DNA from: an uncultured Candidatus Saccharibacteria bacterium
GTDB lineage: Bacteria; Patescibacteriota; Minisyncoccia; UBA6257; JAGOQP01
Reading direction: 5' to 3'
Assembly: GCA_964420205.1 (NCBI GenBank)
Contig: CAYQSO010000002.1
Coordinates: 7,765-71,764 of the forward strand
Length of the DNA: 64,000 nucleotides
Shown: piece by piece, positions 1 through 64,000 of the stretch
Position numbering within the stretch: the first letter of the stretch is position 1
Layout of the letters: the number at the start of each line of letters is the position of its first letter
The notes under the pieces: generated by a model
The model's database searches: none
The model's input: the letters and a program-made list of their open reading frames with translations, nothing else
What the model was told of the DNA's origin: nothing
Translations under genes and position numbers: made by a program

Positions 1-861
1 ACCTACTATCTCGTAGTAAACTGTCATACCATCGAAAAGAAACGGATAAATTTTATCAGCAGTTTCTTTCCATACATCAGAATCATAAAAATGAGAAATC
101 TTCCTACTATTAAAATATTCATTTTTAATAACTCTTCTAGAACTATATAGCATACCATATTCTGAATCAATTACATTTATTTTTAATAATTTTAATAATT
201 TTTCTAATAAATTTAATCGCTTCTTAACTAATACTTTTCCTACTATAGCAGATGTTCCGTGATACTTCTCAGTAATTGATATAATATCATCCGGTTTTAA
301 TTTAAATATGTTTTTACCAAGCTGATCCGTATCATAATGTAATCTAAACTGTCCGTCTAATATTTTACTTTCTAATTTTTCACCTTGCGCTTTTTTACCT
401 TTACTAAATCCCGAAACATTTCTTTTAATAACATATTTTTTACATATATTAACCTTATTTATTTCATTAAACTCTTGCCCAACCTCTAATTTATCTTTTA
501 AAGACTCATCAATAAAATCTAATGAATCTAATTCTAAAAATAATCCATTCGAAGCATGTCCTCTAAATTTAACAGCCTTAATCCTACCATTATCTTCAAA
601 ATATCCTGGCTTCTCTGCTTCAGGGTTTATATTTTTCTCTTTATGTCTATATAAGTTATTATTCTTAAGAAATTTATTTGATAACTTACACTCAACGGGA
701 AAATAAATACCCATATCTCCTACTTTAGTATCCTTAGATACTATAACCAAATTACCGAAGATATTTGCATGTTGTACATTATCACAATTATCTAATAAGA
801 TAACCTTAGTTATTTGAACAACAGTTCCACAATAATTATTATTTGTTAATTTTAAATCCAT
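1..861 (-). CDS. RNA ligase, 5'-truncated by window edge (Rnl5/Rnl2-type nucleotidyltransferase with N-terminal OB-like module)
   Basis: My own translation of the minus strand from the ATG at 859..861 (not in the ORF track) gives MDLKLTNNNYCGTVVQITKV...ITEKYHGTSAIVGKV... The KxHGTS sequence is the adenylation motif I of Rnl2/Rnl5 (DraRnl-type) ligases, preceded by about 190 aa of OB-like sequence. The ORF runs off the window start. Confidence 0.5.
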   Translation of the reverse strand, partial: MDLKLTNNNYCGTVVQITKVILLDNCDNVQHANIFGNLVIVSKDTKVGDMGIYFPVECKLSNKFLKNNNLYRHKEKNINPEAEKPGYFEDNGRIKAVKFRGHASNGLFLELDSLDFIDESLKDKLEVGQEFNEINKVNICKKYVIKRNVSGFSKGKKAQGEKLESKILDGQFRLHYDTDQLGKNIFKLKPDDIISITEKYHGTSAIVGKVLVKKRLNLLEKLLKLLKINVIDSEYGMLYSSRRVIKNEYFNSRKISHFYDSDVWKETADKIYPFLFDGMTVYYEIVG

Positions 862-976
862 ATTAAACTACATTTCCTTTTAACTCATTACACACTTTAC
901 ACATTGTCTGGTAATTACCCATATAATTCTTAATTTGCACTTGTTCCATTTTTTTCCATTTTTTCTATTCCCTTCC

Positions 977-2020
977 CTAAAACACGTATTCTATTTCATC
1001 AAATTTATCATAAAGAGGTGGTGTAAAAGATTTCATCATATCTAATCTTACACTCACAGGAACAAATTTATTTTCTCTTTGTATATCTCTCTCTGTTATT
1101 ATATCATTACTTGTACAAAACACAATAGCTTTTTTGTAGTATGTATCGGGAACGTTACAAAGTACCTTATTCCTACTTTTAGAAGAAAGATTAGTTCTAT
1201 CTATTACTATATTATCATTATTCTTTAAAGATAACTGAACTCTTTCTGTAAACACACTATCTACTTTTTTGTGGTCTGCTTTTACCCACGCTTCATTGTA
1301 GTTACTTGTTCCACCCTCTTCTAAGACTATATCATCTCTAGAAATAATAGTATAGTTTTCTGTAAAATTTTCTTTCGCATAAGTTGATTTTCCACTACAC
1401 GGAAGACCTATTAACATGATAAATTCATTGTTACAATAATTCTTATCTTTTACAACAAAATATTTATTTAATCTATTAAATATATTATTGGCCTCTCCCA
1501 CAGATAAATACTGCGAAAAATTATTACTTACTTCAGTAAACCTACCATTAGAATCACAATAATAAAAATCAGCTAATGACCTAAGTAAATTTCTATTTCT
1601 ATTAAACTTCTCTTTTATCTTCTTTTCATTATTTTGGATATTTGGTAAATAAGAATGTAAACCAATAATTTCTAATATATACCTCTTACTTTCATTAGAT
1701 AAATGTAATTCGGGTTGATTAAGTATTTCAATAGCTTCAAAAAAACTTACCCCACTATGGCCGTAAAAACGTACTTTATTATCAGTCCTATCATTTCTAA
1801 CAAAACATTTCCCAAGGTCGTGTAAAAGAGCAGCTAATTGTAATCTCTCATCAGCAGAATAAAACTCAGCCATCTTACCTACTAATAAAGAATGAGTCCA
1901 CACATCACCTTCTAAATGATACGGATTTAAGTACTCACTAGAATAATGATGAGTACAACTCTTCATACTCTCTACTAAGTGCGGAAAGTTTTTATGTAAA
2001 AATTTAATATATTTATCCAT
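977..2020 (-). CDS. HD-domain phosphohydrolase fused to P-loop (polynucleotide-kinase-like) kinase
   Basis: N-terminal half has H..HD metal ligands (YHLEGDVWTHSLLV, LLHDLGK); C-terminal half has Walker A (IGLPCSGKST) and a Pnk-like kinase fold. Immediately upstream (in the transcription direction) of the RNA ligase. Confidence 0.55.
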   Translation of the reverse strand: MDKYIKFLHKNFPHLVESMKSCTHHYSSEYLNPYHLEGDVWTHSLLVGKMAEFYSADERLQLAALLHDLGKCFVRNDRTDNKVRFYGHSGVSFFEAIEILNQPELHLSNESKRYILEIIGLHSYLPNIQNNEKKIKEKFNRNRNLLRSLADFYYCDSNGRFTEVSNNFSQYLSVGEANNIFNRLNKYFVVKDKNYCNNEFIMLIGLPCSGKSTYAKENFTENYTIISRDDIVLEEGGTSNYNEAWVKADHKKVDSVFTERVQLSLKNNDNIVIDRTNLSSKSRNKVLCNVPDTYYKKAIVFCTSNDIITERDIQRENKFVPVSVRLDMMKSFTPPLYDKFDEIEYVF

Positions 2021-2498
2021 TAATTGCCCTTTCTAAAAGAGATTCGAAAGCTGCTTCTTCATTACTATACCAAGAATTAGACAACATATCTTTTATCGCA
2101 ATATCTAACATCTTTTCTAAAGTAGTTCTAGTTATATTAGCTTTATCTAACTCTTCTTGAACTCTTACAAGGTCTGCTGTTTTTTGATTAAGAGAATCCA
2201 CATCAGATTTTACTTTTGCTCTAATATTTTTTATTTCTGTCCTTAGCCTACTCTCCTTTTGTTTTAAAAAACTTTCTTTCCTAACTGCATCTCCCACCAT
2301 AACTCTTCCCGAAGTATAATCTATTAATCTTAAATCACACAATTGGGAATGAATTGCCCCCTCAGTTCTTCCAAAATATTTTGCTAATTTCGGTATGGAC
2401 ATACCATTTACAAACATATTTGTAAGTAAGTCTTTTAATTCTTTTGTCCATGGTTCCATGTGATTTCTATACTTCTTTTTCATTTCACTAATTGTCAT
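2013..2498 (-). CDS. HTH DNA-binding protein (sigma region-4-like helix-turn-helix) with C-terminal coiled coil
   Basis: MSIPKLAKYFGRTEGAIHSQL is an HTH-like segment; the remainder is predicted coiled coil. Confidence 0.35.
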   Translation of the reverse strand: MTISEMKKKYRNHMEPWTKELKDLLTNMFVNGMSIPKLAKYFGRTEGAIHSQLCDLRLIDYTSGRVMVGDAVRKESFLKQKESRLRTEIKNIRAKVKSDVDSLNQKTADLVRVQEELDKANITRTTLEKMLDIAIKDMLSNSWYSNEEAAFESLLERAING

Positions 2499-2655
2499 TT
2501 TCTTTCTCCCTATACTATTTCAAATAATAACCTAATACTAAGGAATTGAAATTCCTGTCTATTAAATCTTAAATTAATATTTTGTCCAGCCCAACCAAGA
2601 ACAGTTTCGTATTTCTATTTGTTAAGTACTCGATATCTTTTTCGTACTCTAAAAT

Positions 2656-2844
2656 CTATTGTCTTAGTTTATAAATTTCTGCTTTTGCTTTATTTGCAAG
2701 TGTTACTCCTGTCATATGTTTTACCGGTCTTCCAGTCGTACCGCAAACACTGTTCCGAAGCTTATCTTGGTAAAACACATAATAAGATAATAAACCACAA
2801 CCTTGCCTGTCTTCGTAAGGATAACTTATTAACTTCTTTCCCAT
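2656..2844 (-). CDS. hypothetical small protein
   Basis: 62-aa ORF of non-low-complexity composition in line with flanking minus-strand genes; a GA-rich stretch precedes its start. Confidence 0.3.
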   Translation of the reverse strand: MGKKLISYPYEDRQGCGLLSYYVFYQDKLRNSVCGTTGRPVKHMTGVTLANKAKAEIYKLRQ

Positions 2845-2856
2845 TTTTTCTTCTTC

Positions 2857-3033
2857 CTATACTCTTGAATATCTACTACACATTTCAAAACAAATATCTT
2901 CTTTATTATAAACTGGCTCATACATTTCAAAATTTTTACACTTATAAGCATACCCACACTTACCTTCCGGTAACGCCCTGCCCCTTTTACAGGTAAAACA
3001 GCACTTATTTTCTTCCTTTTTATATTTATACAT
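2857..3033 (-). CDS. hypothetical small Cys-rich protein (not in ORF track)
   Basis: Manual translation: MYKYKKEENKCCFTCKRGRALPEGKCGYAYKCKNFEMYEPVYNKEDICFEMCSRYSRV (58 aa, 8 Cys). It is abutted by the next minus ORF. Confidence 0.3.
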   Translation of the reverse strand: MYKYKKEENKCCFTCKRGRALPEGKCGYAYKCKNFEMYEPVYNKEDICFEMCSRYSRV

Positions 3034-3041
3034 TCTACTAC

Positions 3042-3380
3042 CTATAAGTACATAATTGCAAGATAATTTATTAAGAGATGTGCTGTATTGTCTCTAATGA
3101 TATTTATCCAAACTATCAACCAAACTGGTCTATCAGATTTATTACTATTAAAATAGTTTATTATATTATCTATATACTCACCAAATTTAATATGATCTAT
3201 TATAGCATGCGATAAACATATAACGAGCAAAGCTAATGAACTTTGTGTAATAAGTAAAAATGGTAAGATATATGTCGCAGCATGTTGTAATGCTAATCCG
3301 AAATTCTCTTTTTTACCAAGTGCCTGCCTATCTGTTTGTAGCCAATAGTCACCTATCAAATGAGCTATTAATTGCTCCAT
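3042..3380 (-). CDS. small integral membrane protein
   Basis: Three hydrophobic helices (YILPFLLITQSSLALLVICL, VWLIVWINII, LLINYLAIMYL); overlaps the QueC-like gene by 32 nt. Confidence 0.4.
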   Translation of the reverse strand: MEQLIAHLIGDYWLQTDRQALGKKENFGLALQHAATYILPFLLITQSSLALLVICLSHAIIDHIKFGEYIDNIINYFNSNKSDRPVWLIVWINIIRDNTAHLLINYLAIMYL

Positions 3381-4050
3381 CTCTTAATTCCTTTTCATAC
3401 TTTGCTAATTTATACGTTATACATGGGGTGCACTTCCCACACTCTATTATTTCTTTATTATCTAAAACAGGTTCTTCACACCACCAACAAAAATCTAAAA
3501 GACCTTCCTCTTCTAATTTATTTATTATCTCCAATTTCCTTTTAAGTGATAAAGGGAGCCTCCAAAGAGTACCTGAACACCCCACCATACGAAATGAATT
3601 ATTAATTATACTTTCTAATTCACTATAAGTATACCATATAGAATCATTATATATATAACCTAAATAAATACTGGTATTATCATCAATAAATGATAGTATA
3701 TTTGAAAACCAATAAAAAAATTGTAACCCTGAAGTAGTTCCTTGTTCTACCCAATTAATTTTAGGTAGTTTTAAATCTATTTTAACTTTAGCATAATTTA
3801 CATTATAACCTAAACTTTTTAAATACTTTTTAAACTTTTTTCTACTTTCTTCTTCTTTTTTTATCTTCTCTGATCTTAATCCCCAAAATTCCACAGAGAC
3901 ACAATTAATAGAATGCCCCTCTTTCTTACCATACTTCTTACAAAGTTCATACAATAATAAAGTAGAATCACACCCACCCGACCAAAGCAATAAGTGTTTT
4001 GTATGACCTGACTCAGGGTAATCTCCCAGATAGAAATAATTTTCTTCCAC
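3349..4050 (-). CDS. queC: QueC-like PP-loop ATPase (7-cyano-7-deazaguanine synthase family)
   Basis: PP-loop SGGxDS (LLLWSGGCDSTLLL) near the N-terminus and a QueC-type C-terminal zinc motif C..C...CGKCTPC (compare B. subtilis CGECPACHLR). 233 aa. Confidence 0.55.
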   Translation of the reverse strand: MEENYFYLGDYPESGHTKHLLLWSGGCDSTLLLYELCKKYGKKEGHSINCVSVEFWGLRSEKIKKEEESRKKFKKYLKSLGYNVNYAKVKIDLKLPKINWVEQGTTSGLQFFYWFSNILSFIDDNTSIYLGYIYNDSIWYTYSELESIINNSFRMVGCSGTLWRLPLSLKRKLEIINKLEEEGLLDFCWWCEEPVLDNKEIIECGKCTPCITYKLAKYEKELRDGAINSSFDR

Positions 4051-4110
4051 TACTTTCTCCTTTAAAACTATTAAACTAAATATATACCACTTATACTACT
4101 TTGTCAAGCA

Positions 4111-4145
4111 CAAATAAAAATCCCTTAGTAAAATTTTACTAAGGG
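4111..4145 (-). terminator. rho-independent terminator on minus strand
   Basis: Perfect palindrome cccttagtaaaa/ttttactaaggg (4122..4145), followed on the minus strand by ATTTTTATTTG. Confidence 0.45.
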
Positions 4146-4678
4146 AGATTAATTAGAAAGGATTAAAAATGAAAAACAAAAAATTAATAGTATAGGGTGG
4201 ATTCTGGTATACACACCAAGCTTTCACTACACAGTCATTCACCATTATTCCAGCATCTACCCAACTAATACTTGCAATTATTAATTGATAACAGTAGTAG
4301 AGATTTTCACTCTAAAATTTCACATCCAATACCATTTATTCTGTCTACGTAACTGTTTAAGAATGTGGCCTTTGCTACTTTAACCTCGTACAGAATCTTT
4401 TATTGAAGAAAATCTTCAATTAACCACAAGTACTTATATTTCCTTTGCAAGATATTTCAACCTTGTTCCAGATAACTTTCCTAAGATTTACGAGTCTGTT
4501 ATGGCTTATAGTTACTTACTACTTCCTTCGATTCGCTTTTGACAAAGCTATGAAGTCTATTCCAAGACTCTCTCCAGAATACCTTATGTTCTTGATCAAC
4601 ATATTCAGTCACCATACTATTAAATTTTCAAAGTTCAACTCAACTATATAAATAGCTTACCATGTTATTTAAATAAAA

Positions 4679-5572
4679 TCAACTACTTTTTAAAATATAT
4701 TTCCTAACATCTACTAACAATTTTTCTAAATTTACATGTTCATAGATTCCTGAAGTAGAAAGAGCATTAATTTCTACTACTGCTTCGCACAGGTCACTGC
4801 CACTTGCCCAATAACAAACATCTATAGTGAAGCAATCTAAATCTATATTATGTATAATTTCTTCTACGTTTTCAAAAGTAGATTTAAATGGCTTTGGATC
4901 TATTGCAACAGTATTGTTTACATATAATGAATAAGTAGAAATCTTCTTACCTACTATATAAAACCTGTATTCATACATTATTTCTTTTTCAGTAGATAAA
5001 ACAAGAATTGTATCTTTACTTACTCTAAGGTTATTTAATTTCATCTTCATATCAAATGGACCAAAAGCAACAAATGATTCAAAAATCTTATCGCCTCTAT
5101 CTGGTTTTACAAAAATCCCATTTTTATGTTTCTTAGTATGGGATAGAATACGATCATAATCATGATAAAACTGCTCATAAAAATCCCCCATTAAAGTCCA
5201 CGCTGGTACAAATAAACAATCTTTATTTAATAAAAATTGTTTAAGAATATTGTAATACCTGCTTACGTTATAAAACTCATCAAAACCATAAAATAAAAAA
5301 TTATACCTCTTACCAATACTAGGATAATTTTCAAAATCTATATGTTCTGTAAGCTTTCTAATATTTTGAATACTTGTAAAACCTGTATACAACTGATCTT
5401 TTTTAATGCTAGGGAATTGGTATCTTAAATTATTTGGGCTACTAAAACAAGTTTGCATATCATAAACTTGTCTACTTTTATCACCAAAAGATTTTATTAT
5501 TTGTTTAACTTCCTTAAACTGTTCTTTAGATGAAAATATTATATCTTGTAAAAACCATGTAATCTTAGACAT
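4679..5572 (-). CDS. ATP-grasp family protein
   Basis: C-terminal CEAVVEINALSTSG resembles the ATP-grasp E-x-N/Mg motif; GIFVKPDRGDKIFESF resembles the ATP-grasp lysine loop. 297 aa. Confidence 0.4.
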   Translation of the reverse strand: MSKITWFLQDIIFSSKEQFKEVKQIIKSFGDKSRQVYDMQTCFSSPNNLRYQFPSIKKDQLYTGFTSIQNIRKLTEHIDFENYPSIGKRYNFLFYGFDEFYNVSRYYNILKQFLLNKDCLFVPAWTLMGDFYEQFYHDYDRILSHTKKHKNGIFVKPDRGDKIFESFVAFGPFDMKMKLNNLRVSKDTILVLSTEKEIMYEYRFYIVGKKISTYSLYVNNTVAIDPKPFKSTFENVEEIIHNIDLDCFTIDVCYWASGSDLCEAVVEINALSTSGIYEHVNLEKLLVDVRKYILKSS

Positions 5573-5891
5573 TACTATTTTCCACTATTTAATATTACTA
5601 TAAATTAAAACACAGGTTAAAAGACTTGAACTCTTACTAAACGGGTTGGAGCCGTTTGTGCTACCGATTACACCAAACCTGCAAAATAAAACAGTAGTTT
5701 TTCATCAATACGGAACTATAAAACTACCAAAAATAGTCAGCGATTCTTTAACTAGTATTATTCGCTTAGGAACTTTGTTCAAAGTCTTAACAACCTTTAT
5801 CTTGTTAAGCACTTATCTAGAACAGGGAGAAACACTACCGTCTATTAATATTATAATAGCAAATTAAATATACTATGTCAAGCCTAAATTT

Positions 5892-6539
5892 TTAAAATTC
5901 TATCCCTTTTCTCGCAGGAATGGTTATTAACGTTGCCCCGCAATTAGGACAATAATTACTCCTATATTCAAAACTTCTTTTACAGACCTCACAATGCTTA
6001 TCGAAATAATGTTTAACACATCTAATGTCTGAAAATAAATCTGATATGTCTTTTATTTTATCATATAAAGAGTCTGACCATATCCTACCCGTTAAAACAA
6101 GCTCAAGATTAGATGGTTTTTCTCTTATAAAATCAAAAAACTGTTTCTGAGTAAGTAACCCAAGATTTAAAGCAGGTAATACTTCATCTAAAATCAAGAT
6201 ATTGAACGGGTGCTCATTATTTTCAGTGAGGGTTAGTTTTTCTACCATCAACGACCACGTATTTTGAACGAGCTCTTTATCTTCAGAAGTTTTATTATGT
6301 TCCATTACAATTCTATTAGAGTTATGAGACTGGATTATTGTTATTTTATCTTGGAAAAGACCACACGTCTTTATTTCACCATACTCTGTGTTGTCATCCC
6401 CTTTTAAAAATTGAACAATAAAAACTTTCCAATTTTTAGCTATTGACCGAAACGCAAGTCCAAAAGCACTAGTAGTCTTCCCTTTCCCTGAACCCGTATA
6501 GGTTTGTATGAACCCGTGATTTTTTAATTCATGTCCCAA
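5892..6539 (-). CDS. cobA: ATP:cob(I)alamin adenosyltransferase (CobA/BtuR/CobO family) with C-terminal zinc-ribbon extension
   Basis: TYTGSGKGKTTSAFGLAFRSI...VFIVQFLKG matches the CobA P-loop (TGNGKGKTTAAFG...VVQFIKG). ILILDEV and LVLTGR...VKHYFD match the remaining CobA blocks. An extra CEVCKRSF...CPNCG lies at the C-terminus. Confidence 0.8.
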   Translation of the reverse strand: MGHELKNHGFIQTYTGSGKGKTTSAFGLAFRSIAKNWKVFIVQFLKGDDNTEYGEIKTCGLFQDKITIIQSHNSNRIVMEHNKTSEDKELVQNTWSLMVEKLTLTENNEHPFNILILDEVLPALNLGLLTQKQFFDFIREKPSNLELVLTGRIWSDSLYDKIKDISDLFSDIRCVKHYFDKHCEVCKRSFEYRSNYCPNCGATLITIPARKGIEF

Positions 6540-6556
6540 AATCCATACCTACCTTT

Positions 6557-9500
6557 CTAACGTATGGGGCATACCCCATTTTCACAATCACTACCTAAAT
6601 CATCATCTAAATTATATTGTTTTTCATATTTAGCTATCAATTCGGGTGTTATTTTACCAAATTGTTTATTTAACTTATTATATTCTTCTTCTGTAATTGC
6701 TTCATAAGGGGCTAAAGGGTATTTAGCATCATACAAAGGTAAAAAAGATATTCCAACAAAATCATCCCAATTCTCATAAACCCAATCTATTACACCTGCC
6801 CATTCATTATCTCGAACAGTAACCGTGATAGATGTGTTATGGTCTGTGTAATTTCTCATGAACATTTTATAAGTTTCTAATTGTTCTATTGCACTAATAT
6901 CATATTTATTTTTACCTTCGGGTGACTTTACATAAAAATCTATTACATTAGTATCACAAGTTTCAGGGTCCTGTCCTACTTCAGGTGATATATTATATCC
7001 CAATTCTTCTGCTACTTTTAATAAAGGGTCCCCTGAATTAATTCGCACTCTTCTAATATAGTAAGGGGAGTGTGAATGATGAACACCCGGAGATATAGTG
7101 GGAAGTAAACTAAGTGTTCCAGAAGGTTTAATTGTAGTGACTAACTTAGGGGTATTTCTTCCTAGGGAATTTGCTATTTTAGTTGCTTCCGTACGTGCTG
7201 TTTCTCTTAGGAGTTTTAAAATAGATACTTGGTTCTCTTCCGACTTATCGTAGAGTAAATTCACTGCGTCTTGCCACCCACTTAAAGCTACCCCTAGTAA
7301 CATATGTTCTTCTTGGACTTTTTTCCATTCTGGTAACTCAATATTTACACAAGCCATTCTATACGAAGCACGTGTAAACGTCCTAACAGCATTTAATATT
7401 TCTTCATTAAGCTCCCCATCTTTTACAAAAGATTTTACATTAATCTCTACTAAATTACAAAATCCTTTAGAAGGTAAAAGTATCTCACAATTATGAACCA
7501 TAAAACCATTTACTATGCCCCAATGAGATAAAGGTTCTTCGAAATCAAAAACATCATGCTCCCCTATATGAGAAATATCTTCTATCGTAACAGTATTATA
7601 GTCACGTATTGAATCATTTTTCTTACAGTAAGACTGAAAAATCAAGCATTTACCTTTTAAATCCTTTGCTTTGCAATTTGAACCATCCTCAAGCATAAAA
7701 ATATGGTCTTCTGTACATTTTATAATTCTATTATTAGACATTTTTAACCTAATACAAGGTTTACGACCAGTAAACCAAACTTTGCCTTGTGATATATTTC
7801 CATCAGCATTTATTATATCTATTTGCTTCTCATTCAGTTCTTTAAAAGTTTTATAACCTTTTGATGTCAATAATTTCATATCCCCCGTAAAACAACAGGG
7901 ATTTAGCCCTTCCATAGTAGGGAGTCTACGTTGAGCCTCTTGTTTATTAATAAAGCCAGGTTCACCTGTAGTTTTTATACTGTTAAATATTTCTACCAAC
8001 TCTTCTTTCGACGGTCTTTTATTGAATAGAATACTATTGTTGCTCGATACCCTATGTGTTTTGTTTGGGTCAGATACCCACGCACCATCTTCATTTTGAT
8101 AGTAAATACCTTGTTTAGCCAGTCTCACGTCTTCATCGTCTTTATCAAATAAACAAACTAATGCAGTCCTTCTTACACCCCCAACCTGAACTGCGCATCC
8201 TACTAAATTACATATATCTAAAATGTCTATAGTTTTTAAACTACCATTAGACCTACTTACAATACCTATAATTTTCTCAAACAATATTTTAAGGGGGACA
8301 TGCCCACTTGCATAACCACCAAAAGTTTTTAAGGGGGCGCCTTCAGGTCTAACATTATCGAAGTCTACTAATATAGTAGATAATAGAGGGTTCTCTAAAC
8401 ATTTGAACAAGTACCTTAAGGCACCTACCCAACCCTCCTTAGAATCCCCTACAACAATAGTAGCGACGTTACCTGTGGTTTGTAATGTACTAAACTCTTC
8501 TTTATCTATTTTTTCAGAATATTCTTTAGATAATATTCTAATACTTGTATTTAAATTAGAAAAAGCACTAATATTTTCTATTACATCTAAAAAACCAACC
8601 CCACAACCTAATAAGAGGAGATAAAATAACTCACAGATATCTTCTGTATTATCTATTTTTGTAAAAGAACAATTTTTAGTCAATATATTATTCGCCAGAG
8701 TAAATGATTCTGTTTCTGGTTCAACAACACACCAAACATCTTCTATAATATCTGTTTCTTCTACACCTTTCACAACCCACGAAGGTTCAAAACTTGTTTC
8801 TTTTACACTTGACTTATGTTTACTATTCAAAAAGAAATCATCTGGTACATGTTTTGAATATAAATTCAATCTATAATTCGGAGCGTATTCTCCAGTATAC
8901 GGTGAAAGTTCTCTATTTAATTCAACTTTTCCACAATCAATACCTAATATAGAAAATATACTTTTAATATGGTCTAATGTGTTTTTATTAGAATTACTTA
9001 TTGAGATATTACTCTTGTAATAAGACCCATCTGTGGCAAATAAGCCCATCACAAACCCCATTAAATATTCCACATTAGAGTTCAGAGATGGGAGATTTTT
9101 CCATGTATTTGGTAGGCCATATATCACTTTCTGGTTATATTTTCCAGCGGTACATTGAGACCCTGTTGTAAAATATAATGCAAGTTCCTGCTTATTATCT
9201 ACTAAATGAACCCTACAATGGTTCATTTTTTTATTATATGTCCCATCTCCAAAAACCATACCATGTTGTATCCCAACAGAACACGGAACTATATTAGTTT
9301 GTTCATATCTTCTTTTCTCTCTCAAAATATCGCCATTTTTTAACTCATTAGTAGTCTTAACAATAAATTTTTTCTCAGACTTGTACCTTTTTACATACCA
9401 CCTATGATTTTCTGTAGTGTAAATAATATCTTCTCTTTTACCTCTACCAACAATCAACTTTACCAATTTAGACTTTCCGAAATTTCTAATAGTAGCAGTT

Positions 9501-9928
9501 TTCCACCCACCAGTAGAGGATAATATATCTACGTTATCACCATCACTAAAATCATTAAATGACTTTATTCCTTGCTTTGTTATAAATTCTGTATCTGATT
9601 TAAAACAGTTAAAATTACTAGAGGCATATTTTTTAGAGCTCTCTGTTCCACCTACCCATAATGTTCTGCCGCTTAAAAATCCTTTAAGGTTAAATATCGT
9701 ATCAAATAATTGCTCTGCTTCTCTTATAGAAACTCCATGAACTAACGAACAATTATATTCTACTGCTCTCCTAACTGTCTCCCACCAATACTCTCTTCTA
9801 TTTTGTTCTGGTAAATATCTTGAATAAGTTCTATAATAAACAAACTCTCCCAATGAAGTCATCGGTGGATTCACATCTTTATATTTACTTATAAATTCTT
9901 CACTTAATAACATTAATTTATGCCTCAC
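6557..9928 (-). CDS. nrdJ: adenosylcobalamin-dependent class II ribonucleotide reductase precursor, interrupted by two inteins
   Basis: N-terminal EFVYYRTYSRYLPEQNRREYWWETVRR is the class II RNR signature; NPC...EI thiyl-radical site; 1123 aa. About 450 aa is accounted for by two Hint/intein insertions. Confidence 0.85.
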   Translation of the reverse strand: MRHKLMLLSEEFISKYKDVNPPMTSLGEFVYYRTYSRYLPEQNRREYWWETVRRAVEYNCSLVHGVSIREAEQLFDTIFNLKGFLSGRTLWVGGTESSKKYASSNFNCFKSDTEFITKQGIKSFNDFSDGDNVDILSSTGGWKTATIRNFGKSKLVKLIVGRGKREDIIYTTENHRWYVKRYKSEKKFIVKTTNELKNGDILREKRRYEQTNIVPCSVGIQHGMVFGDGTYNKKMNHCRVHLVDNKQELALYFTTGSQCTAGKYNQKVIYGLPNTWKNLPSLNSNVEYLMGFVMGLFATDGSYYKSNISISNSNKNTLDHIKSIFSILGIDCGKVELNRELSPYTGEYAPNYRLNLYSKHVPDDFFLNSKHKSSVKETSFEPSWVVKGVEETDIIEDVWCVVEPETESFTLANNILTKNCSFTKIDNTEDICELFYLLLLGCGVGFLDVIENISAFSNLNTSIRILSKEYSEKIDKEEFSTLQTTGNVATIVVGDSKEGWVGALRYLFKCLENPLLSTILVDFDNVRPEGAPLKTFGGYASGHVPLKILFEKIIGIVSRSNGSLKTIDILDICNLVGCAVQVGGVRRTALVCLFDKDDEDVRLAKQGIYYQNEDGAWVSDPNKTHRVSSNNSILFNKRPSKEELVEIFNSIKTTGEPGFINKQEAQRRLPTMEGLNPCCFTGDMKLLTSKGYKTFKELNEKQIDIINADGNISQGKVWFTGRKPCIRLKMSNNRIIKCTEDHIFMLEDGSNCKAKDLKGKCLIFQSYCKKNDSIRDYNTVTIEDISHIGEHDVFDFEEPLSHWGIVNGFMVHNCEILLPSKGFCNLVEINVKSFVKDGELNEEILNAVRTFTRASYRMACVNIELPEWKKVQEEHMLLGVALSGWQDAVNLLYDKSEENQVSILKLLRETARTEATKIANSLGRNTPKLVTTIKPSGTLSLLPTISPGVHHSHSPYYIRRVRINSGDPLLKVAEELGYNISPEVGQDPETCDTNVIDFYVKSPEGKNKYDISAIEQLETYKMFMRNYTDHNTSITVTVRDNEWAGVIDWVYENWDDFVGISFLPLYDAKYPLAPYEAITEEEYNKLNKQFGKITPELIAKYEKQYNLDDDLGSDCENGVCPIR
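7490..7894 (-). mobile_element. intein 2 in nrdJ (about 135-aa mini-intein at the NPC active site)
   Basis: NPC|CFTGDMKLL...GFMVHN|CEILLP: N-terminal Cys, C-terminal HN, +1 Cys, and no endonuclease domain. Coordinates by residue counting (aa 679..813). Confidence 0.6.
8672..9607 (-). mobile_element. intein 1 in nrdJ (about 312 aa, LAGLIDADG homing-endonuclease type)
   Basis: Starts with Cys right after NFN (CFKSDTEF...) and ends ...ILTKN before the CSF extein. LAGLIDADG-like blocks HGMVFGDGTY and LMGFVMGLFATDGSY. Coordinates come from residue counting (aa 108..419). Confidence 0.65.
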
Positions 9929-9945
9929 TTAACTAATAAACTCAA

Positions 9946-9974
9946 TTAAAAAATTGCTGTACCTTGAACAGCAA
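9946..9974 (-). terminator. candidate rho-independent terminator on minus strand
   Basis: Stem ttgctgt/acagcaa (9954..9974) with a 7-nt loop; the plus-strand A6 run at 9948..9953 gives a T-run after the hairpin on the minus strand. Confidence 0.35.
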
Positions 9975-10061
9975 CGAAACCCATTTTAATACACAATTAT
10001 CTTAAGAATCTTCGCTTATTTTCTCTTCTAGACTCCCCATAAAAATTCTTACTAACTATAT

Positions 10062-10397
10062 TTAGCCGTACCATCTACCTAACATTTGTGCTAATGCTAC
10101 CCTACTATTTAACTCTATTTCAATATCTCTCAAAATACACTCTATCTCATAAATAGCATTAAATATACTAACATTATCTATTTTAGATTCTATTCGTTTA
10201 ATATCATCTTTATAAAATAGTATACGAAATAATACAGACCCGTCAAAATCATAATAAATTAAATCAAAATACTTATCTTTTCTATTAAAAGATAACTTTA
10301 CCTCCCTCTTGCCCAACTTAGTATCAAAAATATTCTTCCCATTTAGCATCTTCGCTATTTTTTCTATTCTTTTAAAAGTTTCTTTATAATTACACAT
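10062..10397 (-). CDS. hypothetical protein
   Basis: 111-aa ORF co-oriented with neighbours; no recognisable motif. Confidence 0.3.
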   Translation of the reverse strand: MCNYKETFKRIEKIAKMLNGKNIFDTKLGKREVKLSFNRKDKYFDLIYYDFDGSVLFRILFYKDDIKRIESKIDNVSIFNAIYEIECILRDIEIELNSRVALAQMLGRWYG

Positions 10398-10413
10398 TTT
10401 TATCTACTTCTTT

Positions 10414-10725
10414 CTACTTATATTTATATTTATCATCATATTCAGGGGGTTCATATCCTAAATCTTTTAAGTCTCCTAAATACATCCCCTTATACTTTTT
10501 TTCTACCTCTGGTTCTACATAATAAGAATACATCTTACATTTAGTTTTATAAAACTCGCTACCTTTAATTAGTACATTGTGTGTTTCCAATTCCTGTAAT
10601 AGAGGGCAATATGGAATACCACTTTCGTCCCTATCTTTAGTATTATTTACACATGTACTACACTTATCTAACGGAGATATTGAAAGCTCATACTTCTTAG
10701 TACTTTTATTATATACAACTTTCAT
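10414..10725 (-). CDS. hypothetical Cys-containing protein
   Basis: 103-aa ORF with CSTC...CPLL...C cysteines and a KYKYK tail. Confidence 0.3.
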   Translation of the reverse strand: MKVVYNKSTKKYELSISPLDKCSTCVNNTKDRDESGIPYCPLLQELETHNVLIKGSEFYKTKCKMYSYYVEPEVEKKYKGMYLGDLKDLGYEPPEYDDKYKYK

Positions 10726-10967
10726 TACAAAATTTCATCCACTAAATCATCTAACTTTGTTAATTTTTCTCTAGTTTTATTTCCAATTTTACTATTTTTT
10801 AAGAGACCTGTCAATATCCTCTTCATTTCTTGTAATATTTCATTATTTGTCTCTACAAAAATATTGGGTCTTTTTACTAAATACTTATGCAATACTGTTT
10901 TTTCTAAACAGAATTTTCTTTTTCCACCCCTAGATAAATAATAATTACAATTTTCATATGTAAGCAT
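10725..10967 (-). CDS. hypothetical protein
   Basis: 80-aa ORF whose start overlaps the stop of the downstream gene. Confidence 0.3.
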   Translation of the reverse strand: MLTYENCNYYLSRGGKRKFCLEKTVLHKYLVKRPNIFVETNNEILQEMKRILTGLLKNSKIGNKTREKLTKLDDLVDEIL

Positions 10968-11052
10968 ATATCTATCACAAAGATATATTCTATCTATTTC
11001 ATTTTCTTTAAGTTCTTTTAAAAGCTTATATGTAAGAATACAACACCTATTA

Positions 11053-11481
11053 TTAAACTAAACTACTAACTAAAAAGACCAAACTTGAAATTATTATACA
11101 AATATACACTACACATCTTAAAAATGTGAAGTATTTTTCAAAATTCTTATCCATATATTTCTTATATTGTTGTTTAGATTTTTTTAACCAGTACCCATCT
11201 ACACAAGTAAGAATTACTCCGGGAGCAACAAACATATAAGTACTAGAATCAAACAAATGTGTAGATACTGCTGAAGCTTTTCTCGGTTTATCCATACTTT
11301 GTAAAAAGAATAAATATATCCCCAAAGGGCAAAGTAAAAACAGTATTCGTAAAAATAGATCAATACTTTTGAAAATAACCTCTAATAAAAAGATAAAAAA
11401 TACTTTAGTATAATCTGCGCCAAGTCTGTTAGCTTTCGCAGATATTTTTTCTATTGCTTTTAATTTTAGTTTTTTTAGCAT
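11053..11481 (-). CDS. integral membrane protein
   Basis: Several hydrophobic helices (FFIFLLEVIF, ILFLLCPLGIYLFFL, ICIIISSLVFLVSSLV). Confidence 0.4.
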   Translation of the reverse strand: MLKKLKLKAIEKISAKANRLGADYTKVFFIFLLEVIFKSIDLFLRILFLLCPLGIYLFFLQSMDKPRKASAVSTHLFDSSTYMFVAPGVILTCVDGYWLKKSKQQYKKYMDKNFEKYFTFLRCVVYICIIISSLVFLVSSLV

Positions 11482-11483
11482 AT

Positions 11484-11957
11484 TTACTTACCAGTACTTC
11501 CCCAACCACCGTCACTTCTAATTGTTTCAGAAATCTCATCCACCTCTCTTATTCCCGCTCTACAATATTGCACAATAACCATCTGTGCTATTCTCTCATT
11601 AGGTTGAATAGTATAAGGTTCTTTAGATAGATTAATTAACGGAACACCCACAATACCACGAAAATCTGAATCCAATGTTCCTATACAATTGACAAGTGTT
11701 ATTCCGTGTTTTATTGATAGCCCTGAGCGAGGTCTTATCTGAGCTTCAGTCCCTTCCGGTAATTCTACTATTAATCCTGTGGGGATAATTCTTCTTTCAA
11801 ACGGTTGCAGTGTTATAGGTTCTTTTATACAAGCACTCAAATCCATTCCCGAAGAACCTATTGTTTTATACTCAGGTATTATTGCATTTGGGTCTGCTTT
11901 TTTAATATTAACTTCTGTAATTTTATTTGAACAATTACACATCATCTCTTTTTCCAC
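11484..11957 (-). CDS. dut: dUTP diphosphatase (dUTPase)
   Basis: All five dUTPase motifs are present: GSSGMDL, RPRSGLS, GTLDSDFRGIVGV and the C-terminal RSDGGWGSTGK (motif V). 157 aa. Confidence 0.85.
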   Translation of the reverse strand: MEKEMMCNCSNKITEVNIKKADPNAIIPEYKTIGSSGMDLSACIKEPITLQPFERRIIPTGLIVELPEGTEAQIRPRSGLSIKHGITLVNCIGTLDSDFRGIVGVPLINLSKEPYTIQPNERIAQMVIVQYCRAGIREVDEISETIRSDGGWGSTGK

Positions 11958-11977
11958 CTCTCAATATAAATTATAAT

Positions 11978-12382
11978 TTAACTTTTTTCGAACTTCTCTT
12001 TCAATTCAAGGTACTTTTTATAATCTTCTTCATCTTTCTTTTGGTTAACAATCTTATGTCTATCCAAGCGTTCTTTCTGTTTCTTTTTATAAGATTCTTT
12101 TATTTCTTCTATATAAGACTGTAAAGCATTTTCATCCCAAATAAATTCTTCTTTGAATTTTTTATAAGTATTATCACCACACTCTACAAAAACCTCTCGA
12201 TTACTTATCTCGTACTCCGACTCTTCTACTAAGAAAGCCTCCATGTCATAAGCGTAATCCCAGTCATCAAAAATACTGTATACCACATCAAGTTCTATTA
12301 GAGTATTCCCGATGTCACAAATTCGCTGTTTTATTTTATTTTCCTGTTTTCTAAACTCATAGTATTCTTCTTTTGTAATCAT
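11978..12382 (-). CDS. hypothetical acidic protein
   Basis: 134-aa Glu/Asp/Lys-rich ORF with no diagnostic motif. Confidence 0.3.
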   Translation of the reverse strand: MITKEEYYEFRKQENKIKQRICDIGNTLIELDVVYSIFDDWDYAYDMEAFLVEESEYEISNREVFVECGDNTYKKFKEEFIWDENALQSYIEEIKESYKKKQKERLDRHKIVNQKKDEEDYKKYLELKEKFEKS

Positions 12383-12591
12383 CTACTCTGGTACCCCATC
12401 ATCTTAGACAAACAACTTAAACAAATTTTATCGTGGTACGCTGAACATGTCATATTTACCTTCTTCTTACCACATACACCACATTTTTCACCAAATAAAA
12501 AATCTTTTACAGGCTCTAAAAACTTATGTATTCTATACGTCCAATGAAAACGTACTTTACACGGATAAATTGTATAATCTTCTCGTTTCAT
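12379..12591 (-). CDS. hypothetical zinc-ribbon protein
   Basis: CGVCGKK...C..C..C; 70 aa; starts only 34 nt downstream of the tnpB stop. Confidence 0.3.
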   Translation of the reverse strand: MKREDYTIYPCKVRFHWTYRIHKFLEPVKDFLFGEKCGVCGKKKVNMTCSAYHDKICLSCLSKMMGYQSR

Positions 12592-12625
12592 TATCTTCTG
12601 CTCCGTAATTTGTATTCAAACATAA

Positions 12626-13960
12626 TCATTCTAAAACAATTACATTTGAAGTTACTAATTCGCTTTTTCTTGCTTCATTGTACTCTCTTTTGTTGTTGCT
12701 TGCAACAACTACTTGAGTTTGTTTTAACACTCCACAAGCTTTACTAACTCTAACAGAATTAAAGTTAGTTCCCGACAAGCCATCGGTACATGTATTCCTT
12801 ACTTCATTAAGTAGGATATAATCTTTACAGTTCTTGAGATTAACTGCTGCATTGTAGTCTCTTTGGTGCTCTGCACCACAATTACTACATTTCCAGTTTC
12901 TATCTTTTAATTTTAGTTCTTTATTCTTCTCTCCACAGCTACTACATAACTTACTACTTGGAAAGAATTTATTTACTTCTCTTACTTCTATATTATGTTT
13001 TGTACACTTCTGTACAAGAACTTGTTTAAAATAGTAAGGTTTATTTTGAAGAATAGTTTTAGAAAGATGTTTGTTCCTAACCATTCCTTTAATATTTAAG
13101 TTTTCAACTGTAACATATCTAGGTTTCCCCTTAACTATGTTATCTATACATTTATTAGTATAAGAGTTTCTTATTTGTTCTAACCTGTAGTACACTTTTT
13201 CTACTCTTAGTTTATTTTTAATATAATTGTTACTTACTTTATCTCTCTTTTCTTTCTTCTTAGCTTCGTACTTTCTACTTAAAGCTCTCTGTTCTCTTCT
13301 TAATTTCTTTTCTAACTTTTTAACTCTAGTAGTTTTATTAATGTTTTTGTATTCTTCTTTGTTAGAACATGTTAAGAAAGTACTTATTCCCCAATCAATA
13401 CCAATACCTTCATTACAATTCTTATTATCTTTACTACTCTCTTCATCTGTTATAACAGAGATGAAATATCTATTAGATCTCTTAGTTATTACTCCACTTA
13501 TTATTTTATTGTTTCCTGTAGGGAGGTATCCTTTCTCTTTCAGAGAAACCTCTCCGAACATAGGAATTTTAATTTTATGCCTAGAACATCTTATAGGTCT
13601 GTTTGCCTCTACTCTAACAAAATAAACTCCTGTCTTGTCTTTAGAAGCTTTTTTAAATTTAGGAAATCCTTTCTTTGATTTAAATGCTTTTTGGTAAGTT
13701 GAATTACAATTATCTATAGTCTTTCTAAGAGCTTTACTCCCTGCTTCTTTCAACCAATGTTTATCTTCGTTCTCTTTTAAATAAACATTATTAAACCATT
13801 TAGAGAACTCGTAGTTATTAAGATATTTTTCTCCTGCGGAGTAACGTTCTTTATTAACAGAAATAAAAAGATTCCAGACAAATCTACATGCAGAAATTGT
13901 AAGCTTGTAAAGCTTCTCCTGTTCTTTATTTAGTTTTACTTCTGTCTTGTAAGCTTTCAT
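12626..13960 (-). CDS. tnpB: TnpB (IS200/IS605-family OrfB; OMEGA RNA-guided RuvC nuclease), copy 1
   Basis: Canonical MKAYKTEVKLNKEQEKL N-terminus, C-terminal zinc finger CSSCGEKN...CSNCGAEHQRDYNAAVNL (RuvC-III). The track ORF extends to 14086, but Met43 at 13958..13960 is the likely start, judged by alignment to copy 2. Confidence 0.85.
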   Translation of the reverse strand: MKAYKTEVKLNKEQEKLYKLTISACRFVWNLFISVNKERYSAGEKYLNNYEFSKWFNNVYLKENEDKHWLKEAGSKALRKTIDNCNSTYQKAFKSKKGFPKFKKASKDKTGVYFVRVEANRPIRCSRHKIKIPMFGEVSLKEKGYLPTGNNKIISGVITKRSNRYFISVITDEESSKDNKNCNEGIGIDWGISTFLTCSNKEEYKNINKTTRVKKLEKKLRREQRALSRKYEAKKKEKRDKVSNNYIKNKLRVEKVYYRLEQIRNSYTNKCIDNIVKGKPRYVTVENLNIKGMVRNKHLSKTILQNKPYYFKQVLVQKCTKHNIEVREVNKFFPSSKLCSSCGEKNKELKLKDRNWKCSNCGAEHQRDYNAAVNLKNCKDYILLNEVRNTCTDGLSGTNFNSVRVSKACGVLKQTQVVVASNNKREYNEARKSELVTSNVIVLE

Positions 13961-13993
13961 TGATAAAAAGAAAAGTTCTAAGAAATTATTTTG

Positions 13994-14057
13994 TAAGCAG
14001 ATACAATTCTTCCTAGAACTAAAATTAATATAAATCTTATTTAATTGTATCTGCTTA
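13994..14057. repeat. perfect 15-bp inverted repeat (taagcagatacaatt / aattgtatctgctta) with 34-nt spacer in the presumed IS left end
   Basis: Read directly from sequence (13994..14008 and 14043..14057); lies between the real tnpB start and the over-extended track start. Confidence 0.7.
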
Positions 14058-14175
14058 ATATTATAATTTAACTTAAAATTTTTCATTTAGATTTCCCTGT
14101 AAAGGTATTAAAAATGAATATGTTTTACATATATTTGATTATGTTATGGGAGACTGTTCATTATCTTCTCTCCTC

Positions 14176-15069
14176 TTAATTAAATACAGTACTTGTTTCA
14201 CGATGTTTTTCTCTTATATTTCCTATGCAAATGGAGGGTGCTTTTAATTCTATTAAAGTTTTATGGAGAGATATATCTCCCTCCCCTCTCCTTTGTAGTT
14301 TAGCTAAAACATCGGCTACTTTTATAAAAGTAATATTTTCTTTTATTACTTTAGAATCAAAAGCACCATCTATAAAAATTTCCTCATCCTGTTTACACGG
14401 AACTTTTAATTTTACCATTTCACCAGTTTCTGTATCGAACTGTAAATAAAATATTTGTCTATCTCTATTGTAAGTATTTTTATCATGTCTTGTAAAAGAC
14501 CCTATTCTATATAAGATACTATTTCCCACAAAAAGATCATCATACGGCGAATGATCATGATTAAGACACACATACTTATAATTAAGTTTTTTAATATCTT
14601 CTGCTGTTAAAGACTCTTCAAGGCACAAATCCATCTCGTAATAATTGTGTCCTAAAAGTACACCCTCATTCTTCTCATCTACTGGTATTTTACTAATATT
14701 CTTTTCACATAGAGAGACCCCAAACAAAACATTATCTAAATAAAAAAAGTTAGTCTTTACGTCTATTACACCTGTTAACATCAAAGAGCCTAATGTAGTT
14801 TTTTCTAAATTATAATTTCTTAACATTACATCGTGGTTTCCGGGAATTACAATAAACTTCCCTTTGTGCCGTTTAAAGAACTTATAGACTATATTAAAGA
14901 AAAAAGTACTATTTGCAAAACTATGAAATAAATCTCCTGGGATAATACAAACATCATTATTATTTGCAACGTATTCTAGTTTATCTAAAGTACTTTGGAG
15001 AAAATTATCTTTTCTTATACGAGGATTCCTCTCTTGTAAATGTATATCATTTATTATTGCTATTTTCAT
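14176..15069 (-). CDS. SbcD/Mre11-like calcineurin-type nuclease (T4 gp47-like)
   Basis: Metallophosphoesterase motifs INDIHL, PGDLFH, PGNHD and GHNY...H; downstream of an SbcC-like ATPase. Confidence 0.65.
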   Translation of the reverse strand: MKIAIINDIHLQERNPRIRKDNFLQSTLDKLEYVANNNDVCIIPGDLFHSFANSTFFFNIVYKFFKRHKGKFIVIPGNHDVMLRNYNLEKTTLGSLMLTGVIDVKTNFFYLDNVLFGVSLCEKNISKIPVDEKNEGVLLGHNYYEMDLCLEESLTAEDIKKLNYKYVCLNHDHSPYDDLFVGNSILYRIGSFTRHDKNTYNRDRQIFYLQFDTETGEMVKLKVPCKQDEEIFIDGAFDSKVIKENITFIKVADVLAKLQRRGEGDISLHKTLIELKAPSICIGNIREKHRETSTVFN

Positions 15070-15078
15070 TATTAATTC

Positions 15079-15666
15079 CTATATTACTTTTAATTGACAG
15101 AACTCTGGTTTGTGTCCTTTTTGCCAAACACAATGACAATAAGCTATCGAATCTGTCTTATTTGGTTCCCCTGGAATAAACCCCATTCTTTTATGATGTA
15201 CAAAGCAGTATTTAGGCATGTTCTCTTGCCAAAAACTAAAACGATCTTTAGACTCAAAGAAATTTAACCTAAGTAGCATTATAACGTATCCACCTTCTAC
15301 TGTGTCTAATAATGCTTTCTTAATTATATCTATTGCATTGTAAAACGGAGGATTTGTTATAATTAAATCCCATTCTATTTTTGAAGATACTTCCATAGTT
15401 AAATAATTACCTTTTAAGTCAGCCTTACTATCCTCTCTTATATCTACTGTCATTACAAAGTTATCAGTAAATTTACTAAGAGCATTAGGGTAACTCATTT
15501 TATATTTATCTGCACCTCCCGCACAAGGGTCTAATATATTTAAAGCATTTTCAAATATGTTGCCTTCTACTTTTATAAACTCCCCTAGAAATTTTTCTAT
15601 TTCATGTATTGGAGTTACGTAAAAATCTGCTTTATGACGTTCATAACCTCTATTAGTACTTGACAT
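15079..15666 (-). CDS. N6-adenine (NPPF-type) methyltransferase, small
   Basis: SAM-binding DPCAGGADK followed by catalytic ITNPPFYN; 195 aa; embedded in the SbcCD cluster. Confidence 0.5.
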   Translation of the reverse strand: MSSTNRGYERHKADFYVTPIHEIEKFLGEFIKVEGNIFENALNILDPCAGGADKYKMSYPNALSKFTDNFVMTVDIREDSKADLKGNYLTMEVSSKIEWDLIITNPPFYNAIDIIKKALLDTVEGGYVIMLLRLNFFESKDRFSFWQENMPKYCFVHHKRMGFIPGEPNKTDSIAYCHCVWQKGHKPEFCQLKVI

Positions 15667-15965
15667 TACACAGCCTCACAACTTTCTATTATGTCTTCTA
15701 ACATGCTTGCTATTTTATTTAAATAAGTTCTATCTTTTTCACTTTTAAATATCTCTCTAACGTGTAAAGTAACCCCTTCAACATAGCTTCTCTGACTTAG
15801 TTGGTAACAACCATCTATTTCATCTAATAAAACTACATCTATTAGTTGTAATAATCCACCTAACATTTGTTCTTCTACCGGATATAAACTAGAAGACTCA
15901 TCTATAAGCAAAGCACATATATACGACTTCAAGTCCATTAATTTTTGTGTTAATTTACTATTCAT
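15666..15965 (-). CDS. hypothetical protein
   Basis: 99-aa ORF tightly coupled to neighbours. Confidence 0.3.
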   Translation of the reverse strand: MNSKLTQKLMDLKSYICALLIDESSSLYPVEEQMLGGLLQLIDVVLLDEIDGCYQLSQRSYVEGVTLHVREIFKSEKDRTYLNKIASMLEDIIESCEAV

Positions 15966-16596
15966 TTGTTTTTTCTAAGATAGATACATTCCCATTTGCT
16001 ACCAATAAAGTTTCATCTGCGTGGTCCATATGCCTCGGATCATGTGTCACAAGGGCTAAAATTACTTCTTTTGAATCTGATAATTGTTTCAAAAACTCAA
16101 AATACCTCGGTGCATACGCTGCTGAAATCCCTGCTAATTTTTCATCTAAAAATAAAACTTTGCTCCCTAAATTTAAAATATAGTATAATTTAAGGATATT
16201 TCCTATTACTATAGCAGGTCCCTGTCCATCGTCTTCTAGCGGATCTAATCCATAAATATCTTTATCTAGATCATCTAAAGATAAATCAAGAGTCTTATTT
16301 CCTCTCTTGTCCTCTAAAATAAGATTTACTTCTAAATTACAATCATAAAAAGTATACTTTAAAGCAGTATTTATAGTATTTTTTAAAGCACCTATAGACT
16401 TATCATAAATCACATCTACTGCCTGTGAGTAAAACTTTTTACTATCTCTACTTACACTTAACTTTTTATTCAGTTCTTCTATATTCTTACTTACTTCTTC
16501 TATATTAAATTCTATACTATTTTTCATCTTTTGTATAGTATCTAATTCATTTAAACAAAAAGAAAGAGAATTTATTGTACTATCTTCTGTTAACAT
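15958..16596 (-). CDS. SbcC/Rad50-like ABC ATPase, C-terminal lobe (Walker B, D-loop, H-loop)
   Basis: VLFLDEKLAGIS (Walker B and D-loop) and LVTHD (H-loop); no Walker A, so it is the C-terminal half only. Confidence 0.6.
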   Translation of the reverse strand: MLTEDSTINSLSFCLNELDTIQKMKNSIEFNIEEVSKNIEELNKKLSVSRDSKKFYSQAVDVIYDKSIGALKNTINTALKYTFYDCNLEVNLILEDKRGNKTLDLSLDDLDKDIYGLDPLEDDGQGPAIVIGNILKLYYILNLGSKVLFLDEKLAGISAAYAPRYFEFLKQLSDSKEVILALVTHDPRHMDHADETLLVANGNVSILEKTNE

Positions 16597-16884
16597 CTAA
16601 CGTACTAGCCCTTCATCTAACTTTTGTTTTAAAGCACTATAATCTGCAATTACTTGCTCTGCTTCTTTTCTTTCTTCTGTAATAAGGTTACTTAGTTCTA
16701 CTTCCTTTTCTCTGAGTTTCGGAATATCCTGTAAAGAAGAAAATCCAAAAGATTTCATTATTTCTACCCCACGCTTCTTCTTCTCATTTGCCCTATCTAT
16801 TAAAATATTCTTTTCCTGAGCGCACTTATTTCTCTCTTCAATAAGTTTTTTATGTTCTTGTAAATCTTTTTCTGTTAACATCAC
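16597..16884 (-). CDS. coiled-coil segment protein (possible SbcC/Rad50 arm fragment)
   Basis: 95 aa, heptad-rich and charged; stop/start abutment on both sides (TAG then ATG at 16594..16599). Confidence 0.35.
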   Translation of the reverse strand: MMLTEKDLQEHKKLIEERNKCAQEKNILIDRANEKKKRGVEIMKSFGFSSLQDIPKLREKEVELSNLITEERKEAEQVIADYSALKQKLDEGLVR

Positions 16885-17243
16885 TATTCATCCTCTTTAT
16901 CATCTACTTGCGTACGTATAAATAATTCATTAAAAATTTCTTGTATAAGATCATCCGGTAGTTTTAAAATTTCTCTAATTACACTGTCAACATTGGTCAT
17001 TCCCACATATTCCATATCATCGGTACTATCATAAAACCCTGCCCAATCACAGTAGTCACAACCTTCCCCAAAACATTCATCACACTTTTCTACGGCTTCT
17101 CTGAAATCTCCCCTAGGGTCAAGCTGCCCTTCTGTTCCAAATCTATCATTACTTTTTAAATTATTTAAAGCATCTTGAAGCAAATTACAAAGACCACTTG
17201 ACGAACCATTTTCCAGTATATTTTTGAAAAAATCTTTACTCAC
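16884..17243 (-). CDS. acidic CxxC protein (possible Rad50 zinc-hook-like fragment)
   Basis: CDECFGEGCDYCDW cysteine pairs; 119 aa; overlaps the upstream ORF by 8 nt. Confidence 0.3.
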   Translation of the reverse strand: MSKDFFKNILENGSSSGLCNLLQDALNNLKSNDRFGTEGQLDPRGDFREAVEKCDECFGEGCDYCDWAGFYDSTDDMEYVGMTNVDSVIREILKLPDDLIQEIFNELFIRTQVDDKEDE

Positions 17244-18489
17244 AACTATTTCCTACTAATAATTGACCACATTTATCACAACGGTATTTCTCATACTCTT
17301 TTAATTTAACATCTGTATCAAATATTTTTTTATCTAGTATATTTTCATTTCTAGTACAACTCTCTATATCCGACTCAATCTCTTCTACCAATTTTATACT
17401 CTTTACTACTTCTATATATTTGTCACTAATTGTTTCTACTAAATCTATTTTATCTTGTTGCTTTACTATTTTACAATAATTACTTAGAGATTTCAACTCA
17501 CCTAAAGCGTTTTTTAAAAGAATATATTTATTCAGTATTTTTAAAGATATTTCTTCTATGGGAATTAAGTCTATTTGAAATTGATTCTCTATTTCTTCCA
17601 GTTCTATTAAAGCACTTAAAATCTTCCCGTACTCAATTAAACTATCAAAAGAAATTATCTCTTCTTTATTTTCTCCCCCTATTATTTTACAGTAGTAGTA
17701 TATCTCTTTGAGTTCTCTTAAACTCTTTACAACCTCAACATACTCATTTAGTATATCGTAAGGCCTTACTTCTACTTCAGTAGTATCCTCGATAATATTT
17801 AGATAATTAACTGTCTCTTCTACTGCTTCTATACTAATAGAAACCTTAGAAAAGTCCTTATTTAATTTAATAAGATTATCTCGTACTCTTTCTAAATTTT
17901 CTTTTTTAACACTCTTCTGTAAGTCTTCTATTAAAATAATTTTATCTTTATTTCTCTGAAACTCTATTTCTTTCTCTTTTATCTCAGAAGAAAGTAAATC
18001 TTCTTCCTGTTTATAGGCTTGAAAAATCTTAGCACTATCTGAAACAGAAAATATATTTTCAAATAATTTAAACAACTCCGAGTTTGTTAGCCCGTAAGGA
18101 AATAGTATTTCTTTTATTCCTTCTATATTATAACACTTATTCTTATTCCCGTCATAAGTAAAACCAGTATCTTGTAGTAACTTAAATAGATTAGAGTTCC
18201 CTACTTTCTTATACTCCTCACCATTAATTATATACATAGATTCTTTCTTAGTACGTACCCATGTAATATCATTACCATTATATAGCATACGTACTTTTGC
18301 ACAATCTGTTCCAATTCTTATTTTATTTTGAGACCCCGATGGATTAAGTAAAAGATATTTTAACGCCCTAAAAATTGCAGACTTACCATTCCTACTTTCA
18401 CCTGTTATAAGAGTTAACCCTTTATTAAAAACAATATGTTCTTTTTTAATAATCTCAAAATTTTCTATAAATAATTCTAATTTATTCAT
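17236..18489 (-). CDS. SbcC/Rad50-like ATPase, N-terminal lobe with coiled coil (T4 gp46-like N-half)
   Basis: Walker A GLTLITGESRNGKSAIFRALKY at the N-terminus, then about 300 aa of coiled coil ending in CDKCGQLLVGNSC. Confidence 0.65.
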   Translation of the reverse strand: MNKLELFIENFEIIKKEHIVFNKGLTLITGESRNGKSAIFRALKYLLLNPSGSQNKIRIGTDCAKVRMLYNGNDITWVRTKKESMYIINGEEYKKVGNSNLFKLLQDTGFTYDGNKNKCYNIEGIKEILFPYGLTNSELFKLFENIFSVSDSAKIFQAYKQEEDLLSSEIKEKEIEFQRNKDKIILIEDLQKSVKKENLERVRDNLIKLNKDFSKVSISIEAVEETVNYLNIIEDTTEVEVRPYDILNEYVEVVKSLRELKEIYYYCKIIGGENKEEIISFDSLIEYGKILSALIELEEIENQFQIDLIPIEEISLKILNKYILLKNALGELKSLSNYCKIVKQQDKIDLVETISDKYIEVVKSIKLVEEIESDIESCTRNENILDKKIFDTDVKLKEYEKYRCDKCGQLLVGNSCE

Positions 18490-18506
18490 TAACTAGATCT
18501 TCCAAT

Positions 18507-18650
18507 TCTTTATACATCTTATCTATATTCATCTTTTTCTTCTTGTGTCTGAATATACTCTTCCACATCTACTGAAATAGAACCGTCTTCATTTTCTACA
18601 GCAATGAAATATACTGCTTGCCCATCTTTTAGTAAATTTTTTCTACTCAT
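18507..18650 (-). CDS. hypothetical small acidic protein (not in ORF track)
   Basis: Manual translation: MSRKNLLKDGQAVYFIAVENEDGSISVDVEEYIQTQEEKDEYR (about 47 aa). Confidence 0.2.
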
Positions 18651-18695
18651 TTCATATAGTAATTATACTATAATCTTCTAAAAAATACAATAGTT

Positions 18696-18729
18696 CAAAA
18701 TAAAAAAACTAGTAGAGATTTTCTACTAG
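18696..18729 (-). terminator. rho-independent terminator on minus strand
   Basis: Hairpin ctagtaga-gattt-tctactag (18709..18729), followed on the minus strand by TTTTTTTATTTTG. Confidence 0.5.
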
Positions 18730-18761
18730 TAAAGAGAAGGATAAACGTACAAAACAATTTC

Positions 18762-19937
18762 CTAGTCTTCTTCGTCCTCATATTCGTCATTATTATCGTC
18801 TTCAACTTCCTGGCTACTTAAAACAAGCTTATATTGGTCTCTTTCCTTTAAAAAACTTATTAACTCTCCTCTATTTTCATGCACAAACACATTTAACTCA
18901 CGTAAAGTTAACTTTTCTTTTGCACTTTTTACAGGGAGTTCATCGCTTAATAAATAAATATTACTTTTTTTAGTGGGTTTATAAATATAACCAATCCCTT
19001 CTAGCATTCTTCTCAAAATATGCCAGTTATGAATATTCTTACCATAATGTACCAACGTACTCACATCAGGAAGTCTAAAAAATCTGTTCTTACAGGTCTT
19101 ACCTTTTGTACTAAGAGTAAGAATATATTTTTCAGTTATAGTTTCCTCACCAAAGCAAGTCTGTACCTTAACTTTTTTAATTTCTTTATCACTTACTCTC
19201 TTAGACAACTTACTAATAATACTTGCATAATGAACATCTGCCTTTGTTACAGCGTACCTGTCTTTTTCATCAAACAGCCCTGCACCTTGGTTATCTCTTA
19301 CTTGACATATTGATACCAAAGTAATACCTTTAGCCTCTAATTGTGGGACATACTGCTGTAAAAAAACTGAACGTGATTTAGCATTTAATCCAAAATTATT
19401 TTTTTCACAATTATTATCTAATAAGGTAGCTGAAATAACAGATGATATACTATCAATTACTATAAACTTAATATCTTTAAGCCTTGTTGGTGGTTTAGAT
19501 GATAATAATTTCTTAAAAAAATCTCCTAAATATTCGTAAGTTAAACTTCCCCCCCTATAAAGTAAATCCCCTGAATTTATAAAATCAGATACCTTCTCAT
19601 CAGGGTCATCAGAAAACCTTATTGTATTTAAAAGACCTTTAGACCCCTCTATATCAAAATACGCTACCTTATATGGTACTTTAATTGCTTTATGCCTTTT
19701 TATTAGCCTTGCACTACAATCAAGCATAAGAGTTGATTTTCCTACACTTGGAGGGGAATAAAAAAGTAAATACCCACCTTGTGGGATACCTAAACCATTA
19801 GTCAACCCTAAGTCAATTAGCATATTTCCTGTTTCTATAAAAGACATTTCAGTCTCTTCTGATGATGTTAAAAAATCTTCTAAAAACGCATTAGCAGTCT
19901 TTTTAGTCGTAGTTTCTTTTCCTTCATTATCTATCAT
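18762..19937 (-). CDS. RecA-superfamily recombinase (UvsX-like)
   Basis: 391 aa (same length as T4 UvsX); Walker A LLFYSPPSVGKSTLML, YFDIEG, FIVIDSISS (Walker B region) and an acidic C-terminal tail. Confidence 0.65.
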   Translation of the reverse strand: MIDNEGKETTTKKTANAFLEDFLTSSEETEMSFIETGNMLIDLGLTNGLGIPQGGYLLFYSPPSVGKSTLMLDCSARLIKRHKAIKVPYKVAYFDIEGSKGLLNTIRFSDDPDEKVSDFINSGDLLYRGGSLTYEYLGDFFKKLLSSKPPTRLKDIKFIVIDSISSVISATLLDNNCEKNNFGLNAKSRSVFLQQYVPQLEAKGITLVSICQVRDNQGAGLFDEKDRYAVTKADVHYASIISKLSKRVSDKEIKKVKVQTCFGEETITEKYILTLSTKGKTCKNRFFRLPDVSTLVHYGKNIHNWHILRRMLEGIGYIYKPTKKSNIYLLSDELPVKSAKEKLTLRELNVFVHENRGELISFLKERDQYKLVLSSQEVEDDNNDEYEDEED

Positions 19938-20063
19938 ATTATATATTATCCTTTATTTATTAACTATCTATATTTTCTATTAAAGTACCTTTATTAACTA
20001 CCAACAATATCGAAATTTAACTTAACTGAAAATATGGTCGAATTTACATTTCCCATAATTTCT

Positions 20064-20579
20064 CTAAAGTACTGTCTGGTATTGTATTAACCCGTATAAA
20101 CTTAAAAGGAGTGACTCTGATAAGTCTACGTGTTTATTTCTATTAGATTTTTGAAATTTCAATAACCCTATTCCAAACTCTTTTAAAAAAGCTTCAAATA
20201 TTTCGTTTGCTTTTAAAACGGACAATTCTTTATCCCCAGAAAGACCAAAATAACTCTTCCACTCTTCTGGTGTAGGATTATAAAACTCTACAGGATTTAA
20301 ATAAGAACACTGTCCTCTATGAATTCCACAAGAATCCCCAAAAATAAACGCTGTGTAATGACTTTCACCATATTTTGTAAATACTTTTTCTATTGAATAA
20401 ATAATTTCATATTTACCATTTACATAAGGTGTATATATTTCTCGTAACTTAGTAAAATCTGTCCACTTAAACTCTTTAAAAGCTTTTTCATACTTCCCTG
20501 TTTCTTTGTTTAAGACAAGTTTTTTTCTCTTTAATGAACTGCTTTTTGTAGTATAATAAGGTGCTGTTCTTAACTCCAA
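20064..20579 (-). CDS. hypothetical protein
   Basis: 171 aa; the FIFGDSCGIHRGQCSY segment is not assignable to a family. Confidence 0.3.
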   Translation of the reverse strand: MELRTAPYYTTKSSSLKRKKLVLNKETGKYEKAFKEFKWTDFTKLREIYTPYVNGKYEIIYSIEKVFTKYGESHYTAFIFGDSCGIHRGQCSYLNPVEFYNPTPEEWKSYFGLSGDKELSVLKANEIFEAFLKEFGIGLLKFQKSNRNKHVDLSESLLLSLYGLIQYQTVL

Positions 20580-20705
20580 TATCTTAAGGTCTTCTGTTAT
20601 TACCGAAATTCCCCCGCCTGATGCGCCTAACCAGGGTCCACTCCTATTGACAATAGTTTAGACACCTATAAATCACCTCTCTTTAATTATTTCTTAAACT
20701 ATTTA

Positions 20706-21839
20706 TTAATCATCTATTCCCATGAAATCTTCTTCACCATCATTATCAAATTCAAAGTCTTCTTCAGAAAAAGAATCATCTATTTCTATTTCACCTTTTT
20801 GAACTATTGAAGTAGATTTAACAACTTTTTGTTCAACTGATTTTACTTCTTCCTCTTCAATATCAAACGGAATATCTTCTTCTACTACTTGATTAGCCTC
20901 TTCTTGATCTTGTTTTTGTTTAGACTCTTTATAAGCTTTTATATTTTCTGCTCTTTCTTCATCACCTATAATATACTGGTTAAGCTCTTCAGGCGTCCAA
21001 GACATTGTAAAACTAGGTTCTTCTTTCTCCATAAGAGTAAGAAACTCTGTAACTTCTTCTCTAAACTCTTCAAGACCTTTTTCTTTTTCCCAATTCACTA
21101 TTTTTCTTCTGTCGCCAGATACTTTTGCAATAGCTTGCGCTGAAAACGGAATGAAAGAAAACTTAAGTAAATATTTTGCACTTGACTCTGAATCTGTCAC
21201 ATCAACCCTTACTACTACTTTTGAAAGGTATTTAGTAAGAACATCAAGTAACTCCTCATCTTCTAAAGAAGGGTCTATTATACTCTCCCCAGTATTGTCA
21301 TCTGCTTTTTTAAGTCTAGTTGCCAAACCCCCTAAAATATCTTGCCCCCATTGTTTTTTCGAGAATTCAAAGAAACAAAACTGACTTCCATCAAACTTAA
21401 GATGAGTCGCTTCATAAGCTTGGATTTTAGGATCTGTTAAACAATGTGCTAATTGAAGAGCAGGTAAATGATAAATTGGTTTTGCATAATCAATTAATCT
21501 TTTATCAGAATCTTTTCTTTCTGGGAGACGTTCTTTGTCGTGTTCATACAAATTACAACATATTGCAGGTTCTTCCAACCTATTGCCTTCCTCATCAAAT
21601 GAAGCGCACCTAATTTTAGGGTATGGGTTGTTTTTAAATTTTACTCTATCTGACTTTTTCTTTACACTATGTACCATAGATGAATAAGTATTTTCCTGTG
21701 GTCTAAGAAAAATAAAATATCTAGTAGCTCCTATTGTTTTTTCACTGATATCAGCTACTCTTCTAAAATTAAACTCACTACTAAAATACGTTTTTGGTTG
21801 AGCGTCTTCTGCTGCTTTTTTTAAACTAATTTTTGCCAT
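20706..21839 (-). CDS. possible gp32-like single-stranded DNA-binding protein
   Basis: His/Cys cluster H...C...CC..H resembling the gp32 zinc site (VHSVKK...KIRCASF...AICCNLYEH) and a long acidic C-terminal tail ending DDSFSEEDFEFDNDGEEDFMGIDD. Adjacent to the UvsX-like gene. Confidence 0.35.
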   Translation of the reverse strand: MAKISLKKAAEDAQPKTYFSSEFNFRRVADISEKTIGATRYFIFLRPQENTYSSMVHSVKKKSDRVKFKNNPYPKIRCASFDEEGNRLEEPAICCNLYEHDKERLPERKDSDKRLIDYAKPIYHLPALQLAHCLTDPKIQAYEATHLKFDGSQFCFFEFSKKQWGQDILGGLATRLKKADDNTGESIIDPSLEDEELLDVLTKYLSKVVVRVDVTDSESSAKYLLKFSFIPFSAQAIAKVSGDRRKIVNWEKEKGLEEFREEVTEFLTLMEKEEPSFTMSWTPEELNQYIIGDEERAENIKAYKESKQKQDQEEANQVVEEDIPFDIEEEEVKSVEQKVVKSTSIVQKGEIEIDDSFSEEDFEFDNDGEEDFMGIDD

Positions 21840-21936
21840 CGAAAAATTTCTCCTTTTAAATTTTTTCTTCTACTTAACTAATTATTAAAATACACTTTAA
21901 TAAATCTATAATTCCACTAACTTTTAAAAATACATT

Positions 21937-22425
21937 CTAATTTTCCATATTTTTATGAAGCTGTATTTTACTCTGTACTACTTTTTCTTCTAACTGAAGA
22001 TTAAGAGTTTTTAAAATAGATACCCATGTAATTTTTTCACTTTTAAAATTTTCTAACTTCTCATACAGGGGTTTTTTAATTTCATGAAACTGACTATTTC
22101 TATGACTAGACGAAAAATCAGAACTAGTTATATTTATTAACTGTGTGATTAATACAGATAAATTAGAAAGAATTTCTTGTACTGTGTCTATTTTCTTAGT
22201 TAAAGATATACTATCTAATACTTCAAATTCTGTTACTAGTAATAAATACCTCTTCTCATAACTAGATAATACTCTTCTTAAAAGAATCTGAGTATCTTCA
22301 AACTCTACTTCTTTCTCTCTATATTTATCTATTTTATCAACTAAATCTCTTAATCTTTTTACTACATAATCCGGTTTTTCATCGAAAAGATTACATACAT
22401 AATTTTTAATATAAATTAAATCCAC
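21937..22425 (-). CDS. hypothetical protein
   Basis: 162-aa ORF with no motif. Confidence 0.3.
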   Translation of the reverse strand: MDLIYIKNYVCNLFDEKPDYVVKRLRDLVDKIDKYREKEVEFEDTQILLRRVLSSYEKRYLLLVTEFEVLDSISLTKKIDTVQEILSNLSVLITQLINITSSDFSSSHRNSQFHEIKKPLYEKLENFKSEKITWVSILKTLNLQLEEKVVQSKIQLHKNMEN

Positions 22426-23156
22426 TATCTATTTCTCTCTAACTGTTTTTCTAATTTTTTATTTTTATTTTTAAGTCTGTTTATCTCTAATCTCATTTCA
22501 TAAATCTTATTTTTATAAACTTGTGAATCTCCATAACTTCCACTACGAGCTATTTTTCTCTCTGTTAGTATATCTTTATACGGAAAACCTAAATGTTTTG
22601 CTTTATTTATAACACGCTGTTTATCAACTCCTAAAACAGATACTAAATCTTCTAGGGTTCTTCCGTTACTTAAATATTCTATAATAATTTTTTCCTGTTC
22701 TTCTGTCCAATTTATATAGGTATTATTTCTTTTAACAAAACCGTGTTTATAAGAATAATTGATTACAGAATTTATAGGTTTGTTTAAAATCTCAGCAATT
22801 TCGTGAACCATAAACCCGTCTTCTTTTAAAAGCTTAAGCTGTTGCAATTCTTCGTCAGACCAAATATCTCTATGTTCTCTAACAGATATTCCTATGTAAT
22901 TCCTTCTATATAAAATACTACTATAAGATCTATTAGGTAGAAGCTTCATTAGATAAAATGGGGTTCGTTTACTATTGGTTTTTAATATAGTGTCTTCCTC
23001 TTCAGTCCACCTTTTAGAAGAGCCTTTTCTATATAGTAGTTTTATTTTTTCTATTATCTGATCTTCAGATTTATTAGGGAAAACTCTTTTAAGCCCTACT
23101 AAAGCTTTATCCATATTTTCTTTTAAAAGACTAGTTTCTTCTTTTGTCCACTTCAT
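22425..23156 (-). CDS. DNA-binding protein with three Myb/SANT-like (W-x-EE) HTH repeats
   Basis: KWTKEETSLLKENMDK, RWTEEEDTILKTNSK and NWTEEQEKIIIEY, each followed by helix-turn-helix-like segments; basic coiled-coil C-terminus. Confidence 0.45.
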   Translation of the reverse strand: MKWTKEETSLLKENMDKALVGLKRVFPNKSEDQIIEKIKLLYRKGSSKRWTEEEDTILKTNSKRTPFYLMKLLPNRSYSSILYRRNYIGISVREHRDIWSDEELQQLKLLKEDGFMVHEIAEILNKPINSVINYSYKHGFVKRNNTYINWTEEQEKIIIEYLSNGRTLEDLVSVLGVDKQRVINKAKHLGFPYKDILTERKIARSGSYGDSQVYKNKIYEMRLEINRLKNKNKKLEKQLERNR

Positions 23157-24090
23157 TACTAATACTTTCTTCTGCTATTTTTATAAACTCATTATTTAGT
23201 TCTATACCAACGTATCTTCTATTATGTTTAATAGCATTAGCTGCTACTGTTCCACCACCCATAAATGGGTCTAATACAATCCCGTTTTCTGGACATCCAG
23301 ACAATATCATTGGTTCTACTAGCTTATCTGGAAACTGTGCAAAATGATTATTTTTTCTCGGTTGAGTATTAATACTCCATACAGTTCTCTTATTTCTACC
23401 ACCTTTGTTATAGTAGTCTCTATCCCCTTCAGAAAATCTATTTATACCCCCCATTCCATTATTACAATTTTGTTTTGATTTGTCAATAGGTTTTTGTTTT
23501 TTACTTTCATAAGGTTCTAATATTTGATTAAAATAGTACTTTTTATTTTTAGTAAAAAAGTAGAGATACTCATGAGAGCGAGTAAATCTATCTTTTACTG
23601 ACTCAGGAAGACAATTTGGTTTTTCCCATATTATATCATTTCTAAGTAAAAATCCTAATTCGTCTACCATTCTAATAGCAAATCTCTGTGGAATTTGTAT
23701 AAGAGATTTCTTGGGATAGTCTTTTAAATTATTCTTAGAAACTTCTTGCCCATTTCTACCTTCTTTGTACTTAGAATCTCTGTAACTACCTTTACTCCCT
23801 GTCCCATTAAAACTATCTGATATGTTTACAAAAAGAATTCCTTCATCTTTTAGGACTCTCTTAACCTCTTTAAAAATACATATTAAGTGGGCTATGTACA
23901 TATTGAAATGCGGTTCTTGTCCCAATTCACCTACCCAACCATCTGGCCATTCTACTGGATTTGTTTTGTAGTTCCTTAAAGCATAATACGGTGGTGACGT
24001 AATAACACTATCAACACTATTAGAAGGTATATTTTTTAATACTTCTAAAGAATGTCCTTGATATATGTGATTTATTTTTAATTCTTTCAT
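23131..24090 (-). CDS. DNA methyltransferase, beta-class (N6-adenine or N4-cytosine)
   Basis: Motif IV VITSPPYY precedes motif I LDPFMGGGTVAANA (circularly permuted beta-class order). Confidence 0.8.
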   Translation of the reverse strand: MKELKINHIYQGHSLEVLKNIPSNSVDSVITSPPYYALRNYKTNPVEWPDGWVGELGQEPHFNMYIAHLICIFKEVKRVLKDEGILFVNISDSFNGTGSKGSYRDSKYKEGRNGQEVSKNNLKDYPKKSLIQIPQRFAIRMVDELGFLLRNDIIWEKPNCLPESVKDRFTRSHEYLYFFTKNKKYYFNQILEPYESKKQKPIDKSKQNCNNGMGGINRFSEGDRDYYNKGGRNKRTVWSINTQPRKNNHFAQFPDKLVEPMILSGCPENGIVLDPFMGGGTVAANAIKHNRRYVGIELNNEFIKIAEESISNEVDKRRN

Positions 24091-24102
24091 TGTATAAAAA
24101 CC

Positions 24103-24474
24103 TTAATATAATTCGTCTGATTGTACAGGGGACTGCTTTATAAAATCAAAAATTACCGTAGACGGTGTATTCCAACTCACCAATTCTTTCTTTCCTGTAC
24201 CACCATCATATTTTCCATGTAAATAATCTTTATTATTCTCTGAAACATCCCAACATATCTTATCTATATAATGTACCCCGAACCACTCCATTCTGTTACC
24301 TATTTGCATCCTATAACCAGATTTCCAAATCTTCTCAGCGTGTTCTCTTGCTTTAAATTCATTTTCTATTTCATACTGGCCTACGCTTCCATTTGTAAGA
24401 TAAATATAAATTTTCATAACTACTTCCCTCTCACAGTAATTAGTGTTTGTAACTCTTCTCTTGTTTTTACACAT
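24103..24474 (-). CDS. hypothetical protein
   Basis: 123-aa ORF with a probable internal start at MKIYIYL. Confidence 0.3.
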   Translation of the reverse strand: MCKNKRRVTNTNYCEREVVMKIYIYLTNGSVGQYEIENEFKAREHAEKIWKSGYRMQIGNRMEWFGVHYIDKICWDVSENNKDYLHGKYDGGTGKKELVSWNTPSTVIFDFIKQSPVQSDELY

Positions 24475-25940
24475 TTATTCGGAGTTTTATCGTGCTTAAA
24501 TTGTAACCCTTCTCCGTAAAGTACTGCATGATTAAATTTCAATTCTTTATGACTCAAAGAACGCCCATTTATAGCAAGAACTTTACCTAAATATTCCTTT
24601 TTAATAATAATTTTACCATCAAAATCTACCTCACTTAAAAGGTATTTATCTTCATGTCTTAACCCTGATATATTACCTATTATGTGTTCTGTAAATTCTC
24701 CATCATCTTCTTTAATATAAATAGATACTGTTAGAGCTGCAAATAATCCTTTTTCTTTAAAATCTTTACTTTTAGGTTGGGTGCATCCAGAAATAAAAGC
24801 ATCAAAATCTTCTACTTCTCCAGTATTATCTAACATATGGGAAATACTAGTTTTTATTTTATACATTGCTCTATGAGACCTATTATCTGTTGCAAAATAC
24901 GGTGCTTCTAATAACTTTATTATACTCCCTTCTAAACCATTTCGTATCATCTCATCAGCAAATGCAACTTTATCTCCATCATCTGATTGAATATGGTCAA
25001 ACGGTAACCCCTGCCCCTTTAAAAAATTAATTATATTGTTTCTTAGTTTTCTTCTCTTTTTAAAAGCCCAATGTCTTATATCACCTTCTAAAGAATCTTT
25101 TAAACCATATAAATAGGCATATAAAGATTTTCCCGGAGACTTCTCCCAACCTTTCTTACCTTTTTTACCATGTTCATCTAATAGACAACTAGTTATTAAA
25201 TAAGATTTAAAATTATCTTCAACCCATTTCGCTTCTTCTTGTGTTACTTCTTCTTTTCTAAATTTGTACTCCATTATTTGAGATAATATTTCTTCAATTG
25301 GTTTTGCTTCTTTCTCAAAATAAATACAATCGAAGCCCCTAAAATTTAAAGTCTTTCCTTGTAATTGTAATTCATGCGAACGTTGTGGCAATGACCCTAA
25401 TATAGATTGTAACAAATCTTCTACTGAAAGATATTCAACCCCGTCTGCTATAAGACTTGATTCTGTCATAGCTCCACAATCTAATACAAATCTATACGGG
25501 AAAACACCTTTATAATCTTCCGGTCTTCGTACTATTCCGTTTTTTATAAGCAAAACATTAGGGGTAAAATTATTAAATAGATACGTACCTACTACCTGAT
25601 TCCTGGAAAAAAACTCAAAACCCTGCTCTGGTGAGTATGAAATTAGCATTCTAAAATCGTCGCACTTGAGTTCACTTACCCAATGTTGGGAATCTATTGG
25701 AAGGTAATCTTCTGTATATCTATGTTTGTTATCTTTATAGTGATTCACAAGGCAGGGCGATTCTAGCGCACAGTTACAAAAAAGCTCCCCAAACGTATGA
25801 GTTTCAGGGTTATTTTTTATATAGTCATTTCCTAGTACTTTTATACTATTTATAATAGTTAATTTTATATCGTCTGGTACTTGAATACCTCTTTTTGATA
25901 TTTCTTCATTAAGTGCATCTTTTTTAAAAGACTGTGACAT
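24420..25940 (-). CDS. ATP-dependent polynucleotide ligase (DNA ligase-like)
   Basis: Motif I/Ia ELKCDDFRMLISY...FFSRN (K-x-D-D-x-R with Asp in the Gly position, then SRN), motif III FVLDCGAM, motif IV EGSIIK, motif V AMYKIK; 506 aa. Confidence 0.5.
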   Translation of the reverse strand: MSQSFKKDALNEEISKRGIQVPDDIKLTIINSIKVLGNDYIKNNPETHTFGELFCNCALESPCLVNHYKDNKHRYTEDYLPIDSQHWVSELKCDDFRMLISYSPEQGFEFFSRNQVVGTYLFNNFTPNVLLIKNGIVRRPEDYKGVFPYRFVLDCGAMTESSLIADGVEYLSVEDLLQSILGSLPQRSHELQLQGKTLNFRGFDCIYFEKEAKPIEEILSQIMEYKFRKEEVTQEEAKWVEDNFKSYLITSCLLDEHGKKGKKGWEKSPGKSLYAYLYGLKDSLEGDIRHWAFKKRRKLRNNIINFLKGQGLPFDHIQSDDGDKVAFADEMIRNGLEGSIIKLLEAPYFATDNRSHRAMYKIKTSISHMLDNTGEVEDFDAFISGCTQPKSKDFKEKGLFAALTVSIYIKEDDGEFTEHIIGNISGLRHEDKYLLSEVDFDGKIIIKKEYLGKVLAINGRSLSHKELKFNHAVLYGEGLQFKHDKTPNKCVKTREELQTLITVRGK

Positions 25941-25941
25941 C

Positions 25942-26472
25942 TTACATTATCTCCTTTTTCTCTAAATACTTTTCATATGTTTTTAAAAATAACTCGTGCC
26001 CCCATTCAGAGTTACACAATAATTCTATACATTTTAAAGAGTTATCCTTATAAATATTTTTTCGTGACCCGTTACAAGAAGAACAAGTAACCCAATCGTG
26101 GTCTATGATATTTGGGACAGAATAACCTCCCAATCCCTTGCATTTTACACATCTTTCCTGTTCCTTAATAGCAGGTTCTACTTGATCTAGAATATTTGTT
26201 ATTTCTTTATGTTCTAGTAAATCTTCTAATAATTTATGATGGATATTCGCATAAATTAACCTCTTTATTTCTATTAAACTAGATAACTCCTGTAATATAA
26301 AATCTTTATCTATTACAGTTTCATCTACTATAGGATTCCTTAAAAGACTCTTAAACTCTCCTAAAACTCTTTGTACTTCTGAATATTGGCTGTATGCTTT
26401 TTTCTTTAATTCATCATTATAATACTTTTTACTGGCTTTCTCAAAAACATTTCTTAACTCTATTAAATCCAT
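25942..26472 (-). CDS. hypothetical protein with C-terminal zinc ribbon
   Basis: CVKCKG...CSSCNG motif; 176 aa. Confidence 0.3.
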   Translation of the reverse strand: MDLIELRNVFEKASKKYYNDELKKKAYSQYSEVQRVLGEFKSLLRNPIVDETVIDKDFILQELSSLIEIKRLIYANIHHKLLEDLLEHKEITNILDQVEPAIKEQERCVKCKGLGGYSVPNIIDHDWVTCSSCNGSRKNIYKDNSLKCIELLCNSEWGHELFLKTYEKYLEKKEIM

Positions 26473-26795
26473 TATTCTCTATACCTAGTCCCAGTTTCCT
26501 TATACTCTCTTATTTTAATATTATCTTCTTCTACACAATCACAAGTAACATATATATTATCATCACTACACCAGAAGTATATTTCTTCTGCTATTTCGTC
26601 CCAGTATTCTACTTCATCTTCTTCTATACAAAAAGTATTATGTACTATCTTCTTAAATTTGTCAAACTTTTTATAATACTTTTTTATTTTGAAAGAATTT
26701 AAATGTGTGAACGGAAATACTTGAATCCAATACCCTTTCCCTAATTCATAATACTCTTTAGTTTCATCCTTTATTAAATAATATTCTACACCCAC
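26472..26795 (-). CDS. hypothetical protein
   Basis: 107-aa ORF, tightly coupled. Confidence 0.3.
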   Translation of the reverse strand: MGVEYYLIKDETKEYYELGKGYWIQVFPFTHLNSFKIKKYYKKFDKFKKIVHNTFCIEEDEVEYWDEIAEEIYFWCSDDNIYVTCDCVEEDNIKIREYKETGTRYRE

Positions 26796-26796
26796 G

Positions 26797-27207
26797 TTAT
26801 AAACTCCTTATTATATTTGTTATTTTATTTAAAGCGTCTTCAAATTTTTTCTTATAGTATTCTTGACAATCATTTAATCCGTAATTTTCGCTTACTATAT
26901 TAGACCAATGTAAAGGGCTGGTGATTAGCTCTATTTCATAACTATCATCCAAGTCTATCCCATTATCAGAAAAAGCATCTTCCCTAATATCAATGTAAAT
27001 ACCTTTTTCAGAGCTTAAAATCTTATGAAAGTATTCTGCCCCTAATGCACATGAGCTGTGCCCATACCTATAAAATGGGAACGTAACTTCGATTTCTTTT
27101 GTTTGAGTAACAGTTTCTTTAATTTTAATCTTTTGTTTCATCCCTAGTACCTTTCTTATTGTTCCAATACACCTTGTTAGAAAATAACATAAATAAAGGA
27201 ATTCCAC
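26797..27207 (-). CDS. hypothetical protein
   Basis: 136-aa ORF. Confidence 0.3.
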   Translation of the reverse strand: MEFLYLCYFLTRCIGTIRKVLGMKQKIKIKETVTQTKEIEVTFPFYRYGHSSCALGAEYFHKILSSEKGIYIDIREDAFSDNGIDLDDSYEIELITSPLHWSNIVSENYGLNDCQEYYKKKFEDALNKITNIIRSL

Positions 27208-27409
27208 TCCTATAAGCTAAGTTATAACATCTTACAAAACCAAGGTCAAACCCTGCTCCAAACATTAACATTACTTAATCCTTTAGGTCGTACCGTTTAT
27301 TTAACTTGCTTTTATCTTCTAGAATATCGTCCATCCACCTACCCTCGAGTAAAACCTCTTCTAGATATTCGTCTAATTCTTCATTTATTGGTTTATATTC
27401 TTCCATTAT

Positions 27410-27658
27410 TTATTCTTCTCTAATAATTCTTTTAAGATATTTTGATTTAATTTGTATAGTCAATATATTTTCTAAAAACTTTTCGCTAAGTTTAGTTCTT
27501 TTTTCTACTATGTTTAACAGTCCCTCCGAATCACTATCCTCTAGCACACCTATATTATCTACTAGATCTTCAAAAACAACACCAAACTTACTATTCAAAT
27601 CTTGGGAACTTTTTAAATACCCACTTAGTTCTTGACTTAGGGAATTATATTCTTCCAT
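27410..27658 (-). CDS. hypothetical small acidic protein
   Basis: 82-aa ORF. Confidence 0.25.
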   Translation of the reverse strand: MEEYNSLSQELSGYLKSSQDLNSKFGVVFEDLVDNIGVLEDSDSEGLLNIVEKRTKLSEKFLENILTIQIKSKYLKRIIREE

Positions 27659-27661
27659 TAT

Positions 27662-27988
27662 TTAGTCCTTAACTGTAAACTCAAATATTGTAAACATTGT
27701 TTCATCACCTATGTCAGAGTATATTTCTGTTAAAACCTCTTCTAGCTCTCTTTTGTCCTGAAAACCGTCATTTTCAGCATCTTGATTTGTTAGAGAAAAT
27801 AAAGTTTTAAATTCTAATCTATCTAAGGTTGCATAAGCAATATCTTCTTCAAAATTATCATTACTGTCTCTTAACGCTTTTAAGACTAAATCCCTACTTT
27901 CAGGGATTCTTACTCCTTTTCGAATAGTAGTAAATTTTTCTCCTGATAAAGTCATTTGAAAATATTCATCTTTAAATAATAATTCCAT
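27662..27988 (-). CDS. hypothetical small acidic protein
   Basis: 108-aa ORF. Confidence 0.25.
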   Translation of the reverse strand: MELLFKDEYFQMTLSGEKFTTIRKGVRIPESRDLVLKALRDSNDNFEEDIAYATLDRLEFKTLFSLTNQDAENDGFQDKRELEEVLTEIYSDIGDETMFTIFEFTVKD

Positions 27989-28007
27989 TACCTATTCCCC
28001 AATCTTT

Positions 28008-28829
28008 TTAATAACTCTTAGTTTGAAATCCACTAGCTTTTACATGTCCGCCACCACCGTATTTCTCAGCTAACTTAGAACAGTTTATGTTATCTTTCTT
28101 AGTATAAATAGAAATAGTGTATTGCTGCCCATCATAGAAGAAAGGCATCATCAAATCAAAGTCTTCCTTTACACTGTCAAATAACTTACTCGACGTTTTC
28201 GCTACGTTACAGCAAACTGCTTTATGTCCCTCAAACTCTGCAAAAAACCCAACAGCTTCTATAACCTCTTTATATAACTCAGTTCTATATTGTAAAGCAT
28301 TCCTACCCTTCCCCAATACTTCTTTTAAGCCGTTCCCAAAAACCCAACTCAACCAATTATTACTATTCGGTGAAGTATCAAACAAAACTAAACCCGCTTG
28401 TAAAACATCTAATTGTTTTCCATACTTACCAAAATCCCAGACATCATAATGTCCTACCATTTCTACTGCTTTTGGAACTTTAACATTTGGATTATAATAT
28501 TCCCATGTTAACATGCAACCGGCAGTACCATCTCTTCTTATACCATCAAGAGTTTTGTTCTCTTCTTTATTTTTATTAATCGCTGAAATATGGTGATCAA
28601 TCCATACCACATTTTTAGTAATATCTAATAGTTTTTTAAACTCCCCTTCCTTTTGTAAAGAGAAATCTACTATTATTACTTCTTCATCTTTCTTTATTTT
28701 ATCGAATGGAAAATCTTTATTATAATCCATTTCTATAAGATCGTTATTTTTTACTTTATTTATATTTGCTCTATAAGCTATAAATGCAGAGCATCTTCCA
28801 TCTGCATCATTATGATAAAATATCTTCAT
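28008..28829 (-). CDS. DHH-DHHA1 family phosphoesterase (NrnA/RecJ-core-like)
   Basis: N-terminal HNDADGRCSA (DHH motif I region), WIDHHIS (DHH) and C-terminal GGGGH (DHHA1). Confidence 0.7.
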   Translation of the reverse strand: MKIFYHNDADGRCSAFIAYRANINKVKNNDLIEMDYNKDFPFDKIKKDEEVIIVDFSLQKEGEFKKLLDITKNVVWIDHHISAINKNKEENKTLDGIRRDGTAGCMLTWEYYNPNVKVPKAVEMVGHYDVWDFGKYGKQLDVLQAGLVLFDTSPNSNNWLSWVFGNGLKEVLGKGRNALQYRTELYKEVIEAVGFFAEFEGHKAVCCNVAKTSSKLFDSVKEDFDLMMPFFYDGQQYTISIYTKKDNINCSKLAEKYGGGGHVKASGFQTKSY

Positions 28830-28894
28830 AATTATTTTCTCCTTTCCTTCAGATTATTATAATCTCTCTATTATATTTTTGTCAACTACTCTGT

Positions 28895-30760
28895 TTATAT
28901 TTTCCAACTATATTCTCCATTAGGTTTTTTCAAAATGTTAATTAGAGACACACTACCATTTCTGTATATTATAGCAGAGCTATTCAACCACGTAGATGGT
29001 CCATGATTATAACCCATCCTCAATTTAGATAAGGTTCCTGTTTGGACTACATTCCTATGTATTCTAGGGGAGTGTGAGTGTCCTATAATTGCTTTAGGAT
29101 AGCACTTTTCTATATTTACAGCAGAACCTCTAGCTCCATTTGGTCCTAAAAAACCATGATTAGCACACTGCCACCCTTTTACACAATAGTCCTCATCGAA
29201 ATCTAACCACCTCATACTTATATTGTCTGATAAACCTACCTTTTCCTCCAATGTATACTGTAATGGATTCTTACCCTCCATATAAGCTTTACATATATCT
29301 AAAGCATAATAGCAATTTTGAGCATCATTAAGAAAACGACCATCCTCAATATAGCGTGTCAAGAAAGCGTCGTGGTTGCTTCTTATCACTACTACTTCCC
29401 CATCAATCCAACTACCAACATCCTCTAGATACTCTGCTGTTTGTATACACTCTTTTTCCAAGGACCCTACCCCATTTATAGCATTAGTCGCTCTTATAAT
29501 AGGTTTACTGTAGGTGTGGTGTGATATAGAACCCCCCTCAAACAAGTCATGGAGTAATACAGAATTTGTATTAGTCTCGTAAACTATTTCTTTCATTATT
29601 TCGTGAACTTCATCATCTTTTTCAGAAGCGTGAGAATCCCCAAAAACCATAACAGAGTCTTCCAAATATTCTATAGAGCCATCAGAAAAATACTCTGTAT
29701 TAATATCACAAAAACTTTCAGATTCCTCTATATACTGTATTTGTCTAAAATGAAAAATTTCTTCATCTTCAACTTCTACTACTACTGCACTTACCTTATG
29801 ATCCTGATCTGCAAGCTTGGAAAGCCGTTTACTCATATAAAAATCTGTTTCATAATTATTTACTGTGATTGCACCTGTACTCATTATAGCAATAGGGACT
29901 TTATTATTCCCCGTCGGAACAAACTCAAGAAATTGCTTCGGCGATGCTAAAACCATTGACCCTCTTCCTTGTCCCAATCTAGAAAGCCCTCTAGTAGGGA
30001 GTAGAAATTTCGCACTCACCTTAATATCACTGATAAAAATATTATTATTTAAATAAGTATCTTTAAATACCACGTAACCTAAATCTCTTAATTTTGGATC
30101 TAAGTCCCATTGACATGGCGATTTTCTATTACAAACATCCTCACAAGGTAAAATAAGAGTAAGTGCTTTTTGTCTCTTAGCGTAGTTCTGTAAAGTTTTA
30201 TAAAATCCTTCGTGTACTTTCTTACCGGATACTGCTGTAGTTATTACAAACCTCTTGTATTTTTTAACCTCTTTTCGAAACACTGTATTATAGTCCTCCG
30301 TAAAAGATGTCTCATTAAATACTAGTTTTTTTATTTCTTTATTCTTTTCTGCTGTCTCATTAAAAAGTTCTATAATAGAATTGAAATGTTTCCTTATTGT
30401 TCTCCTATCAATCATAGAATAAGTGACAAATTCCTCTAATGACGGAATTCTATTTAATTCCTTAATATAGTCTGAGAAAACCTCTATTATCGAATCTTTT
30501 TCTACTAAAATCTCATCTTTCTTTTCTCTGTTTTCTTTTATAATTATTGGCTTAGGAAAAAATAGATTTAACGCATTCCTGTAACCCCCGATCTGGAATA
30601 AGTTATCTTTATGTAAATATACAATTTTGTTTTCCAGGCACGTTCTACAATACTCGTCTCTCTTAATACGCCATGGTTCTTTTTTAAGTATTTTAGCTAC
30701 CTCTTGTAAAGACTCTTTAAAAATACACGTCAATTCTTGTAAATTACTACTTCTTACCAT
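28895..30760 (-). CDS. large protein with C-terminal calcineurin-like metallophosphoesterase domain
   Basis: C-terminal third has VMVFGDSHAS, LLHDLFEGG, IRSNHDAF and GHSHSP motifs (GDxH / GNH[DE] / GHxH); the N-terminal 350 aa are unassigned. Confidence 0.5.
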   Translation of the reverse strand: MVRSSNLQELTCIFKESLQEVAKILKKEPWRIKRDEYCRTCLENKIVYLHKDNLFQIGGYRNALNLFFPKPIIIKENREKKDEILVEKDSIIEVFSDYIKELNRIPSLEEFVTYSMIDRRTIRKHFNSIIELFNETAEKNKEIKKLVFNETSFTEDYNTVFRKEVKKYKRFVITTAVSGKKVHEGFYKTLQNYAKRQKALTLILPCEDVCNRKSPCQWDLDPKLRDLGYVVFKDTYLNNNIFISDIKVSAKFLLPTRGLSRLGQGRGSMVLASPKQFLEFVPTGNNKVPIAIMSTGAITVNNYETDFYMSKRLSKLADQDHKVSAVVVEVEDEEIFHFRQIQYIEESESFCDINTEYFSDGSIEYLEDSVMVFGDSHASEKDDEVHEIMKEIVYETNTNSVLLHDLFEGGSISHHTYSKPIIRATNAINGVGSLEKECIQTAEYLEDVGSWIDGEVVVIRSNHDAFLTRYIEDGRFLNDAQNCYYALDICKAYMEGKNPLQYTLEEKVGLSDNISMRWLDFDEDYCVKGWQCANHGFLGPNGARGSAVNIEKCYPKAIIGHSHSPRIHRNVVQTGTLSKLRMGYNHGPSTWLNSSAIIYRNGSVSLINILKKPNGEYSWKI

Positions 30761-30887
30761 TTAAATTCCTCTATTTAATTAAATACTTTTATATTTTAAT
30801 GTATTTTACTCAACGAGTACCCAATTAAAGAATTGTTTTATATTTAATAAATCCCCTGAGACAACTCTTCCATACACCCAAAAAACA

Positions 30888-31148
30888 TTAAACAATAACC
30901 CATCCTTTATTCCCAAAATAATTAAGTAAACTATTCCTATCTTTTGTTTCATATACTTCTAAATAGGTACCGTTATCTTGCATTATTGCTAATCCATAAG
31001 ATAATACCCCCATTTCTAATTCACTGCCACTAGTTTCTTTAGGATAAGATAAACACTTATATGTTATTTTAGCACACGGAATAGTAATTGTGAAGCTTTT
31101 ATGAGAAATTTTATTTAATAATCCGTGAAAATCTATACTATTTTTCAT
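30888..31148 (-). CDS. hypothetical protein
   Basis: 86-aa ORF. Confidence 0.25.
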   Translation of the reverse strand: MKNSIDFHGLLNKISHKSFTITIPCAKITYKCLSYPKETSGSELEMGVLSYGLAIMQDNGTYLEVYETKDRNSLLNYFGNKGWVIV

Positions 31149-31485
31149 TATAAAATCTTTCTAATATATCATCTGTTATTTTTCTAACTGTGATTGAATA
31201 AGAATACAAATTAAACATATTAATTAAACTTAAATGTTCGAAGTACACGTGTACTACCTTATTACTTTTAAACAAGACAATAATTTTATATTTAAGTGTT
31301 CGATGATCATAGTCTACTGCTACATAATCTATAATATTCTTACTTCTTAAATAATATTTTAAATATTTAAGAAGTCTATCTACTTCGTTAAACTTTTTCC
31401 AACTCTGTTTATGTTCTACTTCAATAGAACTGAACCAACATAAAATATCTTCTTTTATTTTATTGAAACTTAAACTTATTCTCAA
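31138..31485 (-). CDS. hypothetical protein
   Basis: 115-aa ORF. Confidence 0.3.
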   Translation of the reverse strand: MRISLSFNKIKEDILCWFSSIEVEHKQSWKKFNEVDRLLKYLKYYLRSKNIIDYVAVDYDHRTLKYKIIVLFKSNKVVHVYFEHLSLINMFNLYSYSITVRKITDDILERFYNEK

Positions 31486-31847
31486 CCTAATTCTATCCCA
31501 TTATCGTTATAAAATTCTATCGCAGAAGAAATAGCGTCCTCCATTTTTTCTACATCATCTGTCCTATAACCCTTTTCAATAATATAATAAAGTTCTTTTA
31601 TTAATTTGTATTGCCTATTAGCCTCATCTATATAAGATTCCATATCATTTATTGTAAAATTTAAATCATCTATTTTTTCTTCTAACTCATCTATTTCTGA
31701 CACTAAATCTTGAGAAAAACCACGTCCCGTTTCTAATTTTACTCGTTTTTCTAAACATTCAAAAGAACAGTAAAAATCTCCATTATATTTAATAGAGTTC
31801 TCGTCTATTCTTGGAGAGTAACATGTATTACATAAACTTATTATCAT
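31482..31847 (-). CDS. hypothetical zinc-ribbon/coiled-coil protein
   Basis: CNTCYS...CSFEC cysteines; 121 aa. Confidence 0.3.
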   Translation of the reverse strand: MIISLCNTCYSPRIDENSIKYNGDFYCSFECLEKRVKLETGRGFSQDLVSEIDELEEKIDDLNFTINDMESYIDEANRQYKLIKELYYIIEKGYRTDDVEKMEDAISSAIEFYNDNGIELG

Positions 31848-31848
31848 C

Positions 31849-32115
31849 TTATCCTTTTATATTTAATTTACTACCAGTATGTTTATTATACAAATTATTT
31901 TGTTTATTAAATAGTATATCCTCTACCTTATGCTTCATTTTATTGTGCCATGCTAACACACTCTGTCTTTCCGTCTTTTGTGGATTAAAAAATGTTACTT
32001 CGCTTTTATTAGTTGACAACATCTCTTTTAATCCTCGAATTTCACCTTCACTAAATTTAAGATAAAGTGGGATATTTAAAGAATTTAAACTACTATAGCC
32101 TACTCTTACTTCCAC
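31849..32115 (-). CDS. hypothetical protein
   Basis: 88-aa ORF. Confidence 0.25.
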   Translation of the reverse strand: MEVRVGYSSLNSLNIPLYLKFSEGEIRGLKEMLSTNKSEVTFFNPQKTERQSVLAWHNKMKHKVEDILFNKQNNLYNKHTGSKLNIKG

Positions 32116-32125
32116 TTACTTACCT

Positions 32126-32947
32126 CTATTCTTCTATCTCATTTGAATCTGGTTCAGCAAAACACATGTTTTCTTTCTTAGGTTTTAAACCACAACTTTT
32201 AAATTCATTACAGTACCCTAAAGAAAAACATTTAGGTTTAAGATACGGTTTAAGCCAATTCTCCTTTTTTAAAACCTCTAATGCCATTTCCTTAACCAAC
32301 GCCCTAATTTCTTGTTGAGCATTATTACACATTCTTAAGTTACATAAATGTATCAATGCTTGTAAATTACACGTAACTACTACATTTGTTTTGAAATTTA
32401 ACCCTAAAATACCCCTAGCATCTTCTGCTTTTACCCCCCTTTGAACAAGTTGTCTATAACTCAGCATGCTGTTAAAACAGGCTACTTTATATAATTCTAG
32501 TTGTTCCTCAGTTTTAAGATTGGGTATTACATAATACTTTTCTACGTCTACTTTTTTTAACGTTTCAAAATCAAACTCAACATATCTCATTGACTGTTGA
32601 GAGTAAGCAAACCCTGCAATATGCCTTTCTAACTGATTAATACAAGCCCTACTTACACCACTTAATGTAAATACAAAATTAATATGTCTAAGTACTGATA
32701 AATGCCCAGAATTAATAACCTTATTTACAAGAGATAAAACTTTTTTAGTATTTACTTTATTTACTTTTTCACAAGTACCTAACTCAAATAATAGACAAAT
32801 AGGATCGTGTTCACTTGTGCAATCTTTACAAGGGTTAATAACTTCTTCAAAGATTGCTTCAGGCGTTTGTTCTGAATAACACGTCCTACACGCTGTATAT
32901 ATTATTTCTTTTAAATTATTTGGTTTACTTATTAATTTTACTTCCAT
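32126..32947 (-). CDS. thyX: flavin-dependent thymidylate synthase ThyX
   Basis: ThyX signature RHxxxSxxxxSxRY present as LERHIAGFAYSQQSMRYV; 273 aa. Confidence 0.85.
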   Translation of the reverse strand: MEVKLISKPNNLKEIIYTACRTCYSEQTPEAIFEEVINPCKDCTSEHDPICLLFELGTCEKVNKVNTKKVLSLVNKVINSGHLSVLRHINFVFTLSGVSRACINQLERHIAGFAYSQQSMRYVEFDFETLKKVDVEKYYVIPNLKTEEQLELYKVACFNSMLSYRQLVQRGVKAEDARGILGLNFKTNVVVTCNLQALIHLCNLRMCNNAQQEIRALVKEMALEVLKKENWLKPYLKPKCFSLGYCNEFKSCGLKPKKENMCFAEPDSNEIEE

Positions 32948-32956
32948 CCTATTCTC

Positions 32957-33802
32957 CTACTTTATGAAATGCAGATAACCTGTTTTAGGTTTCCACTTTA
33001 TTACATCGAAAGCGCTATTATGTAAAAAATAATGCAGCCCCGTAGAATCTACAATCCCATGCCCATTTTCACTTACGTATAGGGCGATAGGTTCGTTTAT
33101 CTTCTCTACTACACTACTATCTTTTAAATATACTCTGTAACTTTCTGAAGATATGTCAGTAAATTCTAAACCAGACTTATTTATTAAGTCTTCAAACTTT
33201 AAAGTGTTTTCAACAGATTTTTGCTTTACACTTGGTGGTCTTTCCTCTGAACAATCTTTTGGCGGTTCATTTGTTCCAAATTTTTCTTTTTTAAATTCAG
33301 TTAAATAATCCCTCCGAGAATCATTCAGCACATGAACGTTATCACTTAACTCAGAGTTTGTAAAATTCCCAATACTTAAAATATTATCAGAGTTTTTTAA
33401 TTCCAGGGCGTCAGCAGCTTTTTGTGCTAATTCAGATTCTAACTTTAACTCTTCTTGGGGGTCATACCTATGTGCCCTAATTTCAAGTTTACCGTCTATT
33501 ACATATGTATAGGTTTCATCCCAATCCCCAGACTTTTCTCTTCTATTACTCACATCTTCTACATTTTCAAACATCACTGTGTTAAAAGATATGGGATAAT
33601 CTTTCTTTCCTGAAGAGTAATGGTAAGAATAAATTTCTTTTAGATAAACTCCAGAGTTGCTTCTCCCTATTCTTATGGGTTCTGAAACTTCATATTCTTC
33701 ACCTTCTTTTAAGAACTTATTTGCGTATTTTCTCTCGCTATCATACCCATTTTTATTATGATAACGTACTTTATCACCTATTCTTGTTTTATAAATATCC
33801 AT
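32957..33802 (-). CDS. hypothetical protein
   Basis: 281-aa ORF with no motif. Confidence 0.3.
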   Translation of the reverse strand: MDIYKTRIGDKVRYHNKNGYDSERKYANKFLKEGEEYEVSEPIRIGRSNSGVYLKEIYSYHYSSGKKDYPISFNTVMFENVEDVSNRREKSGDWDETYTYVIDGKLEIRAHRYDPQEELKLESELAQKAADALELKNSDNILSIGNFTNSELSDNVHVLNDSRRDYLTEFKKEKFGTNEPPKDCSEERPPSVKQKSVENTLKFEDLINKSGLEFTDISSESYRVYLKDSSVVEKINEPIALYVSENGHGIVDSTGLHYFLHNSAFDVIKWKPKTGYLHFIK

Positions 33803-33804
33803 CT

Positions 33805-34116
33805 CTATCCTCTTTTATAGCAATCCATTAAATAAGTATAGTCCATGTCACTACAATCCCCTTTATCTGACCAAAAAGACCAGTCTACAGTGTCGTCTCT
33901 TTGTAATACAACACTATCATCTTTAGCCCAATTTTCTATAAAATCCCACTCTACTTTAGAAAACTCGTCTGCTCTATCGAAAAAATTTCTCGGTCTCCAG
34001 TTAGGTATTTTAAAAACATGCATTATGTCGGGGAAAACACTACCTATAAAGCTACCTTTACCTAAGTGTAGGACTTCTTTTATATTTGGTTTTACTAAAT
34101 AAAATTCTGTTGCCAT
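33805..34116 (-). CDS. hypothetical protein
   Basis: 103-aa ORF. Confidence 0.3.
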   Translation of the reverse strand: MATEFYLVKPNIKEVLHLGKGSFIGSVFPDIMHVFKIPNWRPRNFFDRADEFSKVEWDFIENWAKDDSVVLQRDDTVDWSFWSDKGDCSDMDYTYLMDCYKRG

Positions 34117-34363
34117 TTTTATTCCATTGTCTATAAAATTAAATAAAATAAGTTTACTTCCTAATATGTCTTTATTCCTCGTAAGGGTATTTCTTTATGT
34201 TTAACCAAGTCCTTAAATCTTCAAAACAGTCCCAACAAATATAACACAATGTATCTGTTGAAAATCCCGAATCTAATAGTAACCTTGGTTTTCTGTAGTC
34301 ATTTTTTTAACTCTTTTCCACACTTAAGACAATTTTCTTTTAACATAATTAATCTCCTATTTA

Positions 34364-35056
34364 CTAAAAATCTGCCTCTCCAATTATTCTACAAAAAGCG
34401 TCTTGCACACTTTCACCGTTCTTCATTTTTCTGCTGAACCCAACAACCCCGCCTTTCCAACTTCCCTTATCACTCCCTATTTCCCTATCAAATTCTATGT
34501 TAAGATCTTGTATTACTCTTTTCGGAAACAATTTCCAAATACCTAATTTCTTTAGAATTCTCCAACTACCTATCCATCTTTCCATTGAACAAGTCGCTAC
34601 TGCTTTCTGATTTAATACATCTTCTGGTAAATGTTCTTTCCACGATGGTAAGCAGTATCTTAAACCAAATTGCCATGTCTTTAATCTATTCTCTTTAAAC
34701 CAATAACGTTCTTTCTCTGTTAAATTCTCCCAGTTTTCCTCTTCTATAATGTCTTCCTTCCACATACCATTTACTGTATAATACTCTTTCGCTACTTGCT
34801 CTATCATCCACGGCATATAAAATATTCGCCAGTTCTGTGGTATCTCTTTACCTATTGGTTTAAAACCTTCACAAACTCCCCAATGAACATATAAACTACC
34901 ATTATCATAAGATACCTCATATTTGTATGTAAGTAACCTATCTAATGATTTAGACACTGGAATGTACCACTTATCATTTATTTTTAAGCACCAAGGGGCT
35001 TTTTGCCCCACGATGCTCTTTTTCGTATAATTAACTAATGCAATACCAAATTTCAT
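34364..35056 (-). CDS. hypothetical Trp-rich protein
   Basis: 230-aa ORF. Confidence 0.3.
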   Translation of the reverse strand: MKFGIALVNYTKKSIVGQKAPWCLKINDKWYIPVSKSLDRLLTYKYEVSYDNGSLYVHWGVCEGFKPIGKEIPQNWRIFYMPWMIEQVAKEYYTVNGMWKEDIIEEENWENLTEKERYWFKENRLKTWQFGLRYCLPSWKEHLPEDVLNQKAVATCSMERWIGSWRILKKLGIWKLFPKRVIQDLNIEFDREIGSDKGSWKGGVVGFSRKMKNGESVQDAFCRIIGEADF

Positions 35057-35251
35057 TTAAAACTCCTAAACCTACAAAACAAACACTTTATTTTCTTTAT
35101 CTTCCTCTAACATGTCGGGTAAATGAAAACTACAACTATAAGTCAATTCGTAAGGTTTATTTTGATATTGAATTTCGAATTCTGCTTTTCTATTACATTT
35201 TTCATAACAACAAACTAAAGTATCTTTCATAATTTACTCCTCTTATAACTA

Positions 35252-36727
35252 CTAATCGTTAATTATCTCACCACCATCATCTAACTGTTTTTTAAACCAA
35301 TCAGGTTTAGAATTATTAATAGAAGTATTTTGATCTACTGCACCTACTACTTCTTTTCCATCTACCATAGAACCAAAAACCGTTGGTAATTGAATTCCAG
35401 CTTGTTTAGCTAAGTCCTGCATTTGTGGAATCGTACCCATAATATCTCTTGCAAGACCTGAAATAAGACCCTGACCATCTTTTCCACTACTATTTCCAGA
35501 ATCCCAAATAGTAAGTTTATCAATTTTAAGATTTTCAAGAGCTTTAACCTGTTCTTTAATAATAGGTTCAATCTTATCAAGCATTAAATATCCGTTTGCC
35601 ATTGCAGGGTTTCCTCCAGCAGCTTCTACTAGCTTTTTATAACCATCTGCTTGCGCTTTCAGAACCTTCTCAATACCATCTGCTTCTGCATAATACTTAG
35701 CTTTTACAGCGTCTGCCTCGCCTTGAGCTATTCTACGAATTCTCTCTGCTTCTGCTTCTGCTTGTACTGCTATTTTCTGTTTCTCAATTTCTTCTCTTAC
35801 AACTTCTTCTTTTTCTAAGCGAGCTTTTTCTGTAAGTTTCTGTGCCTCTGCTACAGCTTTCTCTGCTTCTGCCTTTGCTATGTCACCTTTTCTCATAGTT
35901 TCAGCTTCCTTAATCTTTAACTGAGCATTTGTTTCAGCAATCACCATTTTAGAAGTATTCTCACCTTCTACAGCAGTTGCATTTAATTCAGCAGTTTTTA
36001 TCCTCCTTTCCTGTTCTGCTCCCACCTGACCAATATTTGTCTGAGCCATTTGCTGTGCCACTTCAACTTCTCTACCTCTTACAGCTTTTGCCTCTCCTGT
36101 AGCACCGAACTGTTCCTGTTGTGCAACTTCTACTCTTGCTTTGTTTATTGCTTCTGAGGCCGCTTTCTTGCCTATGGCTTCAATATAACCAGACTCATCT
36201 GTGATATCTGTTATATTTACATTAATAAGACTTAATCCAATTTTATTAAGTTCTTCTTCTACATTAGTATTGATTTGGTTTAAGAATTTTTCTCTATCTT
36301 GATTAATTTCTTCTATAGTTAAAGTTGCTGCTACTAACCTTAGTTGGCCAAATATAATATCCCTAGCCTGTTCTACTATTTCCTTTTCTGAAAAATCTAA
36401 CAATCTTTCTGCTGCATTCTGCATAAGTTCATCTTTTGTTGACACTGCAAAAGTAAACGTAGAAGGAATATTAATTCTAATATTCGTCTTAGATAAAGCT
36501 CCTTTAAGGTCAATATCAGCTACCATAGGATGTAATGATAAGTACCCGTAGTCTTGTAAAATAGGAATTACGAATTTACCACCACCATGATAACTCTGAG
36601 CAGATTTACTACCTGTTTTACCAAAAACTACTAAAATCTGATTAGAAGAACAACGTTTATACTGCGCTATAAAAACAGTAGATGCTACTCCTAATCCACC
36701 TAAACCAAATAAACTTTCTAAAATCAT
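35252..36727 (-). CDS. flotillin-like SPFH/band-7 membrane protein (FloT/YuaG-like)
   Basis: N-terminal membrane anchor (LFGLGGLGVASTVFIA), SPFH domain and a long Glu-Ala-rich coiled coil (AKAEAEKAVAEAQK...AVQAEAEAERIRRIAQGEADA) characteristic of flotillins. Confidence 0.7.
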   Translation of the reverse strand: MILESLFGLGGLGVASTVFIAQYKRCSSNQILVVFGKTGSKSAQSYHGGGKFVIPILQDYGYLSLHPMVADIDLKGALSKTNIRINIPSTFTFAVSTKDELMQNAAERLLDFSEKEIVEQARDIIFGQLRLVAATLTIEEINQDREKFLNQINTNVEEELNKIGLSLINVNITDITDESGYIEAIGKKAASEAINKARVEVAQQEQFGATGEAKAVRGREVEVAQQMAQTNIGQVGAEQERRIKTAELNATAVEGENTSKMVIAETNAQLKIKEAETMRKGDIAKAEAEKAVAEAQKLTEKARLEKEEVVREEIEKQKIAVQAEAEAERIRRIAQGEADAVKAKYYAEADGIEKVLKAQADGYKKLVEAAGGNPAMANGYLMLDKIEPIIKEQVKALENLKIDKLTIWDSGNSSGKDGQGLISGLARDIMGTIPQMQDLAKQAGIQLPTVFGSMVDGKEVVGAVDQNTSINNSKPDWFKKQLDDGGEIIND

Positions 36728-36739
36728 TTTGTACTCTCT

Positions 36740-36860
36740 CTTTCTTTTTAATGTGTATTTTACTAACTATTAACTTACTTAATGTATATTATATTAACTA
36801 TTAATTTTTTAAAACCTATTATACCTGTTATTAATGTTCCTGAAACCCTTATAGAGTATA
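36740..36860 (-). promoter_or_regulatory. AT-rich promoter-like region with duplicated TTAATAGTTA motif upstream of the flotillin gene
   Basis: Minus-strand reading ...TTTTAAAAAATTAATAGTTAATATAAT...TTAATAGTTAGTAAAAT... gives two -10-like hexamers (TATAAT, TAAAAT), each preceded by TTAATAGTTA. Confidence 0.25.
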
Positions 36861-36865
36861 TTATA

Positions 36866-37090
36866 TTATATTTCTTTTAATTTATTTTGCATAAGTAATA
36901 TTTCTTCTACGAACAAATCTCTCATATCTTTCTCATTTCTAAAATTATAAATTTTAACTACACCTGACTTATATACTATAGATACTATATAATCTGTTTT
37001 ATCTAAAAACTCACCAAAATCAATATCTACTTCCATTGAAAGTATCTCATCTATATCTATATAATAATCACTACAAATCTCAGTTAGCAT
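36866..37090 (-). CDS. hypothetical small protein
   Basis: 74-aa ORF. Confidence 0.25.
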   Translation of the reverse strand: MLTEICSDYYIDIDEILSMEVDIDFGEFLDKTDYIVSIVYKSGVVKIYNFRNEKDMRDLFVEEILLMQNKLKEI

Positions 37091-37170
37091 ACTACTATCC
37101 TAATTTCTCCATATTAATACAAATCTACATCTAAATAATCACATTGTTCACGTATTTCGTCATCTATAGA

Positions 37171-37392
37171 CTATCTTCCTTTATCTATGCATCCTATATG
37201 TTTATTAATCAATGCTTTCACATAATCATCTTCTCTATTATCTTTCAATTCTATTATAATGTTATCTTCAAATACCTTAACAGAAAAATATTTTAAGTCT
37301 AAATCAGCTATTAAATCTTTTAAGTTATCTTTAAAATCATCATGACCTAAATATTCAGAAGCACCTGAGTAAGCATTGAAAACTCTCCCCAT
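37171..37392 (-). CDS. hypothetical small protein
   Basis: 73-aa ORF. Confidence 0.25.
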   Translation of the reverse strand: MGRVFNAYSGASEYLGHDDFKDNLKDLIADLDLKYFSVKVFEDNIIIELKDNREDDYVKALINKHIGCIDKGR

Positions 37393-37664
37393 TATAAACT
37401 ACTTTCTACCTCCATAAATAATTTGCTTACGAAATAATCTAAAGAATTATATGTAATTTTAATATCTTTTATCATAATTTGAACAGGTTTTAAATCGTTA
37501 ATATATTTCAATAAATGCGATATATCATCATAATGAGTTGAATCTAGTTGAACTAATAAACTTATACAAGCTACTCCTGTCTTTTTAACAAACACTCTTT
37601 TTACAGATGGCCTTCTTTTTAATTCCTCTATCAAATATTCCTCACTTCCAAATTTAGACATCAC
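37392..37664 (-). CDS. hypothetical small protein
   Basis: 90-aa ORF, coupled to the ACP-like gene. Confidence 0.25.
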   Translation of the reverse strand: MMSKFGSEEYLIEELKRRPSVKRVFVKKTGVACISLLVQLDSTHYDDISHLLKYINDLKPVQIMIKDIKITYNSLDYFVSKLFMEVESSL

Positions 37665-38047
37665 ACCTTACCCACTAATATTTCGTAAATATCTCTAACA
37701 ATATATATGTCATCCCATTCTTCATCTGTAATTTCAATATTAAACTCATCTTCTAAAGCCATCACTAGCTCAACTTCATCTAAATAGTCTAAGGATAGAT
37801 CTTCATAAATATTAGAATCTATATCTATTACTATATCACTCCCTCTTAAATAAGTAAAGTACTTATAAAGAACATCATAAATTTTATTTAATACATCATT
37901 ATCTAAGGAATCTTCTCTATCATTTTTATAATAATTCTGATAGTAATAATAAACATCGTAACATTCTTCATATCTTGTAATATAATCGGAATAACTATGT
38001 ATTAATTTAATAAGTTGTTCTTTATTTAGTTTTTTAAGGTCTAACAC
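37661..38047 (-). CDS. acyl-carrier-protein-like protein (ACP helix-II look-alike; canonical phosphopantetheine Ser replaced by Tyr)
   Basis: C-terminal [25 protein letters not shown] aligns with E. coli ACP [25 protein letters not shown], but the DSL serine position is Tyr (DYL). Verified by manual back-translation. Confidence 0.5.
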   Translation of the reverse strand: [128 protein letters not shown]

Positions 38048-38268
38048 TAAGACTCTCCATATCTTCTGTAAGCTTCTGATTTAGGGTCAAATACCCCTTC
38101 GGATTCTAAATAAACCAATTTAACACACCCTAATTCCATACCAACGTCTTCCTGTACATATAAGTCTCCTAAGTAAGGTGACTTTCCTAATTGCTGTGAT
38201 AAATAACCTATCCAATTAGTTTTATTTTCTTTGTACGTTTTAGGATGAACCTTTACTACAAATCCCAA
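38047..38268 (-). CDS. hypothetical small protein
   Basis: 73-aa ORF. Confidence 0.25.
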   Translation of the reverse strand: MGFVVKVHPKTYKENKTNWIGYLSQQLGKSPYLGDLYVQEDVGMELGCVKLVYLESEGVFDPKSEAYRRYGES

Positions 38269-38353
38269 ATTTATTTCTCCTTAAATAAAAATAGTTTACT
38301 ATTTATTAGAATAATAAACTACTTTTTATCTTGTGTCAATACGTAGATTTATT

Positions 38354-41300
38354 TTAGAGCGGTTTCGGTATTAAAGTAGTACGTGATTCATCATCTACCC
38401 ATTTAAAATCGAATATTTGTCCAAAACGATACCCCAGTCCAATTGTAGCTTTAATAGGCAAAGGCCAATCTGGTAAGCTAAAATACATTATATCTTCTAT
38501 TAACCTAGTGTATTCTACTATTTTATCTAAATCAACATAAAGGTTCACTTCGTCATGTATTGTCGAAAGAAAAGCACACTCTTTTTCTTTTTCGGATATA
38601 CTAAATATTTTCTGATACATCTTCTTAAGAACTATACGCATAATATCCCCCGCACTTCCCTGGATTATGTGGCTGCTGACTCTTCTCTCAGCAGCAGATA
38701 TCATATTATTTGACTCTCTTTCACCTTTCCTAGGGTCTTCTGCTTCTCTTTCTATCCTCTCAGCCATATTTACATATGACCCGAAGCGTCTGGGCCTCCC
38801 ACAGAACGTAAATGTAGTTCCGGCATTATTCCACATCTTATTTATTTCATTTTGTCTCCATTGCATAGCCCCAAAAAAAGCTTCACAATAGGCATCATAA
38901 AGAGCTGTTGCGTGTTCTAACGGGATTCCAGAATTCTTAGATATGGAATCAGAATGACCACTATAATTTATAGCAAAATTCACAGCCTTTGCTATTTTTC
39001 GTAGCCCCTTGTTATAATTTTCTCTACCCCATATAGCGTACGCTGTCGCAGTATGTGGATCAATACCTTCCCTGAAATTTGATAACTTTACACTATCTTT
39101 ACTGTAATTAGTAAGGAGAACGTCTTCCTGTGAACTGTAATCCACACTCAAAATAATCTTTTTCTTACTATTAACCTTTTTAAATGATGGAACTACTACA
39201 CAATTTCTAATATTAAAATTAGGGGAGAACCCTTCTACTAAATAACAGTCTTCTGAGTCAGTGTGGTTTTTAATGTCTTCATCAGACATTAAATCAAAAC
39301 ACCAACCTAATATATTACCCTCTTTCTCAGATTTGTATGCTTTATAAATCGCTCCTGACGGTTTACTAAGATTCTGCGCATTAAGATCTATATAATAGGG
39401 GTTCTTAGTCTTCTTATCACTCTTACTCCCATTACCACTTGCAAATCTCCCTGAAGCGGTCCCAAAAAGTTTATATCTCATCCTACACTCATCTACCTTA
39501 GTCAGTTTATCAATGTAACTATTGATAGCCTTATTCATAGTAGAGTACTTCTGTATCTTCTTTAAAATACTTAACTTTTCATTTTCTTTTTTAAGCATTA
39601 TTTTTAATATTTTTAAAAAATATTTTCTATTGAGAATTCTACTTCCTTTTTTAAGCGGAACTAGTTTCTTATTTTTATTCTTTCTTTTCGCTCTGCTCAA
39701 TACTCTTATAGTATTGTTATTCAACTGCATTACTTGGAAATAGTCACTCCCATGTGCTTCTAGTATTTTATATAAATAAAACATATCTACGTGTTCTCTT
39801 ATATGTAATTCTGAAGCACAAAATCCTTTTGTAAAATAACCTTCTTCATTCTTTTCTAATTTTTCTATAATACCTCGTAAATCTGTTAAATTCTTAGAAA
39901 ATATTCTTGTACCATCTTTTTTACCAAAAGAAATCTGATCTGTATCTGTCCTTGCCCCAGTATCTATATTCTTAGATGCCATAGCATTTTTAAACTCTTT
40001 AGAAGAGGTACTAAGGTTGAATATTCCTATATCAAAATAATTATATATTTCCTCCTTAAGCTGAGTTATTACTTCGATAGCTTTTTCTTTATATTTTTTA
40101 GCTTCTTCTTTATCTATATAAAGTTTAGTATGTCCATAATAATCAATCCAATACCTTATAAGAGTGTTGTCTGATTTTATAACGTCAAATTTTTTACCGT
40201 TAAACTCTACTATATTGGGGTAAGTACTTATTAGTTTTTTAACTTTCGGATATAAATAGTAAAAAAGTGCCAAGCAGCAACATGAGTCTGCACAATTACC
40301 CGAAACCAAGACTTTACCATTTCTTCTAGTTATTAAAGTGTGATTTGGTACTTCTGCACAATAAACCACCCCACTATATGGAACAATTTCTCTCTGGTAT
40401 TTCTTGTATCTAACACTTTTCTGTCTTTGTGTGTACACACTATAAATTTGGTGCACATTTTCTCTTTTTATTACACGTCCTCTAATAACACAGTCTTTTT
40501 TAGGTGGTGCTTTTAAAGTTAATATACTAGTCCTACCACCCAACATTAATAGCTCTTGTAACTGATTAGCCATTTTGATAGATGTAGTATAAAAAACCCA
40601 CGCTGAGTCAGTTTTTCTAGACCCATCACAATAATTAAAATATTTTAGAAACTCATTTATACAGTACGAATCCATTTTAAAAATTTCAGGTGGAATATAC
40701 TTTTTCTGAGCCTTACCTTCCATATAAGGTTTTATCCAATTATAAAACTTTTTATTATAACAAACCCAGCTATTCCCTTTTTCTCTTTTGTTAGGGCGAA
40801 ACCCCATATTAGTTTCCATTAACATATTTTCTAACTCTTTTTTGAATTTATCGCTACAAACAGCCAGCCCTATGTGATAACAAACTTGCTTGTCGCCTCT
40901 TTGAACAATCCAACCATCTGCCAACAACGCACCTGTTAATCTGGCTAATTGTACAGGGGTTAAATTAACATTCTTACTAAAATGAAAAGAATCCTTCCCA
41001 CTACCTTTCTTCTCTGTGGGAGCTTTATAACCGCTTTCTTCAACTAAAAGATCTTTTGCCTGTTTGAATACCCATTCTTTATGTTGTGCTCGCTTAACTA
41101 GCATATTATGGTTGGGGGTAACACAAAAATCAAGATGTTTACTTTTATAAGAAATCATCTCTCCTTTATATTCATACGCATATAACCTTAGAGGACGCTG
41201 GTACTCTAATTCATCTTTTTCCACATTTACAGTAGCTAAAAGGTCTTCTCCATTATAATCTTTCCACATTACCCAACCATTTTCAGTCAATACTTCAGTC

Positions 41301-42319
41301 TGATCATCGTGGCATGCATAAATAACTGTGCTCCTATCGTAGGGGCATACATACTTGAATTCACCCGGAAATTCTAACATAGTACGTCCTAGATACAATT
41401 TAGCACTTAACTTAAGTCCTGCCATTTTTGACTCCGCATCAAAAAGATACGGAAGTATCATAGAGTCAAAAAAGTTAACTTTTTCAATAGAATAACCTTC
41501 TTTCTTATACATATTAAGGTCAAATTCAGCATTATGGATTACTACTAACTTTGCACTTGTTAAAGCTTTATATAAAATATCAAGGGACTTTTTTGCACTT
41601 CTCTCATTTTCTTCTTCTGTTAAAACATAACTAGAAACTTCCATTTCAGATAAATGCTTTTCAAAGTCTCCTATCATACAGTCTATACTACCAAGTTTAG
41701 CTTCTACTACTTCTTTTTCTAAATCTTTAGAATTTTCAAGAAAGTTTTCTTTATCTTGTTTTAACCCATCTATTAATTTTTGCGTCTCTTCTCTTTGTCT
41801 CTGTAATTCTAATTGCTCCCTTACTTCTTTGCTACATATATTTCCATTATGTAATGAATACTCATACGTCTTTACCGTAGTCTGACTTACTCTTCCTGTT
41901 TTAGTATATACTACATTTCCTTCTTCATCTAATTTAGGAACTTTTTCTGAACCCACTTCTTTTTTTCGCATATGTCTCAAAGGGCAATAAATCCCCGAAT
42001 TGTCGTCCAGTGAAAGAGAGAACCCTACAATGTAATCACCACCTTCTTCTCGAGGTGAACTGTTCAGTCCAGTAGTTTCAGTGTCAAACCCGATTATCTT
42101 ATCTTTACAAAGTTCTACGAATTCTTCCAACTCTTCTAAAGTATTAACAAGTTTATAGTCCCCTAAATAAATAAGATTCCCTTCCTCATCGTATTTATGA
42201 AACTTATTATCAAACTCTCTATAACCATGTACAGGTATATATTTGTACAACGTTTTACTGCTTTTTTTCTTTTGTTCTACCTTTTGTTGAACATATTTTT
42301 TCTTATAATCTTTTGTCAT
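38354..42319 (-). CDS. family A DNA polymerase (3'-5' exo plus polymerase domains) precursor containing an intein
   Basis: Exo I IGFDTETTGL; polymerase motif A LSVDYSSQE, motif B RKIAKAVNFAINYS, motif C LSTIHDEVN. The likely true start is MTKDYKK, 12 codons inside the track ORF (which begins at 42355). Confidence 0.85.
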   Translation of the reverse strand: MTKDYKKKYVQQKVEQKKKSSKTLYKYIPVHGYREFDNKFHKYDEEGNLIYLGDYKLVNTLEELEEFVELCKDKIIGFDTETTGLNSSPREEGGDYIVGFSLSLDDNSGIYCPLRHMRKKEVGSEKVPKLDEEGNVVYTKTGRVSQTTVKTYEYSLHNGNICSKEVREQLELQRQREETQKLIDGLKQDKENFLENSKDLEKEVVEAKLGSIDCMIGDFEKHLSEMEVSSYVLTEEENERSAKKSLDILYKALTSAKLVVIHNAEFDLNMYKKEGYSIEKVNFFDSMILPYLFDAESKMAGLKLSAKLYLGRTMLEFPGEFKYVCPYDRSTVIYACHDDQTEVLTENGWVMWKDYNGEDLLATVNVEKDELEYQRPLRLYAYEYKGEMISYKSKHLDFCVTPNHNMLVKRAQHKEWVFKQAKDLLVEESGYKAPTEKKGSGKDSFHFSKNVNLTPVQLARLTGALLADGWIVQRGDKQVCYHIGLAVCSDKFKKELENMLMETNMGFRPNKREKGNSWVCYNKKFYNWIKPYMEGKAQKKYIPPEIFKMDSYCINEFLKYFNYCDGSRKTDSAWVFYTTSIKMANQLQELLMLGGRTSILTLKAPPKKDCVIRGRVIKRENVHQIYSVYTQRQKSVRYKKYQREIVPYSGVVYCAEVPNHTLITRRNGKVLVSGNCADSCCCLALFYYLYPKVKKLISTYPNIVEFNGKKFDVIKSDNTLIRYWIDYYGHTKLYIDKEEAKKYKEKAIEVITQLKEEIYNYFDIGIFNLSTSSKEFKNAMASKNIDTGARTDTDQISFGKKDGTRIFSKNLTDLRGIIEKLEKNEEGYFTKGFCASELHIREHVDMFYLYKILEAHGSDYFQVMQLNNNTIRVLSRAKRKNKNKKLVPLKKGSRILNRKYFLKILKIMLKKENEKLSILKKIQKYSTMNKAINSYIDKLTKVDECRMRYKLFGTASGRFASGNGSKSDKKTKNPYYIDLNAQNLSKPSGAIYKAYKSEKEGNILGWCFDLMSDEDIKNHTDSEDCYLVEGFSPNFNIRNCVVVPSFKKVNSKKKIILSVDYSSQEDVLLTNYSKDSVKLSNFREGIDPHTATAYAIWGRENYNKGLRKIAKAVNFAINYSGHSDSISKNSGIPLEHATALYDAYCEAFFGAMQWRQNEINKMWNNAGTTFTFCGRPRRFGSYVNMAERIEREAEDPRKGERESNNMISAAERRVSSHIIQGSAGDIMRIVLKKMYQKIFSISEKEKECAFLSTIHDEVNLYVDLDKIVEYTRLIEDIMYFSLPDWPLPIKATIGLGYRFGQIFDFKWVDDESRTTLIPKPL
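40295..41314 (-). mobile_element. intein in DNA polymerase (about 340 aa, LAGLIDADG type) inserted in the Exo III motif (YA|C..D)
   Basis: VIYA|CHDDQTEVLTENGW...LARLTGALLADGW...FLKYFNYCDGS...VPNHTLITRRNGKVLVSGN|CADSCCCLALFYYL; the extein junction restores the Y-x-x-x-D exo motif. Coordinates by residue counting (aa 348..687). Confidence 0.6.
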
Positions 42320-42644
42320 TATTAAAATTAACTCCTGTACTAGATAAACCAACATTAGTGAAATTAAAATCTTTGTACTTCCACCAATCTTTTTTCTTCA
42401 TCATCTTTTTAACTTTTCTTGGGTACTTATCCCACCTACAGTACTTCCCGATACCTAATATGTAATTAAATATTATTAATTTTACTCTATTTTCTATATT
42501 AGTTTGAATTTCTCCCACACATTCGCCATAGGGCTCTCTTACAGCAGAAGTAGCAGTATCTCTTGACTCACATAAATATTGAGACGATATTCCTGTTGCC
42601 ATAACAATGTCTTGTCTTAATTTATATAATCTCTCTTCTATCAT
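42303..42644 (-). CDS. hypothetical protein
   Basis: 113-aa ORF upstream of the polymerase. Confidence 0.3.
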   Translation of the reverse strand: MIEERLYKLRQDIVMATGISSQYLCESRDTATSAVREPYGECVGEIQTNIENRVKLIIFNYILGIGKYCRWDKYPRKVKKMMKKKDWWKYKDFNFTNVGLSSTGVNFNNDKRL

Positions 42645-43828
42645 CTATTAATTCTCTCTACTACTTCTCCTACACCTAAATTCATTAAATATTCCTGAGC
42701 TGTTGCAGGTAAAATCCTAATATCATCTCTTAACTCTTTTTCTAATATCTCACACTGCTCCTGTTCTAAAATATTTTTCGCCATATTATCTATTAAACAC
42801 CTTTTATCAATATCTTTTAACTCTAACTTTATATCCATCCTACCATCTCTTAAAAAGGCTCGGTCTAATTTATCAATATGATTAGTTGTGAAAAAACAAA
42901 TAAGACTTTCCGGTGTATTTATTCCGTCAAAAATATTCAAAAGATTTGACAATGATAACCTACTGTCACTATCATTACTATTATATACAATACTACCTTC
43001 CCCCCCACTATTTCCTCTACTCTTACTCAAACATCTCTCATGTACGTCTACTCCCGCTGCATCAATGTCCTCTATGAGAAATATTGTATTTTTATTACAA
43101 GCCAATATTCTCTGTAAATCATTAAAACTACCCATAGTTTCTAAATTAACTATACATATTTTAAAACCAAAATAAGAGGCCAGCGCCCATACTAATGAAG
43201 TTTTACCTGTCCCTGGAGTTCCATAAAATAAATAGTTTCTCTTATAAGAAATTCCTTTAGACCTATAGGATTGTTTACTGTCTAAAAAAGAACTTATATC
43301 TTTTATTAAAAAATCTTTATCTTTCTGCGAGAGAGCTATTGTATTTAAAGGTCTTTTACCCTTTAAAAACCTAGTATACCCTGAAATAACTACAACGTCA
43401 TCCTCATAAGCAGAATCATTAAACTGCGTTACCTCATCTAATATAGTACTAACATCTTTAAGGTTTCCGAAAAAAACTTTTATTGTAATAGAATCTATTA
43501 CTTTAAAACTTCCATTTTTATCTATTCTCTCTTTTCCCACAGAACAAAATTTCCCGTTGATATTATAAAGAGACTGGCCATATCCTACACCCAAAAAAGT
43601 TTTTTCTACTTCTTCATTTTCTTTTAATTGATAGGTATTACAAAATACTACCTTCTGTTGCCCCAACCACCCCTCTAACTTATTAAATAATTCTTCATTT
43701 ACAGAGTTATCTATAGTAATCTGTTTATAAACTAAATTACTTATTAAATCAAATAAACTAGTTACATGATTTTTTAAAGTAACGAATATTAACCCGCCTA
43801 TTCCTAATTCTATTCCTGATATAGTCAA
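42641..43828 (-). CDS. BCS1-like AAA+ ATPase
   Basis: Walker A LFYGTPGTGKTS, Walker B IFLIEDIDAAG, and LSNLLNIFDGINTPESLICFFTTNHIDKLDRAFLRDGRMD matching the BCS1 sensor and arginine-finger region. Confidence 0.75.
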   Translation of the reverse strand: MTISGIELGIGGLIFVTLKNHVTSLFDLISNLVYKQITIDNSVNEELFNKLEGWLGQQKVVFCNTYQLKENEEVEKTFLGVGYGQSLYNINGKFCSVGKERIDKNGSFKVIDSITIKVFFGNLKDVSTILDEVTQFNDSAYEDDVVVISGYTRFLKGKRPLNTIALSQKDKDFLIKDISSFLDSKQSYRSKGISYKRNYLFYGTPGTGKTSLVWALASYFGFKICIVNLETMGSFNDLQRILACNKNTIFLIEDIDAAGVDVHERCLSKSRGNSGGEGSIVYNSNDSDSRLSLSNLLNIFDGINTPESLICFFTTNHIDKLDRAFLRDGRMDIKLELKDIDKRCLIDNMAKNILEQEQCEILEKELRDDIRILPATAQEYLMNLGVGEVVERINR

Positions 43829-43838
43829 TTTATAAAAC

Positions 43839-44054
43839 CTATATCTTTCCTGTTATGTATAAATGTAAACAATAACAATAATCACAAATAATTTTATTCT
43901 CTAATAAATAAGAAAATCCTTGAGGAAATTTTGTCCTACATTGTTCACATATTATTTCTGTATTAAACCATTCCTCATTTTCTTTTCTCATTTCTTCTAT
44001 ATCTGATTTAAACAACCTCACCATTCTACCACCATAACAGATGCCATAGTCCAA
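43839..44054 (-). CDS. hypothetical zinc-ribbon protein
   Basis: CEQCRTKF...CDYCYC; 71 aa. Confidence 0.3.
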   Translation of the reverse strand: MDYGICYGGRMVRLFKSDIEEMRKENEEWFNTEIICEQCRTKFPQGFSYLLENKIICDYCYCLHLYITGKI

Positions 44055-44118
44055 TTCTGTACTCTAAAACCTACTATATTACTCAGTAAAATTCTCTTCA
44101 GAAATTTTCCTAGCTTCT

Positions 44119-44856
44119 TTAGCCGTTAACATCTACGCACCCCATTTTTTCTTTACACATATAATATTCTCTTAGACAATTTCCACAATCCTTACACTTT
44201 ATAACTCCGTCACAATAATATACTAACTTATTCTTATAAATATCTTTTAGCTTATTAATATAATCTATTTTTAAACACCAGTAACTATTAGTAACCCGTT
44301 GCCTAAATTCATAATAATCTTTATAATCTTCAGGGCCTCTTTCATTATAATATGACATAAAAGTCAAGACTACCGGTATATTATTATCTGTATAATAATG
44401 TATCGCAGGTTCTACTACACTTTTTAAATTCCACATATTAACTCTAACCCTAACAAACATCAAATTACTTGGTACAGGACTTAATTTATGAAAAAATTTA
44501 TCTGTCATTTCCGCAGGGTTAACCGTTAATACCACAGGGGCTTTAAAACCCTCAATATCTCTTGGGATAGATGTATTATAAAAATAATCATCAAATTGCT
44601 CTGCCGTAGACATTACGAGTTCTCGTTGAATATTTGAGTCATTCCCGTCATTCATACGAACCACCTTTCCTTTAGTCATTTCTAACGATGGTATGTGTGG
44701 TAAATTTTCTGACAGCGGCTCTATATACGAACGTCCACTTTGAAAAAAACAATCTTTACATCCTACAGGACATTCACCCTCTTGTGGAATACATTCTATT
44801 ATTCCACTGCCTATTAACTTAGGATTTCTTTTAAACACCTTACTACTCACTTTCAC
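44119..44856 (-). CDS. Fe-S protein with radical-SAM-type CX3CX2C motif and second C-terminal Cys cluster
   Basis: ECPVGCKDCFF (C-x3-C-x2-C) at residues about 29..36; C-terminal CDGVIKCKDCGNC...C...C; 245 aa. No clear GGEP-like SAM motif seen. Confidence 0.35.
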   Translation of the reverse strand: MKVSSKVFKRNPKLIGSGIIECIPQEGECPVGCKDCFFQSGRSYIEPLSENLPHIPSLEMTKGKVVRMNDGNDSNIQRELVMSTAEQFDDYFYNTSIPRDIEGFKAPVVLTVNPAEMTDKFFHKLSPVPSNLMFVRVRVNMWNLKSVVEPAIHYYTDNNIPVVLTFMSYYNERGPEDYKDYYEFRQRVTNSYWCLKIDYINKLKDIYKNKLVYYCDGVIKCKDCGNCLREYYMCKEKMGCVDVNG

Positions 44857-45424
44857 AATTGTTATACTTAACTATATAATCATATAAATCTTCTATTGTC
44901 TTTATATTATTTACTACATAAAAACTATCATCTTTTGTTTTATACACAAAATCCTGAAATAAAGCTAACCCGTCTTCTCCAACACAACCTTCTAATGCTA
45001 CTTCAAACGAAAATAAAATACTCTCGTAAATTTCATCTGTATTTATAAATCCTGTGTCTTCTAATTTTTCTTTATCCTGTACATATTTTATATAATAATC
45101 ATAAATACGAATAAACTTCTTTTTAGATATATTTATGTTAGTATCCAAATAAACAATATCCCCACTCTCCACTAGGTAGTCATTTGAATTTATAAAATAG
45201 CCCGTAGTGCAGCCTGTATCTAACCTAGAATTTGGTTCATATCCAACCTCATAAAGCTTACACTTACCCTCTTCCCAAAAGTCCCCAACGTGTTTTTTAC
45301 ACACATGCCAATAATTAACAGAATAATTAAGACTACACTCATCCACTACCGTAAAATAAGCTGGACTCTCACACCGAACACCATCTTTACAGTAACAACA
45401 CTTAATTTCCTCTTCTTCACTCAT
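44843..45424 (-). CDS. hypothetical Cys-rich protein
   Basis: IKCCYCKDGVRCES plus further Cys and His residues; 193 aa. Confidence 0.3.
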   Translation of the reverse strand: MSEEEEIKCCYCKDGVRCESPAYFTVVDECSLNYSVNYWHVCKKHVGDFWEEGKCKLYEVGYEPNSRLDTGCTTGYFINSNDYLVESGDIVYLDTNINISKKKFIRIYDYYIKYVQDKEKLEDTGFINTDEIYESILFSFEVALEGCVGEDGLALFQDFVYKTKDDSFYVVNNIKTIEDLYDYIVKYNNCESE

Positions 45425-45429
45425 TCACT

Positions 45430-45897
45430 TCACCCACCCAAACTGTAAACTTTCTCTATATAATCTGACACATCTTCTTCACATTCTATATAAGTATTAT
45501 TTAAATACTCTATTTTCTTTTCTAACAGAGCAGAATCAATATTAATATATCCTTTTTGGAGTGCTTCATATAACGGTAAAATTTCTTCTTTATTCTTATT
45601 TTTTATTAAGTATTCATAAGGGTCTTCTTCCATTACCATTGTTACGTAATCGTATACAGAATAATTTCTTCTTGATGTCCAGCAGTGCAACTCTTGAATA
45701 TCTTTTTCATCGTTATAAAACATCTTAGAAGCAGGGGATCTTAAATTTTCCGAATACCCTTCTGCTGGATGAAACTTACAGTAAATGTTTCCTGTGTTAC
45801 TATCAACCCCATCATAATAAGAATCTAACTCTGCAAAAGTAAACAATCTTTCTACTATTACTCTTAATATTTTTTTATTGTTTTTTAACTGCTCCAT
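45430..45897 (-). CDS. hypothetical protein
   Basis: 155-aa ORF. Confidence 0.3.
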   Translation of the reverse strand: MEQLKNNKKILRVIVERLFTFAELDSYYDGVDSNTGNIYCKFHPAEGYSENLRSPASKMFYNDEKDIQELHCWTSRRNYSVYDYVTMVMEEDPYEYLIKNKNKEEILPLYEALQKGYINIDSALLEKKIEYLNNTYIECEEDVSDYIEKVYSLGG

Positions 45898-46231
45898 TTT
45901 ATATTCCTTTTTAAATTATATTTTTTTAAATATTCTTGTAATGAAATTTCTTTCCTGTACGGTATAGAGATTGGTCTAAACCAGCGTATTTTCCAATATT
46001 TTTCCACCGATCTTTGGAAAGAAATTTGTGACAAGCTCTCTCATAGTTTAACCCATATATTACCCGTTCCATTTGTTTTTCCGTGAAACTGTATCTTTGT
46101 TTTATGGTTTGTATAAATTCTTTAGTATAGTCTACACTCCCATAGACATTTTAATAAAATCATACCACTTAGGGCTATCAAATGGAACTAGTCTTGAAAA
46201 ATCTACAATAACAGTTGAATATTCATCTCTT

Positions 46232-47764
46232 TTAATCAACATCCATGAAATCCTCATCTACCATTGCTTCTACATCTTCTTGCGAACAATCTTCTTTTAT
46301 ATTCGTAACTTTTTCTCTAAACTTATCTATATCCCCCCTTCTTTCAGTTAAGTCTATTATTGCTTCACCCCCTATAATACCTTGTGCAAAATTAGAATGT
46401 AACTTTATAGGTGTACTCGGCACTTCTCCTTCTCTTGATTTAGAGAAATATATATTAACTCTTTGTAACGACCTCATCGGGGGGTCCGAATAAATTACCA
46501 TACCTACTGTACATCTATCCCCCAATGCTCTGTATTGTCTAAATACTGTCGGGTCTATTTTTACATCACTTTTCTTTTCCCCGTCAGTATTCATGTTTTT
46601 TTCATTTTTAATTATTTTAGCAATACCCTCTTGACTTAATTGTGTAAGGAACAGAAATACAGTACCATATCCATCACAATATGTTTTAACAAAATCGTCA
46701 GTCTCTATTATGTGGTTATTAACATTATCATTAGCGTCTGACGATACCCCCCTGAATCTTTTTAAACTATCTACGTTTTCTATTATAACGAGGTCAGCGG
46801 GTCTCCCTCTATCCCCTGCTATTTTCTCCAACTTAGCCTTAAACTCCCCATAAGTGTTCATACTGAAATCTTCAGCCCCCAACGGGTTTAAAAATCCATC
46901 AGATTCCTTTAATTTTGCAAGTAATGATGTCATGTTCTTTTTATATAGAGTTTTTCCACCGTCATCTAACTTGTTCTGCCTCATATCTTTATAAATCATA
47001 TTATCTTTAGAATAATAACTCTCTATAGCTACCATTCCCATCCAAATGTACTCTTTAGGGTCTTCAAAAGATATGTAATCTACAAACTTACCGCCATGAA
47101 CCGATGCATTATACGCTATCGTTCTTGCTAAAGTTGATTTACCAGAAGCATTTGGACCTCCCAAGACAGCAATACTTTTATTTCCCAATACACCTATTAT
47201 ATTATCTATTAAAGGAATATGCGTTTTTATACCGTTATAATTTTTAGAAAATTCCTCATAAAGATTAATAAGAGATTCTTTTGTTTGTTTATTATCCTCT
47301 AAATTTCTAAAGGAGTAGTTAGTTAGGAGCTTTACAAATTCTTGTGCTTTTTCAGGGTCTACATTATGGGGGTCACTTAAAAGTAACTCCTTGTCCAAAT
47401 GAATTATTTGTACATCTAACCACCTTAAAAACTCCTCATAAATATAAAATGACCAATCATACCTATAATCTTCTTTAATTATTATATTCTTATCTTTAAA
47501 TCGTGCACTTAAACATTTTACATCAGGAAATTTACCGTGTTGCTTGAAAAATTGATTGTAAGCGTAATCATACCAGTCCCACATAGTAAGAGCCGGATTA
47601 CTAAATCTCTTTGCTACAGGGTGGTACTTTACTTTATCCAATCTATTCATAATAGCTTTAATAAGTTCGGGTTTTTTATCAAACTCAACTAAAGAATTTA
47701 ACATAATCCAATTAAGTCTCTCGGGTGTGAGTTTCTCTTGGAATTCCTTTTTAAATACTACCAT
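46232..47764 (-). CDS. DnaB-family replicative helicase
   Basis: RecA-fold C-terminal domain with Walker A IAVLGGPNASGKSTLA, Walker B VIIENVDS, FLTQLSQEG (H3-like) and YRALGDRCTVGMVIY (arginine finger region); about 190-aa N-terminal domain. Confidence 0.65.
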   Translation of the reverse strand: MVVFKKEFQEKLTPERLNWIMLNSLVEFDKKPELIKAIMNRLDKVKYHPVAKRFSNPALTMWDWYDYAYNQFFKQHGKFPDVKCLSARFKDKNIIIKEDYRYDWSFYIYEEFLRWLDVQIIHLDKELLLSDPHNVDPEKAQEFVKLLTNYSFRNLEDNKQTKESLINLYEEFSKNYNGIKTHIPLIDNIIGVLGNKSIAVLGGPNASGKSTLARTIAYNASVHGGKFVDYISFEDPKEYIWMGMVAIESYYSKDNMIYKDMRQNKLDDGGKTLYKKNMTSLLAKLKESDGFLNPLGAEDFSMNTYGEFKAKLEKIAGDRGRPADLVIIENVDSLKRFRGVSSDANDNVNNHIIETDDFVKTYCDGYGTVFLFLTQLSQEGIAKIIKNEKNMNTDGEKKSDVKIDPTVFRQYRALGDRCTVGMVIYSDPPMRSLQRVNIYFSKSREGEVPSTPIKLHSNFAQGIIGGEAIIDLTERRGDIDKFREKVTNIKEDCSQEDVEAMVDEDFMDVD

Positions 47765-48292
47765 TTAATATACTGCTCCATTCGTAGAAATTGATTGTGG
47801 GGTACTTGTAAACTTACCTACACCTTTAATATCATCCGTTCTTAAATATACCATCTCTATCTCATCTTCTATTTTTTCAAAATACTTTAAATTCTTTTCA
47901 GTTAATATTAGAGTATAACAATTTTCTAATCTATTTCTATTTCCTACTATATCTAATAATACATCTTTTATATAACTTTCAGTATTCCCTGTTTCTATAG
48001 TATTCTTATGATAAACAATTATCATTAATTCTGGACAAGGTAAAGGTGTATTAGAAAACTTGTAGTCTAACAACTCACCTACTGTAAAAGTAATATAACT
48101 ATAGTAATCATTATTAGTATAGAGTAAAAAAGTATTAACAAATTTCTTAAGTGTTTTATAACTAGTAGAAAATGCCACATAAGACTTTTTCTGTAAGTTA
48201 AGAGCATCAAAATATTTTGATTCCTTCTTAGAAAAAGGTACATCATACTTTCCTAAGTATATCTTAAGTTGTTCAAAAAAATTATCTGACAA
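47765..48292 (-). CDS. hypothetical protein
   Basis: 175-aa ORF immediately downstream of the helicase, overlapping its stop and start. Confidence 0.3.
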   Translation of the reverse strand: MSDNFFEQLKIYLGKYDVPFSKKESKYFDALNLQKKSYVAFSTSYKTLKKFVNTFLLYTNNDYYSYITFTVGELLDYKFSNTPLPCPELMIIVYHKNTIETGNTESYIKDVLLDIVGNRNRLENCYTLILTEKNLKYFEKIEDEIEMVYLRTDDIKGVGKFTSTPQSISTNGAVY

Positions 48293-48363
48293 TCTCTACT
48301 ACTCCAATAAATTAAACTACTATATAGAATAGCAGTTTTTTAAAAATAAATCAAGTAGTAAAA

Positions 48364-49083
48364 CTATTTTTTAAGTTTCCTACTTCTACGTCGCCATAAA
48401 ATACTTTGTCTTACCTGCTCAAAAACATGCTTATGGTAATTATCATATTCTGCTGTAGGTATTGAGTTACAATGTAGAAGCCCCTCTTCTATAGTAGACC
48501 TACTACTTAGTAACTCTTTAGAATATTCATCTATAGTTCCATTAACTATTATAAACCTTATTTTAAATATATCAAACTTACCAAACATCCTAGCAATACG
48601 CCCAATAACCTGCCTAAATTTGCGATACGCAGTGGGTACTGTATAAAGGATAAGTTCATCAGTAGGATTAAGATTAAGAGAGGCTCCCCCCGCATCACTA
48701 ATAAAAACTATCTTTCTTTCTGGATTATCATGAAACCAGTCTTCTACTTCTTTTCTTTTGTGTGTTTTCTCAACACCTGTTATCTTTTTACACTGAACGT
48801 TAATGTCTTTACTTTTTATAAATTCTATTAAATTAGAGATTGTTTTTACTCTTTTTGCATAAACAACTACACCTTTATCTATAATCTTTTTACCAGAATC
48901 CTCATCCACTACCTCAGCCAATACTTTAAAGAACAAGTCTTTTTTCTCATCGGTATTATCTACATATTCCTGCATATCGGCAAGAGCAGCACCGACATTT
49001 AACTTCTTTTTCTTCTCTTTAGAAGAGTTACTCTTCTTTATTATATTTAGTGCTTTTTGTAGATTTAGATTTATCTTTGGCAT
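48364..49083 (-). CDS. SF2 helicase, C-terminal domain (motif VI)
   Basis: FRQVIGRIARMFGKFD corresponds to helicase motif VI (QxxGRxxR); continuation of the upstream ORF after a frame change. Confidence 0.5.
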   Translation of the reverse strand: MPKINLNLQKALNIIKKSNSSKEKKKKLNVGAALADMQEYVDNTDEKKDLFFKVLAEVVDEDSGKKIIDKGVVVYAKRVKTISNLIEFIKSKDINVQCKKITGVEKTHKRKEVEDWFHDNPERKIVFISDAGGASLNLNPTDELILYTVPTAYRKFRQVIGRIARMFGKFDIFKIRFIIVNGTIDEYSKELLSSRSTIEEGLLHCNSIPTAEYDNYHKHVFEQVRQSILWRRRSRKLKK

Positions 49084-49891
49084 TTTTTTCCAACCCTATC
49101 TTTATTATACTATCATACTCTTTATAGTCTTTTAACTCAGTAGTATATTCAAAAAACTTTAAATTTATTTTAGGGAAATAAAAATAAGTAAACGATTCGA
49201 GCTCTTTTCTTAGTCCTGAAATATTAATGTACTCTACAGGGTCCATTCTAAGAAACTTCCCCCTCCAATCTTTAACTTCTTCTTCTACTATATATTTTTG
49301 TTTAAATTCCTTTATAGCACTGCTTAAATATTTATAATATTTTTCCGGTCTTACCAAACACATCATACCTAAAACCTGTAACAAAGAACTCGACCACGGG
49401 GTAGCTGTCATCGCTATGATTCTATCCCACATAAAATAAATTTTCTGGTAAGCACCGTGAACTATAGAATCGTAGTTATTCATTTCGTGTGCTTCATCTA
49501 TAATTAGTAATATCTTCTTATAATTCTTAGTTAAAGACTTTTTAAAGAATTGAATGTTTTCTTCATCTAACCCAATATCCTTAATCATAGAATGTTTTAT
49601 TAAAATTATTTTATCATCACCCTCAACAGCCTTTTTAAAATCTTCTACTAATTCAATTATACTTAGTTTTATACCTAATTTTTCAGCATCTTTAATAAAA
49701 GGAGTCGTTGCTGAAGGTGTTGCTACAATAACTATTTTATCTATCATTTTATTTTTATACAAATAACGTCCTGTAAAGACCGAGGATAGGGTCTTACCTG
49801 CACCTGCTGATACAAACCATAAACACTTCTTAATATTTATAGCAAATTTAGCTGCGTTTTGCTGATAATCTCTTAAAACTATTTTTTTCAT
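49028..49891 (-). CDS. SF2 helicase, N-terminal RecA-like domain (motifs I, II, III)
   Basis: Walker A FVSAGAGKTL, DEAH box LIIDEAHEM and motif III MTATP. Overlaps the downstream ORF by 56 nt in another frame. Confidence 0.6.
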   Translation of the reverse strand: MKKIVLRDYQQNAAKFAINIKKCLWFVSAGAGKTLSSVFTGRYLYKNKMIDKIVIVATPSATTPFIKDAEKLGIKLSIIELVEDFKKAVEGDDKIILIKHSMIKDIGLDEENIQFFKKSLTKNYKKILLIIDEAHEMNNYDSIVHGAYQKIYFMWDRIIAMTATPWSSSLLQVLGMMCLVRPEKYYKYLSSAIKEFKQKYIVEEEVKDWRGKFLRMDPVEYINISGLRKELESFTYFYFPKINLKFFEYTTELKDYKEYDSIIKIGLEKNAKDKSKSTKSTKYNKEE

Positions 49892-50406
49892 TATGGATTG
49901 AATACCTCTGGGTAACCTGTAAAAGTTTCAATCCCGTCTATATGAACATACCCTTTAGGAACAGTTACTTTGTCTATTTCTATTCTTTTAAAAAATTTTA
50001 ATCTACCTTGTATCATCAAATCCCATATAAAATTAAAAAATAACTGATACTGCTTATTAGCAGGTTCTAAATCAAAAGCTCTAAAAGAACAATGAGCACT
50101 TAAATAAGGTATTTTCTTACCTTTTACAATAGAATCTATGTTTGACCTCAATCCTCTCTGTGTCATATTACCATTAAAAGCCCACGTATTTATAAAAATG
50201 CCCTTAGACAGGACTTTAAGATCAGAGAAGGTATCACAATATTCTTCCCACTTTTCTCTTATAAAATCTAACTCCCTCGGAGCTTGTTCAGGGAACATTA
50301 ACCATAAAAATTCCTCTCCAAAACGAGGAACATAATAATTATATACTAAAGGGCTAACTAACTCCTTTAAAATAAAATGTTCACACTTATACATACTACA
50401 CACCAA
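49891..50406 (-). CDS. LAS-superfamily zinc peptidase (M15-like), possible peptidoglycan hydrolase
   Basis: SAHCSFRAFDL fits S-x-H-x4-A-x-D and the downstream GYVHIDG fits the second His ligand of M15 peptidases; 171 aa. Confidence 0.4.
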   Translation of the reverse strand: MVCSMYKCEHFILKELVSPLVYNYYVPRFGEEFLWLMFPEQAPRELDFIREKWEEYCDTFSDLKVLSKGIFINTWAFNGNMTQRGLRSNIDSIVKGKKIPYLSAHCSFRAFDLEPANKQYQLFFNFIWDLMIQGRLKFFKRIEIDKVTVPKGYVHIDGIETFTGYPEVFNP

Positions 50407-51310
50407 TTAAACTTAAATTAACTTTATAAAACTGACATAACTGTGTTAGTTCTTCCTTAGAAATTGTGCTAAGTAACATTTTAGTGTTACTTAAAATAGA
50501 TTTATCTTTCCAACAATCCAACAAAGATACTAATTTATAATTTAATAAGATAGTATCAAAATTTTCTGCTATCTTATGTTTTAAAGACATATCTGTTAGA
50601 TTACATATTATGTTATCTGCTAAATTCCCCTCATCTAAATATTTACCATTCCACTTCTGTATTATAGCTTTCACATCCTTATAATTTATTTTCGGAATTG
50701 CTGGTTTAATATTATCTGAAATATCACCTTTAAAAGTTTTCCATAATACAGATGTTTTTAAATCCTCCGATATAAAACTATAATCATTATCTTTACCTAC
50801 TTTAAACTTTTTATTAAGGTCTTTTTTAGATAGGGTTATGAATTTCCCGCCCCTATAGTTATTCGAAAGACTTATATTAGGAAATCCGCACAGTTGGATA
50901 AGATCCTTATCCCCACTATGTATTGTTGCTTCTTTACCTTTTCTAGACTCTTTTACCGCTAGTGCTGCAATAACTTCATCTGCTTCATGAAATTTATTTC
51001 GTAATATAATGAATTTACTATTAAAAGAAGATAAAATCTTTAAAAAATCACCCCAATTTTTATAAACAGTTTCTTTTTTATCCCCTCTCCCAGATTTATA
51101 TTCTGGATAGAGTTTTTTCTTTTCGTGGTTCTTTAAATCAGAATCTAATACAATATAAATCTTTCCAAACTCTTCTAGATTATTTCTTGCTATAAGATTT
51201 AAAAAATAACAAGTACCATAAATTCCGGGGTCTTTATAACCTTGACCATCATTTACATACCAATACCTATGGAAAACATATGATAAATCTACTATTAAAA
51301 TTTTTTCCAA
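50396..51310 (-). CDS. 5'-3' exonuclease / flap endonuclease (FEN, T4 RNase H-like)
   Basis: N-terminal ILIVDLSYVFHRY, IYIVLDSD and YPEYKSGRG (the YKxxR motif of the 5' nuclease family), plus a downstream acidic cluster. Confidence 0.7.
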   Translation of the reverse strand: MEKILIVDLSYVFHRYWYVNDGQGYKDPGIYGTCYFLNLIARNNLEEFGKIYIVLDSDLKNHEKKKLYPEYKSGRGDKKETVYKNWGDFLKILSSFNSKFIILRNKFHEADEVIAALAVKESRKGKEATIHSGDKDLIQLCGFPNISLSNNYRGGKFITLSKKDLNKKFKVGKDNDYSFISEDLKTSVLWKTFKGDISDNIKPAIPKINYKDVKAIIQKWNGKYLDEGNLADNIICNLTDMSLKHKIAENFDTILLNYKLVSLLDCWKDKSILSNTKMLLSTISKEELTQLCQFYKVNLSLIGV

Positions 51311-51312
51311 AA

Positions 51313-52071
51313 CTATATCTCTATTACTAAATCTTCTTGAAAACCTGTGTCTTCATTAGGGTATCCTAATTGGTTGCTAATAAAAACTACCTCACCGTTA
51401 GTAAAGGGTTTACTAATTCTATGAGAACAGTGAGTATGCCCTGAAAACCAATATGTACAGAGTCTCTCTGCTTTATTAAAATCATCAGTCAAATCAACTT
51501 CGAAAGCATACTTCAGTACACTATTACTTTCTGTTAAAAAAGGTTGATGGTGTGTTACTACTATACAGACCTCTTTACTATTATTTAACTCATTAAAAAT
51601 ATATTCTTTACTTTGTTCATATAAGTAATTAACGAAAAACGGAGTTATCCCTTTATAATTAAGTTTTTCAGTAGTAATATATTTATAATCATTTAAACCA
51701 AACTGGATATTATAAATATCTGTCGAATTCATTCTATTGAAATCTGTCCAAAGCGTACTTCCTATAAACCTGACATTATCTATTACTACTGAACTATTAT
51801 TTAAAAAGAAATATCTATCATTTTCTTCAGACTTCTCTTTCATTCTCCTATCTATCTTTTCCATCCTATGACTAGAATAATATAGATGATTTCCAGGAAC
51901 CTCTACTATTTTTAAAATAGGGTATTTTTTTAATAATTTATCAGAAAATTCCCACGCTGTAAGACCCTCACCTATATCTCCAGCAAGACACAAAACATCT
52001 ATACCCTCTAAATTAGGTTCATAATCTAGTCTAAACCCTAAATGTATATCACTAAATAATTTTATTTTCAT
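51313..52071 (-). CDS. calcineurin-like metallophosphoesterase
   Basis: MKIKLFSDIHLG, LCLAGDIGEG, VPGNHLYY and GHTHCSHR motifs. Confidence 0.7.
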   Translation of the reverse strand: MKIKLFSDIHLGFRLDYEPNLEGIDVLCLAGDIGEGLTAWEFSDKLLKKYPILKIVEVPGNHLYYSSHRMEKIDRRMKEKSEENDRYFFLNNSSVVIDNVRFIGSTLWTDFNRMNSTDIYNIQFGLNDYKYITTEKLNYKGITPFFVNYLYEQSKEYIFNELNNSKEVCIVVTHHQPFLTESNSVLKYAFEVDLTDDFNKAERLCTYWFSGHTHCSHRISKPFTNGEVVFISNQLGYPNEDTGFQEDLVIEI

Positions 52072-52108
52072 TTTAATAGTTTAAACTATTTTAAAAATTT
52101 AGTCAAGT

Positions 52109-53026
52109 CTAAGCTAAAATAGAAATAAGTTTGTTTATTTCTTTTTTCCACTCACCTTCTATGTAATCATAAGTAAGATTTATAAGGTTTGGGATATTCT
52201 CTATTGTGTTCATTGCATCTAATTTTTCTGGGAGAATTGGATTAAACACGAATCTACGATCTTCGTCTAGTAATTTTTGAATAGCATAGCTTGTCGTATC
52301 ACTTTGCCCATCATTCACTATGTCGAAGAGAGAAGATGCCCAATTAAATACTGTCCAATTCTTAATCTTATTAAAAGGTATTGAATAAGAATAACTACCT
52401 GTCCCAATACTTACTACTATTACTTCTTTATCTGGGAACATCTTTTTTGCTTCAATATACCCATATATTGTAGGATCATTGGCAAAAACACCCCCATCTA
52501 TCAGAGACATACTTCCTATCTTATAAGGTGGGAAGTATGTAGGAGCCGCACTAGTTGCACGAGCAAACTTCCATATCTCAATATCCTCATATATCTCTTG
52601 AGTAGAATTTATAAAACGGGCTTGTCTATCTTTAGTATCATACATAGTAGTTATGACAGGATTACTTAAAGTTGTTAAAGTATACTCACCTAGCTTCTCC
52701 TTTAAAATACCTTCGATGCCCTCTGAAGAATGTTTATGTTTGATATAATTTATAGGCCACTTAAAAATTCTTTTATCAAAAATTTTTTTAGCCGACTCAC
52801 CTGTAAAGAAATCTATTACGTCTTTTGTAGTATACCCTTGCCTACACGTATAAAGATAAGATAAAATACCCCCTACAGAAGTACCTATAAAAGCATCAAA
52901 TAAATCTCTCGGCTGCTTCCCCGTTAAATTAAAAATATGGTGAAGCAAAATAGCTTGTATAACTCCTTTACAACCCCCACCCGAAAGACTAAGTAATACT
53001 ACCCTATTTTTACCTATTTTCATCAT
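52109..53026 (-). CDS. patatin-like phospholipase
   Basis: Oxyanion loop SGGGCKG, nucleophile elbow GTSVGG (GxSxG), ATSAAPTYFPP and DGGVFANDP (catalytic Asp). Confidence 0.8.
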   Translation of the reverse strand: MMKIGKNRVVLLSLSGGGCKGVIQAILLHHIFNLTGKQPRDLFDAFIGTSVGGILSYLYTCRQGYTTKDVIDFFTGESAKKIFDKRIFKWPINYIKHKHSSEGIEGILKEKLGEYTLTTLSNPVITTMYDTKDRQARFINSTQEIYEDIEIWKFARATSAAPTYFPPYKIGSMSLIDGGVFANDPTIYGYIEAKKMFPDKEVIVVSIGTGSYSYSIPFNKIKNWTVFNWASSLFDIVNDGQSDTTSYAIQKLLDEDRRFVFNPILPEKLDAMNTIENIPNLINLTYDYIEGEWKKEINKLISILA

Positions 53027-53339
53027 CTCTAAAATTTTTAAAACTACTACTAAGAATTATATTAACTTTTGCATCTAATCCTGTTACAGACTTTAATATT
53101 TCTGTATTAGAATTTTTTAAATCATTAAAAGCTCTTTGTAACTCTCTTAATGCTTCATTGTCCGCTTTCTTTTCTATTTTATCATAAATTTCTTTTCTAC
53201 ATTTTTGTTGGCATTGTACACAAGACTCATTTGTTTTAAATGCGTTACTAAGAAATTCTATGACTTTCTGAATAGCATTAATTATTATATAGAGTACTAT
53301 AAAGGCACCTAAACCTACTACATAATATATTGAATCCAT
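53010..53339 (-). CDS. small membrane-anchored coiled-coil protein
   Basis: N-terminal TM helix YYVVGLGAFIVLYIIINAI, CVQCQQKC, then predicted coiled coil; overlaps the patatin gene start by 17 nt. Confidence 0.35.
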   Translation of the reverse strand: MDSIYYVVGLGAFIVLYIIINAIQKVIEFLSNAFKTNESCVQCQQKCRKEIYDKIEKKADNEALRELQRAFNDLKNSNTEILKSVTGLDAKVNIILSSSFKNFRDDENR

Positions 53340-54810
53340 TATTGTTCTCCTTACCTATTGACTTTTAATCTGTTGAACTAAAGACTCTATATACAAATCA
53401 AACTGCTCCAAATTAGTAACTTTAAACATAATTTATCCTACTTGAAGTTACTAATTCGCTTTTTCTTGCTTCTCCAGTATACCTGTTAGGTATACAATCG
53501 TACTCTCTTTTATCACCAGAGGCGACTACTTGAGTTTGTTTTAACACTCCACAAGCGTTAATTCCCGACAAGCCATCGGTATTTACACTATTTAACAATG
53601 TGTATTCTTTACAATTCTTAAGGTTTACTGCTGCATTGTAGTCTCTCTGGTGCTCTGCACCACAACTACTACATTTCCAGTTCCTATCTTTTAATCTTAA
53701 CATATTATTTTTAGTATTACAAATACTACATAATTTAGATGAAGGGTAAAATCTACCTACTTCTCTTACTTCTATATTATGTTTAGTACACTTTTGTGTT
53801 AGAGTTTGTTTAAAGTAATAAGGTTTATTTTGTAGGGTAGCTTTACTTAGATGTCTGTTTTTAACCATTCCTTTTACATTAAGGTTCTCAATAGAAACAA
53901 ATTTAGGTTTCTTCCTAACTATATCATCAATACACTTATTAATGTAGGAATTTCTTATTTGTTCTAACCTATAATGAAGTTTAGAAACTTTATCTTTATT
54001 CTTTATATAATTGTTAGAAACTCTATCTCTTTTCTCTTTTTTCTTGGCCTCGTACTTCCTATTTAAAGCTCTCTGTTGTCTTTTAAGATTTTTTTCTAGC
54101 TTCTTAATCTTAGTAGTCTTATTAATATTTTCGTAACTAGTACTATTAGAACATGTCAAATATGTACTAATCCCCCAGTCAGCACCAATTCCTTCATTAC
54201 AATTCCTGTAATCTCTCGTACTCTCCTCGTATACTATAACAGAGATAAAATACTTACTAGCTCTCTTAGTTATTGCTCCACTTATTATTTTATTAGACTC
54301 TATAGGAAGATATCCTTTTTCTTTTATGTGTATCTCTCCAAACATAGGAACTTTTATCTTGTGTCTCTCACATTTAATAGGTTTATCTAAAGATGCTCTT
54401 ACAAAATATACCCCTGTCTTATCAGTAGAAGCTTTTTTAAATTTAGGAAATCCTTTCTTCTCCTCCATAAATTTAACATAAGTATTATCACAATTCATCA
54501 TTGTCTTCCTAAGAGCTTTACTTCCAGCTTCCTTTAACCACTGTTTATCTTCATTCTCTTTGAGATACTCATTATTGAACCATTTACTAAAGTTGTAGTT
54601 ATTAAGATATTTTTCTCCTACGGAGTATCTTTCTTTATTAACAGAGATAAACAAATTCCAGACAAACCTACAAGCTGAAGTAGTAAGCTTGTAAAGCTTT
54701 TCCTGTTCCTTATTTAATTTTATCTCTGTTCTATAAGCTTTCATTAATGGGACTGTTCTATCTTTTATACTCATCAAATGTGTAAAATAATGTTATTAAA
54801 ATTTAATTTA
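53340..54810 (-). mobile_element. second TnpA-less IS605-family element (boundaries approximate)
   Basis: tnpB copy 2 with a 10-bp inverted repeat aattagtaac/gttactaatt flanking its stop codon (53411..53456) and a 3' flank partly shared with copy 1 (aaacataat). Confidence 0.45.
53422..54744 (-). CDS. tnpB: TnpB (IS200/IS605-family OrfB; OMEGA RNA-guided nuclease), copy 2
   Basis: MKAYRTEIKLNKEQEKLYKLTTSACRFVWNLF N-terminus; CSICNTKNN...CSSCGAEHQRDYNAAVNL C-terminus. Roughly 70 percent identical to copy 1 by eye. The track start at 54777 is 11 codons upstream of the canonical MKAY start. Confidence 0.85.
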   Translation of the reverse strand: MKAYRTEIKLNKEQEKLYKLTTSACRFVWNLFISVNKERYSVGEKYLNNYNFSKWFNNEYLKENEDKQWLKEAGSKALRKTMMNCDNTYVKFMEEKKGFPKFKKASTDKTGVYFVRASLDKPIKCERHKIKVPMFGEIHIKEKGYLPIESNKIISGAITKRASKYFISVIVYEESTRDYRNCNEGIGADWGISTYLTCSNSTSYENINKTTKIKKLEKNLKRQQRALNRKYEAKKKEKRDRVSNNYIKNKDKVSKLHYRLEQIRNSYINKCIDDIVRKKPKFVSIENLNVKGMVKNRHLSKATLQNKPYYFKQTLTQKCTKHNIEVREVGRFYPSSKLCSICNTKNNMLRLKDRNWKCSSCGAEHQRDYNAAVNLKNCKEYTLLNSVNTDGLSGINACGVLKQTQVVASGDKREYDCIPNRYTGEARKSELVTSSRINYV

Positions 54811-55509
54811 GTTTGCTTTTATTTGGCCTATTAAGACGTTAACGTACAAATCAAACTCTACATCCGTCATATTTATTATACTATTTGCATTACCCATTAT
54901 AGCCATCGCAAACTGATTTAATTGTTGCTCCGTCATAGTAAATACTGCTATTGCTAACTGTTCATTAGCTGTTCTTATTTTATTACTTATTTTTACATCC
55001 AGCTCTGTTAAATCATCTACTTTTTGTGTGATCAAATCTCTTATTCTCTCTACCTCAAAAGAATCTATGGAAATTACTTCATCTAAACCTGTATCATAAT
55101 GTTTAATTTTATGTTTCTTTATACTACCGGATTTCATAGCAGTAAGCACAAGATCACTCAATGTTTCTTCAAGGAGATTTAACTTAGCAATAACTTTATA
55201 CCCATCTGCTTTAGTTACCTGTACTGGAAACGATAAAGCTCTATATTCACTTGCTTTTTCTAAATAAAAATTAAGCCCGTTTTCTCTAAGTAATTCTATG
55301 TCTAATAGCTTTTCTCTATAATAAGGGTAATTATCCATTGGTTCATACTCTTTACCATCATCAGGAATTTCAACTAAATTATAAAAAGAGCTATTTTCAC
55401 ATTCTGTATTATTCTTACTATAAATTATACTTAATGTTTCTTTATCTAATATTCTACAACTTTTATACACTATTAAAAACTCCTCTTTGTTGTAAATATA
55501 ATTTCCCAT
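54808..55509 (-). CDS. hypothetical protein
   Basis: 233-aa ORF directly upstream of the tail-fibre genes. Confidence 0.3.
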   Translation of the reverse strand: MGNYIYNKEEFLIVYKSCRILDKETLSIIYSKNNTECENSSFYNLVEIPDDGKEYEPMDNYPYYREKLLDIELLRENGLNFYLEKASEYRALSFPVQVTKADGYKVIAKLNLLEETLSDLVLTAMKSGSIKKHKIKHYDTGLDEVISIDSFEVERIRDLITQKVDDLTELDVKISNKIRTANEQLAIAVFTMTEQQLNQFAMAIMGNANSIINMTDVEFDLYVNVLIGQIKAN

Positions 55510-57179
55510 TTAGAGTATGTTATTCTGCATTCTTCTATACCCGCTTCTCTAATAACTGCAAATGGTTGAAGAGTTCCAGCAGCTCTAGTTGTATGAGTTA
55601 TTCCAGTTAATTTATTTAATTTATAAACATATTCACTAGAGTCAAAAACGCCATCAATACTTTTACCAAACCCTTTTGCTTTTTCACCTACCTCATATCC
55701 ATATTCAGAAGAAATACATATTAATTCATTTTCACTCTTGCAGTCTGAACCAATATTATGGCTAAATGATATATTTGTTAATGCTGTTGATGGAATAGCA
55801 CTTTGTATGACTGATTTACCATTTAAAGCATAACTTATGGGTGTTCCAAGTATTCCACCTGTTTTTGTAACTTCACCTAATTTAACAAATTGTGTTTCAA
55901 TCCAAGCACCCCCACCATATTTATATGGAATATATGGTTTAACAGATATATCTAACCAATAATCACCACTTGAAGGTGTTGCTGGTTCACTATAACTTTC
56001 GGTTATTGTACCACTACATAATGAAGCAGTTGTATTACCTTTTTCAATTATAATATAATACGTATCATCAGAAGATAATTCACTTGAAATATTTGCTAAA
56101 CTTTCAAATGTTGAAACAGTTCCATCTGGAAAAGTACAAACTAAATTTTCATAGCTTGTTCCACCATCTACATCAAAACTTACTTCTGTATCTGATACTT
56201 TATTAATAAAATCAGCATATCCATCTGAGTCTCTATATGCACTATTTACTGAATAAGTAGTATATATATCAGGTTGTAAGCTTATTAGTTGACTATAGTT
56301 TACTGCGTCATAATTAGATACCCCGTTAGCTACTTCAAAATTAACAGAACTATCTCCTAATCTCTTTGCATAATCTCCTACAACACTATAAGCTATTTCT
56401 CTACATCCAGTAGCACTAAACTCGTAAATTCCCACATCACCAATTTGTGTAACTCTATTAGTTCCTCTTAATAATACCAAACTTGTTGCATTATATGTTA
56501 AAGTTCTCACAGTATTCCAACGTATTACAGCAATACCTTTTGTCCACCCTGTAATAGATGTTATGGTTTCTCCCCCATTCGCTATAAAAGAATTACTTGT
56601 CTCATCTAACGTTAATACACCGCCAGATGAAGTTTTGGAAACAGAATTTGGTTGGTGCAAGGCACCTGTCATAGTATCCCCTGCTTTTTTTACCCATCTA
56701 TCTTGGTGAGCATTGAGATCTAAGTTATGTGCGTTTACATCCCCAGCAGCATAAATAAAATTAAATACACCTGCTCCTGAGCCTTGTGAAAATTGTACTT
56801 CTACATCTATCTGATAATTTACAATTTCTGAATATGTAATAGCATTTCCATCGGGAGGATGTATAATTGCTAAAAGATATGTACTACCGCCATTAGTATT
56901 CGCATATAAATATAACTCATTTATTAAACTACCGTCTACTATAGGAACTTCATCGGAAGACGGTGGAATAATCATAGATATCTCTATTTTATTATCGGAA
57001 ACTGTTGCTACTGGATTAAAGGTATCGGTGAACCACGTTGGATTTGCAATTGTTCTTGTGGGGTCTAATGTCCCTTGAACAGATGATACTGCAAAAGAAG
57101 TTACATTTATAAGACTTGGATTAGCTAAAACTTCTGATAATGCTTGTGCTGTAAGCACCCCTGTAAATGAATTTGACAT
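55473..57179 (-). CDS. tail fiber protein
   Basis: Contains the widespread tail-fibre motif KAGDTMTGAL, is rich in Ser/Thr/Asn/Gly, and is positioned after the baseplate genes. Confidence 0.55.
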   Translation of the reverse strand: MSNSFTGVLTAQALSEVLANPSLINVTSFAVSSVQGTLDPTRTIANPTWFTDTFNPVATVSDNKIEISMIIPPSSDEVPIVDGSLINELYLYANTNGGSTYLLAIIHPPDGNAITYSEIVNYQIDVEVQFSQGSGAGVFNFIYAAGDVNAHNLDLNAHQDRWVKKAGDTMTGALHQPNSVSKTSSGGVLTLDETSNSFIANGGETITSITGWTKGIAVIRWNTVRTLTYNATSLVLLRGTNRVTQIGDVGIYEFSATGCREIAYSVVGDYAKRLGDSSVNFEVANGVSNYDAVNYSQLISLQPDIYTTYSVNSAYRDSDGYADFINKVSDTEVSFDVDGGTSYENLVCTFPDGTVSTFESLANISSELSSDDTYYIIIEKGNTTASLCSGTITESYSEPATPSSGDYWLDISVKPYIPYKYGGGAWIETQFVKLGEVTKTGGILGTPISYALNGKSVIQSAIPSTALTNISFSHNIGSDCKSENELICISSEYGYEVGEKAKGFGKSIDGVFDSSEYVYKLNKLTGITHTTRAAGTLQPFAVIREAGIEECRITYSKWEIIFTTKRSF

Positions 57180-57354
57180 ATTTTATATTAAACCTGTAAA
57201 TTGACTGTATTAGATACTATTAATAAAATTTAACTTAAAACTAAGTAAACTTAACCTACTATCTTTAATATTACTTCTATATTTAACACAGTTAGTAGAA
57301 ATATTTATCTTCAATATTTTAGTCATATTTAAGAGTAAATTTCATTTTCACTCC

Positions 57355-58458
57355 TTATGGTTTATCTATATAGCCTTCATAATTTCCTCTTGTATTAGCA
57401 CTTGGGGATAAACCACTTGCTGTTGTAGCATGGGCATAAATAAAACCGCCACTTCTAGCATATAAATCATTTGTAGAGTTACTACTAGCTGTGCCACTTC
57501 CAAATTGAACACTTGCGCAAACAGATGCTTGTACTCCATTGCCACCATTACTAGAACAAGTTCCACCAGAAGCATATACCCTTGCTCCATTACTTGCGTT
57601 TATACCATCTCCACCATTATTAGAACTATTTATATTAGTTACAATTGAATCCCCACCATTAGTACTATATCCATCATCTAATGCATTTTGACTAATAATA
57701 TCTTCTGCTCTTAAATAAGAACCACTATGACATACAATGTTTTTATAAAATTCTATAATTTTAACTTGAGGTTCAGCAGTACAATTTCCACCTTCTTTTA
57801 ACCATAAACCATAAACATCTGATGTAACGCCATCACCTTTAATCGTTACGCCTGATATTCTAAACACACATCCACAATCAACAACAAACCCGTTTGAGCC
57901 ATTATTAAAATGTAAAATAACATTATCTGCATCTGTCGGGTCTCCCTGGACAAGAATATTTTGCCCCTGTGAATGATTTCTTAAAAATTCATCATTAAAT
58001 GTATACGTCGTAGGGGGGCTAGAATAATCCAACTGGATCGTAACCAAGACACCTGCCTTGATAACTTTATCGGCAAGATACTCAAATGCATCGTTAAGCG
58101 TTGGATAATCTGTTGATGGCACACTTATAGTAGTATCAACAGAAATCATAATAGCTTTTAAAACATCTAACTGGGTCTGAATATTACTATAAACATTATC
58201 CAAATAGCTTAACTCAGTAGCTGTAATATCTGAAACAACTATTTTACCACTTGCATCAGTGACTCCTACCCTATCCCCAGTCAAATTAGCATCTATTAAT
58301 TCACTAACAGCGCCATCTTGTGCACCCCCTTTTACAAAGTCTTGTACAGTGCATTTTTTACTCACGGGAAAGCTGTTTACATCATCAACTATATAAGCTA
58401 AATTGTCTACTGCTACTTCAGTTTCTGGATTTAATTGCGTTACTTTTTTATCTATCAT
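57355..58458 (-). CDS. tail fiber / tailspike protein with Gly-Asn-rich beta-helix-like C-terminal region
   Basis: Repetitive NGGDSIVTNINSSNNGGDGINASNGARVYASGGTCSSNGGNGVQASV segment typical of parallel beta-helix/pectate-lyase-like fibres. Confidence 0.45.
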   Translation of the reverse strand: MIDKKVTQLNPETEVAVDNLAYIVDDVNSFPVSKKCTVQDFVKGGAQDGAVSELIDANLTGDRVGVTDASGKIVVSDITATELSYLDNVYSNIQTQLDVLKAIMISVDTTISVPSTDYPTLNDAFEYLADKVIKAGVLVTIQLDYSSPPTTYTFNDEFLRNHSQGQNILVQGDPTDADNVILHFNNGSNGFVVDCGCVFRISGVTIKGDGVTSDVYGLWLKEGGNCTAEPQVKIIEFYKNIVCHSGSYLRAEDIISQNALDDGYSTNGGDSIVTNINSSNNGGDGINASNGARVYASGGTCSSNGGNGVQASVCASVQFGSGTASSNSTNDLYARSGGFIYAHATTASGLSPSANTRGNYEGYIDKP

Positions 58459-58483
58459 ACATCCTACCTATTTACTTTAAAAT

Positions 58484-60433
58484 TTAATTAAAAACAAGAA
58501 TATAAGAGATAGTATTATTATCCTCTGTTAAAACATAATGATTATTATCATTTTTTATAATATTTGCATATACTAGTGAATTCTCAATATCTTCTTTAAC
58601 AAATATTCTAGTAATATTTAAACTATTAATAAACTCTATAGTATCTACTATAAATTCATTCGAATTGGAACTACTATAATAAGCATTTATTCTATCCCAC
58701 TCTTGAAAATGTGTTGTAAAATCACTTATCCCTACTTTATCTAAATATATCGCTAAAGCATTATTAATGTTTATTATTGCGGTTTCTGTCAATTCCTCAG
58801 CTATAATAAAATCTACATATTTAACACCTATAAACCTACTAGCATCATCTTCCTGATATCTACTTTCTACCTTAGCTGATGTATTTTCCATAGAAACATA
58901 AGCTTGTAAAGTATTCTCACTAGTATCTAATTCAGAACCACCCCTAAATATTTTTATACCTGCTCTAGGGTCCGACTCATTTCCATCATAAGTTGCTGTA
59001 TATAGAGAATTACCAAAATAACTTCCTACATCTGAGTATCTACCTTGTGTAATACCAGAAGAATTATCTGTAAGATAAAAATAGGTTTTGTTATTATCTC
59101 CTACATAGAATCTCCATTCTTTATTTCCTGTATAATATTTAGATAAAAATGTTTTTTTAACACTGTCATAATTAACGTTACAATAACTACCCACTGAAAA
59201 AGGTGAATCACTAATACCGTCTCCAAAAGAAAAATCATCAGTATCGTTTATATACATATATTCATCTGTTTCTTGAAAAGAGATACCTCTCCCATCTGCG
59301 GATAACAAGGAAGCATCTTTTGTTAAATATAACGTATTCCCATTTCCCGAATAATCTGTTATTTCTGTTCCCGAAGTAATATTATAAAACCATAGTCCTT
59401 TTATATTACTTTCGCTAGAAATATTGTCTTTTATAACATTATATAAATCTAGTTCTTCCTCTGATAAAGAAGTGTTTTTTTGAATATCGAAATAATCCTT
59501 ATCACTATTTACTACTTGTTGAGCTAATATTGTATATTCTCTTTGTACTGCTCCTTTTATTATTTTTGAATAAACTCTTGAATTTGGAATACTCTCGGCA
59601 ACATAAACTCTTGTTGCATTTAAACTGTTTACGTATTCAAAACTGCTTACTATATAATCGTCATAAATCCCAGTAGCATAAAAACAATGTAAAATTCCCC
59701 CTGCTAAAAAATTATCTGTATAATCACCTTCTATTTCAAAATAATCTAAAGCACTATTTATTACTTGTTGATCTGTTATTAAAAATTCTTCATAATCTTC
59801 TAGTAAAAGCCTCCCTTTTGGGGTACTTATTGTTCCATCATTATAAGTTACACTATAAGAACCTTGTAAATCTGTGTTTAAAGTAATACCAATAGTAGTA
59901 GAATACTCTATTTTAAACTGTACTTCGGGGTAAACATAATTACGTATAAAAGTTTCAAATTTTCTATACGTTTCAGCGTCTTCTTGGTCTGCAAAAGTAC
60001 TTGAATCTATAACAAGAGTGAAAGTATTCGGTGTTCCTACAGGGGTTTCTTCCCACCACTCAGTTATCTGGGCACTTATTCCTACAATATTTAATACTAA
60101 TTCAAGACCTATTCTACTTCCCTTTAAAAAATGAACAAGCATTAAAAAAGCAACTAATTTTTTAGCTCTCGCTTCATCTAACTGTAAGAAGTCATTAATA
60201 TATCCATAACCCATTTCATCAATATACTTCACAAGTCCTTCTAAAGGAAGGTCTTGCGTATTAATATATTTATCTATAATCTGGTAAAATGCCTCACTCA
60301 TTTTACTTTTTTCTACATTATTATTAGATAAAAACCAATCTATTAACGGGATTAACTTGTCACTCCAAAGCGAGGCGTTTTCAATCCACCACCTCGGTAA
60401 TAATCTTGCTGCGCTGTAACCTAATATAGACAA
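58484..60433 (-). CDS. baseplate/tail-fibre structural protein (gpI-like position)
   Basis: 649 aa, positioned between a J-like gene and the fibres; no catalytic motif. Confidence 0.3.
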   Translation of the reverse strand: MSILGYSAARLLPRWWIENASLWSDKLIPLIDWFLSNNNVEKSKMSEAFYQIIDKYINTQDLPLEGLVKYIDEMGYGYINDFLQLDEARAKKLVAFLMLVHFLKGSRIGLELVLNIVGISAQITEWWEETPVGTPNTFTLVIDSSTFADQEDAETYRKFETFIRNYVYPEVQFKIEYSTTIGITLNTDLQGSYSVTYNDGTISTPKGRLLLEDYEEFLITDQQVINSALDYFEIEGDYTDNFLAGGILHCFYATGIYDDYIVSSFEYVNSLNATRVYVAESIPNSRVYSKIIKGAVQREYTILAQQVVNSDKDYFDIQKNTSLSEEELDLYNVIKDNISSESNIKGLWFYNITSGTEITDYSGNGNTLYLTKDASLLSADGRGISFQETDEYMYINDTDDFSFGDGISDSPFSVGSYCNVNYDSVKKTFLSKYYTGNKEWRFYVGDNNKTYFYLTDNSSGITQGRYSDVGSYFGNSLYTATYDGNESDPRAGIKIFRGGSELDTSENTLQAYVSMENTSAKVESRYQEDDASRFIGVKYVDFIIAEELTETAIININNALAIYLDKVGISDFTTHFQEWDRINAYYSSSNSNEFIVDTIEFINSLNITRIFVKEDIENSLVYANIIKNDNNHYVLTEDNNTISYILVFN

Positions 60434-60443
60434 ACCAACAACC

Positions 60444-62609
60444 CTATAAAATCGTCAAATCATAATTTATTGAGTTATATGACTTCCAACTAGTTAAACA
60501 CTTAGTATTATCGTCTACTATAACCCAATTTATAAAACCGTCTTGGGTCCCTACATATTCTTTCTGAATTTTTGTATAAGAGAGAGAATTCACTACTGTT
60601 TGATTAACAGTTACTCTTGTTCTTCCCGTACTATTTAAATAAGCTACTGTATCTACTGAAAAAGAGTAGTATAAAGAATTACTCACAAAAACCTTTAAAA
60701 CATCGTCTTCCTTAAAAAATGCTGAGTAATCTCCTGTTATTTCAAAATAATCAGCACCTTTATCTACTATAATATATTCGTCTAGTTCAAATATGGGGGT
60801 GGTAGAAAGAGCTTCATCTGTTTTACCTCTGTATCCCACACACTCATAAGAATAAGAACCTACTTTTATATTATCTCCTAAACGATAATTTGTATTTGCT
60901 GTTCTATCAGGGTGGGACATATTTAAAAGCTTTCTAACCCATAAAATATTTCCATCATTTACAAAATCACCTATTTCCCCAGTAGAAAAACCAGATGGGG
61001 TAGCAGATAATGCTTCGTCATTATATTTTATTAAATCAACAACTTTAAACATATAATATGGGAAAGATGTTGATAAAACATAATCACCTATCTTATACTT
61101 AGTATTAGCCTGCCAATTTTCTAACCTAGAAATATCTAATTTCTTGTAAGTTCTCCAAACAATACTATTGTCTATTGTATCTAATTCTGTATCAATATCT
61201 GTAGCAGGGATTGATAAAGCTGGGACATTCCATAACGGTTCTAAAGAGTCTGACTGTCCTAGTACCTCACACGCTTTATAATTAATATCATCCTTTAAAA
61301 TTACATCCCCAATATTATAGTAAGTATTTGCTATACGTGTTTTTTCATTTACAGTTACCCTAGCATATTTAACATAACTTAATTGTTCTATTAATTTTTC
61401 TACATCAAAAGTATCTAAAGTTTTATTTACTATATTCTCATAATAAACTTCAAAAATACTATTTAAATCTGTATTAACATTTGCAAGAGAGACAAGATTA
61501 TTTAAAGGTTTAATACTTATATCTAAAGTTACTAAATCTCTTTTAGGATTAGTTATATCTGGTAAGGGGGCTCCAATACTTCTTTCTCCTTCTAGAGTTG
61601 TTTTTAAATTTGTTCTCTCTGTACTTGTTAAAAAAGACAGATCATTTTTTAAATAAGAAACTGCAACATACTCAGGTGTTATATCTATTAAATCAGAATA
61701 TGTTATTTTTGTATTAATTTCTGGAAATCTTTTCGGATAATCTTCTCTAGCTCGTATTGTACTTTGTACTTCATGACTATAGGGTGCTGTTATTTTTATT
61801 CTCTGTACAGTCTCCGGTGCATTATATTTTTCAATAACTCTTGTATTATCTAATGTAAAATAAGTAAACATTCCACTTATGTACTGAATACTAGGGGCAT
61901 CTGCTAACTCTATATATTTTATAGTAAATATGGACTCTGTATTATAAGTATATTGGGCTCCTACAGCATCGTTTAAATACTGAATATCAATAGAACCAAA
62001 CGGATTAGTCCTTACCCAGTATTTATCATCTGCCATGTCTTTAGCAACTTTAGAAAACGGTACTTCAACACTGTCTTTTAAAAGAACTAAATCTTCTGAT
62101 ATTTTTTCCGTATAAAAAGTAAACGTCTTTAATTCAGAAGTTCCTGCTCTTTGTTGAATTGTTTTTACTTTTCCAATTACAGTAAGAACTTCTACTTGTA
62201 CGTTTTCCTGTAAAGTAGTGTCTTCTAAATTAATAATGTCATAGTCGTTATTATACGTTCCTATTACACTAAATTTTGGTAAAACTACTGTTTGTGAGGG
62301 GGTAACTGTTATAAGTCTCCTTTGATTTGAACCCCTATAAACTGAATAACCTAAATTGACAGCAATACCTGTAACAGAGGATAGTAAATTAGCTGTACTT
62401 ATAAATGCTTCTCTAAAATAAGATATAATTCGATAACTTAAATTAGAAAGGACAGTTGCCATAACTCTTATTAAAAAAGTACCTTCAGTAGTTCTTGTTA
62501 AAGACTTATAAGCACTATTATTATCTTGTGAAGTAAAGTAAGACTTTATTAAATTAAAGCAACTGGTTATTGATAAAGCACTTAATGTTTCGTTATCTGG
62601 GGCTGTCAT
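60444..62609 (-). CDS. baseplate wedge protein (gp6 / baseplate-J-like by position)
   Basis: 721 aa, immediately downstream of a gp25/W-like gene as in the T4, P2 and Mu gene orders. Confidence 0.4.
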   Translation of the reverse strand: MTAPDNETLSALSITSCFNLIKSYFTSQDNNSAYKSLTRTTEGTFLIRVMATVLSNLSYRIISYFREAFISTANLLSSVTGIAVNLGYSVYRGSNQRRLITVTPSQTVVLPKFSVIGTYNNDYDIINLEDTTLQENVQVEVLTVIGKVKTIQQRAGTSELKTFTFYTEKISEDLVLLKDSVEVPFSKVAKDMADDKYWVRTNPFGSIDIQYLNDAVGAQYTYNTESIFTIKYIELADAPSIQYISGMFTYFTLDNTRVIEKYNAPETVQRIKITAPYSHEVQSTIRAREDYPKRFPEINTKITYSDLIDITPEYVAVSYLKNDLSFLTSTERTNLKTTLEGERSIGAPLPDITNPKRDLVTLDISIKPLNNLVSLANVNTDLNSIFEVYYENIVNKTLDTFDVEKLIEQLSYVKYARVTVNEKTRIANTYYNIGDVILKDDINYKACEVLGQSDSLEPLWNVPALSIPATDIDTELDTIDNSIVWRTYKKLDISRLENWQANTKYKIGDYVLSTSFPYYMFKVVDLIKYNDEALSATPSGFSTGEIGDFVNDGNILWVRKLLNMSHPDRTANTNYRLGDNIKVGSYSYECVGYRGKTDEALSTTPIFELDEYIIVDKGADYFEITGDYSAFFKEDDVLKVFVSNSLYYSFSVDTVAYLNSTGRTRVTVNQTVVNSLSYTKIQKEYVGTQDGFINWVIVDDNTKCLTSWKSYNSINYDLTIL

Positions 62610-62619
62610 TTATTATCCT

Positions 62620-63012
62620 TTATGTATTAGATATAACTTCTATGGTAGGTAAGTTAAATTCTTCGCCTGTTTCTATAATCTGTAAAACAAGGTCAATTTT
62701 TATAGACTCATTATCATAATCAACTGTAAGAAGGGATTTATCTTCTAAAATAATAATAGAATCTGAAAAAAATCTTTCTATCTTATCTCTAATATATTCA
62801 TAAACAATATCACCTGTATCAAAATTCAAAGGCATATGAAGAAACTGTTCAAGGTTTAACCCCCACGCTCTATAATAAGGGGTTTCTTGTTCTTTTGACC
62901 TAATAAATAAAATGAGGGACTGCTTTATTGCATCATAATCATAGACAACCATATTATCAGAGTCATCTACTTCTTTAATCCTTACATTTATATCAGAAAA
63001 AATACTTACCAA
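62620..63012 (-). CDS. baseplate wedge protein, gp25/GPW family
   Basis: YDAIKQSLILFIRSKEQETPYYRAWGLNLEQFLHMPLN matches the DAIKQSI..IL.T..GER...P.FG core of the GPW/gp25 family; 130 aa. Confidence 0.65.
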   Translation of the reverse strand: MVSIFSDINVRIKEVDDSDNMVVYDYDAIKQSLILFIRSKEQETPYYRAWGLNLEQFLHMPLNFDTGDIVYEYIRDKIERFFSDSIIILEDKSLLTVDYDNESIKIDLVLQIIETGEEFNLPTIEVISNT

Positions 63013-63051
63013 GAGAAGACCTACAAAACCTACTATTATATAAAATTTAAC

Positions 63052-63453
63052 TTAAATGTCTAAAGGATCTGGTAAAGTTGGTGCTTCGGGTAAATCGGGA
63101 GTTTCTATATTACATTGTAACGTGGATATTTTATTAATAATAGTTGTTATTAATTCTGTATATTTTTGAACCATTTCAGCATATGTTTCTATTGTATCTA
63201 TAAGTGGGAGGTAATACTTGACTACTAAATTTTTTATTTTATTTAAATACCCTAAAACACCATCAACGGACGACGGAATCGTTAATAAATCTTCTAATAA
63301 AGATTTCAACTCTAGTTGCTTATCTAAAGATTCTATTTGTTCTGCTAAAGCATCTTGTACTAATTGTAATTTTTCATTAAGCAATTGACACTGGTTTTCT
63401 TGCTCTACCCACTCTACTGTCTTATCAAACCACTCTAAATTTACTTTTGACAT
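63052..63453 (-). CDS. hypothetical coiled-coil protein (baseplate module)
   Basis: 133-aa ORF between a spike-like gene and the gp25-like gene. Confidence 0.3.
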   Translation of the reverse strand: MSKVNLEWFDKTVEWVEQENQCQLLNEKLQLVQDALAEQIESLDKQLELKSLLEDLLTIPSSVDGVLGYLNKIKNLVVKYYLPLIDTIETYAEMVQKYTELITTIINKISTLQCNIETPDLPEAPTLPDPLDI

Positions 63454-63474
63454 CGCTCATCTCCTTATAAAACT

Positions 63475-64000
63475 TGAACTAAAATACCATTTTCAAATAT
63501 TAGTACATTAGAACCACATACTATGGTAGCAGATTTCCCTGTACTTGCACCTAATTTCCCATCTATAAATAAGCTAGGGGCTTTTATCTCCAATCCGCTA
63601 TCACGGAACTTATATGTGCTACCCTTTTTAGATTGTACTATTATTTCTCCATAATCGTCTAACGTAACTTTAGACCCTAAACTATGTTCTAATTTAGTAT
63701 AGTCTTCTGTTATTTCTACATAACTTCCATTAGCATGTGTAGCTTTTATATTTCCGTTCTCTATAATCTTAATATTAGTGCCGGAACTATGTTGGAAAAT
63801 AATTTCTTTTTTTGTTTTGTTTACTTTAAAGAAATTTAAAATACTATCAACCCAACCATACGTTTGAGGATAATTTTCAAACAGAACATTTTCTTTATTA
63901 ACGTTTAAATTAGTTAAGTATGTTCCTTTATATGCAGGATTATTTTTATCCTTATTTGGAAAAAATACAGTAACATCTGTACCTACTTCCGGTATACTTA
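63475..64000 (-). CDS. baseplate-associated protein, 5'-truncated by window edge (possible central spike/gpV-like)
   Basis: Manual translation of the minus strand ends ...GSKVTLDDYGEIIVQSKKGSTYKFRDSGLEIKAPSLFIDGKLGASTGKSATIVCGSNVLIFENGILVQVL* (stop at 63475..63477). The beta-strand-rich Gly/Ser C-terminus and its position upstream of W/J-like genes suggest a spike/hub protein. Confidence 0.3.

Follow-up and report, generated by a model that had tools for sequence, protein, structure and literature searches.

The window, the 64-kb stretch of contig analyzed here, forms a module encoded on one strand, in that every one of its 35 ORFs of at least 200 aa lies on the minus strand. Its GC content is ~30%, and it contains genes of a large phage for replication and nucleotide metabolism, among them those for a DNA polymerase, a DnaB-like helicase, a UvsX-like recombinase, a ligase, a class II ribonucleotide reductase (RNR), and a CobO-type adenosyltransferase. 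About 80 minus-strand ORFs give the window a coding fraction of ~0.92, and the gaps between genes are short, with a median of 10 nt and a 90th percentile of 160 nt. The largest true gap, at 628 nt, holds the non-coding tract that is our subject; the second largest, at 319 nt, has a tRNA gene inside it. The stretch at 171–976 was rejected as a second ORF-free gap, being occupied by an RNA-ligase-like ORF that is cut by the window edge, and codon periodicity there is strong (p = 1.5e-5). The features to which we refer below are these:

6557–9928, minus strand: RNR gene, class II and B12-dependent
5892–6539, minus strand: CobO-type adenosyltransferase gene
5853..5881, minus strand: promoter-like site TTGACA-17-TATTAT with extended TG, matching the consensus at 11/12 positions (consensus match only)
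5610..5683, minus strand: tRNA-Trp (CCA) gene, in a predicted unit shared with the R2K gene
4679..5572, minus strand: complete R2K-clade ATP-grasp gene, 297 aa (PF18299, PF14243), 64% identical at 99% coverage to the 301-aa protein P0002
4650..4688, minus strand: degenerate dyad or hairpin, AAGTAGTTGA-N19-TAAGCTATTT, spanning the R2K stop codon
4155..4678, minus strand: non-coding tract of 524 nt, from the R2K stop codon to the terminator region
4111..4146, minus strand: intrinsic terminator with an 11-bp perfect stem, a 4-nt loop, and a U-run (-15 kcal/mol, z -5.35)
4079..4107, minus strand: promoter-like site TTGACA-17-TATATT ahead of the QueC-like and DUF3307 genes, matching at 11/12 positions (consensus match only)
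3349..4050, minus strand: divergent gene for a QueC-like PP-loop protein of 233 aa, opening the next unit
3042–3380, minus strand: DUF3307 gene, overlapping the QueC-like gene
977–2020, minus strand: HD plus AAA_33 kinase gene
from ~860, minus strand: RNA-ligase-like ORF with a KYHGTSA motif, continuing past the window start
38289–38324, minus strand: near-perfect dyad, AAGTAGTTTA-N16-TAAACTATTT, just after the DNA polymerase gene

A sequence-only reading of this DNA had described the tract, from the R2K stop codon (4679–4681) to the terminator, as lacking minus-strand ORFs that reach 60 aa, and we confirmed this, finding that the longest minus-strand ORFs within it encode 38 aa (4499–4615) and 30 aa (4153–4245). 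All three minus frames contain TAA, TAG, and TGA, so reassigning one stop codon cannot rescue an ORF; stop-codon recoding (TGA as Trp, or TAG or TAA reassigned) was rejected on these grounds. The independent gene caller behind the ENA copy of the contig calls no gene in the tract, and the sequence of the tract recurs base for base, at 100% identity, in a separate Logan assembly (L003), indicating that the tract is not an assembly artifact. Its base composition equals the sense-strand average of the genome. The impression that it is GC-richer than its surroundings does not hold, as its GC content of 0.311 compares with 0.306 for the coding DNA of the window; the tract is richer only than the spacers, exceeding the pooled other intergenic DNA (0.261) by ~2.6 sd. 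Neither k-mers in general nor GGA are enriched in the tract (8 GGA observed versus ~8 expected, by our own arithmetic from base composition), for which reason a CsrA-type sponge was rejected, and the recurrent "AAAGTAGT" promoter motif shows no enrichment.

At the 3' end, the strong terminator hairpin noted in the sequence-only reading proved real: a perfect 11-bp stem (4146..4121) containing 4 G-C pairs closes a 4-nt loop and is followed by UUUUUAUUU, and none of 200 shuffles was as stable. The hairpin thus has the marks of an intrinsic terminator, namely a GC-containing stem-loop, a U-run right after it, and stability above chance. A scan of 3000–7000 turned up no further terminator-like site, and in particular none from the R2K stop codon to 4146. 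The tract had been placed inside an operon, and this fails, as the promoter-like site at 4107..4079, a ribosome-binding site (RBS), and the start of the next gene come directly after the terminator. With a promoter-like site in this position, the tract is the last part of its unit and sits at an operon boundary; the operon picture is corrected accordingly, the tract closing one unit before a new promoter-like site follows.

At the other end, the promoter-like site at 5881..5853 is, from its match to the consensus, the likely start of a unit made up of tRNA-Trp, the R2K gene, and the tract. The resulting order (promoter-like site, tRNA-Trp, R2K gene, tract, sole terminator) fits a long 3' UTR, and we infer that the tract is transcribed, in which case it would form such a 3' UTR. 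A leader of ~170 nt (5684–5852) separates the promoter-like site from tRNA-Trp; Rfam gave no match to this leader at E<=5. The ENA annotation puts a 69-aa gene in the leader region, on the strand opposite tRNA-Trp and R2K, which is probably spurious.

Neither flanking gene appears to have been cut. The R2K protein aligns over 99% of its length to P0002 and has the same endpoint, and the PP-loop motif of the QueC-like protein lies near its N-terminus. The QueC-like gene comes with a promoter-like site, an RBS, and a start of its own, leaving a 5' UTR of ~20 nt by our own count from the hexamers. Because the R2K protein is full length and the QueC-like gene is equipped in this way, no gene is interrupted, and a self-splicing intron was excluded since no gene is split. 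The idea that the tract is a leader of the QueC-like operon, acting as riboswitch or attenuator, was rejected as well: the 11/12 promoter-like site intervenes, and there is no match to preQ1 or any other aptamer. The position of that site after the terminator also means that the terminator is not the sole gate of the QueC-like operon. The QueC-like protein itself is very divergent, reaching only the Pfam QueC threshold, and its best relatives are 30–35% identical and come from tiny contigs.

The proposal that the tract is a decayed gene found no support in six-frame protein searches, codon periodicity, or codon usage. The six-frame translations matched nothing in Pfam or PHROG at E<=1; joined as a single query, the six frames had no match at E<=10 among 5.8 billion proteins (searched as clusters), and tblastn with the proteins that neighbor the homologues found nothing in the tract. 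The codon-phase chi-square of the tract is 5.2 (p = 0.51), and that of its neighbors is 43 for R2K, 24 for the QueC-like gene, and 19 for CobO; sliding-window periodicity reaches the lowest value of the neighborhood within the tract. We also computed a frameshift-tolerant dynamic-programming score that follows the best codon-usage path. On this measure the tract does not rise above the null (z = 0.14), compared with 7–21 for real genes, and an R2K gene decayed in simulation by 10%–30% substitutions plus four indels still gives a path z of ~2–3. In the absence of periodicity, codon usage, and protein matches, any coding ancestry of the tract would have to be old or foreign.

Comparison with relatives is constrained by the phage lineage, which is very sparsely sampled. 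The sole relative of R2K (64% amino-acid and 70% nucleotide identity) was reached through the protein database and lies on a 1.4-kb Logan contig (L005, from SRR19603271), on which nucleotide similarity ends at the end of the R2K gene. L005 continues with a sigma-70-like gene, 173 aa or longer (922–1440, plus strand), that overlaps the R2K stop codon and whose regions 2 and 4 were recognized by eye. This different content after R2K suggests that the slot downstream of R2K is a variable junction. The sigma-70-like protein has no detectable homologue in the window (best tblastn E ~1). The tract, at 533 nt (4146–4678), is about the same size as the sigma-70-like gene; their alignment is no better than random, and no remnant of that gene came up in tblastn. 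At four-fold sites, the R2K genes of the window and of L005 still share 50% identity, saturation being at ~36%. Since synonymous sites are thus unsaturated, an orthologue decaying in place should remain recognizable, and in-place decay of a sigma-70-like orthologue was rejected given the random alignment. The sequence-only reading had named a lack of conservation in related genomes as grounds for refutation; the one available relative lacks the tract, which weighs against a conserved RNA, if thinly at n = 1.

Other searches extended this picture. Neither the R2K nor the QueC-like protein has relatives in IMG/VR; CobO matched one 190-kb contig, without synteny; and three distant relatives of the QueC-like protein in the protein database have ordinary genes upstream, across short gaps. 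For the tract itself, DNA similarity searches of the GenBank phage collection in near and distant modes gave nothing, nor did degenerate back-translated scans with its stop-free stretches in viral, metagenome, and genome collections, or exact 18-mer and 20-mer scans of IMG/VR. At the sensitivity used, the tract has no homologue in GenBank phages, IMG/VR, JGI metagenomes, or GTDB genomes.

A structured RNA, a riboswitch, and an intron had also been put forward, and these remain unsupported by Rfam matches, minus-strand folding, or a split gene. We ran cmscan with all 4227 families of Rfam 15, at gathering scores over the whole window and at E<=10 with permissive filters on 3950–4800; the families include riboswitches, T-box, group I/II introns, ROOL, GOLLD, OLE, HEARO, 6S, Y RNA, ribozymes, and RAGATH-18. 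At gathering scores, the only matches in the window are tRNA-Trp and RAGATH-18, both outside the tract. At E<=10, 3950–4800 gave chance-level matches only, the best being NsiR1, whose 25.4 bits fall short of its gathering score of 39 and whose match covers the terminator hairpin alone. No tRNA remnant or tmRNA was found in the tract. On the minus strand, the folding energy of the whole tract shows no gain over dinucleotide shuffles (z of -0.20, +0.82, and +1.18); 120-nt windows range from -1.3 to +1.3, the terminator excepted, and the domain 4628–4179, closed by a 15-bp long-range stem, has a z of -0.45. Pairing of the tract to the start regions of 76 genes gave a best energy within the null (z ~-1.4). 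The plus, or antisense, strand of the tract reaches a z of -2.3 to -2.4, compared with -0.11 +/- 1.15 in 12 control windows, with a centroid near the minimum free energy (MFE) structure and the lowest z among 13 plus-strand windows. This signal is marginal, lying ~1.9 sd from the controls after several tests, and neither a promoter nor a terminator accompanies it.

We also looked at the tract as DNA. The near-perfect dyad at 38289–38324 overlaps the -10 hexamer of a strong promoter-like site, TTGACA-17-TATTAT, leading to a ~72-aa gene, and from this arrangement it looks like an operator. Its sole other copy in the window is the degenerate one in the first 40 nt of the tract, which scores 39.2 bits, compared with a maximum of 38.3 among 100 Markov-simulated tracts; this copy has a weaker stem and has lost the hexamers that would match -35 and -10. 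The tract was also compared, as a possible paralogue, with the small gene that follows the dyad at 38.3 kb, and the idea was discarded because the two have no similarity. The tract also contains an inverted repeat complementary at 14/15 positions (4179–4193 and 4614–4628). The 15-mer is not enriched in the window (11 matches versus 7.2 expected), no copies of the repeat were found in other collections, and on reading the sequence we saw no target-site duplication flanking it. A MITE or other non-autonomous mobile element was accordingly rejected, there being no duplication and no further copies beyond chance. The tract has no iterons, tandem arrays, or direct-repeat families, only two-copy direct repeats at chance level, and thus lacks the iterons of an iteron-type replication origin.

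Our preferred reading makes the tract an ordinary untranslated tail or a leftover spacer. Under this reading, some 0.53 kb of non-coding RNA would form the untranslated 3' tail of a short unit of tRNA-Trp and R2K, ending at the terminator at 4146..4111; the tract itself would be what erosion has left of a former expression cassette or of a recombination joint, at a mosaic junction between gene modules; and the terminator would be its only working part, insulating the next promoter. We put the whole proposition, in which eroded leftovers at a mosaic junction make up an untranslated 3' tail whose sequence has little or no specific function, at somewhat less than an even chance. In its favor are the failure of every coding test, the lack of any mark of a discrete RNA element, the variable slot after R2K, and the lack of relatives of the tract in the collections searched. 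A degenerate promoter-associated dyad at the 5' end and a terminator at the 3' end resemble the shell of a promoter-gene-terminator cassette, which is suggestive and not proof, and the coding-like GC content, above that of the spacers, is as expected of former coding sequence. On this view the tract would derive from such a cassette and be under no selection. Several observations count against the leftover reading: with a median gap of 10 nt, such compact phage genomes usually purge useless DNA, so that 0.5 kb is unexpected; young junk should betray its source, and the tract betrays none, in codon-usage path or protein match; the tract is not a sigma-70-like orthologue decayed in place; and folding of the plus strand is somewhat more stable than that of shuffles. 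Should the ordinary reading be correct, the tract would show that even a conspicuous gap in so compact a phage genome may lack any recognizable element.

Both halves of the preferred reading have counterparts in known systems. Long bacterial 3' UTRs that end at the intrinsic terminator of an operon include those of icaR in Staphylococcus aureus and hilD in Salmonella, which have shown roles in regulatory pairing or turnover and are conserved among strains. Like these, the tract comprises several hundred untranslated nucleotides from a stop codon to the only terminator, on the sense strand and in an AT-rich genome; unlike these, it has no above-chance pairing to translation-initiation regions and no homologue, and its transcription is deduced from the signals around it. 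Tailed-phage genomes, in turn, contain mosaic junctions, "moron"-type cassettes, and gene remnants. The tract resembles mosaic junctions and moron cassettes in lying at a boundary where L005 carries a sigma-70-like gene, framed by a degenerate dyad and a terminator. A typical phage gene remnant, however, retains protein similarity or codon periodicity; the tract has neither, so its descent from a gene is something we infer.

The same facts can be turned toward function, since a tract that lacks marks of coding ancestry yet is kept among spacers with a 10-nt median matches what one would expect of a functional RNA or DNA site not yet described. It could be a lineage-specific non-coding RNA of an undescribed kind, either a regulatory RNA embedded in or derived from the minus-strand 3' UTR and sharing its terminator or a plus-strand antisense RNA. 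This would account for why a window that is 92% coding retains so large a non-coding gap, its largest, without a trace of coding ancestry, and a GC content above that of other spacers, the strong terminator as a boundary, and the plus-strand fold (its z, its centroid, and its rank as lowest of 13) all agree with it. The strand that alone has promoter and terminator signals, however, folds at shuffle level and belongs to no Rfam family; neither strand has a promoter-like site placed for an independent RNA; complementarity to translation-initiation regions never exceeds the null; the plus-strand z stands only ~1.9 sd from controls after several tests; and the tract is missing from the equivalent slot of its only relative and from every collection searched. 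On balance we consider such an RNA doubtful, though a serious contender. In a more specific form, a ~0.5-kb lineage-restricted RNA outside any described family would be the tail of the tRNA-Trp/ATP-grasp transcript or an antisense RNA, kept for phage-host conflict or for regulating the adjacent RNA-repair and deazaguanine-like genes; we judge this unlikely. A described class that our searches missed is harder still to credit. ROOL and GOLLD often adjoin phage tRNA genes, and bacterial queC is controlled by preQ1 riboswitches; the tract lies near a phage tRNA gene and upstream of a QueC-like gene, and its 3' terminator could act as an expression platform. Like ROOL (RF03087) and GOLLD (RF01998), it is ~0.5 kb long in a phage genome with a tRNA gene nearby; unlike them, it has no covariance-model match at E<=10, no excess folding of the transcribed strand, and no conservation. 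For a QueC-like operon riboswitch or T-box, a group I or II intron, a ROOL/GOLLD-type RNA, or a TnpB/IscB guide RNA alike, cmscan with permissive filters gave only chance-level matches; an independent promoter-like site stands between the terminator and the QueC-like gene, no gene is split, and RAGATH-18 occurs only at the TnpB gene, 8 kb away. That the tract belongs to one of these classes is barely conceivable.

A role at the DNA level, as a replication origin, an unwinding region, or a platform for a regulator, would suit a window that is a replication and nucleotide-metabolism module. The degenerate dyad at the 5' end is akin to the promoter-overlapping one, the tract holds the 14/15 inverted repeat, and its Watson-Crick helices yield the same stems on both strands. 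Set against this are the lack of iterons, tandem repeats, and direct-repeat families; the unenriched 15-mer, given that such an inverted repeat is expected ~0.4 times per 800 AT-rich bases by a rough estimate; the lack of an internal promoter-like site for R-loop priming; and the fact that the GC-skew trend is unchanged and the tract is no more AT-rich than the genome. We regard a DNA-level element as improbable. Unrecognized small protein genes, such as the 38-aa or the 30-aa ORF, seem more remote: the 30-aa ORF ends 7 nt before the terminator stem with a hydrophobic tail (MVNDCVVKAWCVYQNPPYTINFLFFIFNPF), and the local codon LLR reaches ~0.25 over 30 codons near 4290, but neither ORF has a Shine-Dalgarno sequence, there is no periodicity, the path score does not exceed the null, searches of 5.8 billion proteins and of translated collections returned no homologue, and the two ORFs jointly span only ~200 of the 524 nt. 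Indeed, no small ORF in the tract is preceded by a Shine-Dalgarno sequence, and the neighboring genes have clear ones, such as AAAGGAG. That the tract encodes such proteins is very improbable.

Several other features of the window were noted. The RNA-ligase-like ORF at its start and the HD/AAA_33 kinase gene (977–2020) resemble a tRNA/RNA-repair pair. The RNR, at 1123 aa, has intein-like inserts, with faint Pfam Intein_splicing and LAGLIDADG matches and C...HNC-type boundaries in the translation, and the CobO-type corrinoid adenosyltransferase encoded downstream of it has a C-terminal zinc ribbon. A TnpB-type gene (OrfB_IS605/Cas12f-like TNB, 486 aa) lies at 12626–14086 on the minus strand. 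The RAGATH-18 match (12667–12738, minus strand; 64.7 bits, E 1.4e-10) overlaps its 3' end, the usual position of a guide RNA, and together the two are the mark of an IS200/IS605-type element within the phage replication module. Finally, in the DNA polymerase ORF (38354–42355, minus strand; 1333 aa), residues ~345–715 match PHROG families annotated as thymidylate synthase and as PhoH-like and not polymerase, which suggests, from the protein match, an inserted or fused domain in the middle part of the enzyme.

Follow-up and report, generated by a model that had tools for sequence, protein, structure and literature searches.

The locus analysed here, part of a window of 64,000 nucleotides (the whole stretch of DNA examined), raises the question of whether a phage can supply its own ribonucleotide reductase (RNR) with the cofactor adenosylcobalamin (AdoCbl). 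A first-pass annotation had described a cobalamin-dependent class II RNR gene with two inteins, nrdJ, followed by an adenosyltransferase gene whose product would convert host cobalamin into AdoCbl for that reductase. Both open reading frames are present on the minus strand as annotated (Table 1), and the second does directly follow the first, starting 17 nt past the nrdJ stop codon.

Table 1. Features of the nrdJ-cobA locus, numbered from the first nucleotide of the window
Feature	Position	Strand	Remarks
cobA-like gene	5892..6539	-	215 aa, TTG start
Cys4 insertion (aa 183-206)	5922..5993	-	24 residues, CEVC-x10-CPNC-GATLIT
P-loop GSGKGKTT (aa 16-23)	6471..6494	-	G36-T43 of S. enterica CobA
Shine-Dalgarno-like AAAGGTAGG	6548..6556	-	8 nt upstream of the cobA TTG, within the nrdJ-cobA spacer
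nrdJ precursor ORF	6557..9928	-	1123 aa from GTG 9928
C-extein (aa 814-1123) and stop	6557..7489	-	E815 (=E410), C824 (=C419)
Sigma-70-like site TTGATA-18-TATAAT	6611..6640	-	11/12 consensus match
Intein 2 (aa 679-813)	7490..7894	-	135-aa mini-intein
Middle extein (aa 420-678)	7895..8671	-	class II insertion ("dimer-mimic") domain, ends ...GLNPC
Intein 1 (aa 108-419)	8672..9607	-	312 aa, LAGLIDADG endonuclease
N-extein (aa 1-107)	9608..9928	-	RNR_Alpha domain, FVYYRTYSR and REYWWE motifs, ends ...SSNFN
Small Cys-rich ORF	10414..10725	-	103 aa, D-x-C-x2-C...C-P-L

A class II reductase with two inteins

The nrdJ gene of this uncultured phage was confirmed as encoding a monomeric class II ribonucleoside-triphosphate reductase (RTPR) that carries two inteins. 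Its product contains the motifs GEFVYYRTYSR (residues 27-37) and WWETVRR, matches the Pfam models RNR_Alpha (E = 1.5e-26), RNR-II_ins_dom, Ribonuc_red_lgC, Intein_splicing and LAGLIDADG_3, and hits phrog_367 with E = 3e-152. Against the NCBIfam RTPR model TIGR02505 (cutoff 340.05 bits), the unspliced precursor scores 341.1 bits and the extein spliced in silico 380.2 bits, in a single stretch covering residues 19-676 of 676. The spliced protein aligns from end to end with the RTPR of Lactobacillus leichmannii (1L1L), including the C-terminal half and its redox cysteine pair, so that on alignment the AdoCbl-binding determinants are not lacking; it shares the dimer-mimic insertion domain and the five catalytic and redox cysteines (C119, C408, C419, C731 and C736), together with N406 and E410. 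The C-terminal redox pair is C1115/C1120, within DCENGVCPIR. A public gene call on the same contig places the start five codons later, at ATG 9913, which is likely to be the real start and gives a precursor of 1118 aa.

Intein 1 begins with CFKSDTEF, has a TENH block B and the LAGLIDADG motifs GMVFGDGT and GLFATDGS, and ends in LTKN; the cysteine that follows it (residue 420) is the equivalent of C119. Intein 2 begins with CFTGDMKLL, has a TEDH block B and ends in GFMVHN. It is preceded by C678, the equivalent of the thiyl-radical cysteine C408, and followed by a cysteine (residue 814) in the position of G409; in intein-free relatives this site is spanned by NPCCEILLP. Both inteins are thus located at catalytic cysteines, and the unspliced precursor should therefore be inactive. 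NrdJm of Thermus phage P74-26 is likewise a phage-borne RTPR without an ATP-cone (PMC6459318), but the enzyme described here differs from both it and the L. leichmannii enzyme by its inteins at active-site cysteines and by having Cys, not Gly, after the radical cysteine.

A CobA-type protein with a four-cysteine insertion

Profile, fold and invariant residues confirm the predicted product of 5892..6539 as a CobA/BtuR/CobO-type ATP:co(I)rrinoid adenosyltransferase, of a Cys4 variant, and not as a member of a different P-loop family. It matches the Pfam model CobA_CobO_BtuR with E = 4.3e-41 (141 bits, cutoff 25.7) and, by sequence, Salmonella enterica CobA (1G5R/4HUT) with E = 9e-12. Its AlphaFold2 model (pLDDT 90.2, pTM 0.85) has S. 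enterica CobA as its top four Foldseek matches in the PDB (TM 0.73-0.86 by target length, E = 1e-10 to 1e-11); the best match to any other fold is at about 1e-4. With S. enterica CobA and E. coli BtuR (PF02572; 1G5R, 1G64, 4HUT) it has in common the RecA-like P-loop fold, the GxGKGKTT loop and the C-terminal RxGI(D/E)(Y/F) motif, and it keeps the family-invariant G16, G18, K19 and K21 (=K41) of the P-loop, R31 (=R51), D118/E119 (=D127/E128), T150-G151-R152 (=R161) and H177 (=H182). Identity to the S. enterica protein is about 25%, the 20-residue N-terminal helix region of the latter is lacking, and the scores lie under the NCBIfam equivalog cutoffs (96.8 versus 167.75 for TIGR00708, 111.8 versus 185 for PRK05986); it is therefore a divergent member of the family.

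The Cys4 insertion defines a small group within the family. The first-pass annotation had noted a CxxC...CxxC element absent from E. coli BtuR; the element is indeed present, and cellular CobAs lack it, but it is an internal insertion rather than a C-terminal extension, as it lies between the conserved KHYF motif and R210-x-G212-I-E214-F, a type of motif that also ends cellular CobAs. Across 34 group members the first three cysteines (C183, C186, C197) never vary, and the fourth, C200, is kept in at least 90%. The group makes up about 20 of 3,750 family representatives, occurs in phage-like contigs, is all but missing from 185,000 reference genomes, and appears to be undescribed so far. The insertion, predicted to form short beta-hairpins (pLDDT 85-89), most likely binds a structural metal, the least certain part of our reading, and may serve as a lid, or as a surface for docking, close to where the C-terminal end of the fold faces the corrinoid. 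As zinc-ribbon Pfam models gave sub-threshold hits only, the metal could be zinc or iron.

One might speculate that the Cys4 group has changed function, and that instead of, or besides, synthesising AdoCbl it acts as an ATP-dependent chaperone for cofactor loading or repair, or as a redox module, in which a rubredoxin-like iron bound by the four cysteines would give an electron for the Co(II)-to-Co(I) step or for reductase turnover. F91 and W93 of S. enterica CobA are held responsible for the formation of four-coordinate cob(II)alamin; they align with I77 and M79 here, and the first of the two positions is I or V across the whole Cys4 group versus F or Y in cellular relatives. A group-specific insertion of four residues with a conserved Trp follows R152, some members have non-canonical P-loops (GFGKFKTS, GFAKFKTS, GDGKGTTT), and the conserved Cys4 element includes a CPxCG knuckle. 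PduO-type adenosyltransferases, moreover, pass AdoCbl directly to their client mutase. We nevertheless hold such a change to be unlikely: the protein encoded here retains all the family-invariant residues of the ATP and catalytic sites, its fold closely matches that of CobA, and structural zinc ribbons are where CxxC-x10-CxxC spacing and short hairpins are most typically seen.

Pairing of class II reductases with adenosyltransferases

In seven independent phage loci the immediate upstream neighbour of the Cys4-CobA gene is a class II RNR. In L012, L017/18 and L019/20 the Cys4-CobA gene comes directly after an RTPR gene, in L021/22 one small ORF separates the two, and in L015 and L016 the gene upstream codes for a dimeric NrdJ (TIGR02504: 633 and 690 bits, cutoff 400). 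Searching from the RNR side, we found Cys4-CobA in 3/3 sampled close RTPR relatives. The arrangement is rare, being found in 0 of 80 IMG/VR RTPR loci and in none of the deposited phages. The small Cys-rich ORF is a possible third partner, since its homologues directly adjoin CobA or RNR genes in five other phage loci.

Nor is the pairing of RNR and adenosyltransferase unique to phages. In 12 of the 80 best cellular cobA loci an RNR lies no more than 6 kb from cobA, and mostly beside it; the 10 RNRs tested were all NrdJ above cutoff. Ordinary CobA adjoins NrdJ in Clostridia, Calditrichota and Patescibacteria, Saccharibacteria MAGs included; these genes directly adjoin and are mostly co-directional, as in the window, but the CobAs lack the Cys4 insertion and the RNRs tested are all of the dimeric type. 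On the Lactobacillus plantarum plasmid pMF1298-5, an RTPR, a small ORF and a PduO-type adenosyltransferase (PF01923, E = 5e-52) lie between IS30 copies (PMC6722938), in the same order as in phage locus L021; this adenosyltransferase is unrelated to CobA, with no significant similarity to the one encoded here. The RNR-plus-adenosyltransferase logic thus already exists outside phages, and, since the adenosyltransferases found with class II RNRs belong to two unrelated families, function explains the pairing better than common ancestry does.

Such recurrence in phages, in cells and on a plasmid indicates that the pairing is not due to chance. That unrelated genes merely happen to be adjacent, or that cobA is a decaying, non-functional remnant, we consider extremely improbable: all that suggests it is a TTG start codon and NCBIfam scores under the cutoffs, and it is already contradicted by the same neighbour recurring in seven loci of genomes of roughly a hundred or more genes, by the intact ORF with its Shine-Dalgarno-like site, and by the 14-17 positions, cysteines included, that are invariant across 30-34 homologues with identities down to 37%.

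A broader role is a further alternative, namely that cobA is a general auxiliary metabolic gene that raises the host AdoCbl pool for host enzymes or another phage need, and that it adjoins nrdJ as part of a shared early or nucleotide-metabolism block. Several phage lineages do have Cys4-CobA with no RNR within 6-10 kb (the T4-like contigs L003/L146-L150, L006, L009-11, L014, and likewise L065, with DnaB upstream, L151 and L157), and a class II RNR was looked for elsewhere in these lineages and none was demonstrated. Their genes lie within replication and recombination blocks (UvsX-like RecA, SbcCD-like genes, DnaB), and virome surveys list viral cobA as a generic cofactor gene (PMC11183165). 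Cyanophage P-SS2 likewise has a class II RNR together with an adenosyltransferase of the CobA/CobO family, but its CobO is a 345-aa two-domain protein of cyanobacterial type, without Cys4, encoded about 14 kb from the RNR; it was described as host-acquired and of unclear role (Sullivan et al. 2009, PMC2784084). A tblastn search of a phage collection returned three P-SS2 records as the only named CobA hits, besides three fecal "Bacteriophage sp." scaffolds, and no Thermus phage record; the Thermus phages are described as dependent on host B12 synthesis. Against the broader role stand the class II RNR immediately upstream in the seven phage loci, a neighbour that stays B12-dependent even where the RNR subclass changes, the recurrence of the pairing in cells and, with a non-homologous adenosyltransferase, on a plasmid, and the window itself, which showed no further family of AdoCbl-dependent enzymes. 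On balance the broader role seems unlikely.

A putative cofactor-supply module

We favour the view that nrdJ and cobA probably form an AdoCbl cofactor-supply module for phage DNA-precursor synthesis. The earlier suggestion of a phage that provides its reductase with AdoCbl of its own making, though putative, finds strong comparative support, with Cys4-CobA following two RNR subclasses in phages, and CobA- or PduO-type enzymes accompanying class II RNRs in cells and on a plasmid.

From what is known of these families, the nrdJ product would excise both inteins by protein splicing to yield a 676-aa monomeric RTPR, which would bind AdoCbl. The Co-C bond would break homolytically to give a thiyl radical on the equivalent of C408, and the enzyme would reduce NTPs to dNTPs. 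A thioredoxin-type system of the host would then return the CxxxxC pair at the C-terminus to its reduced form; the window showed no redoxin gene of the phage. The CobA-type enzyme would take non-adenosyl corrinoids of the host (hydroxo-, cyano-derived or methyl-cobalamin pools), cob(II)alamin from inactivated reductase and possibly incomplete corrinoids, and, after one-electron reduction to Co(I), would transfer the 5'-deoxyadenosyl group of ATP to give AdoCbl and triphosphate. No gene of the phage was recognised as encoding the electron donor for this reduction to Co(I), and no cobalamin riboswitch is present. Some 70 nt ahead of cobA, still within the 3' end of nrdJ, lies the sigma-70-like site, which, judging by its consensus match, may be an internal promoter.

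Phages are known to encode other RNR helpers: the T4 NrdC thioredoxin, NrdH, the NrdI flavodoxin (class Ib) and the NrdG activase (class III). The logic is the same, a reductase-adjacent helper keeping the cofactor or redox state competent, but these proteins supply electrons or a glycyl radical, whereas the CobA described here, which has no homology to them, would supply an organometallic cofactor. If this module operates as proposed, the phage would need from its host only the corrin ring, and not the capacity to adenosylate it.

The reductase, its inteins and the surrounding phage DNA

The window is phage DNA. It has about 30% G+C, a strongly negative GC skew and nearly all of its genes on the minus strand, and it carries phage replication and recombination genes (for a family-A DNA polymerase, a DnaB-like helicase, and RecA/UvsX-like and SbcCD-like proteins) together with genes for ThyX, a dUTPase, a DNA methylase, tail and baseplate proteins and a CBASS inhibitor. 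A public metagenome assembly contains the identical sequence, in contigs of up to 83 kb, public records attach no names to these proteins, and a nucleotide search of the 4-kb nrdJ-cobA region against 50,697 deposited phage records gave zero matches.

The first-pass annotation had described nrdJ as a class II ribonucleotide reductase (RNR) with two inteins, and this is borne out. The ORF contains an N-terminal RNR_Alpha domain with the motifs quoted in that annotation, a class II insertion domain, a barrel domain and intein/LAGLIDADG matches. Unspliced, it scores 341.1 bits on the NCBIfam profile of the monomeric class II enzymes (RTPR or NrdJm, TIGR02505), barely over the equivalog cutoff of 340.05; the predicted spliced extein (676 aa) reaches 380.2 bits and passes end to end, in one stretch (residues 19-676 onto profile positions 4-724). 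Aligned with the Lactobacillus leichmannii enzyme (1L1L), the spliced RTPR keeps every catalytic residue listed in the table, including the C-terminal cysteine pair; in the whole-length alignment, its C-terminal half was aligned as a second stretch (470-676). The dimer-mimic insertion domain (PF21995) is recognised at 33.6 bits against a cutoff of 27. The C terminus is a simple DCENGVCPIR with no Cys-rich C-terminal domain, which NrdJm never carries (PMC5704485), and the protein is without an ATP-cone, whereas the closest cellular RTPRs (Clostridia, 50-54% identity) have one.

Intein boundaries were placed by terminal motifs. Once both inteins are taken out, the extein runs collinear with homologues that have none (NPCCEILLP; SNFNCSF), and the boundary of intein 2 is confirmed because its closest intein-free relatives read NPCCEILLP there. 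At intein 1 the C119 equivalent itself serves as the +1 residue, and intein 2 lies directly after the radical cysteine C408, with its +1 Cys in place of G409. Intein 1 is without the penultimate His (...KN then C) and has a predicted homing endonuclease domain (Pfam LAGLIDADG_3, 27.7 bits against 22.5, with two LAGLIDADG-type motifs); intein 2 ends in ...HN then C and scores 39.9 bits on TIGR01445 (cutoff 24.5).

The intein of a dimeric NrdJ from another phage locus (L015) is clearly homologous to intein 2, sharing the pattern CFTGxMxLLTSxGYKTFKEL...VFDFxEPLxxWGxVNGFxVxN; it has an endonuclease domain and is inserted one residue earlier (NP|C versus NPC|C). Two RNR subclasses thus have related inteins at nearly identical active-site positions. 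An intein polymorphism between close phages is seen in two near-identical T4-like contigs (L009 and L010), in which a protein with an MJ0330_N domain lacks or has an intein. In the family-A DNA polymerase of the window (1333 aa), residues ~345-715 match unrelated PHROGs (with thymidylate synthase and PhoH-like annotations), a sign that a replication gene, too, may hold an intein or some other inserted domain.

The nrdJ start is preceded, at only ~20-35 nt, by a terminator-like hairpin with a T-run, and no obvious promoter separates the two. Shortly 3' of cobA is a tRNA-Trp gene (ARAGORN, and Rfam at 58.7 bits), and the spacer holds a near-perfect extended sigma-70-type site (TTGACA-17-TATTAT with TG) ahead of it. 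At the Rfam gathering threshold, the window contains this tRNA and one RAGATH-18 RNA alone, with no cobalamin riboswitch and no second RAGATH-18 copy. Two TnpB/IS605 OrfB-like genes are present (phrog_506, E 1e-94 and 2e-91), and the RAGATH-18 RNA (64.7 bits against 44.9) overlaps the first of them at its 3' end, the position expected of a TnpB guide RNA. Also 3' of the module are genes for a QueC-like PP-loop protein (phrog_1550, E 3e-19), a DUF3307 protein (a public gene call) and an R2K-clade ATP-grasp protein (Pfam E about 4e-9), which may form a nucleotide or DNA-modification set. Among the best 25 of 32 Pfam families from a scan of 71 further window ORFs, there was neither a further B12-pathway family nor a strong match to a thioredoxin, glutaredoxin or flavodoxin.

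Location of the features and loci discussed (window positions unless an L or P number is given; L numbers are the homologous loci compared)
Feature	Location	Strand	Details
nrdJ (RTPR)	6557..9928	-	
Catalytic residues, precursor numbering	C420, N676, C678, E815, C824, C1115, C1120		C119, N406, C408, E410, C419, C731, C736
Intein 1	nrdJ aa 108-419	-	CFKSDTEF...LTKN then C; TENH block B; two LAGLIDADG motifs
Intein 2	nrdJ aa 679-813 (7490..7894)	-	CFTGDMKLL...MVHN then C; TEDH block B
cobA	5892..6539	-	TTG start
P-loop of CobA	cobA aa 16-23		GSGKGKTT
Cys4 insertion	cobA aa 183-206		C183, C186, C197, C200
Terminator-like hairpin	9953..9975	-	
Sigma-70-type site	5853..5881	-	
tRNA-Trp	5610..5683	-	CCA
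TnpB/IS605 OrfB-like genes	12626..14086; 53422..54777	-	
RAGATH-18 RNA	12667..12738	-	
Family-A DNA polymerase	38354..42355	-	
QueC-like, DUF3307 and R2K-clade ATP-grasp protein genes	3042..4050; 4679..5572	-	
DUF3307 protein	3042..3380		
Dimeric NrdJ with intein	L015 7213-9981		
MJ0330_N-domain protein	L009 11146-13038		Intein absent; 630 aa
MJ0330_N-domain protein	L010 11146-14007		Intein present; 953 aa
Phage pair	L012		Cys4-CobA after intein-free RTPR
Phage pair	L015		Cys4-CobA after dimeric NrdJ with intein
Phage pair	L016		Dimeric NrdJ, 52-aa ORF, Cys4-CobA
Cys4-CobAs with non-canonical P-loops	L017 8165-8797; L019 8070-8705; L021 8348-8983; P0020; P0023		
Small Cys-rich family	10414..10725	-	
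Small Cys-rich family	L003 7756-7998; L006 7755-8000; L014 9715-9960; L015 6948-7190; L021 8092-8334		
Cellular cobA adjoining class II nrdJ	L104, L124, L125		Saccharibacteria/Patescibacteria MAGs
Cellular cobA adjoining class II nrdJ	L069, L112		Calditrichota
Cellular cobA adjoining class II nrdJ	L091, L093, L095, L115, L132		Clostridia

An adenosyltransferase variant with a four-cysteine insertion

The claim that an adenosyltransferase gene immediately follows nrdJ was also right, as cobA starts 17 nt past the nrdJ stop, preceded by AAAGGTAGG. Profile, fold and invariant residues agree on a putative CobA/BtuR-type adenosyltransferase, as had been proposed. The product matches Pfam CobA_CobO_BtuR (PF02572) over profile positions 2-165 of 172 (141.4 bits against a cutoff of 25.7, E 4.3e-41), and among PDB sequences it finds Salmonella enterica CobA at E 9e-12; no PHROG family matched. 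Its AlphaFold2 model (30 homologues; pLDDT 90.2, pTM 0.85) has S. enterica CobA structures (1G64, 4HUT, 1G5R) as its top four PDB matches in Foldseek (E 3e-11 to 3e-10, target TM 0.73-0.86), ahead of generic RecA/KaiC-like folds by about seven orders of magnitude in E-value. A weak fold match to thymidine kinase, which combines a P-loop and a zinc lasso (TM about 0.4-0.5), was taken as generic P-loop similarity. R31, D118/E119, R152 and H177 (equivalent to R51, D127/E128, R161 and H182) are invariant in our alignments A1, A2 and A6, and so are the P-loop GSGKGKTT and the equivalent of S. enterica K41 across the family alignments. The NCBIfam equivalog cutoffs are missed (TIGR00708, 96.8 versus 167.75; PRK05986, 111.8 versus 185), which indicates a divergent subfamily whose functional identity with characterised CobA that model does not certify.

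The first-pass annotation had seen a CxxC...CxxC zinc-ribbon extension at the C terminus. The four-cysteine (Cys4) element is real, but alignment to cellular CobAs places its cysteines (CxxC-x10-CxxC) within a 24-residue internal insertion, between the conserved KHYF motif and the equally conserved R-x-G-I-E-F with which ordinary CobAs also end; because this end follows the element, it is an insertion and not a terminal extension. It is present in every member of a distinct CobA group: in 34 group sequences, down to 37% identity, C183, C186 and C197 never vary and C200 is kept in at least 90%. In the AlphaFold2 model it consists of short hairpins and strands (pLDDT 85-89). Zinc-ribbon Pfam profiles score below threshold (Zn_ribbon_15, 18.5 versus 28.9; Zn_ribbon_6, 16.8 versus 25), with weak Zn_ribbon_3 matches in some relatives, and a bound metal is for this reason only presumed. 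A relation or complementarity to the Cys-rich C-terminal domain of dimeric NrdJ was rejected, because Cys4-CobA adjoins both RTPRs, which never have that domain, and NrdJs that keep theirs.

Other traits also set the group apart. S. enterica F91 and W93, the pair that forms four-coordinate cob(II)alamin in that enzyme, align with I77 and M79 in the window protein, and the Cys4 group has I or V where cellular relatives have F or Y; since W93 varies in cellular members too, the F91/W93 pair characterises the Salmonella enzyme and not the family at large. A Trp-containing insertion after R152 is specific to the Cys4 group. In some Cys4-CobAs the P-loop is non-canonical (GFGKFKTS, GFGKMKTS, GFAKFKTS, GDGKGTTT or GDGSGKTT), and replacement of the Gly before the Lys, or of the Lys itself, calls into question CobA-type ATP binding by all members.

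The insertion is rare. An exhaustive search of 1.84 billion representatives gave 3,750 family matches, only ~20 of them with it, and a scan of one genome per species (185,579 prokaryotic species) found it in one of the 80 best loci. That locus (L066), on a 28-kb contig of a Clostridia MAG with one other weak match to a window protein, has no RNR nearby; the remaining loci encode ordinary CobAs of ~170 aa. A conserved, putative metal-binding insertion defines a new CobA subfamily.

Pairing of reductase and adenosyltransferase genes in phages, cells and a plasmid

The adjacent, co-directional RNR-adenosyltransferase pair recurs in at least seven independent phage loci. Of the four nearest CobA relatives (60-64% identity), three are encoded immediately behind a class II RNR, and the two dimeric NrdJs so linked reach 633 and 690 bits where the cutoff is 400. 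Conversely, all three sampled phage-type RTPRs (56-62% identical to that of the window) are followed by a CobA with the Cys4 insertion (210-211 aa), on another phage backbone that has a DnaE-type polymerase gene upstream. One CobA variant is thus found behind two B12-dependent reductase subclasses.

The module is rare among viral RTPRs. No CobA- or PduO-type gene lies within 4 kb in any of the 80 best IMG/VR RTPR loci, and essentially none of the 958 deposited phage records with an RTPR-type gene has CobA, which occurs in only six records of the whole phage collection (three of P-SS2 and three unverified fecal scaffolds). PduO-type matches there are mostly short unannotated fragments labelled Listeria or Enterococcus phage. 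Cys4-CobA also occurs alone, as T4-like freshwater contigs and some others carry it without any RNR in the surrounding 6-10 kb; no class II RNR was found elsewhere in the T4-like phages among the top 120 RTPR/NrdJ homologues or in the NrdJ and RTPR-profile scans of IMG/VR.

Six phage loci encode, right next to Cys4-CobA or the RNR, a small protein of one Cys-rich family (80-103 aa; invariant D-x-C-x2..8-C...C-P-[LV], in most cases plus a fourth Cys), which could be a third component of the module, such as a metal or redox protein, or merely syntenic. The recurrent ~80-aa ORFs were considered as redoxins, an idea that was dropped: none has a Pfam match, and they comprise this family and one unrelated family.

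As a control, 80 cellular cobA loci were scanned in the same way. In twelve of them an RNR gene lies no more than 6 kb away, for the most part as the direct neighbour and in the same orientation; these twelve belong to Clostridia, Calditrichota, Saccharibacteria/Patescibacteria and other Bacillota, and all ten cellular RNRs tested are NrdJ over the curated cutoff. Unlike the phage proteins, the NrdJ-linked cellular CobAs are without the Cys4 insertion. One of the Patescibacteria NrdJs (L125) has an intein-sized insert. An "nrdJ/cobA region" has been mentioned for the L. plantarum plasmid pMF1298-5 (PMC6722938); its record shows an RTPR, a small ORF and an adenosyltransferase, flanked by IS30 elements, the last gene product being of PduO type (PF01923, E 5e-52) with no significant similarity to the window CobA. 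Since class II RNRs are paired with two non-homologous adenosyltransferases in cells and on a plasmid, a functional link is strongly supported, and the concept is not a phage invention.

A putative cofactor-supply module and its significance

In cyanophage P-SS2, a two-domain cobO of host origin lies 14 kb from a class II RNR gene, and its role was called unclear (PMC2784084); a review draws a loose link between cyanophage cob genes and class II RNR, and virome surveys count cobA among auxiliary metabolic genes (PMC11183165). RTPR viruses have been presumed to infect hosts able to make B12 or to modify it to a usable form (PMC10547690), and work on Thermus phages assumed reliance on host B12. 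In the literature that we searched, which left out most subscription journals, neither a phage RNR-CobA module nor a Cys4 CobA subfamily turned up. The association of RNR and adenosyltransferase is known from cells, and it is the phage Cys4 variant that appears to be new.

It is likely, in line with the first-pass annotation, that the nrdJ-cobA pair is a cofactor-supply module. The spliced RTPR would need adenosylcobalamin (AdoCbl), and Cys4-CobA would adenosylate any corrinoid present in the host, probably also the cob(II)alamin that inactivated reductase sets free, which would make the phage independent of host adenosylation. The replaced F91/W93 pair, the Trp-containing insertion and the variable P-loops may leave room for altered substrate handling, or for a chaperone or redox role.

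One might speculate further, with little confidence, that the Cys4 insertion turns CobA into a self-contained maturation and delivery factor for the viral reductase. Rubredoxin-like iron in the Cys4 centre could give the electron for Co(II)-to-Co(I) reduction and free the enzyme from host flavodoxin. Alternatively, the insertion could be a docking finger that passes AdoCbl to RTPR or NrdJ and allows re-adenosylation of cob(II)alamin from damaged reductase, much as PduO-type enzymes hand AdoCbl over and re-adenosylate for methylmalonyl-CoA mutase. The small Cys-rich protein might be a third component here.

We know of no dedicated helper for the making of AdoCbl and its delivery to class II RNR, and both could be studied with this compact natural pair, in which a single monomeric reductase comes with a single small adenosyltransferase. 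The cellular nrdJ-cobA pairs of genome-reduced Patescibacteria, organisms unable to synthesise B12, point to the same salvage logic and suggest B12 salvage and adenosylation dedicated to the reductase. RTPR viruses are abundant in aquatic systems, and an adenosyltransferase of their own would relax what they need to "any host that holds a corrin ring", and this would alter the view of how B12 availability shapes the host range and ecology of these viruses.

What the first reader, a model, noticed from the sequence alone, without database searches (positions are those of the whole stretch)
7490..7894. Mini-intein inserted exactly at the thiyl-radical NPC-x-EI active site of the RNR, with Cys replacing the expected Gly at +1
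The junction reads LNPC|CFTGDMKLL...GFMVHN|CEILLPSKGFCNL. Class II RNRs normally have NPCGEI; here the extein +1 residue is Cys (needed for splicing), so the spliced enzyme would read NPCCEI. A second, full-length LAGLIDADG intein (8672..9607) sits after the NFN|CSF motif. Two inteins in one catalytic gene, one in the radical site itself, makes enzyme activity strictly splicing-dependent.
Basis: seen in the sequence. Interest (0 to 1): 0.6.

Follow-up and report, generated by a model that had tools for sequence, protein, structure and literature searches.

The report
Mini-intein in phage RNR radical site
A phage gene for a vitamin-B12-dependent ribonucleotide reductase is interrupted by two self-splicing protein elements (inteins), the smaller one right after the catalytic radical cysteine; this is real, but it is an ordinary new example of a long-known and very common arrangement.

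Summary
ORF 6557..9928 (-) encodes a monomeric class II ribonucleoside-triphosphate reductase (RTPR). It is interrupted by a 135-aa mini-intein (7490..7894) and a 312-aa LAGLIDADG intein (8672..9607). Removing both gives a 676-aa protein that matches the RTPR model end to end.

The mini-intein sits between Cys408 (the thiyl radical cysteine, L. leichmannii numbering) and residue 409, which is Cys here and Gly in the two solved class II enzymes. It has every catalytic residue of a class 1 intein. Its model (pLDDT 93.7) superposes on solved mini-inteins at TM about 0.8.

It is not unusual:
- It belongs to a family of RNR inteins with 1622 significant hits in a library of 50%-identity cluster representatives.
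- About 133 of the best 149 sit one residue upstream, where the thiyl Cys itself is +1. About 12 sit at this exact site, with Cys or Ser at +1.
- This site was described in 2009 for the NrdJ-1/2 split inteins.
- At least six of the 149 carry inteins at both sites, as the window gene does.

One correction: the nearest relatives that lack an intein at this site already read NPCCEI or NPCVEI. Cys409 is therefore a trait of this phage clade, not a change specific to the intein-bearing allele.

Verdict: a new member of a known kind, of low interest.

The parts
6557..9928 (-). Precursor ORF (1123 aa plus stop) for a monomeric adenosylcobalamin-dependent ribonucleoside-triphosphate reductase (RTPR/NrdJm) carrying two inteins
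   Evidence: The precursor scores 341 bits on TIGR02505 RTPR, in 3 stretches. The spliced 676-aa extein scores 380.2 bits in one stretch covering model positions 4-724 of 724. The match to 1L1L has E=1.5e-59.
7490..7894 (-). Mini-intein, 135 aa (residues 679-813), class 1 type, with no endonuclease domain. Cys1 is at 7892..7894, block B T61-E-D-H64 at 7703..7714, and His134-Asn135 at 7490..7495.
   Evidence: TIGR01445 scores 39.9 bits against a cut-off of 24.5. The intein keeps all 12 family-invariant residues. A family profile hits only intein chains in the PDB, best E=4.5e-10. The AF2 model has pLDDT 93.7. Foldseek gives TM 0.80-0.87 to Ssp DnaB, Npu DnaB/DnaE and Mtu RecA inteins.
7895..7897 (-). 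Codon of the -1 residue, the thiyl-radical cysteine (equivalent to Cys408 of L. leichmannii RTPR), within the motif N-P-C
   Evidence: Gap-free HMMER alignment to 1L1L.
7487..7489 (-). Codon of the +1 Cys, the splice nucleophile (position 409). It is Gly in 1L1L and 1XJE, and Cys or Val in the nearest relatives that lack an intein at this site.
8672..9607 (-). Second intein, 312 aa (residues 108-419), with two LAGLIDADG motifs (GIQHGMVFGDGTY and LMGFVMGLFATDGSY). It ends in T-K-N, with no penultimate His.
   Evidence: Pfam LAGLIDADG_3 scores 29.8 bits against a cut-off of 22.5. Full-length homologues sit at the same xFN|C site in other RNRs: P0132 (E=1.8e-39), P0246, P0125 and P0210. They end in T-[G/H/K]-N.
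8669..8671 (-). Codon of the +1 Cys of the second intein. It is the conserved active-site Cys119 equivalent, one of the redox pair with Cys419.
   Evidence: In the alignment to 1L1L, sLNNCwF pairs with sSNFNCsF. NFNC is conserved in the homologues.
9608..9928 (-). Extein segment 1 (residues 1-107), the RNR_Alpha domain
   Evidence: Pfam PF17975, E=1.5e-26.
7898..8668 (-). Extein segment 2 (residues 421-677; the flanking Cys codons are listed separately), comprising the class II insertion domain and the first half of the barrel
   Evidence: Pfam PF21995 and PF02867.
6560..7486 (-). Extein segment 3 (residues 815-1123). It holds Glu410 and Cys419 equivalents and the C-terminal DCENGVCPIR redox tail (Cys731 and Cys736 equivalents).
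   Evidence: Alignment to 1L1L.
5892..6539 (-). Context: an ATP:corrinoid adenosyltransferase (CobA/CobO/BtuR) immediately downstream, the likely supplier of the RTPR cofactor
   Evidence: Pfam PF02572, E=4.3e-41. The same gene order is found in relatives L001-L005.

Best explanation
The segment is a cis-splicing class 1 mini-intein lodged in the active-site loop of a phage class II (AdoCbl-dependent, monomeric) ribonucleotide reductase. It lies between the thiyl-radical Cys408 (-1) and residue 409 (+1, Cys).

Inferred mechanism, following the canonical class 1 pathway:
1. Cys1 attacks the Cys408-Cys1 peptide bond (N-S acyl shift), helped by block B Thr61 and His64.
2. The +1 Cys409 takes over the N-extein by trans-thioesterification.
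3. Asn135 cyclises, helped by His134 and the block F Asp and His, and releases the intein.
4. An S-N shift leaves a normal Cys408-Cys409 peptide bond, giving N-P-C-C-E-I.

A second, endonuclease-bearing intein must be removed in the same way before Cys119. Until both are excised, the catalytic residues are separated and the enzyme should be inactive.

The mini-intein has no endonuclease, so it is not mobile on its own. It is a reduced member of a large RNR-specific intein family whose full-length members carry a LAGLIDADG domain. It probably persists because only a precise deletion would restore a working enzyme.

Shown here: identity, boundaries, fold, conserved catalytic residues, family membership, and tolerance of Cys409 in natural intein-less relatives. 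Inferred: that splicing happens, and that the precursor is inactive.
For: - **Boundaries.** They were verified on the sequence. Removing both segments turns a 3-stretch RTPR match (341 bits) into a single full-length match (380 bits).
- **Host enzyme intact.** The gap-free alignment to 1L1L places Asn406, Cys408, Glu410, Cys419, Cys119, Cys731 and Cys736, and all are present.
- **Absent from homologues.** The insert is missing from the 118 other top extein homologues with a readable motif.
- **Intein signatures.** The segment passes TIGR01445 above its cut-off. It keeps family-invariant C1, T10, G13, L20, G43, C60, T61, V115, D117, F118, G126 and N135. It keeps 10 of 11 near-invariant residues, including H64 and H134.
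- **Fold.** The family profile hits only inteins in the PDB. The AF2 model has pLDDT 93.7 and Foldseek gives TM about 0.8 to solved mini-inteins, including NrdJ-1 (8ubs).
- **Family size.** There are 1622 homologues at E<=0.001. Among 127 extracted inteins, lengths are bimodal: about 49 are 123-140 aa and about 70 are 297-332 aa.
- **Same site elsewhere.** About 12 of the best 149 hits sit at the same site, with C or S at +1.
- **Cys409 tolerated.** Relatives without an intein at this site read NPCCEI.
- **Long residence.** GC3 is 0.215 for the mini-intein, 0.221 for the big intein and 0.219 for the extein.
- **Literature.** Dassa et al. 2009 describe this insertion point for NrdJ-1/2. They describe the point one residue upstream as the commonest RNR intein site.
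Against: - No experiment shows splicing of this precursor.
- Block B reads T-E-D-H where 90% or more of the family has T-P-x-H, although one other member also has TEDH.
- Pfam Intein_splicing scores 31.6 bits, below its gathering cut-off of 35.8.
- The second intein lacks the penultimate His (T-K-N). This is normal for its family, but its splicing efficiency is unknown.
- Phage RNRs are auxiliary genes, so selection against a non-splicing allele could be weak.
Confidence: 0.88

Rival explanations
1. The mini-intein, the second intein, or both are decayed and no longer splice. The phage RTPR would then be a dead gene carried as a relic, with the phage relying on host RNR.
For: - Splicing is untested.
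- The mini-intein lacks an endonuclease, which marks a late stage of the intein life cycle.
- Block B has Glu where the family has Pro.
- The second intein ends in K-N.
Against: - The 3372-nt frame is open.
- Every catalytic residue of both the intein and the extein is kept.
- All 12 family-invariant positions are intact.
- The cofactor-supplying CobA gene is kept next to the RTPR.
- An almost identical allele, differing at 3 extein residues, appears in a second assembly.
- T-[G/K/H]-N is the normal ending of the second intein's family.
Confidence: 0.07
2. Splicing at this site is conditional, gated by redox state. The three adjacent cysteines (Cys-1, Cys1, Cys+1) could form a disulfide that blocks the first steps until the cell is reducing. 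RNR activation would then be tied to thioredoxin status. This would add to the canonical mechanism rather than replace it.
For: - The C-C...N-C junction is present.
- Redox-trapped inteins are known in general (review PMC7765530).
- A relative encodes a thioredoxin three genes downstream of the RTPR (L001).
Against: - Nothing specific to this sequence supports it.
- Most family members sit one residue upstream with Pro at -1 and manage without a Cys at -1.
- Site-b members with Ser at +1 exist.
- Vicinal Cys-Cys disulfides are strained and uncommon (general knowledge).
Confidence: 0.08
3. The 135-aa segment is a native insertion domain of this RNR lineage rather than an intein.
For: None beyond its being in frame.
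Against: - It is absent from all close homologues, which read NPCCEILLPSKGFCNL without interruption.
- It has the Hint fold and the intein motifs.
- It would split the N-x-C-x-E catalytic motif.
Confidence: 0.01

Closest known systems
NrdJ-1 / NrdJ-2 split inteins from ocean metagenomes (Dassa et al. 2009, PMC2677866; structure 8ubs)
   Same: [quoted passage not shown] They have the same Hint fold (8ubs_A, TMq 0.73).
   Different: NrdJ-1 is naturally split by a free-standing endonuclease gene and uses Ser at +1. The window intein is contiguous and uses Cys at +1. Sequence similarity is only weak: 8ubs scores E=5.7e-4 against the family profile.
Thiyl-Cys-site RNR inteins ('site a', NP|C...HN|CxE), for example in the RTPR of Nodularia phage vB_NspS-kac65v151 (MK605242) and Thermus phage G20c (KX987127)
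   Same: The host enzyme is also a phage RTPR. The Nodularia intein belongs to the same intein family (CFTGDMRLLTSDGYKTF...THWGVVEGRIAHN). About 133 of the 149 best relatives of the window intein are of this type. Dassa et al. call this the most frequent RNR intein site.
   Different: They are inserted one residue upstream, so the thiyl Cys itself is the +1 nucleophile and Pro is at -1. The two phage examples carry an endonuclease domain (about 330 aa).
Mth RIR1 mini-intein of Methanothermobacter class II RNR (134 aa; recalled from memory of Evans et al. 1999, and named only as a purification tool in PMC7765530)
   Same: It is a natural endonuclease-free mini-intein of almost the same size in a class II RNR active-site loop.
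   Different: As I recall, it sits at the upstream site with Pro at -1. I did not compare the sequences here.
Multi-intein class II RNRs (Pyrococcus; NCBIfam PRK08332 model of 1684 positions)
   Same: They carry several inteins in one RNR gene at catalytic motifs. The PRK08332 model matches the C-terminal part of the mini-intein plus the following extein. At least six of the 149 representatives (P0125, P0132, P0210, P0243, P0246, P0262) carry inteins at both the xFN|C site and the thiyl site, like the window gene.
   Different: Those are dimeric NrdJ enzymes of archaea. The window gene is a monomeric RTPR of a phage.

Membership tests
Intein (Hint domain, class 1) | In-frame insertion that is absent from orthologues and whose removal restores a contiguous conserved host motif | tested here: met
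   The 118 other top homologues with a readable motif read NPCxE without interruption. The spliced product matches TIGR02505 in a single stretch, positions 4-724 of 724.
Intein (Hint domain, class 1) | Cys or Ser at position 1, and Cys, Ser or Thr at +1 | tested here: met
   Cys1 (CFTGDM) and Cys+1 (CEILLP) are present.
Intein (Hint domain, class 1) | Block B TxxH, block F Asp/His, and block G terminal His-Asn | tested here: met
   T61-E-D-H64, VFDFEEPLSHWG and VHN135 are present, and all align with family-invariant columns.
Intein (Hint domain, class 1) | Hint fold | tested here: met
   The AF2 model has pLDDT 93.7. The top 50 Foldseek PDB hits are all inteins or Hint domains, with TMq 0.66-0.87. 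The single-sequence model was unusable.
Intein (Hint domain, class 1) | Curated profile thresholds | tested here: inconclusive
   TIGR01445 is passed (39.9 bits against 24.5). Pfam PF14890 falls short (31.6 bits against 35.8).
Intein (Hint domain, class 1) | Autocatalytic protein splicing | not testable with these tools
   This needs expression followed by MS or western blot.
RNR thiyl-loop intein family (CFTGDM[KR]LLT...CTPDH...VYDFxEPxTHWGxVEGxxVHN) | Significant sequence similarity across the whole splicing domain, with an RNR as host | tested here: met
   There are 291 hits at E<=1e-10, the best at 1e-38 to 1e-42. Identity to 34 mini members is 40-53%.
NrdJ-1-type insertion point ('site b', after the thiyl Cys) | N-extein ends in N-P-C and C-extein begins with [C/S]-E | tested here: met
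   The junction is NPC|C...HN|CEI. The same pattern is seen in P0128, P0130, P0151, P0166, P0210, P0211, P0233, P0235, P0236 and P0242. The site definition comes from Dassa 2009.
NrdJ-1-type insertion point ('site b', after the thiyl Cys) | Split arrangement with a free-standing endonuclease between the two halves | tested here: not met
   The intein is contiguous and lies within one ORF.
Class II monomeric RTPR (TIGR02505) | Equivalog score above the cut-off, plus catalytic Cys119, Asn406, Cys408, Glu410, Cys419 and the C-terminal CxxxxC | tested here: met
   The score is 380.2 bits against a cut-off of 340.05. The residues align to 1L1L.
LAGLIDADG intein (second element, 8672..9607) | Two LAGLIDADG motifs between Hint N- and C-terminal parts, with the terminal Asn followed by a nucleophile | tested here: met
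   PF14528 scores 29.8 bits against 22.5. The motifs were read in the sequence. Full-length same-site homologues exist. The penultimate His is absent (K), as in its family. No PDB sequence match was found.

The most novel reading that the evidence does not exclude
Inteins of one family may have moved repeatedly by exactly one codon between the thiyl-Cys site (NP|C) and the next site (NPC|C/S). RNR variants that happen to carry Cys or Ser at position 409 would make this possible. On this reading, the NPCCEI alleles in the window's sister clade, which lack an intein at this site, are either the permissive 'landing' state or footprints of precise intein loss.

The evidence does not exclude this. 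Site-b inteins are scattered among site-a inteins rather than forming their own branch. They occur in at least five different extein contexts. Cys409 is shared by the window gene and 6 of 10 sister sequences, while outgroups have Gly or Ala.

The trees are poorly resolved at 40-60% identity, and no mechanism for a one-codon shift is known.
Probability: 0.2. Interest if true: 0.45.

Novelty: new member of a known kind. Interest (0 to 1): 0.2.

Why it matters
The significance is modest.

- **Engineering.** It adds a natural, contiguous, very small (135 aa) Cys+1 intein at the site used by the NrdJ-1 split intein, a common protein-engineering tool. It could be tried as another orthogonal splicing module.
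- **Enzymology.** Together with the relatives that lack an intein at this site, it shows that the residue next to the thiyl-radical cysteine of class II RNRs is not fixed as Gly. It can naturally be Cys, Val, Ala, Met or Phe.
- **Evolution.** One intein family occupies two adjacent codons of the same active-site loop. This is a tidy data set for asking how intein insertion points shift.

None of this changes current understanding of inteins or RNRs.

Tried and rejected
- **Word-indexed protein search with the mini-intein alone.** It returned nothing, not even the parent protein. The exhaustive representative search replaced it.
- **Single-sequence AlphaFold model.** It was unusable at pLDDT 35.8. 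I repeated it with a 35-sequence family alignment.
- **Exact look-up of the public copy P0001.** It gave no contig, so the source organism and sample of the window stay unknown. The gene content is phage-like.
- **PDB sequence search with the 312-aa intein.** No hit at E<=1.
- **IMG/VR scan for close relatives of the extein.** I hoped for an empty-site allele of the same lineage, but the best match was 49% identical.
- **First bootstrap tree of the exteins.** It timed out and I redid it with a faster distance routine.
- **Trees of the intein family.** The NJ tree and nearest-neighbour bootstraps cannot resolve whether site-b inteins arose once or many times. The base rate of site-a neighbours is already about 92%.
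- **Alternative parse with the intein starting at the first Cys (NP|CC...HN|CEI).** I rejected it. The product NPCEI would lose the universal C-x-E spacing and the register with Cys419.
- **Native RNR insertion domain.** I rejected it.
Full report
**1. What is in the sequence**

The region lies in a single open reading frame on the minus strand, 6557..9928, of 1123 aa.
- Residues 679-813 (window 7490..7894, 135 aa) read CFTGDMKLL...GFMVHN. They are preceded by ...MEGLNPC and followed by CEILLPSKGFCNL.
- Residues 108-419 (8672..9607, 312 aa) read CFKSDTEF...NNILTKN. They are preceded by ...SSNFN and followed by CSFTKIDN.

Deleting both leaves 676 aa. The same protein is in the public collection as P0001, with a start 5 residues later. 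A copy differing at three extein residues (P0121) appears in a second assembly.

**2. The host protein**

The precursor matches NCBIfam TIGR02505 (adenosylcobalamin-dependent ribonucleoside-triphosphate reductase, RTPR) at 341 bits, in three stretches. The spliced 676-aa sequence matches it at 380 bits in one stretch covering model positions 4-724 of 724. This independently confirms both pairs of boundaries.

The best solved relative is the Lactobacillus leichmannii RTPR, 1L1L (E=1.5e-59). In that alignment tNPCgEIsLangepCNL pairs with lNPCcEIlLpskgfCNL without a gap.
- The first Cys of the window's C-C pair is the thiyl-radical Cys408.
- The second Cys is position 409, which is Gly in 1L1L and in the Thermotoga enzyme 1XJE.
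- Glu410 and Cys419 are in register.
- The +1 Cys of the larger insert aligns with Cys119.
- The C-terminal DCENGVCPIR aligns with the Cys731/Cys736 tail.

All catalytic residues of the host enzyme are therefore intact once the inserts are removed.

**3. The 135-aa segment is an intein**

- It passes TIGR01445 (intein N-terminal region) at 39.9 bits against a cut-off of 24.5. It falls just short on Pfam PF14890, at 31.6 bits against 35.8.
- An exhaustive HMMER search of 1.84 billion representative proteins found 1622 relatives at E<=0.001 and 291 at E<=1e-10.
- Aligned with 34 mini-sized relatives, it keeps all twelve invariant positions (C1, T10, G13, L20, G43, C60, T61, V115, D117, F118, G126, N135). 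It keeps ten of eleven near-invariant ones, including block B His64 and the penultimate His134. The one departure is Glu for Pro at position 62, which one other member shares.
- A profile of that alignment hits only intein chains in the PDB, including DnaE, DnaX, DnaB, gp41-1, RecA and NrdJ-1.
- With the alignment, AlphaFold gives a confident model (pLDDT 93.7). It superposes on solved mini-inteins at TM about 0.8. The single-sequence model was useless.

The segment is absent from the other top extein homologues.

**4. The second insert**

The 312-aa segment has two LAGLIDADG motifs and passes PF14528. Full-length homologues sit at the same xFN|C position in other RNRs: P0132 (E=1.8e-39), P0246, P0125 and P0210. 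Mini versions occur in P0243 and P0262.

Members of this family end in T-[G/K/H]-N. The missing penultimate His (T-K-N here) is therefore a family trait and not a sign of decay. Its +1 residue is the catalytic Cys119, so both inteins sit at active-site cysteines.

**5. How common this is**

I read the junctions of the 149 best relatives of the mini-intein.
- About 133 are inserted as xNP|C...HN|C[G/A/S]E. That is one residue upstream, where the thiyl Cys itself serves as the +1 nucleophile.
- About 12 are inserted exactly as in the window, NPC|C...HN|[C/S]E. Five of these have Ser at +1 (P0128, P0130, P0166, P0210, P0233). Five or six have Cys at +1 (P0151, P0211, P0235, P0236, P0242, probably P0163).

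Intein lengths in the family are bimodal, at 123-140 aa and about 297-332 aa. A 135-aa endonuclease-free form is thus typical. At least six of the 149 carry inteins at both of the window's sites.

Published phage genomes show the upstream variant in the same enzyme. Nodularia phage vB_NspS-kac65v151 is annotated 'intein-containing RnR', and its intein belongs to the same family. Thermus phage G20c is a second example (PMC6459318).

Dassa et al. [quoted passage not shown] They also report that their NrdJ-1/2 split inteins sit one residue further on, which is the window's site (PMC2677866). NrdJ-1 uses Ser at +1.

**6. The one correction: Cys409**

Among the top 120 extein homologues, position 409 is G (82), A (18), C (7), M (6), V (4) or F (1).

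The ten closest homologues (60-64% identity) have no intein at this site. Six read NPCCEILLPSKGFCNL and four read NPCVEI. The DNA of one of them confirms AAT CCT TGT TGT GAA. In a distance tree these ten form the sister group of the window extein with 99% bootstrap support, while the next outgroups have Gly or Ala.

Cys409 is therefore a feature of this phage RTPR clade and is compatible with an intein-free enzyme. Two readings remain open. The Cys may have pre-dated the intein and made the site usable. Or the intein-less alleles may be products of precise intein loss.

**7. Context**

The whole window is transcribed from the minus strand and looks like a tailed-phage genome of 30% GC. It encodes a family A DNA polymerase, a DnaB-like helicase, ThyX, dUTPase, a tail protein and a DNA transfer protein.

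An ATP:corrinoid adenosyltransferase gene lies directly downstream of the RTPR (5892..6539). The same pair is found in the relatives' contigs. This fits a phage that supplies both a B12-dependent reductase and the enzyme that makes its cofactor.

Third-position GC is about 0.22 in both inteins and in the extein. The inteins are therefore long-term residents of an AT-rich genome.

**8. Mechanism and rivals**

The best explanation is a canonical class 1 intein. The steps are the N-S shift at Cys1, trans-thioesterification to Cys+1 (residue 409), Asn135 cyclisation and the S-N shift. The result is the loop N-P-C-C-E-I. The precursor should be inactive because Asn406 and Cys408 are separated from Glu410 and Cys419, and Cys119 from its preceding sequence.

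The steps themselves are inferred from family membership and were not tested. The rivals are:
- a decayed, non-splicing relic (about 7%);
- redox-gated splicing through the C-C...C junction (about 8%, and not exclusive of the main explanation);
- a native insertion domain (about 1%, already refuted).

**9. Novelty and score**

This is a new member of a known kind. The host family, the intein family, the insertion point, the mini form and the two-intein architecture are all abundantly represented or published.

Two residual points of interest remain. One is the natural variability of the residue next to the radical cysteine. The other is the unexplained fact that one intein family occupies two adjacent codons without the site-b members forming a separate branch. 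My interest score is 0.2.

Noticed in passing
window 38354..42355 (-), intein about 40295..41314: The family A DNA polymerase ORF (1333 aa) carries a third intein of about 340 aa at residues 348-687, reading VIYA|CHDDQTEVLT...KVLVSGN|CADS. It has a LAGLIDADG_3 hit and a weak Intein_splicing hit, and apparently sits inside the 3'-5' exonuclease domain.
   Followed up: partly
window 12626..14086 (-) and 53422..54777 (-): Two TnpB / IS605 OrfB-like genes are present in the phage genome, each with HTH_OrfB_IS605, OrfB_IS605 and Cas12f1-like TNB domains.
   Followed up: no
window 5892..6539 (-): A CobA/CobO/BtuR ATP:corrinoid adenosyltransferase lies directly downstream of the RTPR. It has an extra C-terminal CxxC...CxxC tail (CEVCKRS...YCPNCG). 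The RTPR-CobA gene pair is conserved in relatives L001-L005, and a cobalamin adenosyltransferase lies near the RTPR of Nodularia phage kac65v151.
   Followed up: partly
P0008 (locus L001 3539..6634) and P0110: Close RTPR relatives carry LAGLIDADG inteins at other sites: KPSG|C...SHN|TLSLLP in P0008 and GGVRR|C...VHN|SSQ in P0110. This phage RTPR clade has therefore been invaded at four or more different conserved motifs.
   Followed up: no
window 8672..9607 (-) and homologues P0125, P0132, P0210, P0246, P0262: The intein family at the xFN|C (Cys119) site ends in T-G-N, T-K-N or T-H-N. It generally lacks the penultimate His that most inteins use for Asn cyclisation.
   Followed up: partly
window 32126..32947, 11484..11957, 3349..4050, 4679..5572 (all -): The window holds a nucleotide-metabolism gene set around the RTPR: ThyX, dUTPase, a weak QueC-like ORF (22.1 bits against a gathering score of 22, no stretch passing on its own) and an R2K-type ATP-grasp protein.
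   Followed up: no
locus L003 186..4984: In a contig carrying a related RTPR, the upstream gene is a DNA polymerase III alpha (PHP domain). It appears to be broken by an intein and a separate LAGLIDADG ORF. The window instead has a family A polymerase.
   Followed up: no

Follow-up and report, generated by a model that had tools for sequence, protein, structure and literature searches.

Judged from its sequence, the tnpB cassette, which sits in a phage genome between genes for an SbcD-like nuclease and a small zinc-ribbon protein, is an IS607-type TnpB with a RAGATH-18 guide RNA, not an IS200/IS605 element, and appears as a TnpA-less derivative of an IS607 element. We put at about 0.7 the probability that the TnpB-reRNA of this transposase-less derivative is aimed at its own junction and serves homing or the exclusion of competitors. 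A diverged second cassette is present in the window (the whole 64-kb stretch of DNA analyzed), and the coordinates of both are given in Table 1. The phage setting named in the earlier note was supported by PHROGs matches to ribonucleotide reductase, DNA polymerase, DnaB, ligase, a tail protein, and a DNA transfer protein. Phages often carry solo tnpB genes (INPHARED has 379 such records, IMG/VR at least 557 such stretches), and the cassette is an ordinary example of a known family except for a 13-nt repeat at each end.

Table 1. Positions of the two tnpB cassettes and of associated features in the window
Feature	Position	Strand	Basis
tnpB copy 1, 444 aa, IS607-type RNA-guided nuclease (by family)	12626..13960	-	Pfam, PDB match, clade alignment
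Predicted reRNA (omega-RNA) scaffold, copy 1, 190 nt	12598..12787	-	Rfam, clade comparison; layout as PMC11061315
RAGATH-18 motif (RF03064), full-length, 64.7 bits vs gathering 44.9	12667..12738	-	Rfam
Predicted 20-nt guide, copy 1, AAGAUAAUGAAACGAGAAGA	12578..12597	-	Directly after conserved GCAG
Right repeat, copy 1, AGAAGATAATGAA (AG of GCAG + guide positions 1-11)	12587..12599	-	Exact repeat
Left repeat, copy 1, AGAAGATAATGAA	14157..14169	-	Exact repeat
196-nt stretch from left repeat to tnpB ATG, holding the hairpin	13961..14156	-	Sequence comparison
Long imperfect hairpin around perfect 15-bp core	13971..14084	.	dG -30.1 kcal/mol, z -4.6
Zinc-ribbon gene, 70 aa, start region = guide/target	12379..12591	-	ORF call, Pfam
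tnpB copy 2, 440 aa, triad and zinc finger intact	53422..54744	-	Alignment
Predicted reRNA scaffold, copy 2, ending in GGAGCAG	53403..53580	-	Rfam, clade comparison
Predicted guide, copy 2, TTTGATTTGTATATAGAGTC	53383..53402	-	Own match only in window
Right repeat, copy 2, AGTTTGATTTGTA	53392..53404	-	Exact repeat
Left repeat, copy 2, AGTTTGATTTGTA, preceded by TAGAG	54845..54857	-	Inside 3' end of gene 54808..55509

The nuclease and its guide RNA

The open reading frame of copy 1 was called over 12626..14086 (minus strand), and the earlier note was right to consider its start over-extended: the real start is ATG 13960 (MKAYKTEV...), common to 32 of the 32 aligned clade members and to the window's second copy, and the 42 codons upstream are an over-call traversing the hairpin described below. 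Pfam recognized HTH_OrfB_IS605 (PF12323), OrfB_IS605 (PF01385), and Cas12f1-like_TNB (PF07282), and the architecture comprises an HTH/REC part and a RuvC domain split by the zinc-finger TNB, with a catalytic D-E-D. The catalytic residues D189 (GIDWG), E286 (VENLN), and D368 (QRDYNAA), which align with D194/E290/D371 of ISFba1 TnpB, and the zinc ligands C339/C342/C358/C361 are kept in both copies; the full RuvC/zinc-finger C-terminus described earlier is thus borne out, and the RuvC catalytic residues, whose loss would have refuted the earlier note, are all in place on alignment. With the triad intact in both copies, a TldR (nuclease-dead TnpB-like repressor) was rejected. The two proteins are 74.6% identical (tblastn) and, with a dN/dS of 0.15 at a dS of ~1, both copies are under purifying selection. 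The sequence of copy 1 TnpB is that of an apparently functional nuclease.

The IS605-family label given to the element earlier proved wrong. The best solved relative of copy 1 TnpB is ISFba1 TnpB (PDB 8IAZ, E 9e-102 over residues 1-381), whereas the IS200/IS605-type TnpB structures 8BF8/8H1J match it much less well (E ~8e-33). Its nearest relatives that are complete elements, L016 (ERZ27247131) and L100 (JGI 3300045700), have 58-63% identical TnpBs, abutted or overlapped by a TnpA of 197-200 aa with MerR-HTH and Resolvase domains. A serine recombinase moves IS607 elements as double-stranded circles, with no role for subterminal single-stranded DNA hairpins. The match to RAGATH-18 contains zero non-canonical pairs, and this RNA is reported only with IS607 TnpBs, which form guide-directed DNases (Ren et al., Cell Res 2024, PMC11061315). 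The RNA, the closest structure, and the serine-recombinase TnpA of the nearest complete relatives all argue for IS607 rather than IS200/IS605, correcting a misassignment: "IS605" in Pfam names and a nearby hairpin are not enough to define an IS200/IS605 element.

No serine-recombinase TnpA was found in the 64-kb window by tblastn with the L016 and L100 proteins (all E > 1) and, in agreement with the reported absence of a Y1 tnpA, a regex heuristic detected no HUH...Y motif among the window's 119 stop-free segments of at least 80 aa; a non-autonomous element may, however, do without a Y1 TnpA. The ~19 kb of the 83,277-bp contig beyond the window could hold a TnpA. Across the entire window, Rfam at the gathering threshold returned RAGATH-18 and one tRNA only, with no group I intron at the element's 5' end, and an IStron was rejected on this ground.

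The earlier note had derived an omega-RNA from the 3' end of tnpB, at 12592..12700. The covariance-model search that it recommended did find a structured RNA, the full-length RAGATH-18, but the coordinates become those of a predicted scaffold at 12787..12598, which shares DNA with the last ~55-60 codons of tnpB. Published IS607 reRNAs consist of a 5' flank, a RAGATH-18 core, and a 3' flank of ~65 nt (PMC11061315), and the flanks of copy 1 fit this order: the 5' hairpin is ACCGAUGGCUUGUCGG, carrying a copy-specific 24-nt hairpin insert, and the 69-nt 3' flank forms a long stem-loop followed by a single-stranded GGAGCAG end. The 5' hairpin shows compensatory changes in the clade (CCGA/UCGG, CUGG/CCAG, CUGA/UCAG, CCGU/ACGG), and the 3'-flank stem has the same structure in copies 1 and 2 with a different sequence. 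In copy 2, a 36-nt insertion brings the RAGATH-18 match (53463..53555, 31.3 bits) below the gathering score.

We place the end of the copy 1 scaffold at ...GGAGCAG (12598) because three comparisons agree: nine close clade members share a terminal A(A/G)GCAG and lose similarity right after it, 27 more distant IMG/VR elements do the same after ...GAGT(A/G)GCAG, and a filled/empty pair of Staphylococcus phages also sets the end of conservation right after GCAG. A right end at 12646, suggested by the alignment of copies 1 and 2 alone, was dropped because, given the published ~65-nt 3' flank and the nine-locus comparison, it marks merely a variable stem-loop within the 3' flank. Scanning for scaffold 21-mers gave zero matches in viral contigs; the lone match in genome contigs falls within the ATP-synthase gene of a Paceibacterota MAG and was rejected as chance.

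Predicted target site and flanking sequences

The predicted guide of copy 1 is identical to the DNA immediately right of the element and has no other match in the window. As anticipated in the earlier note, it reaches into the start of the zinc-ribbon gene, whose ATG (12591-12589) makes up guide positions 7-9; 9 nt ahead of this ATG is the GGAG of the scaffold end (12604-12601), a possible ribosome-binding site for the gene. The reconstructed uninterrupted junction of copy 1 reads TAA-GAGGAGAG/AAGATAATGAAACGAGAAGA (slash at the junction), and the predicted cassette-less sequences are TAAGAGGAGAGAAGATAATGAAACGAG for copy 1 and TGTAGAGTTTGATTTGTATATAGAG for copy 2. In the reconstructed sites, GAGAG (copy 1) or TAGAG (copy 2) stands directly 5' of the full 20-nt target, and the motif is AGGAG in L016 and L045 and GAGAG in the Staphylococcus empty site. 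By sequence comparison, their consensus NRGAG is a candidate TAM, although GAGAG and TAGAG are not equal to the published IS607 TAMs, AGGAG or GAGGG (PMC11061315). An IS605-style target tetranucleotide, as expected earlier, is contradicted by this G-rich motif: the left flank is GAGGAGAG (copy 1) or GTAGAG (copy 2), with no AT-rich tetra- or pentanucleotide of the kind that serves IS200/IS605 elements both as insertion site and as TAM.

The exact empty-junction pattern was not found in metagenome or viral contigs, nor was an empty-site relative of the phage: relatives of the neighboring genes, the SbcD-like gene included, have at most 54% identity, and no record was found for the zinc-ribbon protein. 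The insertion boundaries and homing therefore rest on analogues. Such a case is the pair of Staphylococcus phages BE05 and phiIBB-SEP1, which differ by one solo tnpB and have the filled site ...AGCAG/TGAGAAG and the empty site GAGAG/TGAGAAG. Among the other loci, L013 is the same sequence broken off inside tnpB, and the synteny of L015, where a metallophosphatase adjoins tnpB, was rejected as not reflecting orthology.

Both cassettes lie between exact 13-nt direct repeats, made up in each case of AG and 11 nt of the cassette's own target; the background rate of such a repeat is 7e-4 per position. At copy 1, the left repeat comes just after the stop codon of the SbcD-like gene (TAA, 14178-14176) and GAGGAG (14175-14170), and the TAM-like GAGAG (14172-14168) immediately precedes the 11 nt that match the target. 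IS607 elements have no terminal inverted repeats and make no target-site duplication (PMC13565253); neither cassette has terminal inverted repeats, yet both have the direct repeats, contrary to the IS607 norm. Such repeats were not seen in seven other clade loci, and the flanking repeat is merely AG+ATAT in L016 and AG+4 in the Staphylococcus phage solo tnpB. A 13-nt repeat in L022 was rejected as equivalent because it lies away from the right end, and one in L045 because the two genes flanking it have paralogous starts that account for it.

The 13-nt repeats are predicted neither by IS607 transposition nor by simple homing. It is rather doubtful that they are either partial self-targets, bound without cutting for expression control or insulation, or the footprint of a TnpA-independent, TnpB-dependent insertion. 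As self-targets, resembling the partial-match repression of Cas9/tracr-L or CreTA, they may allow a nuclease-active TnpB to bind "NRGAG + 11-nt seed" and control or insulate its own expression; as a footprint, they may reflect an insertion pathway that duplicates 11-13 bp of the target on its seed-proximal side. If true, either reading would add a property new to phage OMEGA elements. The repeats, like the ORF running through the scaffold, are minor leads that become important only if shown functional.

Between the left repeat and tnpB of copy 1 lies a perfect 15-bp inverted repeat (13994-14008 and 14043-14057) with a 34-nt spacer, interpreted earlier as a left-end hairpin. The repeat itself is real, being the sole perfect inverted repeat of at least 15 bp in the 64 kb, and 0 of 60 Markov-1 simulations gave one, but it is not a conserved transposon end because it is unique to copy 1 and absent from copy 2, L015, and L101. 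It is unrelated to the hairpins of L102 and L104 and is not a repeated family within the window, and none of the nine clade loci combines this hairpin, at constant spacing from an AT-rich cleavage motif, with a Y1 TnpA. The surrounding 196-nt stretch has no similarity to the equivalent 100 nt of copy 2 or to the left end of the complete relatives, and no significant similarity to the zinc-ribbon gene. We found no sigma-70-like promoter or canonical terminator accounting for the hairpin; a transcriptional insulator or a 5'-UTR structure is a possible role.

Proposed role and alternatives

Our analysis points to TnpA-independent homing, or exclusion, against co-infecting phages without the insert as the likely role. 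The predicted scaffold would be made from the tnpB 3' end, its 3' extension (12597..12578) serving as the guide. Because NRGAG lies directly 5' of the full target in the reconstructed junction, the TnpB-reRNA would cut co-infecting or sister genomes without the cassette at that junction, and repair by recombination, with the cassette-bearing genome as template, would then install the cassette there; the outcome would be TnpA-independent "non-restorative" homing or the exclusion of competing phages. Cutting of the resident genome is not expected, since it has AGCAG beside the guide template and its upstream TAM-bearing site agrees with only 11 of the 20 guide positions. The scaffold-end GGAG would probably substitute for the ribosome-binding site of the downstream gene, and the second cassette (53403..54844) would act likewise at its own locus. 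For plasmids, homing without TnpA has been demonstrated; for phages, it has been proposed (PMC13565253).

A non-autonomous IS200/IS605 element, whose 15-bp hairpin left end would be recognized as single-stranded DNA by a Y1 transposase in trans, is highly improbable. While the hairpin is non-random and the Pfam names include "IS605," the RAGATH-18 RNA is specific to IS607, the closest complete relatives encode a serine recombinase, the hairpin is missing from copy 2 and from the relatives L015 and L101, neither a counterpart hairpin nor a tetranucleotide rule is seen at the right end, a G-rich motif adjoins the target, and the window holds no detected HUH...Y ORF. The lack of a TnpA in the window, of a recognizable left end in common with the complete relatives, and of a copy 2 RAGATH-18 score above the gathering threshold would also fit an inert relic, a dead-end IS607 fragment that lost its transposase and is drifting to decay. 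This we consider improbable as well: the ORFs are intact over 440-444 codons despite their synonymous divergence, every catalytic residue and zinc ligand is kept, the RNA stems are maintained despite sequence change, and the scaffold-guide junctions are conserved.

Somewhat more credible, though still unlikely, is a domesticated phage weapon against related competitors, or a regulator that binds its own TAM and 11-nt partial targets uncut; in the regulator version, TnpB at the 5' edges of the cassettes may throttle read-through into its own gene. Purifying selection on both copies despite the loss of TnpA is consistent with this, as are the exact AG+11 repeats of each cassette's own target with NRGAG before them. 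At copy 2, moreover, the functional end of the upstream gene, YVNVLIGQIKAN, resembles a diverged form of the tail encoded past the guide, YIESLVQQIKSQ, the pattern expected for an immune allele beside a guide against the sensitive allele. However, the likeness amounts to just 5 of 12 residues, and the upstream gene (54808..55509) has zero homologues found for comparison; the partial targets coincide with no promoter-like site, recombination could have left the repeats as scars, and seven other clade loci are without such repeats. A weapon and homing are not separated by the present data and are not mutually exclusive.

Homing or exclusion directed at the element's own junction remains our preferred reading. 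The two cassettes form a clearly bounded and apparently functional IS607 TnpB-reRNA pair carried by a phage. TnpB-driven homing or exclusion among co-infecting phages is so far a proposal only, and we know of no experimental evidence on phage-borne TnpB; with scaffold, guide, candidate TAM, and reconstructed target defined, the proposal is directly testable.

Likeness to known systems

The ISFba1-type IS607 TnpB-reRNA DNases (PMC11061315, 8IAZ) share with copy 1 the fold, the domains, and the aligned D/E/D triad, as well as the order of 5' flank, 72-nt RAGATH-18, ~65-69-nt 3' flank, and guide, the single-stranded ...AGCAG before the guide, and, at the reconstructed target, a G-rich motif on the 5' side. 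Copy 1 differs in having its ORF run through the scaffold (444 aa vs 384-387), whereas the ISFba1 RNA begins 13 nt past the stop, and in its lack of a TnpA, its inferred motif (GAGAG/TAGAG vs AGGAG/GAGGG), its phage genome, and its 13-nt repeats; sequence identity is no more than moderate, the closest phage-borne IS607 TnpBs (ISCbt4 group) being ~45% identical to it. L016 and L100 resemble copy 1 in the long C-terminal tail, the AAGCAG scaffold end, and the 5' hairpin, and the L016 contig is phage-like, but L016 has a left end of ~50 nt with a consensus TTGACA-17-TATAAT promoter inside it and AGGAG as its flank.

The solo tnpB of Staphylococcus Herelleviridae (BE05, phage 110; annotated "IS607 family transposase ISCbt3") is likewise TnpA-less, sits among phage replication genes, and shares the ...AGCAG right end, with GAGAG before the target in the sister phage's empty site; near-identical phages vary in having or not having it. 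Unlike copy 1, it has only 26 nt from junction to ATG, no Rfam RAGATH-18 match, and ~40% identity.

The TnpB-omegaRNA of ISDra2, an IS200/IS605 element, follows the same principle: the guide comes from the DNA past the right end, the vacant site is cut beside the TAM, and repair restores or spreads the element, giving TnpA-independent homing or gene drive. ISDra2 differs in its Y1 HUH transposase, single-stranded DNA hairpin ends, AT-rich TAM, and RNA scaffold. The free-standing homing endonucleases Seg/Mob of T4 ("intronless homing") occupy the same niche between conserved phage genes, with what is inferred to be the same result when infections are mixed, namely localized marker exclusion or co-conversion; where they rely on recognition by the protein, the target of copy 1 would be set by an RNA guide and a TAM.

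Family assignment and TnpB proteins

By sequence comparison the element is of IS607 type and not, as the earlier note had it, of the IS200/IS605 family; the assignment follows from the guide RNA, the closest solved protein and the transposases of its relatives. An Rfam scan of the whole window at the gathering threshold found, on the same strand as tnpB, full-length RAGATH-18, the core motif of the TnpB guide RNA (reRNA), at 12667..12738 (64.7 bits; gathering 44.9), and RAGATH-18 occurs only alongside IS607 TnpBs (Ren et al. 2024, PMC11061315). Among solved structures the window protein comes closest to ISFba1 TnpB (8IAZ, the TnpB of PMC11061315; E 9e-102), whereas ISDra2 TnpB of IS605 matches far less well (E ~8e-33). 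The nearest relatives in the databases, proteins of 428-460 aa, make up a clade; at two of its loci, L016 and L100 (TnpBs 63% and 58% identical to the window protein), a 197-200-aa MerR-HTH + Resolvase TnpA lies upstream and abuts or overlaps tnpB, the IS607 architecture.

The product of copy 1 carries three TnpB domains (HTH_OrfB_IS605, OrfB_IS605 and Cas12f1-like_TNB). The ORF caller had indeed over-extended its start: the true one is the ATG at 13960 (MKAYKTEV), as copy 2, a second cassette in the window, is alignable only from ~5 nt upstream of it and M(K/R)xY(K/R)xE forms the N-terminus in 32/32 aligned relatives. Alignment also bears out the full RuvC/zinc finger. Both copies keep all four cysteines of the zinc finger as well as D189, E286 and D368, and these three match the catalytic triad of ISFba1 TnpB; in the 8IAZ chain as deposited, an alanine occupies the third catalytic position, presumably through the inactivating substitution D371A. 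The divergence of the copies (dS ~1, dN/dS 0.15 in the core) indicates that both were maintained as working genes.

Features of the two tnpB cassettes
Feature	Position	Strand	Basis
tnpB copy 1, ORF as called	12626..14086	-	ORF call
tnpB copy 2	53422..54744	-	74.6% amino-acid identity to copy 1
Copy 1 reRNA scaffold	12787..12598	-	clade, IMG/VR and filled/empty comparisons
Copy 1 predicted guide AAGAUAAUGAAACGAGAAGA	12597..12578	-	begins directly after scaffold end
Copy 1 direct repeats AGAAGATAATGAA	14169-14157 and 12599-12587	-	exact match
Copy 2 direct repeats AGTTTGATTTGTA	54857-54845 and 53404-53392	-	exact match

Guide-RNA scaffold and guide

In the published reRNA a 20-nt guide follows a scaffold of ~187 nt, in which the 72-nt RAGATH-18 core lies between a 5' flank of ~50 nt and a 3' flank of ~65 nt, and IS607 TnpB-reRNA complexes cleave DNA beside AGGAG or GAGGG (PMC11061315). 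In 9/9 clade loci, ...AAAUUAnnA(A/G)GCAG closes the conserved 3' region and divergence sets in directly after; 27 less closely related RAGATH-18 elements on phage contigs of IMG/VR diverge after ...GAGU(A/G)GCAG. A right end at 12646, drawn from copy 1 versus copy 2 alone, is ruled out by the nine clade loci and the published 3'-flank length. The scaffold end after GCAG is confirmed by a filled and an empty site: in the Staphylococcus phage BE05 the right junction of a solo IS607-type tnpB reads ...UAGCAG followed by TGAGAAGATTTG, and phiIBB-SEP1, with flanks 99.8-100% identical, has GAGAG followed by TGAGAAGATTTG and no insert. Among Staphylococcus Sepunavirus phages some carry and others lack a solo IS607-type tnpB (L115, MT596502.1 72785-73891, versus L116, NC_041928.1 ~50266-50302), its site lying between a Rep/HTH gene and a DnaB-like helicase gene.

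The copy 1 scaffold thus ends with GGAGCAG (12604-12598), giving a 3' flank of 69 nt. The earlier note was right to expect a structured omega-RNA at the tnpB 3' end, though its coordinates (12592..12700) give way to those in the table; the predicted guide does reach into the adjacent 70-aa zinc-ribbon gene, covering its ATG (12591-12589). Compensatory pairs in the 5' hairpin across the clade (CCGA/UCGG, CUGG/CCAG, CUGA/UCAG, CCGU/ACGG), a long 3'-flank stem folding in both copies despite different stem sequences, a terminal AGCAG left unpaired at the place of the published pseudoknot PK2, and z -3.2 for the entire folded scaffold support a working RNA.

In 32/32 aligned proteins the TnpB frame runs uninterrupted across the scaffold (window 12626..12787), and read-through adds a 55-90-aa tail whose motifs TDGLSGxN, ACG and E(A/T)xKS are the conserved RNA as translated. 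Indels between the copies are multiples of 3 (24, 3, 24 nt), and at the related loci L015 and L101 the tnpB stop codon falls past the scaffold end, within flanking DNA. ISFba1 differs, its RNA beginning only after the tnpB stop codon.

Left side and phage context

The perfect 15-bp inverted repeat upstream of copy 1 (13994-14008 / 14043-14057) is confirmed: no other of that length exists in the 64 kb, none arose in 60 Markov-1 simulations, and it forms the core of a ~114-nt hairpin of dG -30.1 kcal/mol (z -4.6). Its reading as the IS left end fails on comparison. The hairpin has no second occurrence in the window and no counterpart at copy 2, L015 or L101, and the hairpins ahead of tnpB at L102 and L104 are terminator-like and unrelated; from these sequences, then, it is not a conserved transposon end. 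Alignment of the two copies upstream of the ATG recovered no recognisable shared sequence, and the left side of neither resembles that of L016, which is ~50 nt long and carries a promoter. No promoter-like or terminator-like site accounting for the hairpin was found; it is possibly an insulator or 5'-UTR structure.

The large window ORFs all lie on one strand and include ribonucleotide reductase, DNA polymerase, DnaB, ligase, tail protein and DNA transfer protein; the source contig of 83,277 bp has no near match in INPHARED. Neither a serine-recombinase nor a Y1 transposase signal was found within the 64-kb window, in agreement with the reported lack of a Y1 tnpA. Phages often carry IS607-type tnpB, solo or complete, with 379 records in INPHARED and at least 557 stretches in IMG/VR.

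Other features accompany this region and its relatives. A tRNA gene lies at 5611..5682 (-) (RF00005, 58.7 bits). Residues ~345-715 of the 1333-aa DNA polymerase ORF (38354..42355, -) match thymidylate-synthase and PhoH-like PHROGs, and the main profile match of the 1123-aa ribonucleotide reductase ORF (6557..9928, -) does not begin before residue 416; an intein, fusion or insertion could sit in either. The distant relatives L001 and L015 carry many other mobile genes: L001 (518..5077) has three GIY-YIG-like ORFs as well as a dUTPase whose N-terminal part holds a large insertion, directly behind the SbcD-like gene, and L015 (2473..3609 and 7496..8266) has a further tnpB, disrupted, along with a LAGLIDADG-like ORF. 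The phage-like L016 contig has two int-alpA RNA (RF02996) matches (5730..5797 and 7123..7192). In the IMG/VR IS607 element L045 (2600..3000), placed between decayed and intact copies of one small gene, TnpA is reduced to its 74-aa MerR-like HTH part, without the resolvase domain.

Direct repeats, insertion site and proposed homing

On either side of both cassettes stands a perfect 13-nt direct repeat, made up of the AG that closes GCAG plus the opening 11 nt of that cassette's guide; the probability of a given 13-mer recurring within 2 kb upstream in the window is 7e-4. GAGAG precedes the left repeat of copy 1 and TAGAG that of copy 2, and together with AGGAG at L016 and L045 and GAGAG at the Staphylococcus empty site this suggests NRGAG as a candidate motif. 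In silico removal of cassette 1 and one repeat leaves TAA-GAGGAGAG-AAGATA-ATG-AAA-CGA..., an ordinary junction of the SbcD-like and zinc-ribbon genes, with stop codon, ribosome-binding site and start codon in order. IS607 is described as lacking target duplication (PMC13565253); AG+11 repeats were not found at seven other clade loci, and the flanking repeat is just AG+ATAT at L016 and AG+TGAG in BE05. Recombination scars and functional partial self-targets are candidate explanations. The left repeat of copy 2 falls within gene 54808..55509, homologues of which were not found. The tail after it (YVNVLIGQIKAN*, the gene's last 12 codons, 54808..54850) equals in length that after the copy 2 guide (YIESLVQQIKSQ*, 53350..53392), with 5/12 residues identical, and the two may represent the end of the target gene, duplicated and diverged, on either side of cassette 2.

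The scaffold-end GGAG stands 9 nt ahead of the zinc-ribbon ATG, and in 5/9 clade loci (the window, 12598..12604, L016, L017, L101 and L102) 3-15 nt separate the scaffold end (GGAGCAG / GAAAGCAG) from the start codon downstream, which suggests that the elements insert behind a ribosome-binding site, ahead of the start codon, and put one of their own in its place; the published TAM AGGAG is itself a Shine-Dalgarno sequence.

Comparison of these sequences establishes the nuclease gene, RNA scaffold, guide position, purifying selection and lack of TnpA in the window, and the predicted guide fits the proposed TnpA-less guide-RNA nuclease aimed at a neighbouring gene's start. TnpB-reRNA would cut NRGAG+target in cassette-less genomes, and repair by recombination would insert a copy of the cassette there, resulting in TnpA-independent homing or exclusion of competitors. 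The element would be spared at its right junction by AGCAG standing in place of the TAM, and at the left site by a match limited to 11/20 guide positions. The polymorphic Staphylococcus Sepunavirus phages are a ready natural system for testing phage TnpB homing. The cassette belongs to the already known IS607 TnpB-reRNA kind, and TnpA-independent homing has been demonstrated for plasmids and, for phages, proposed (PMC13565253).
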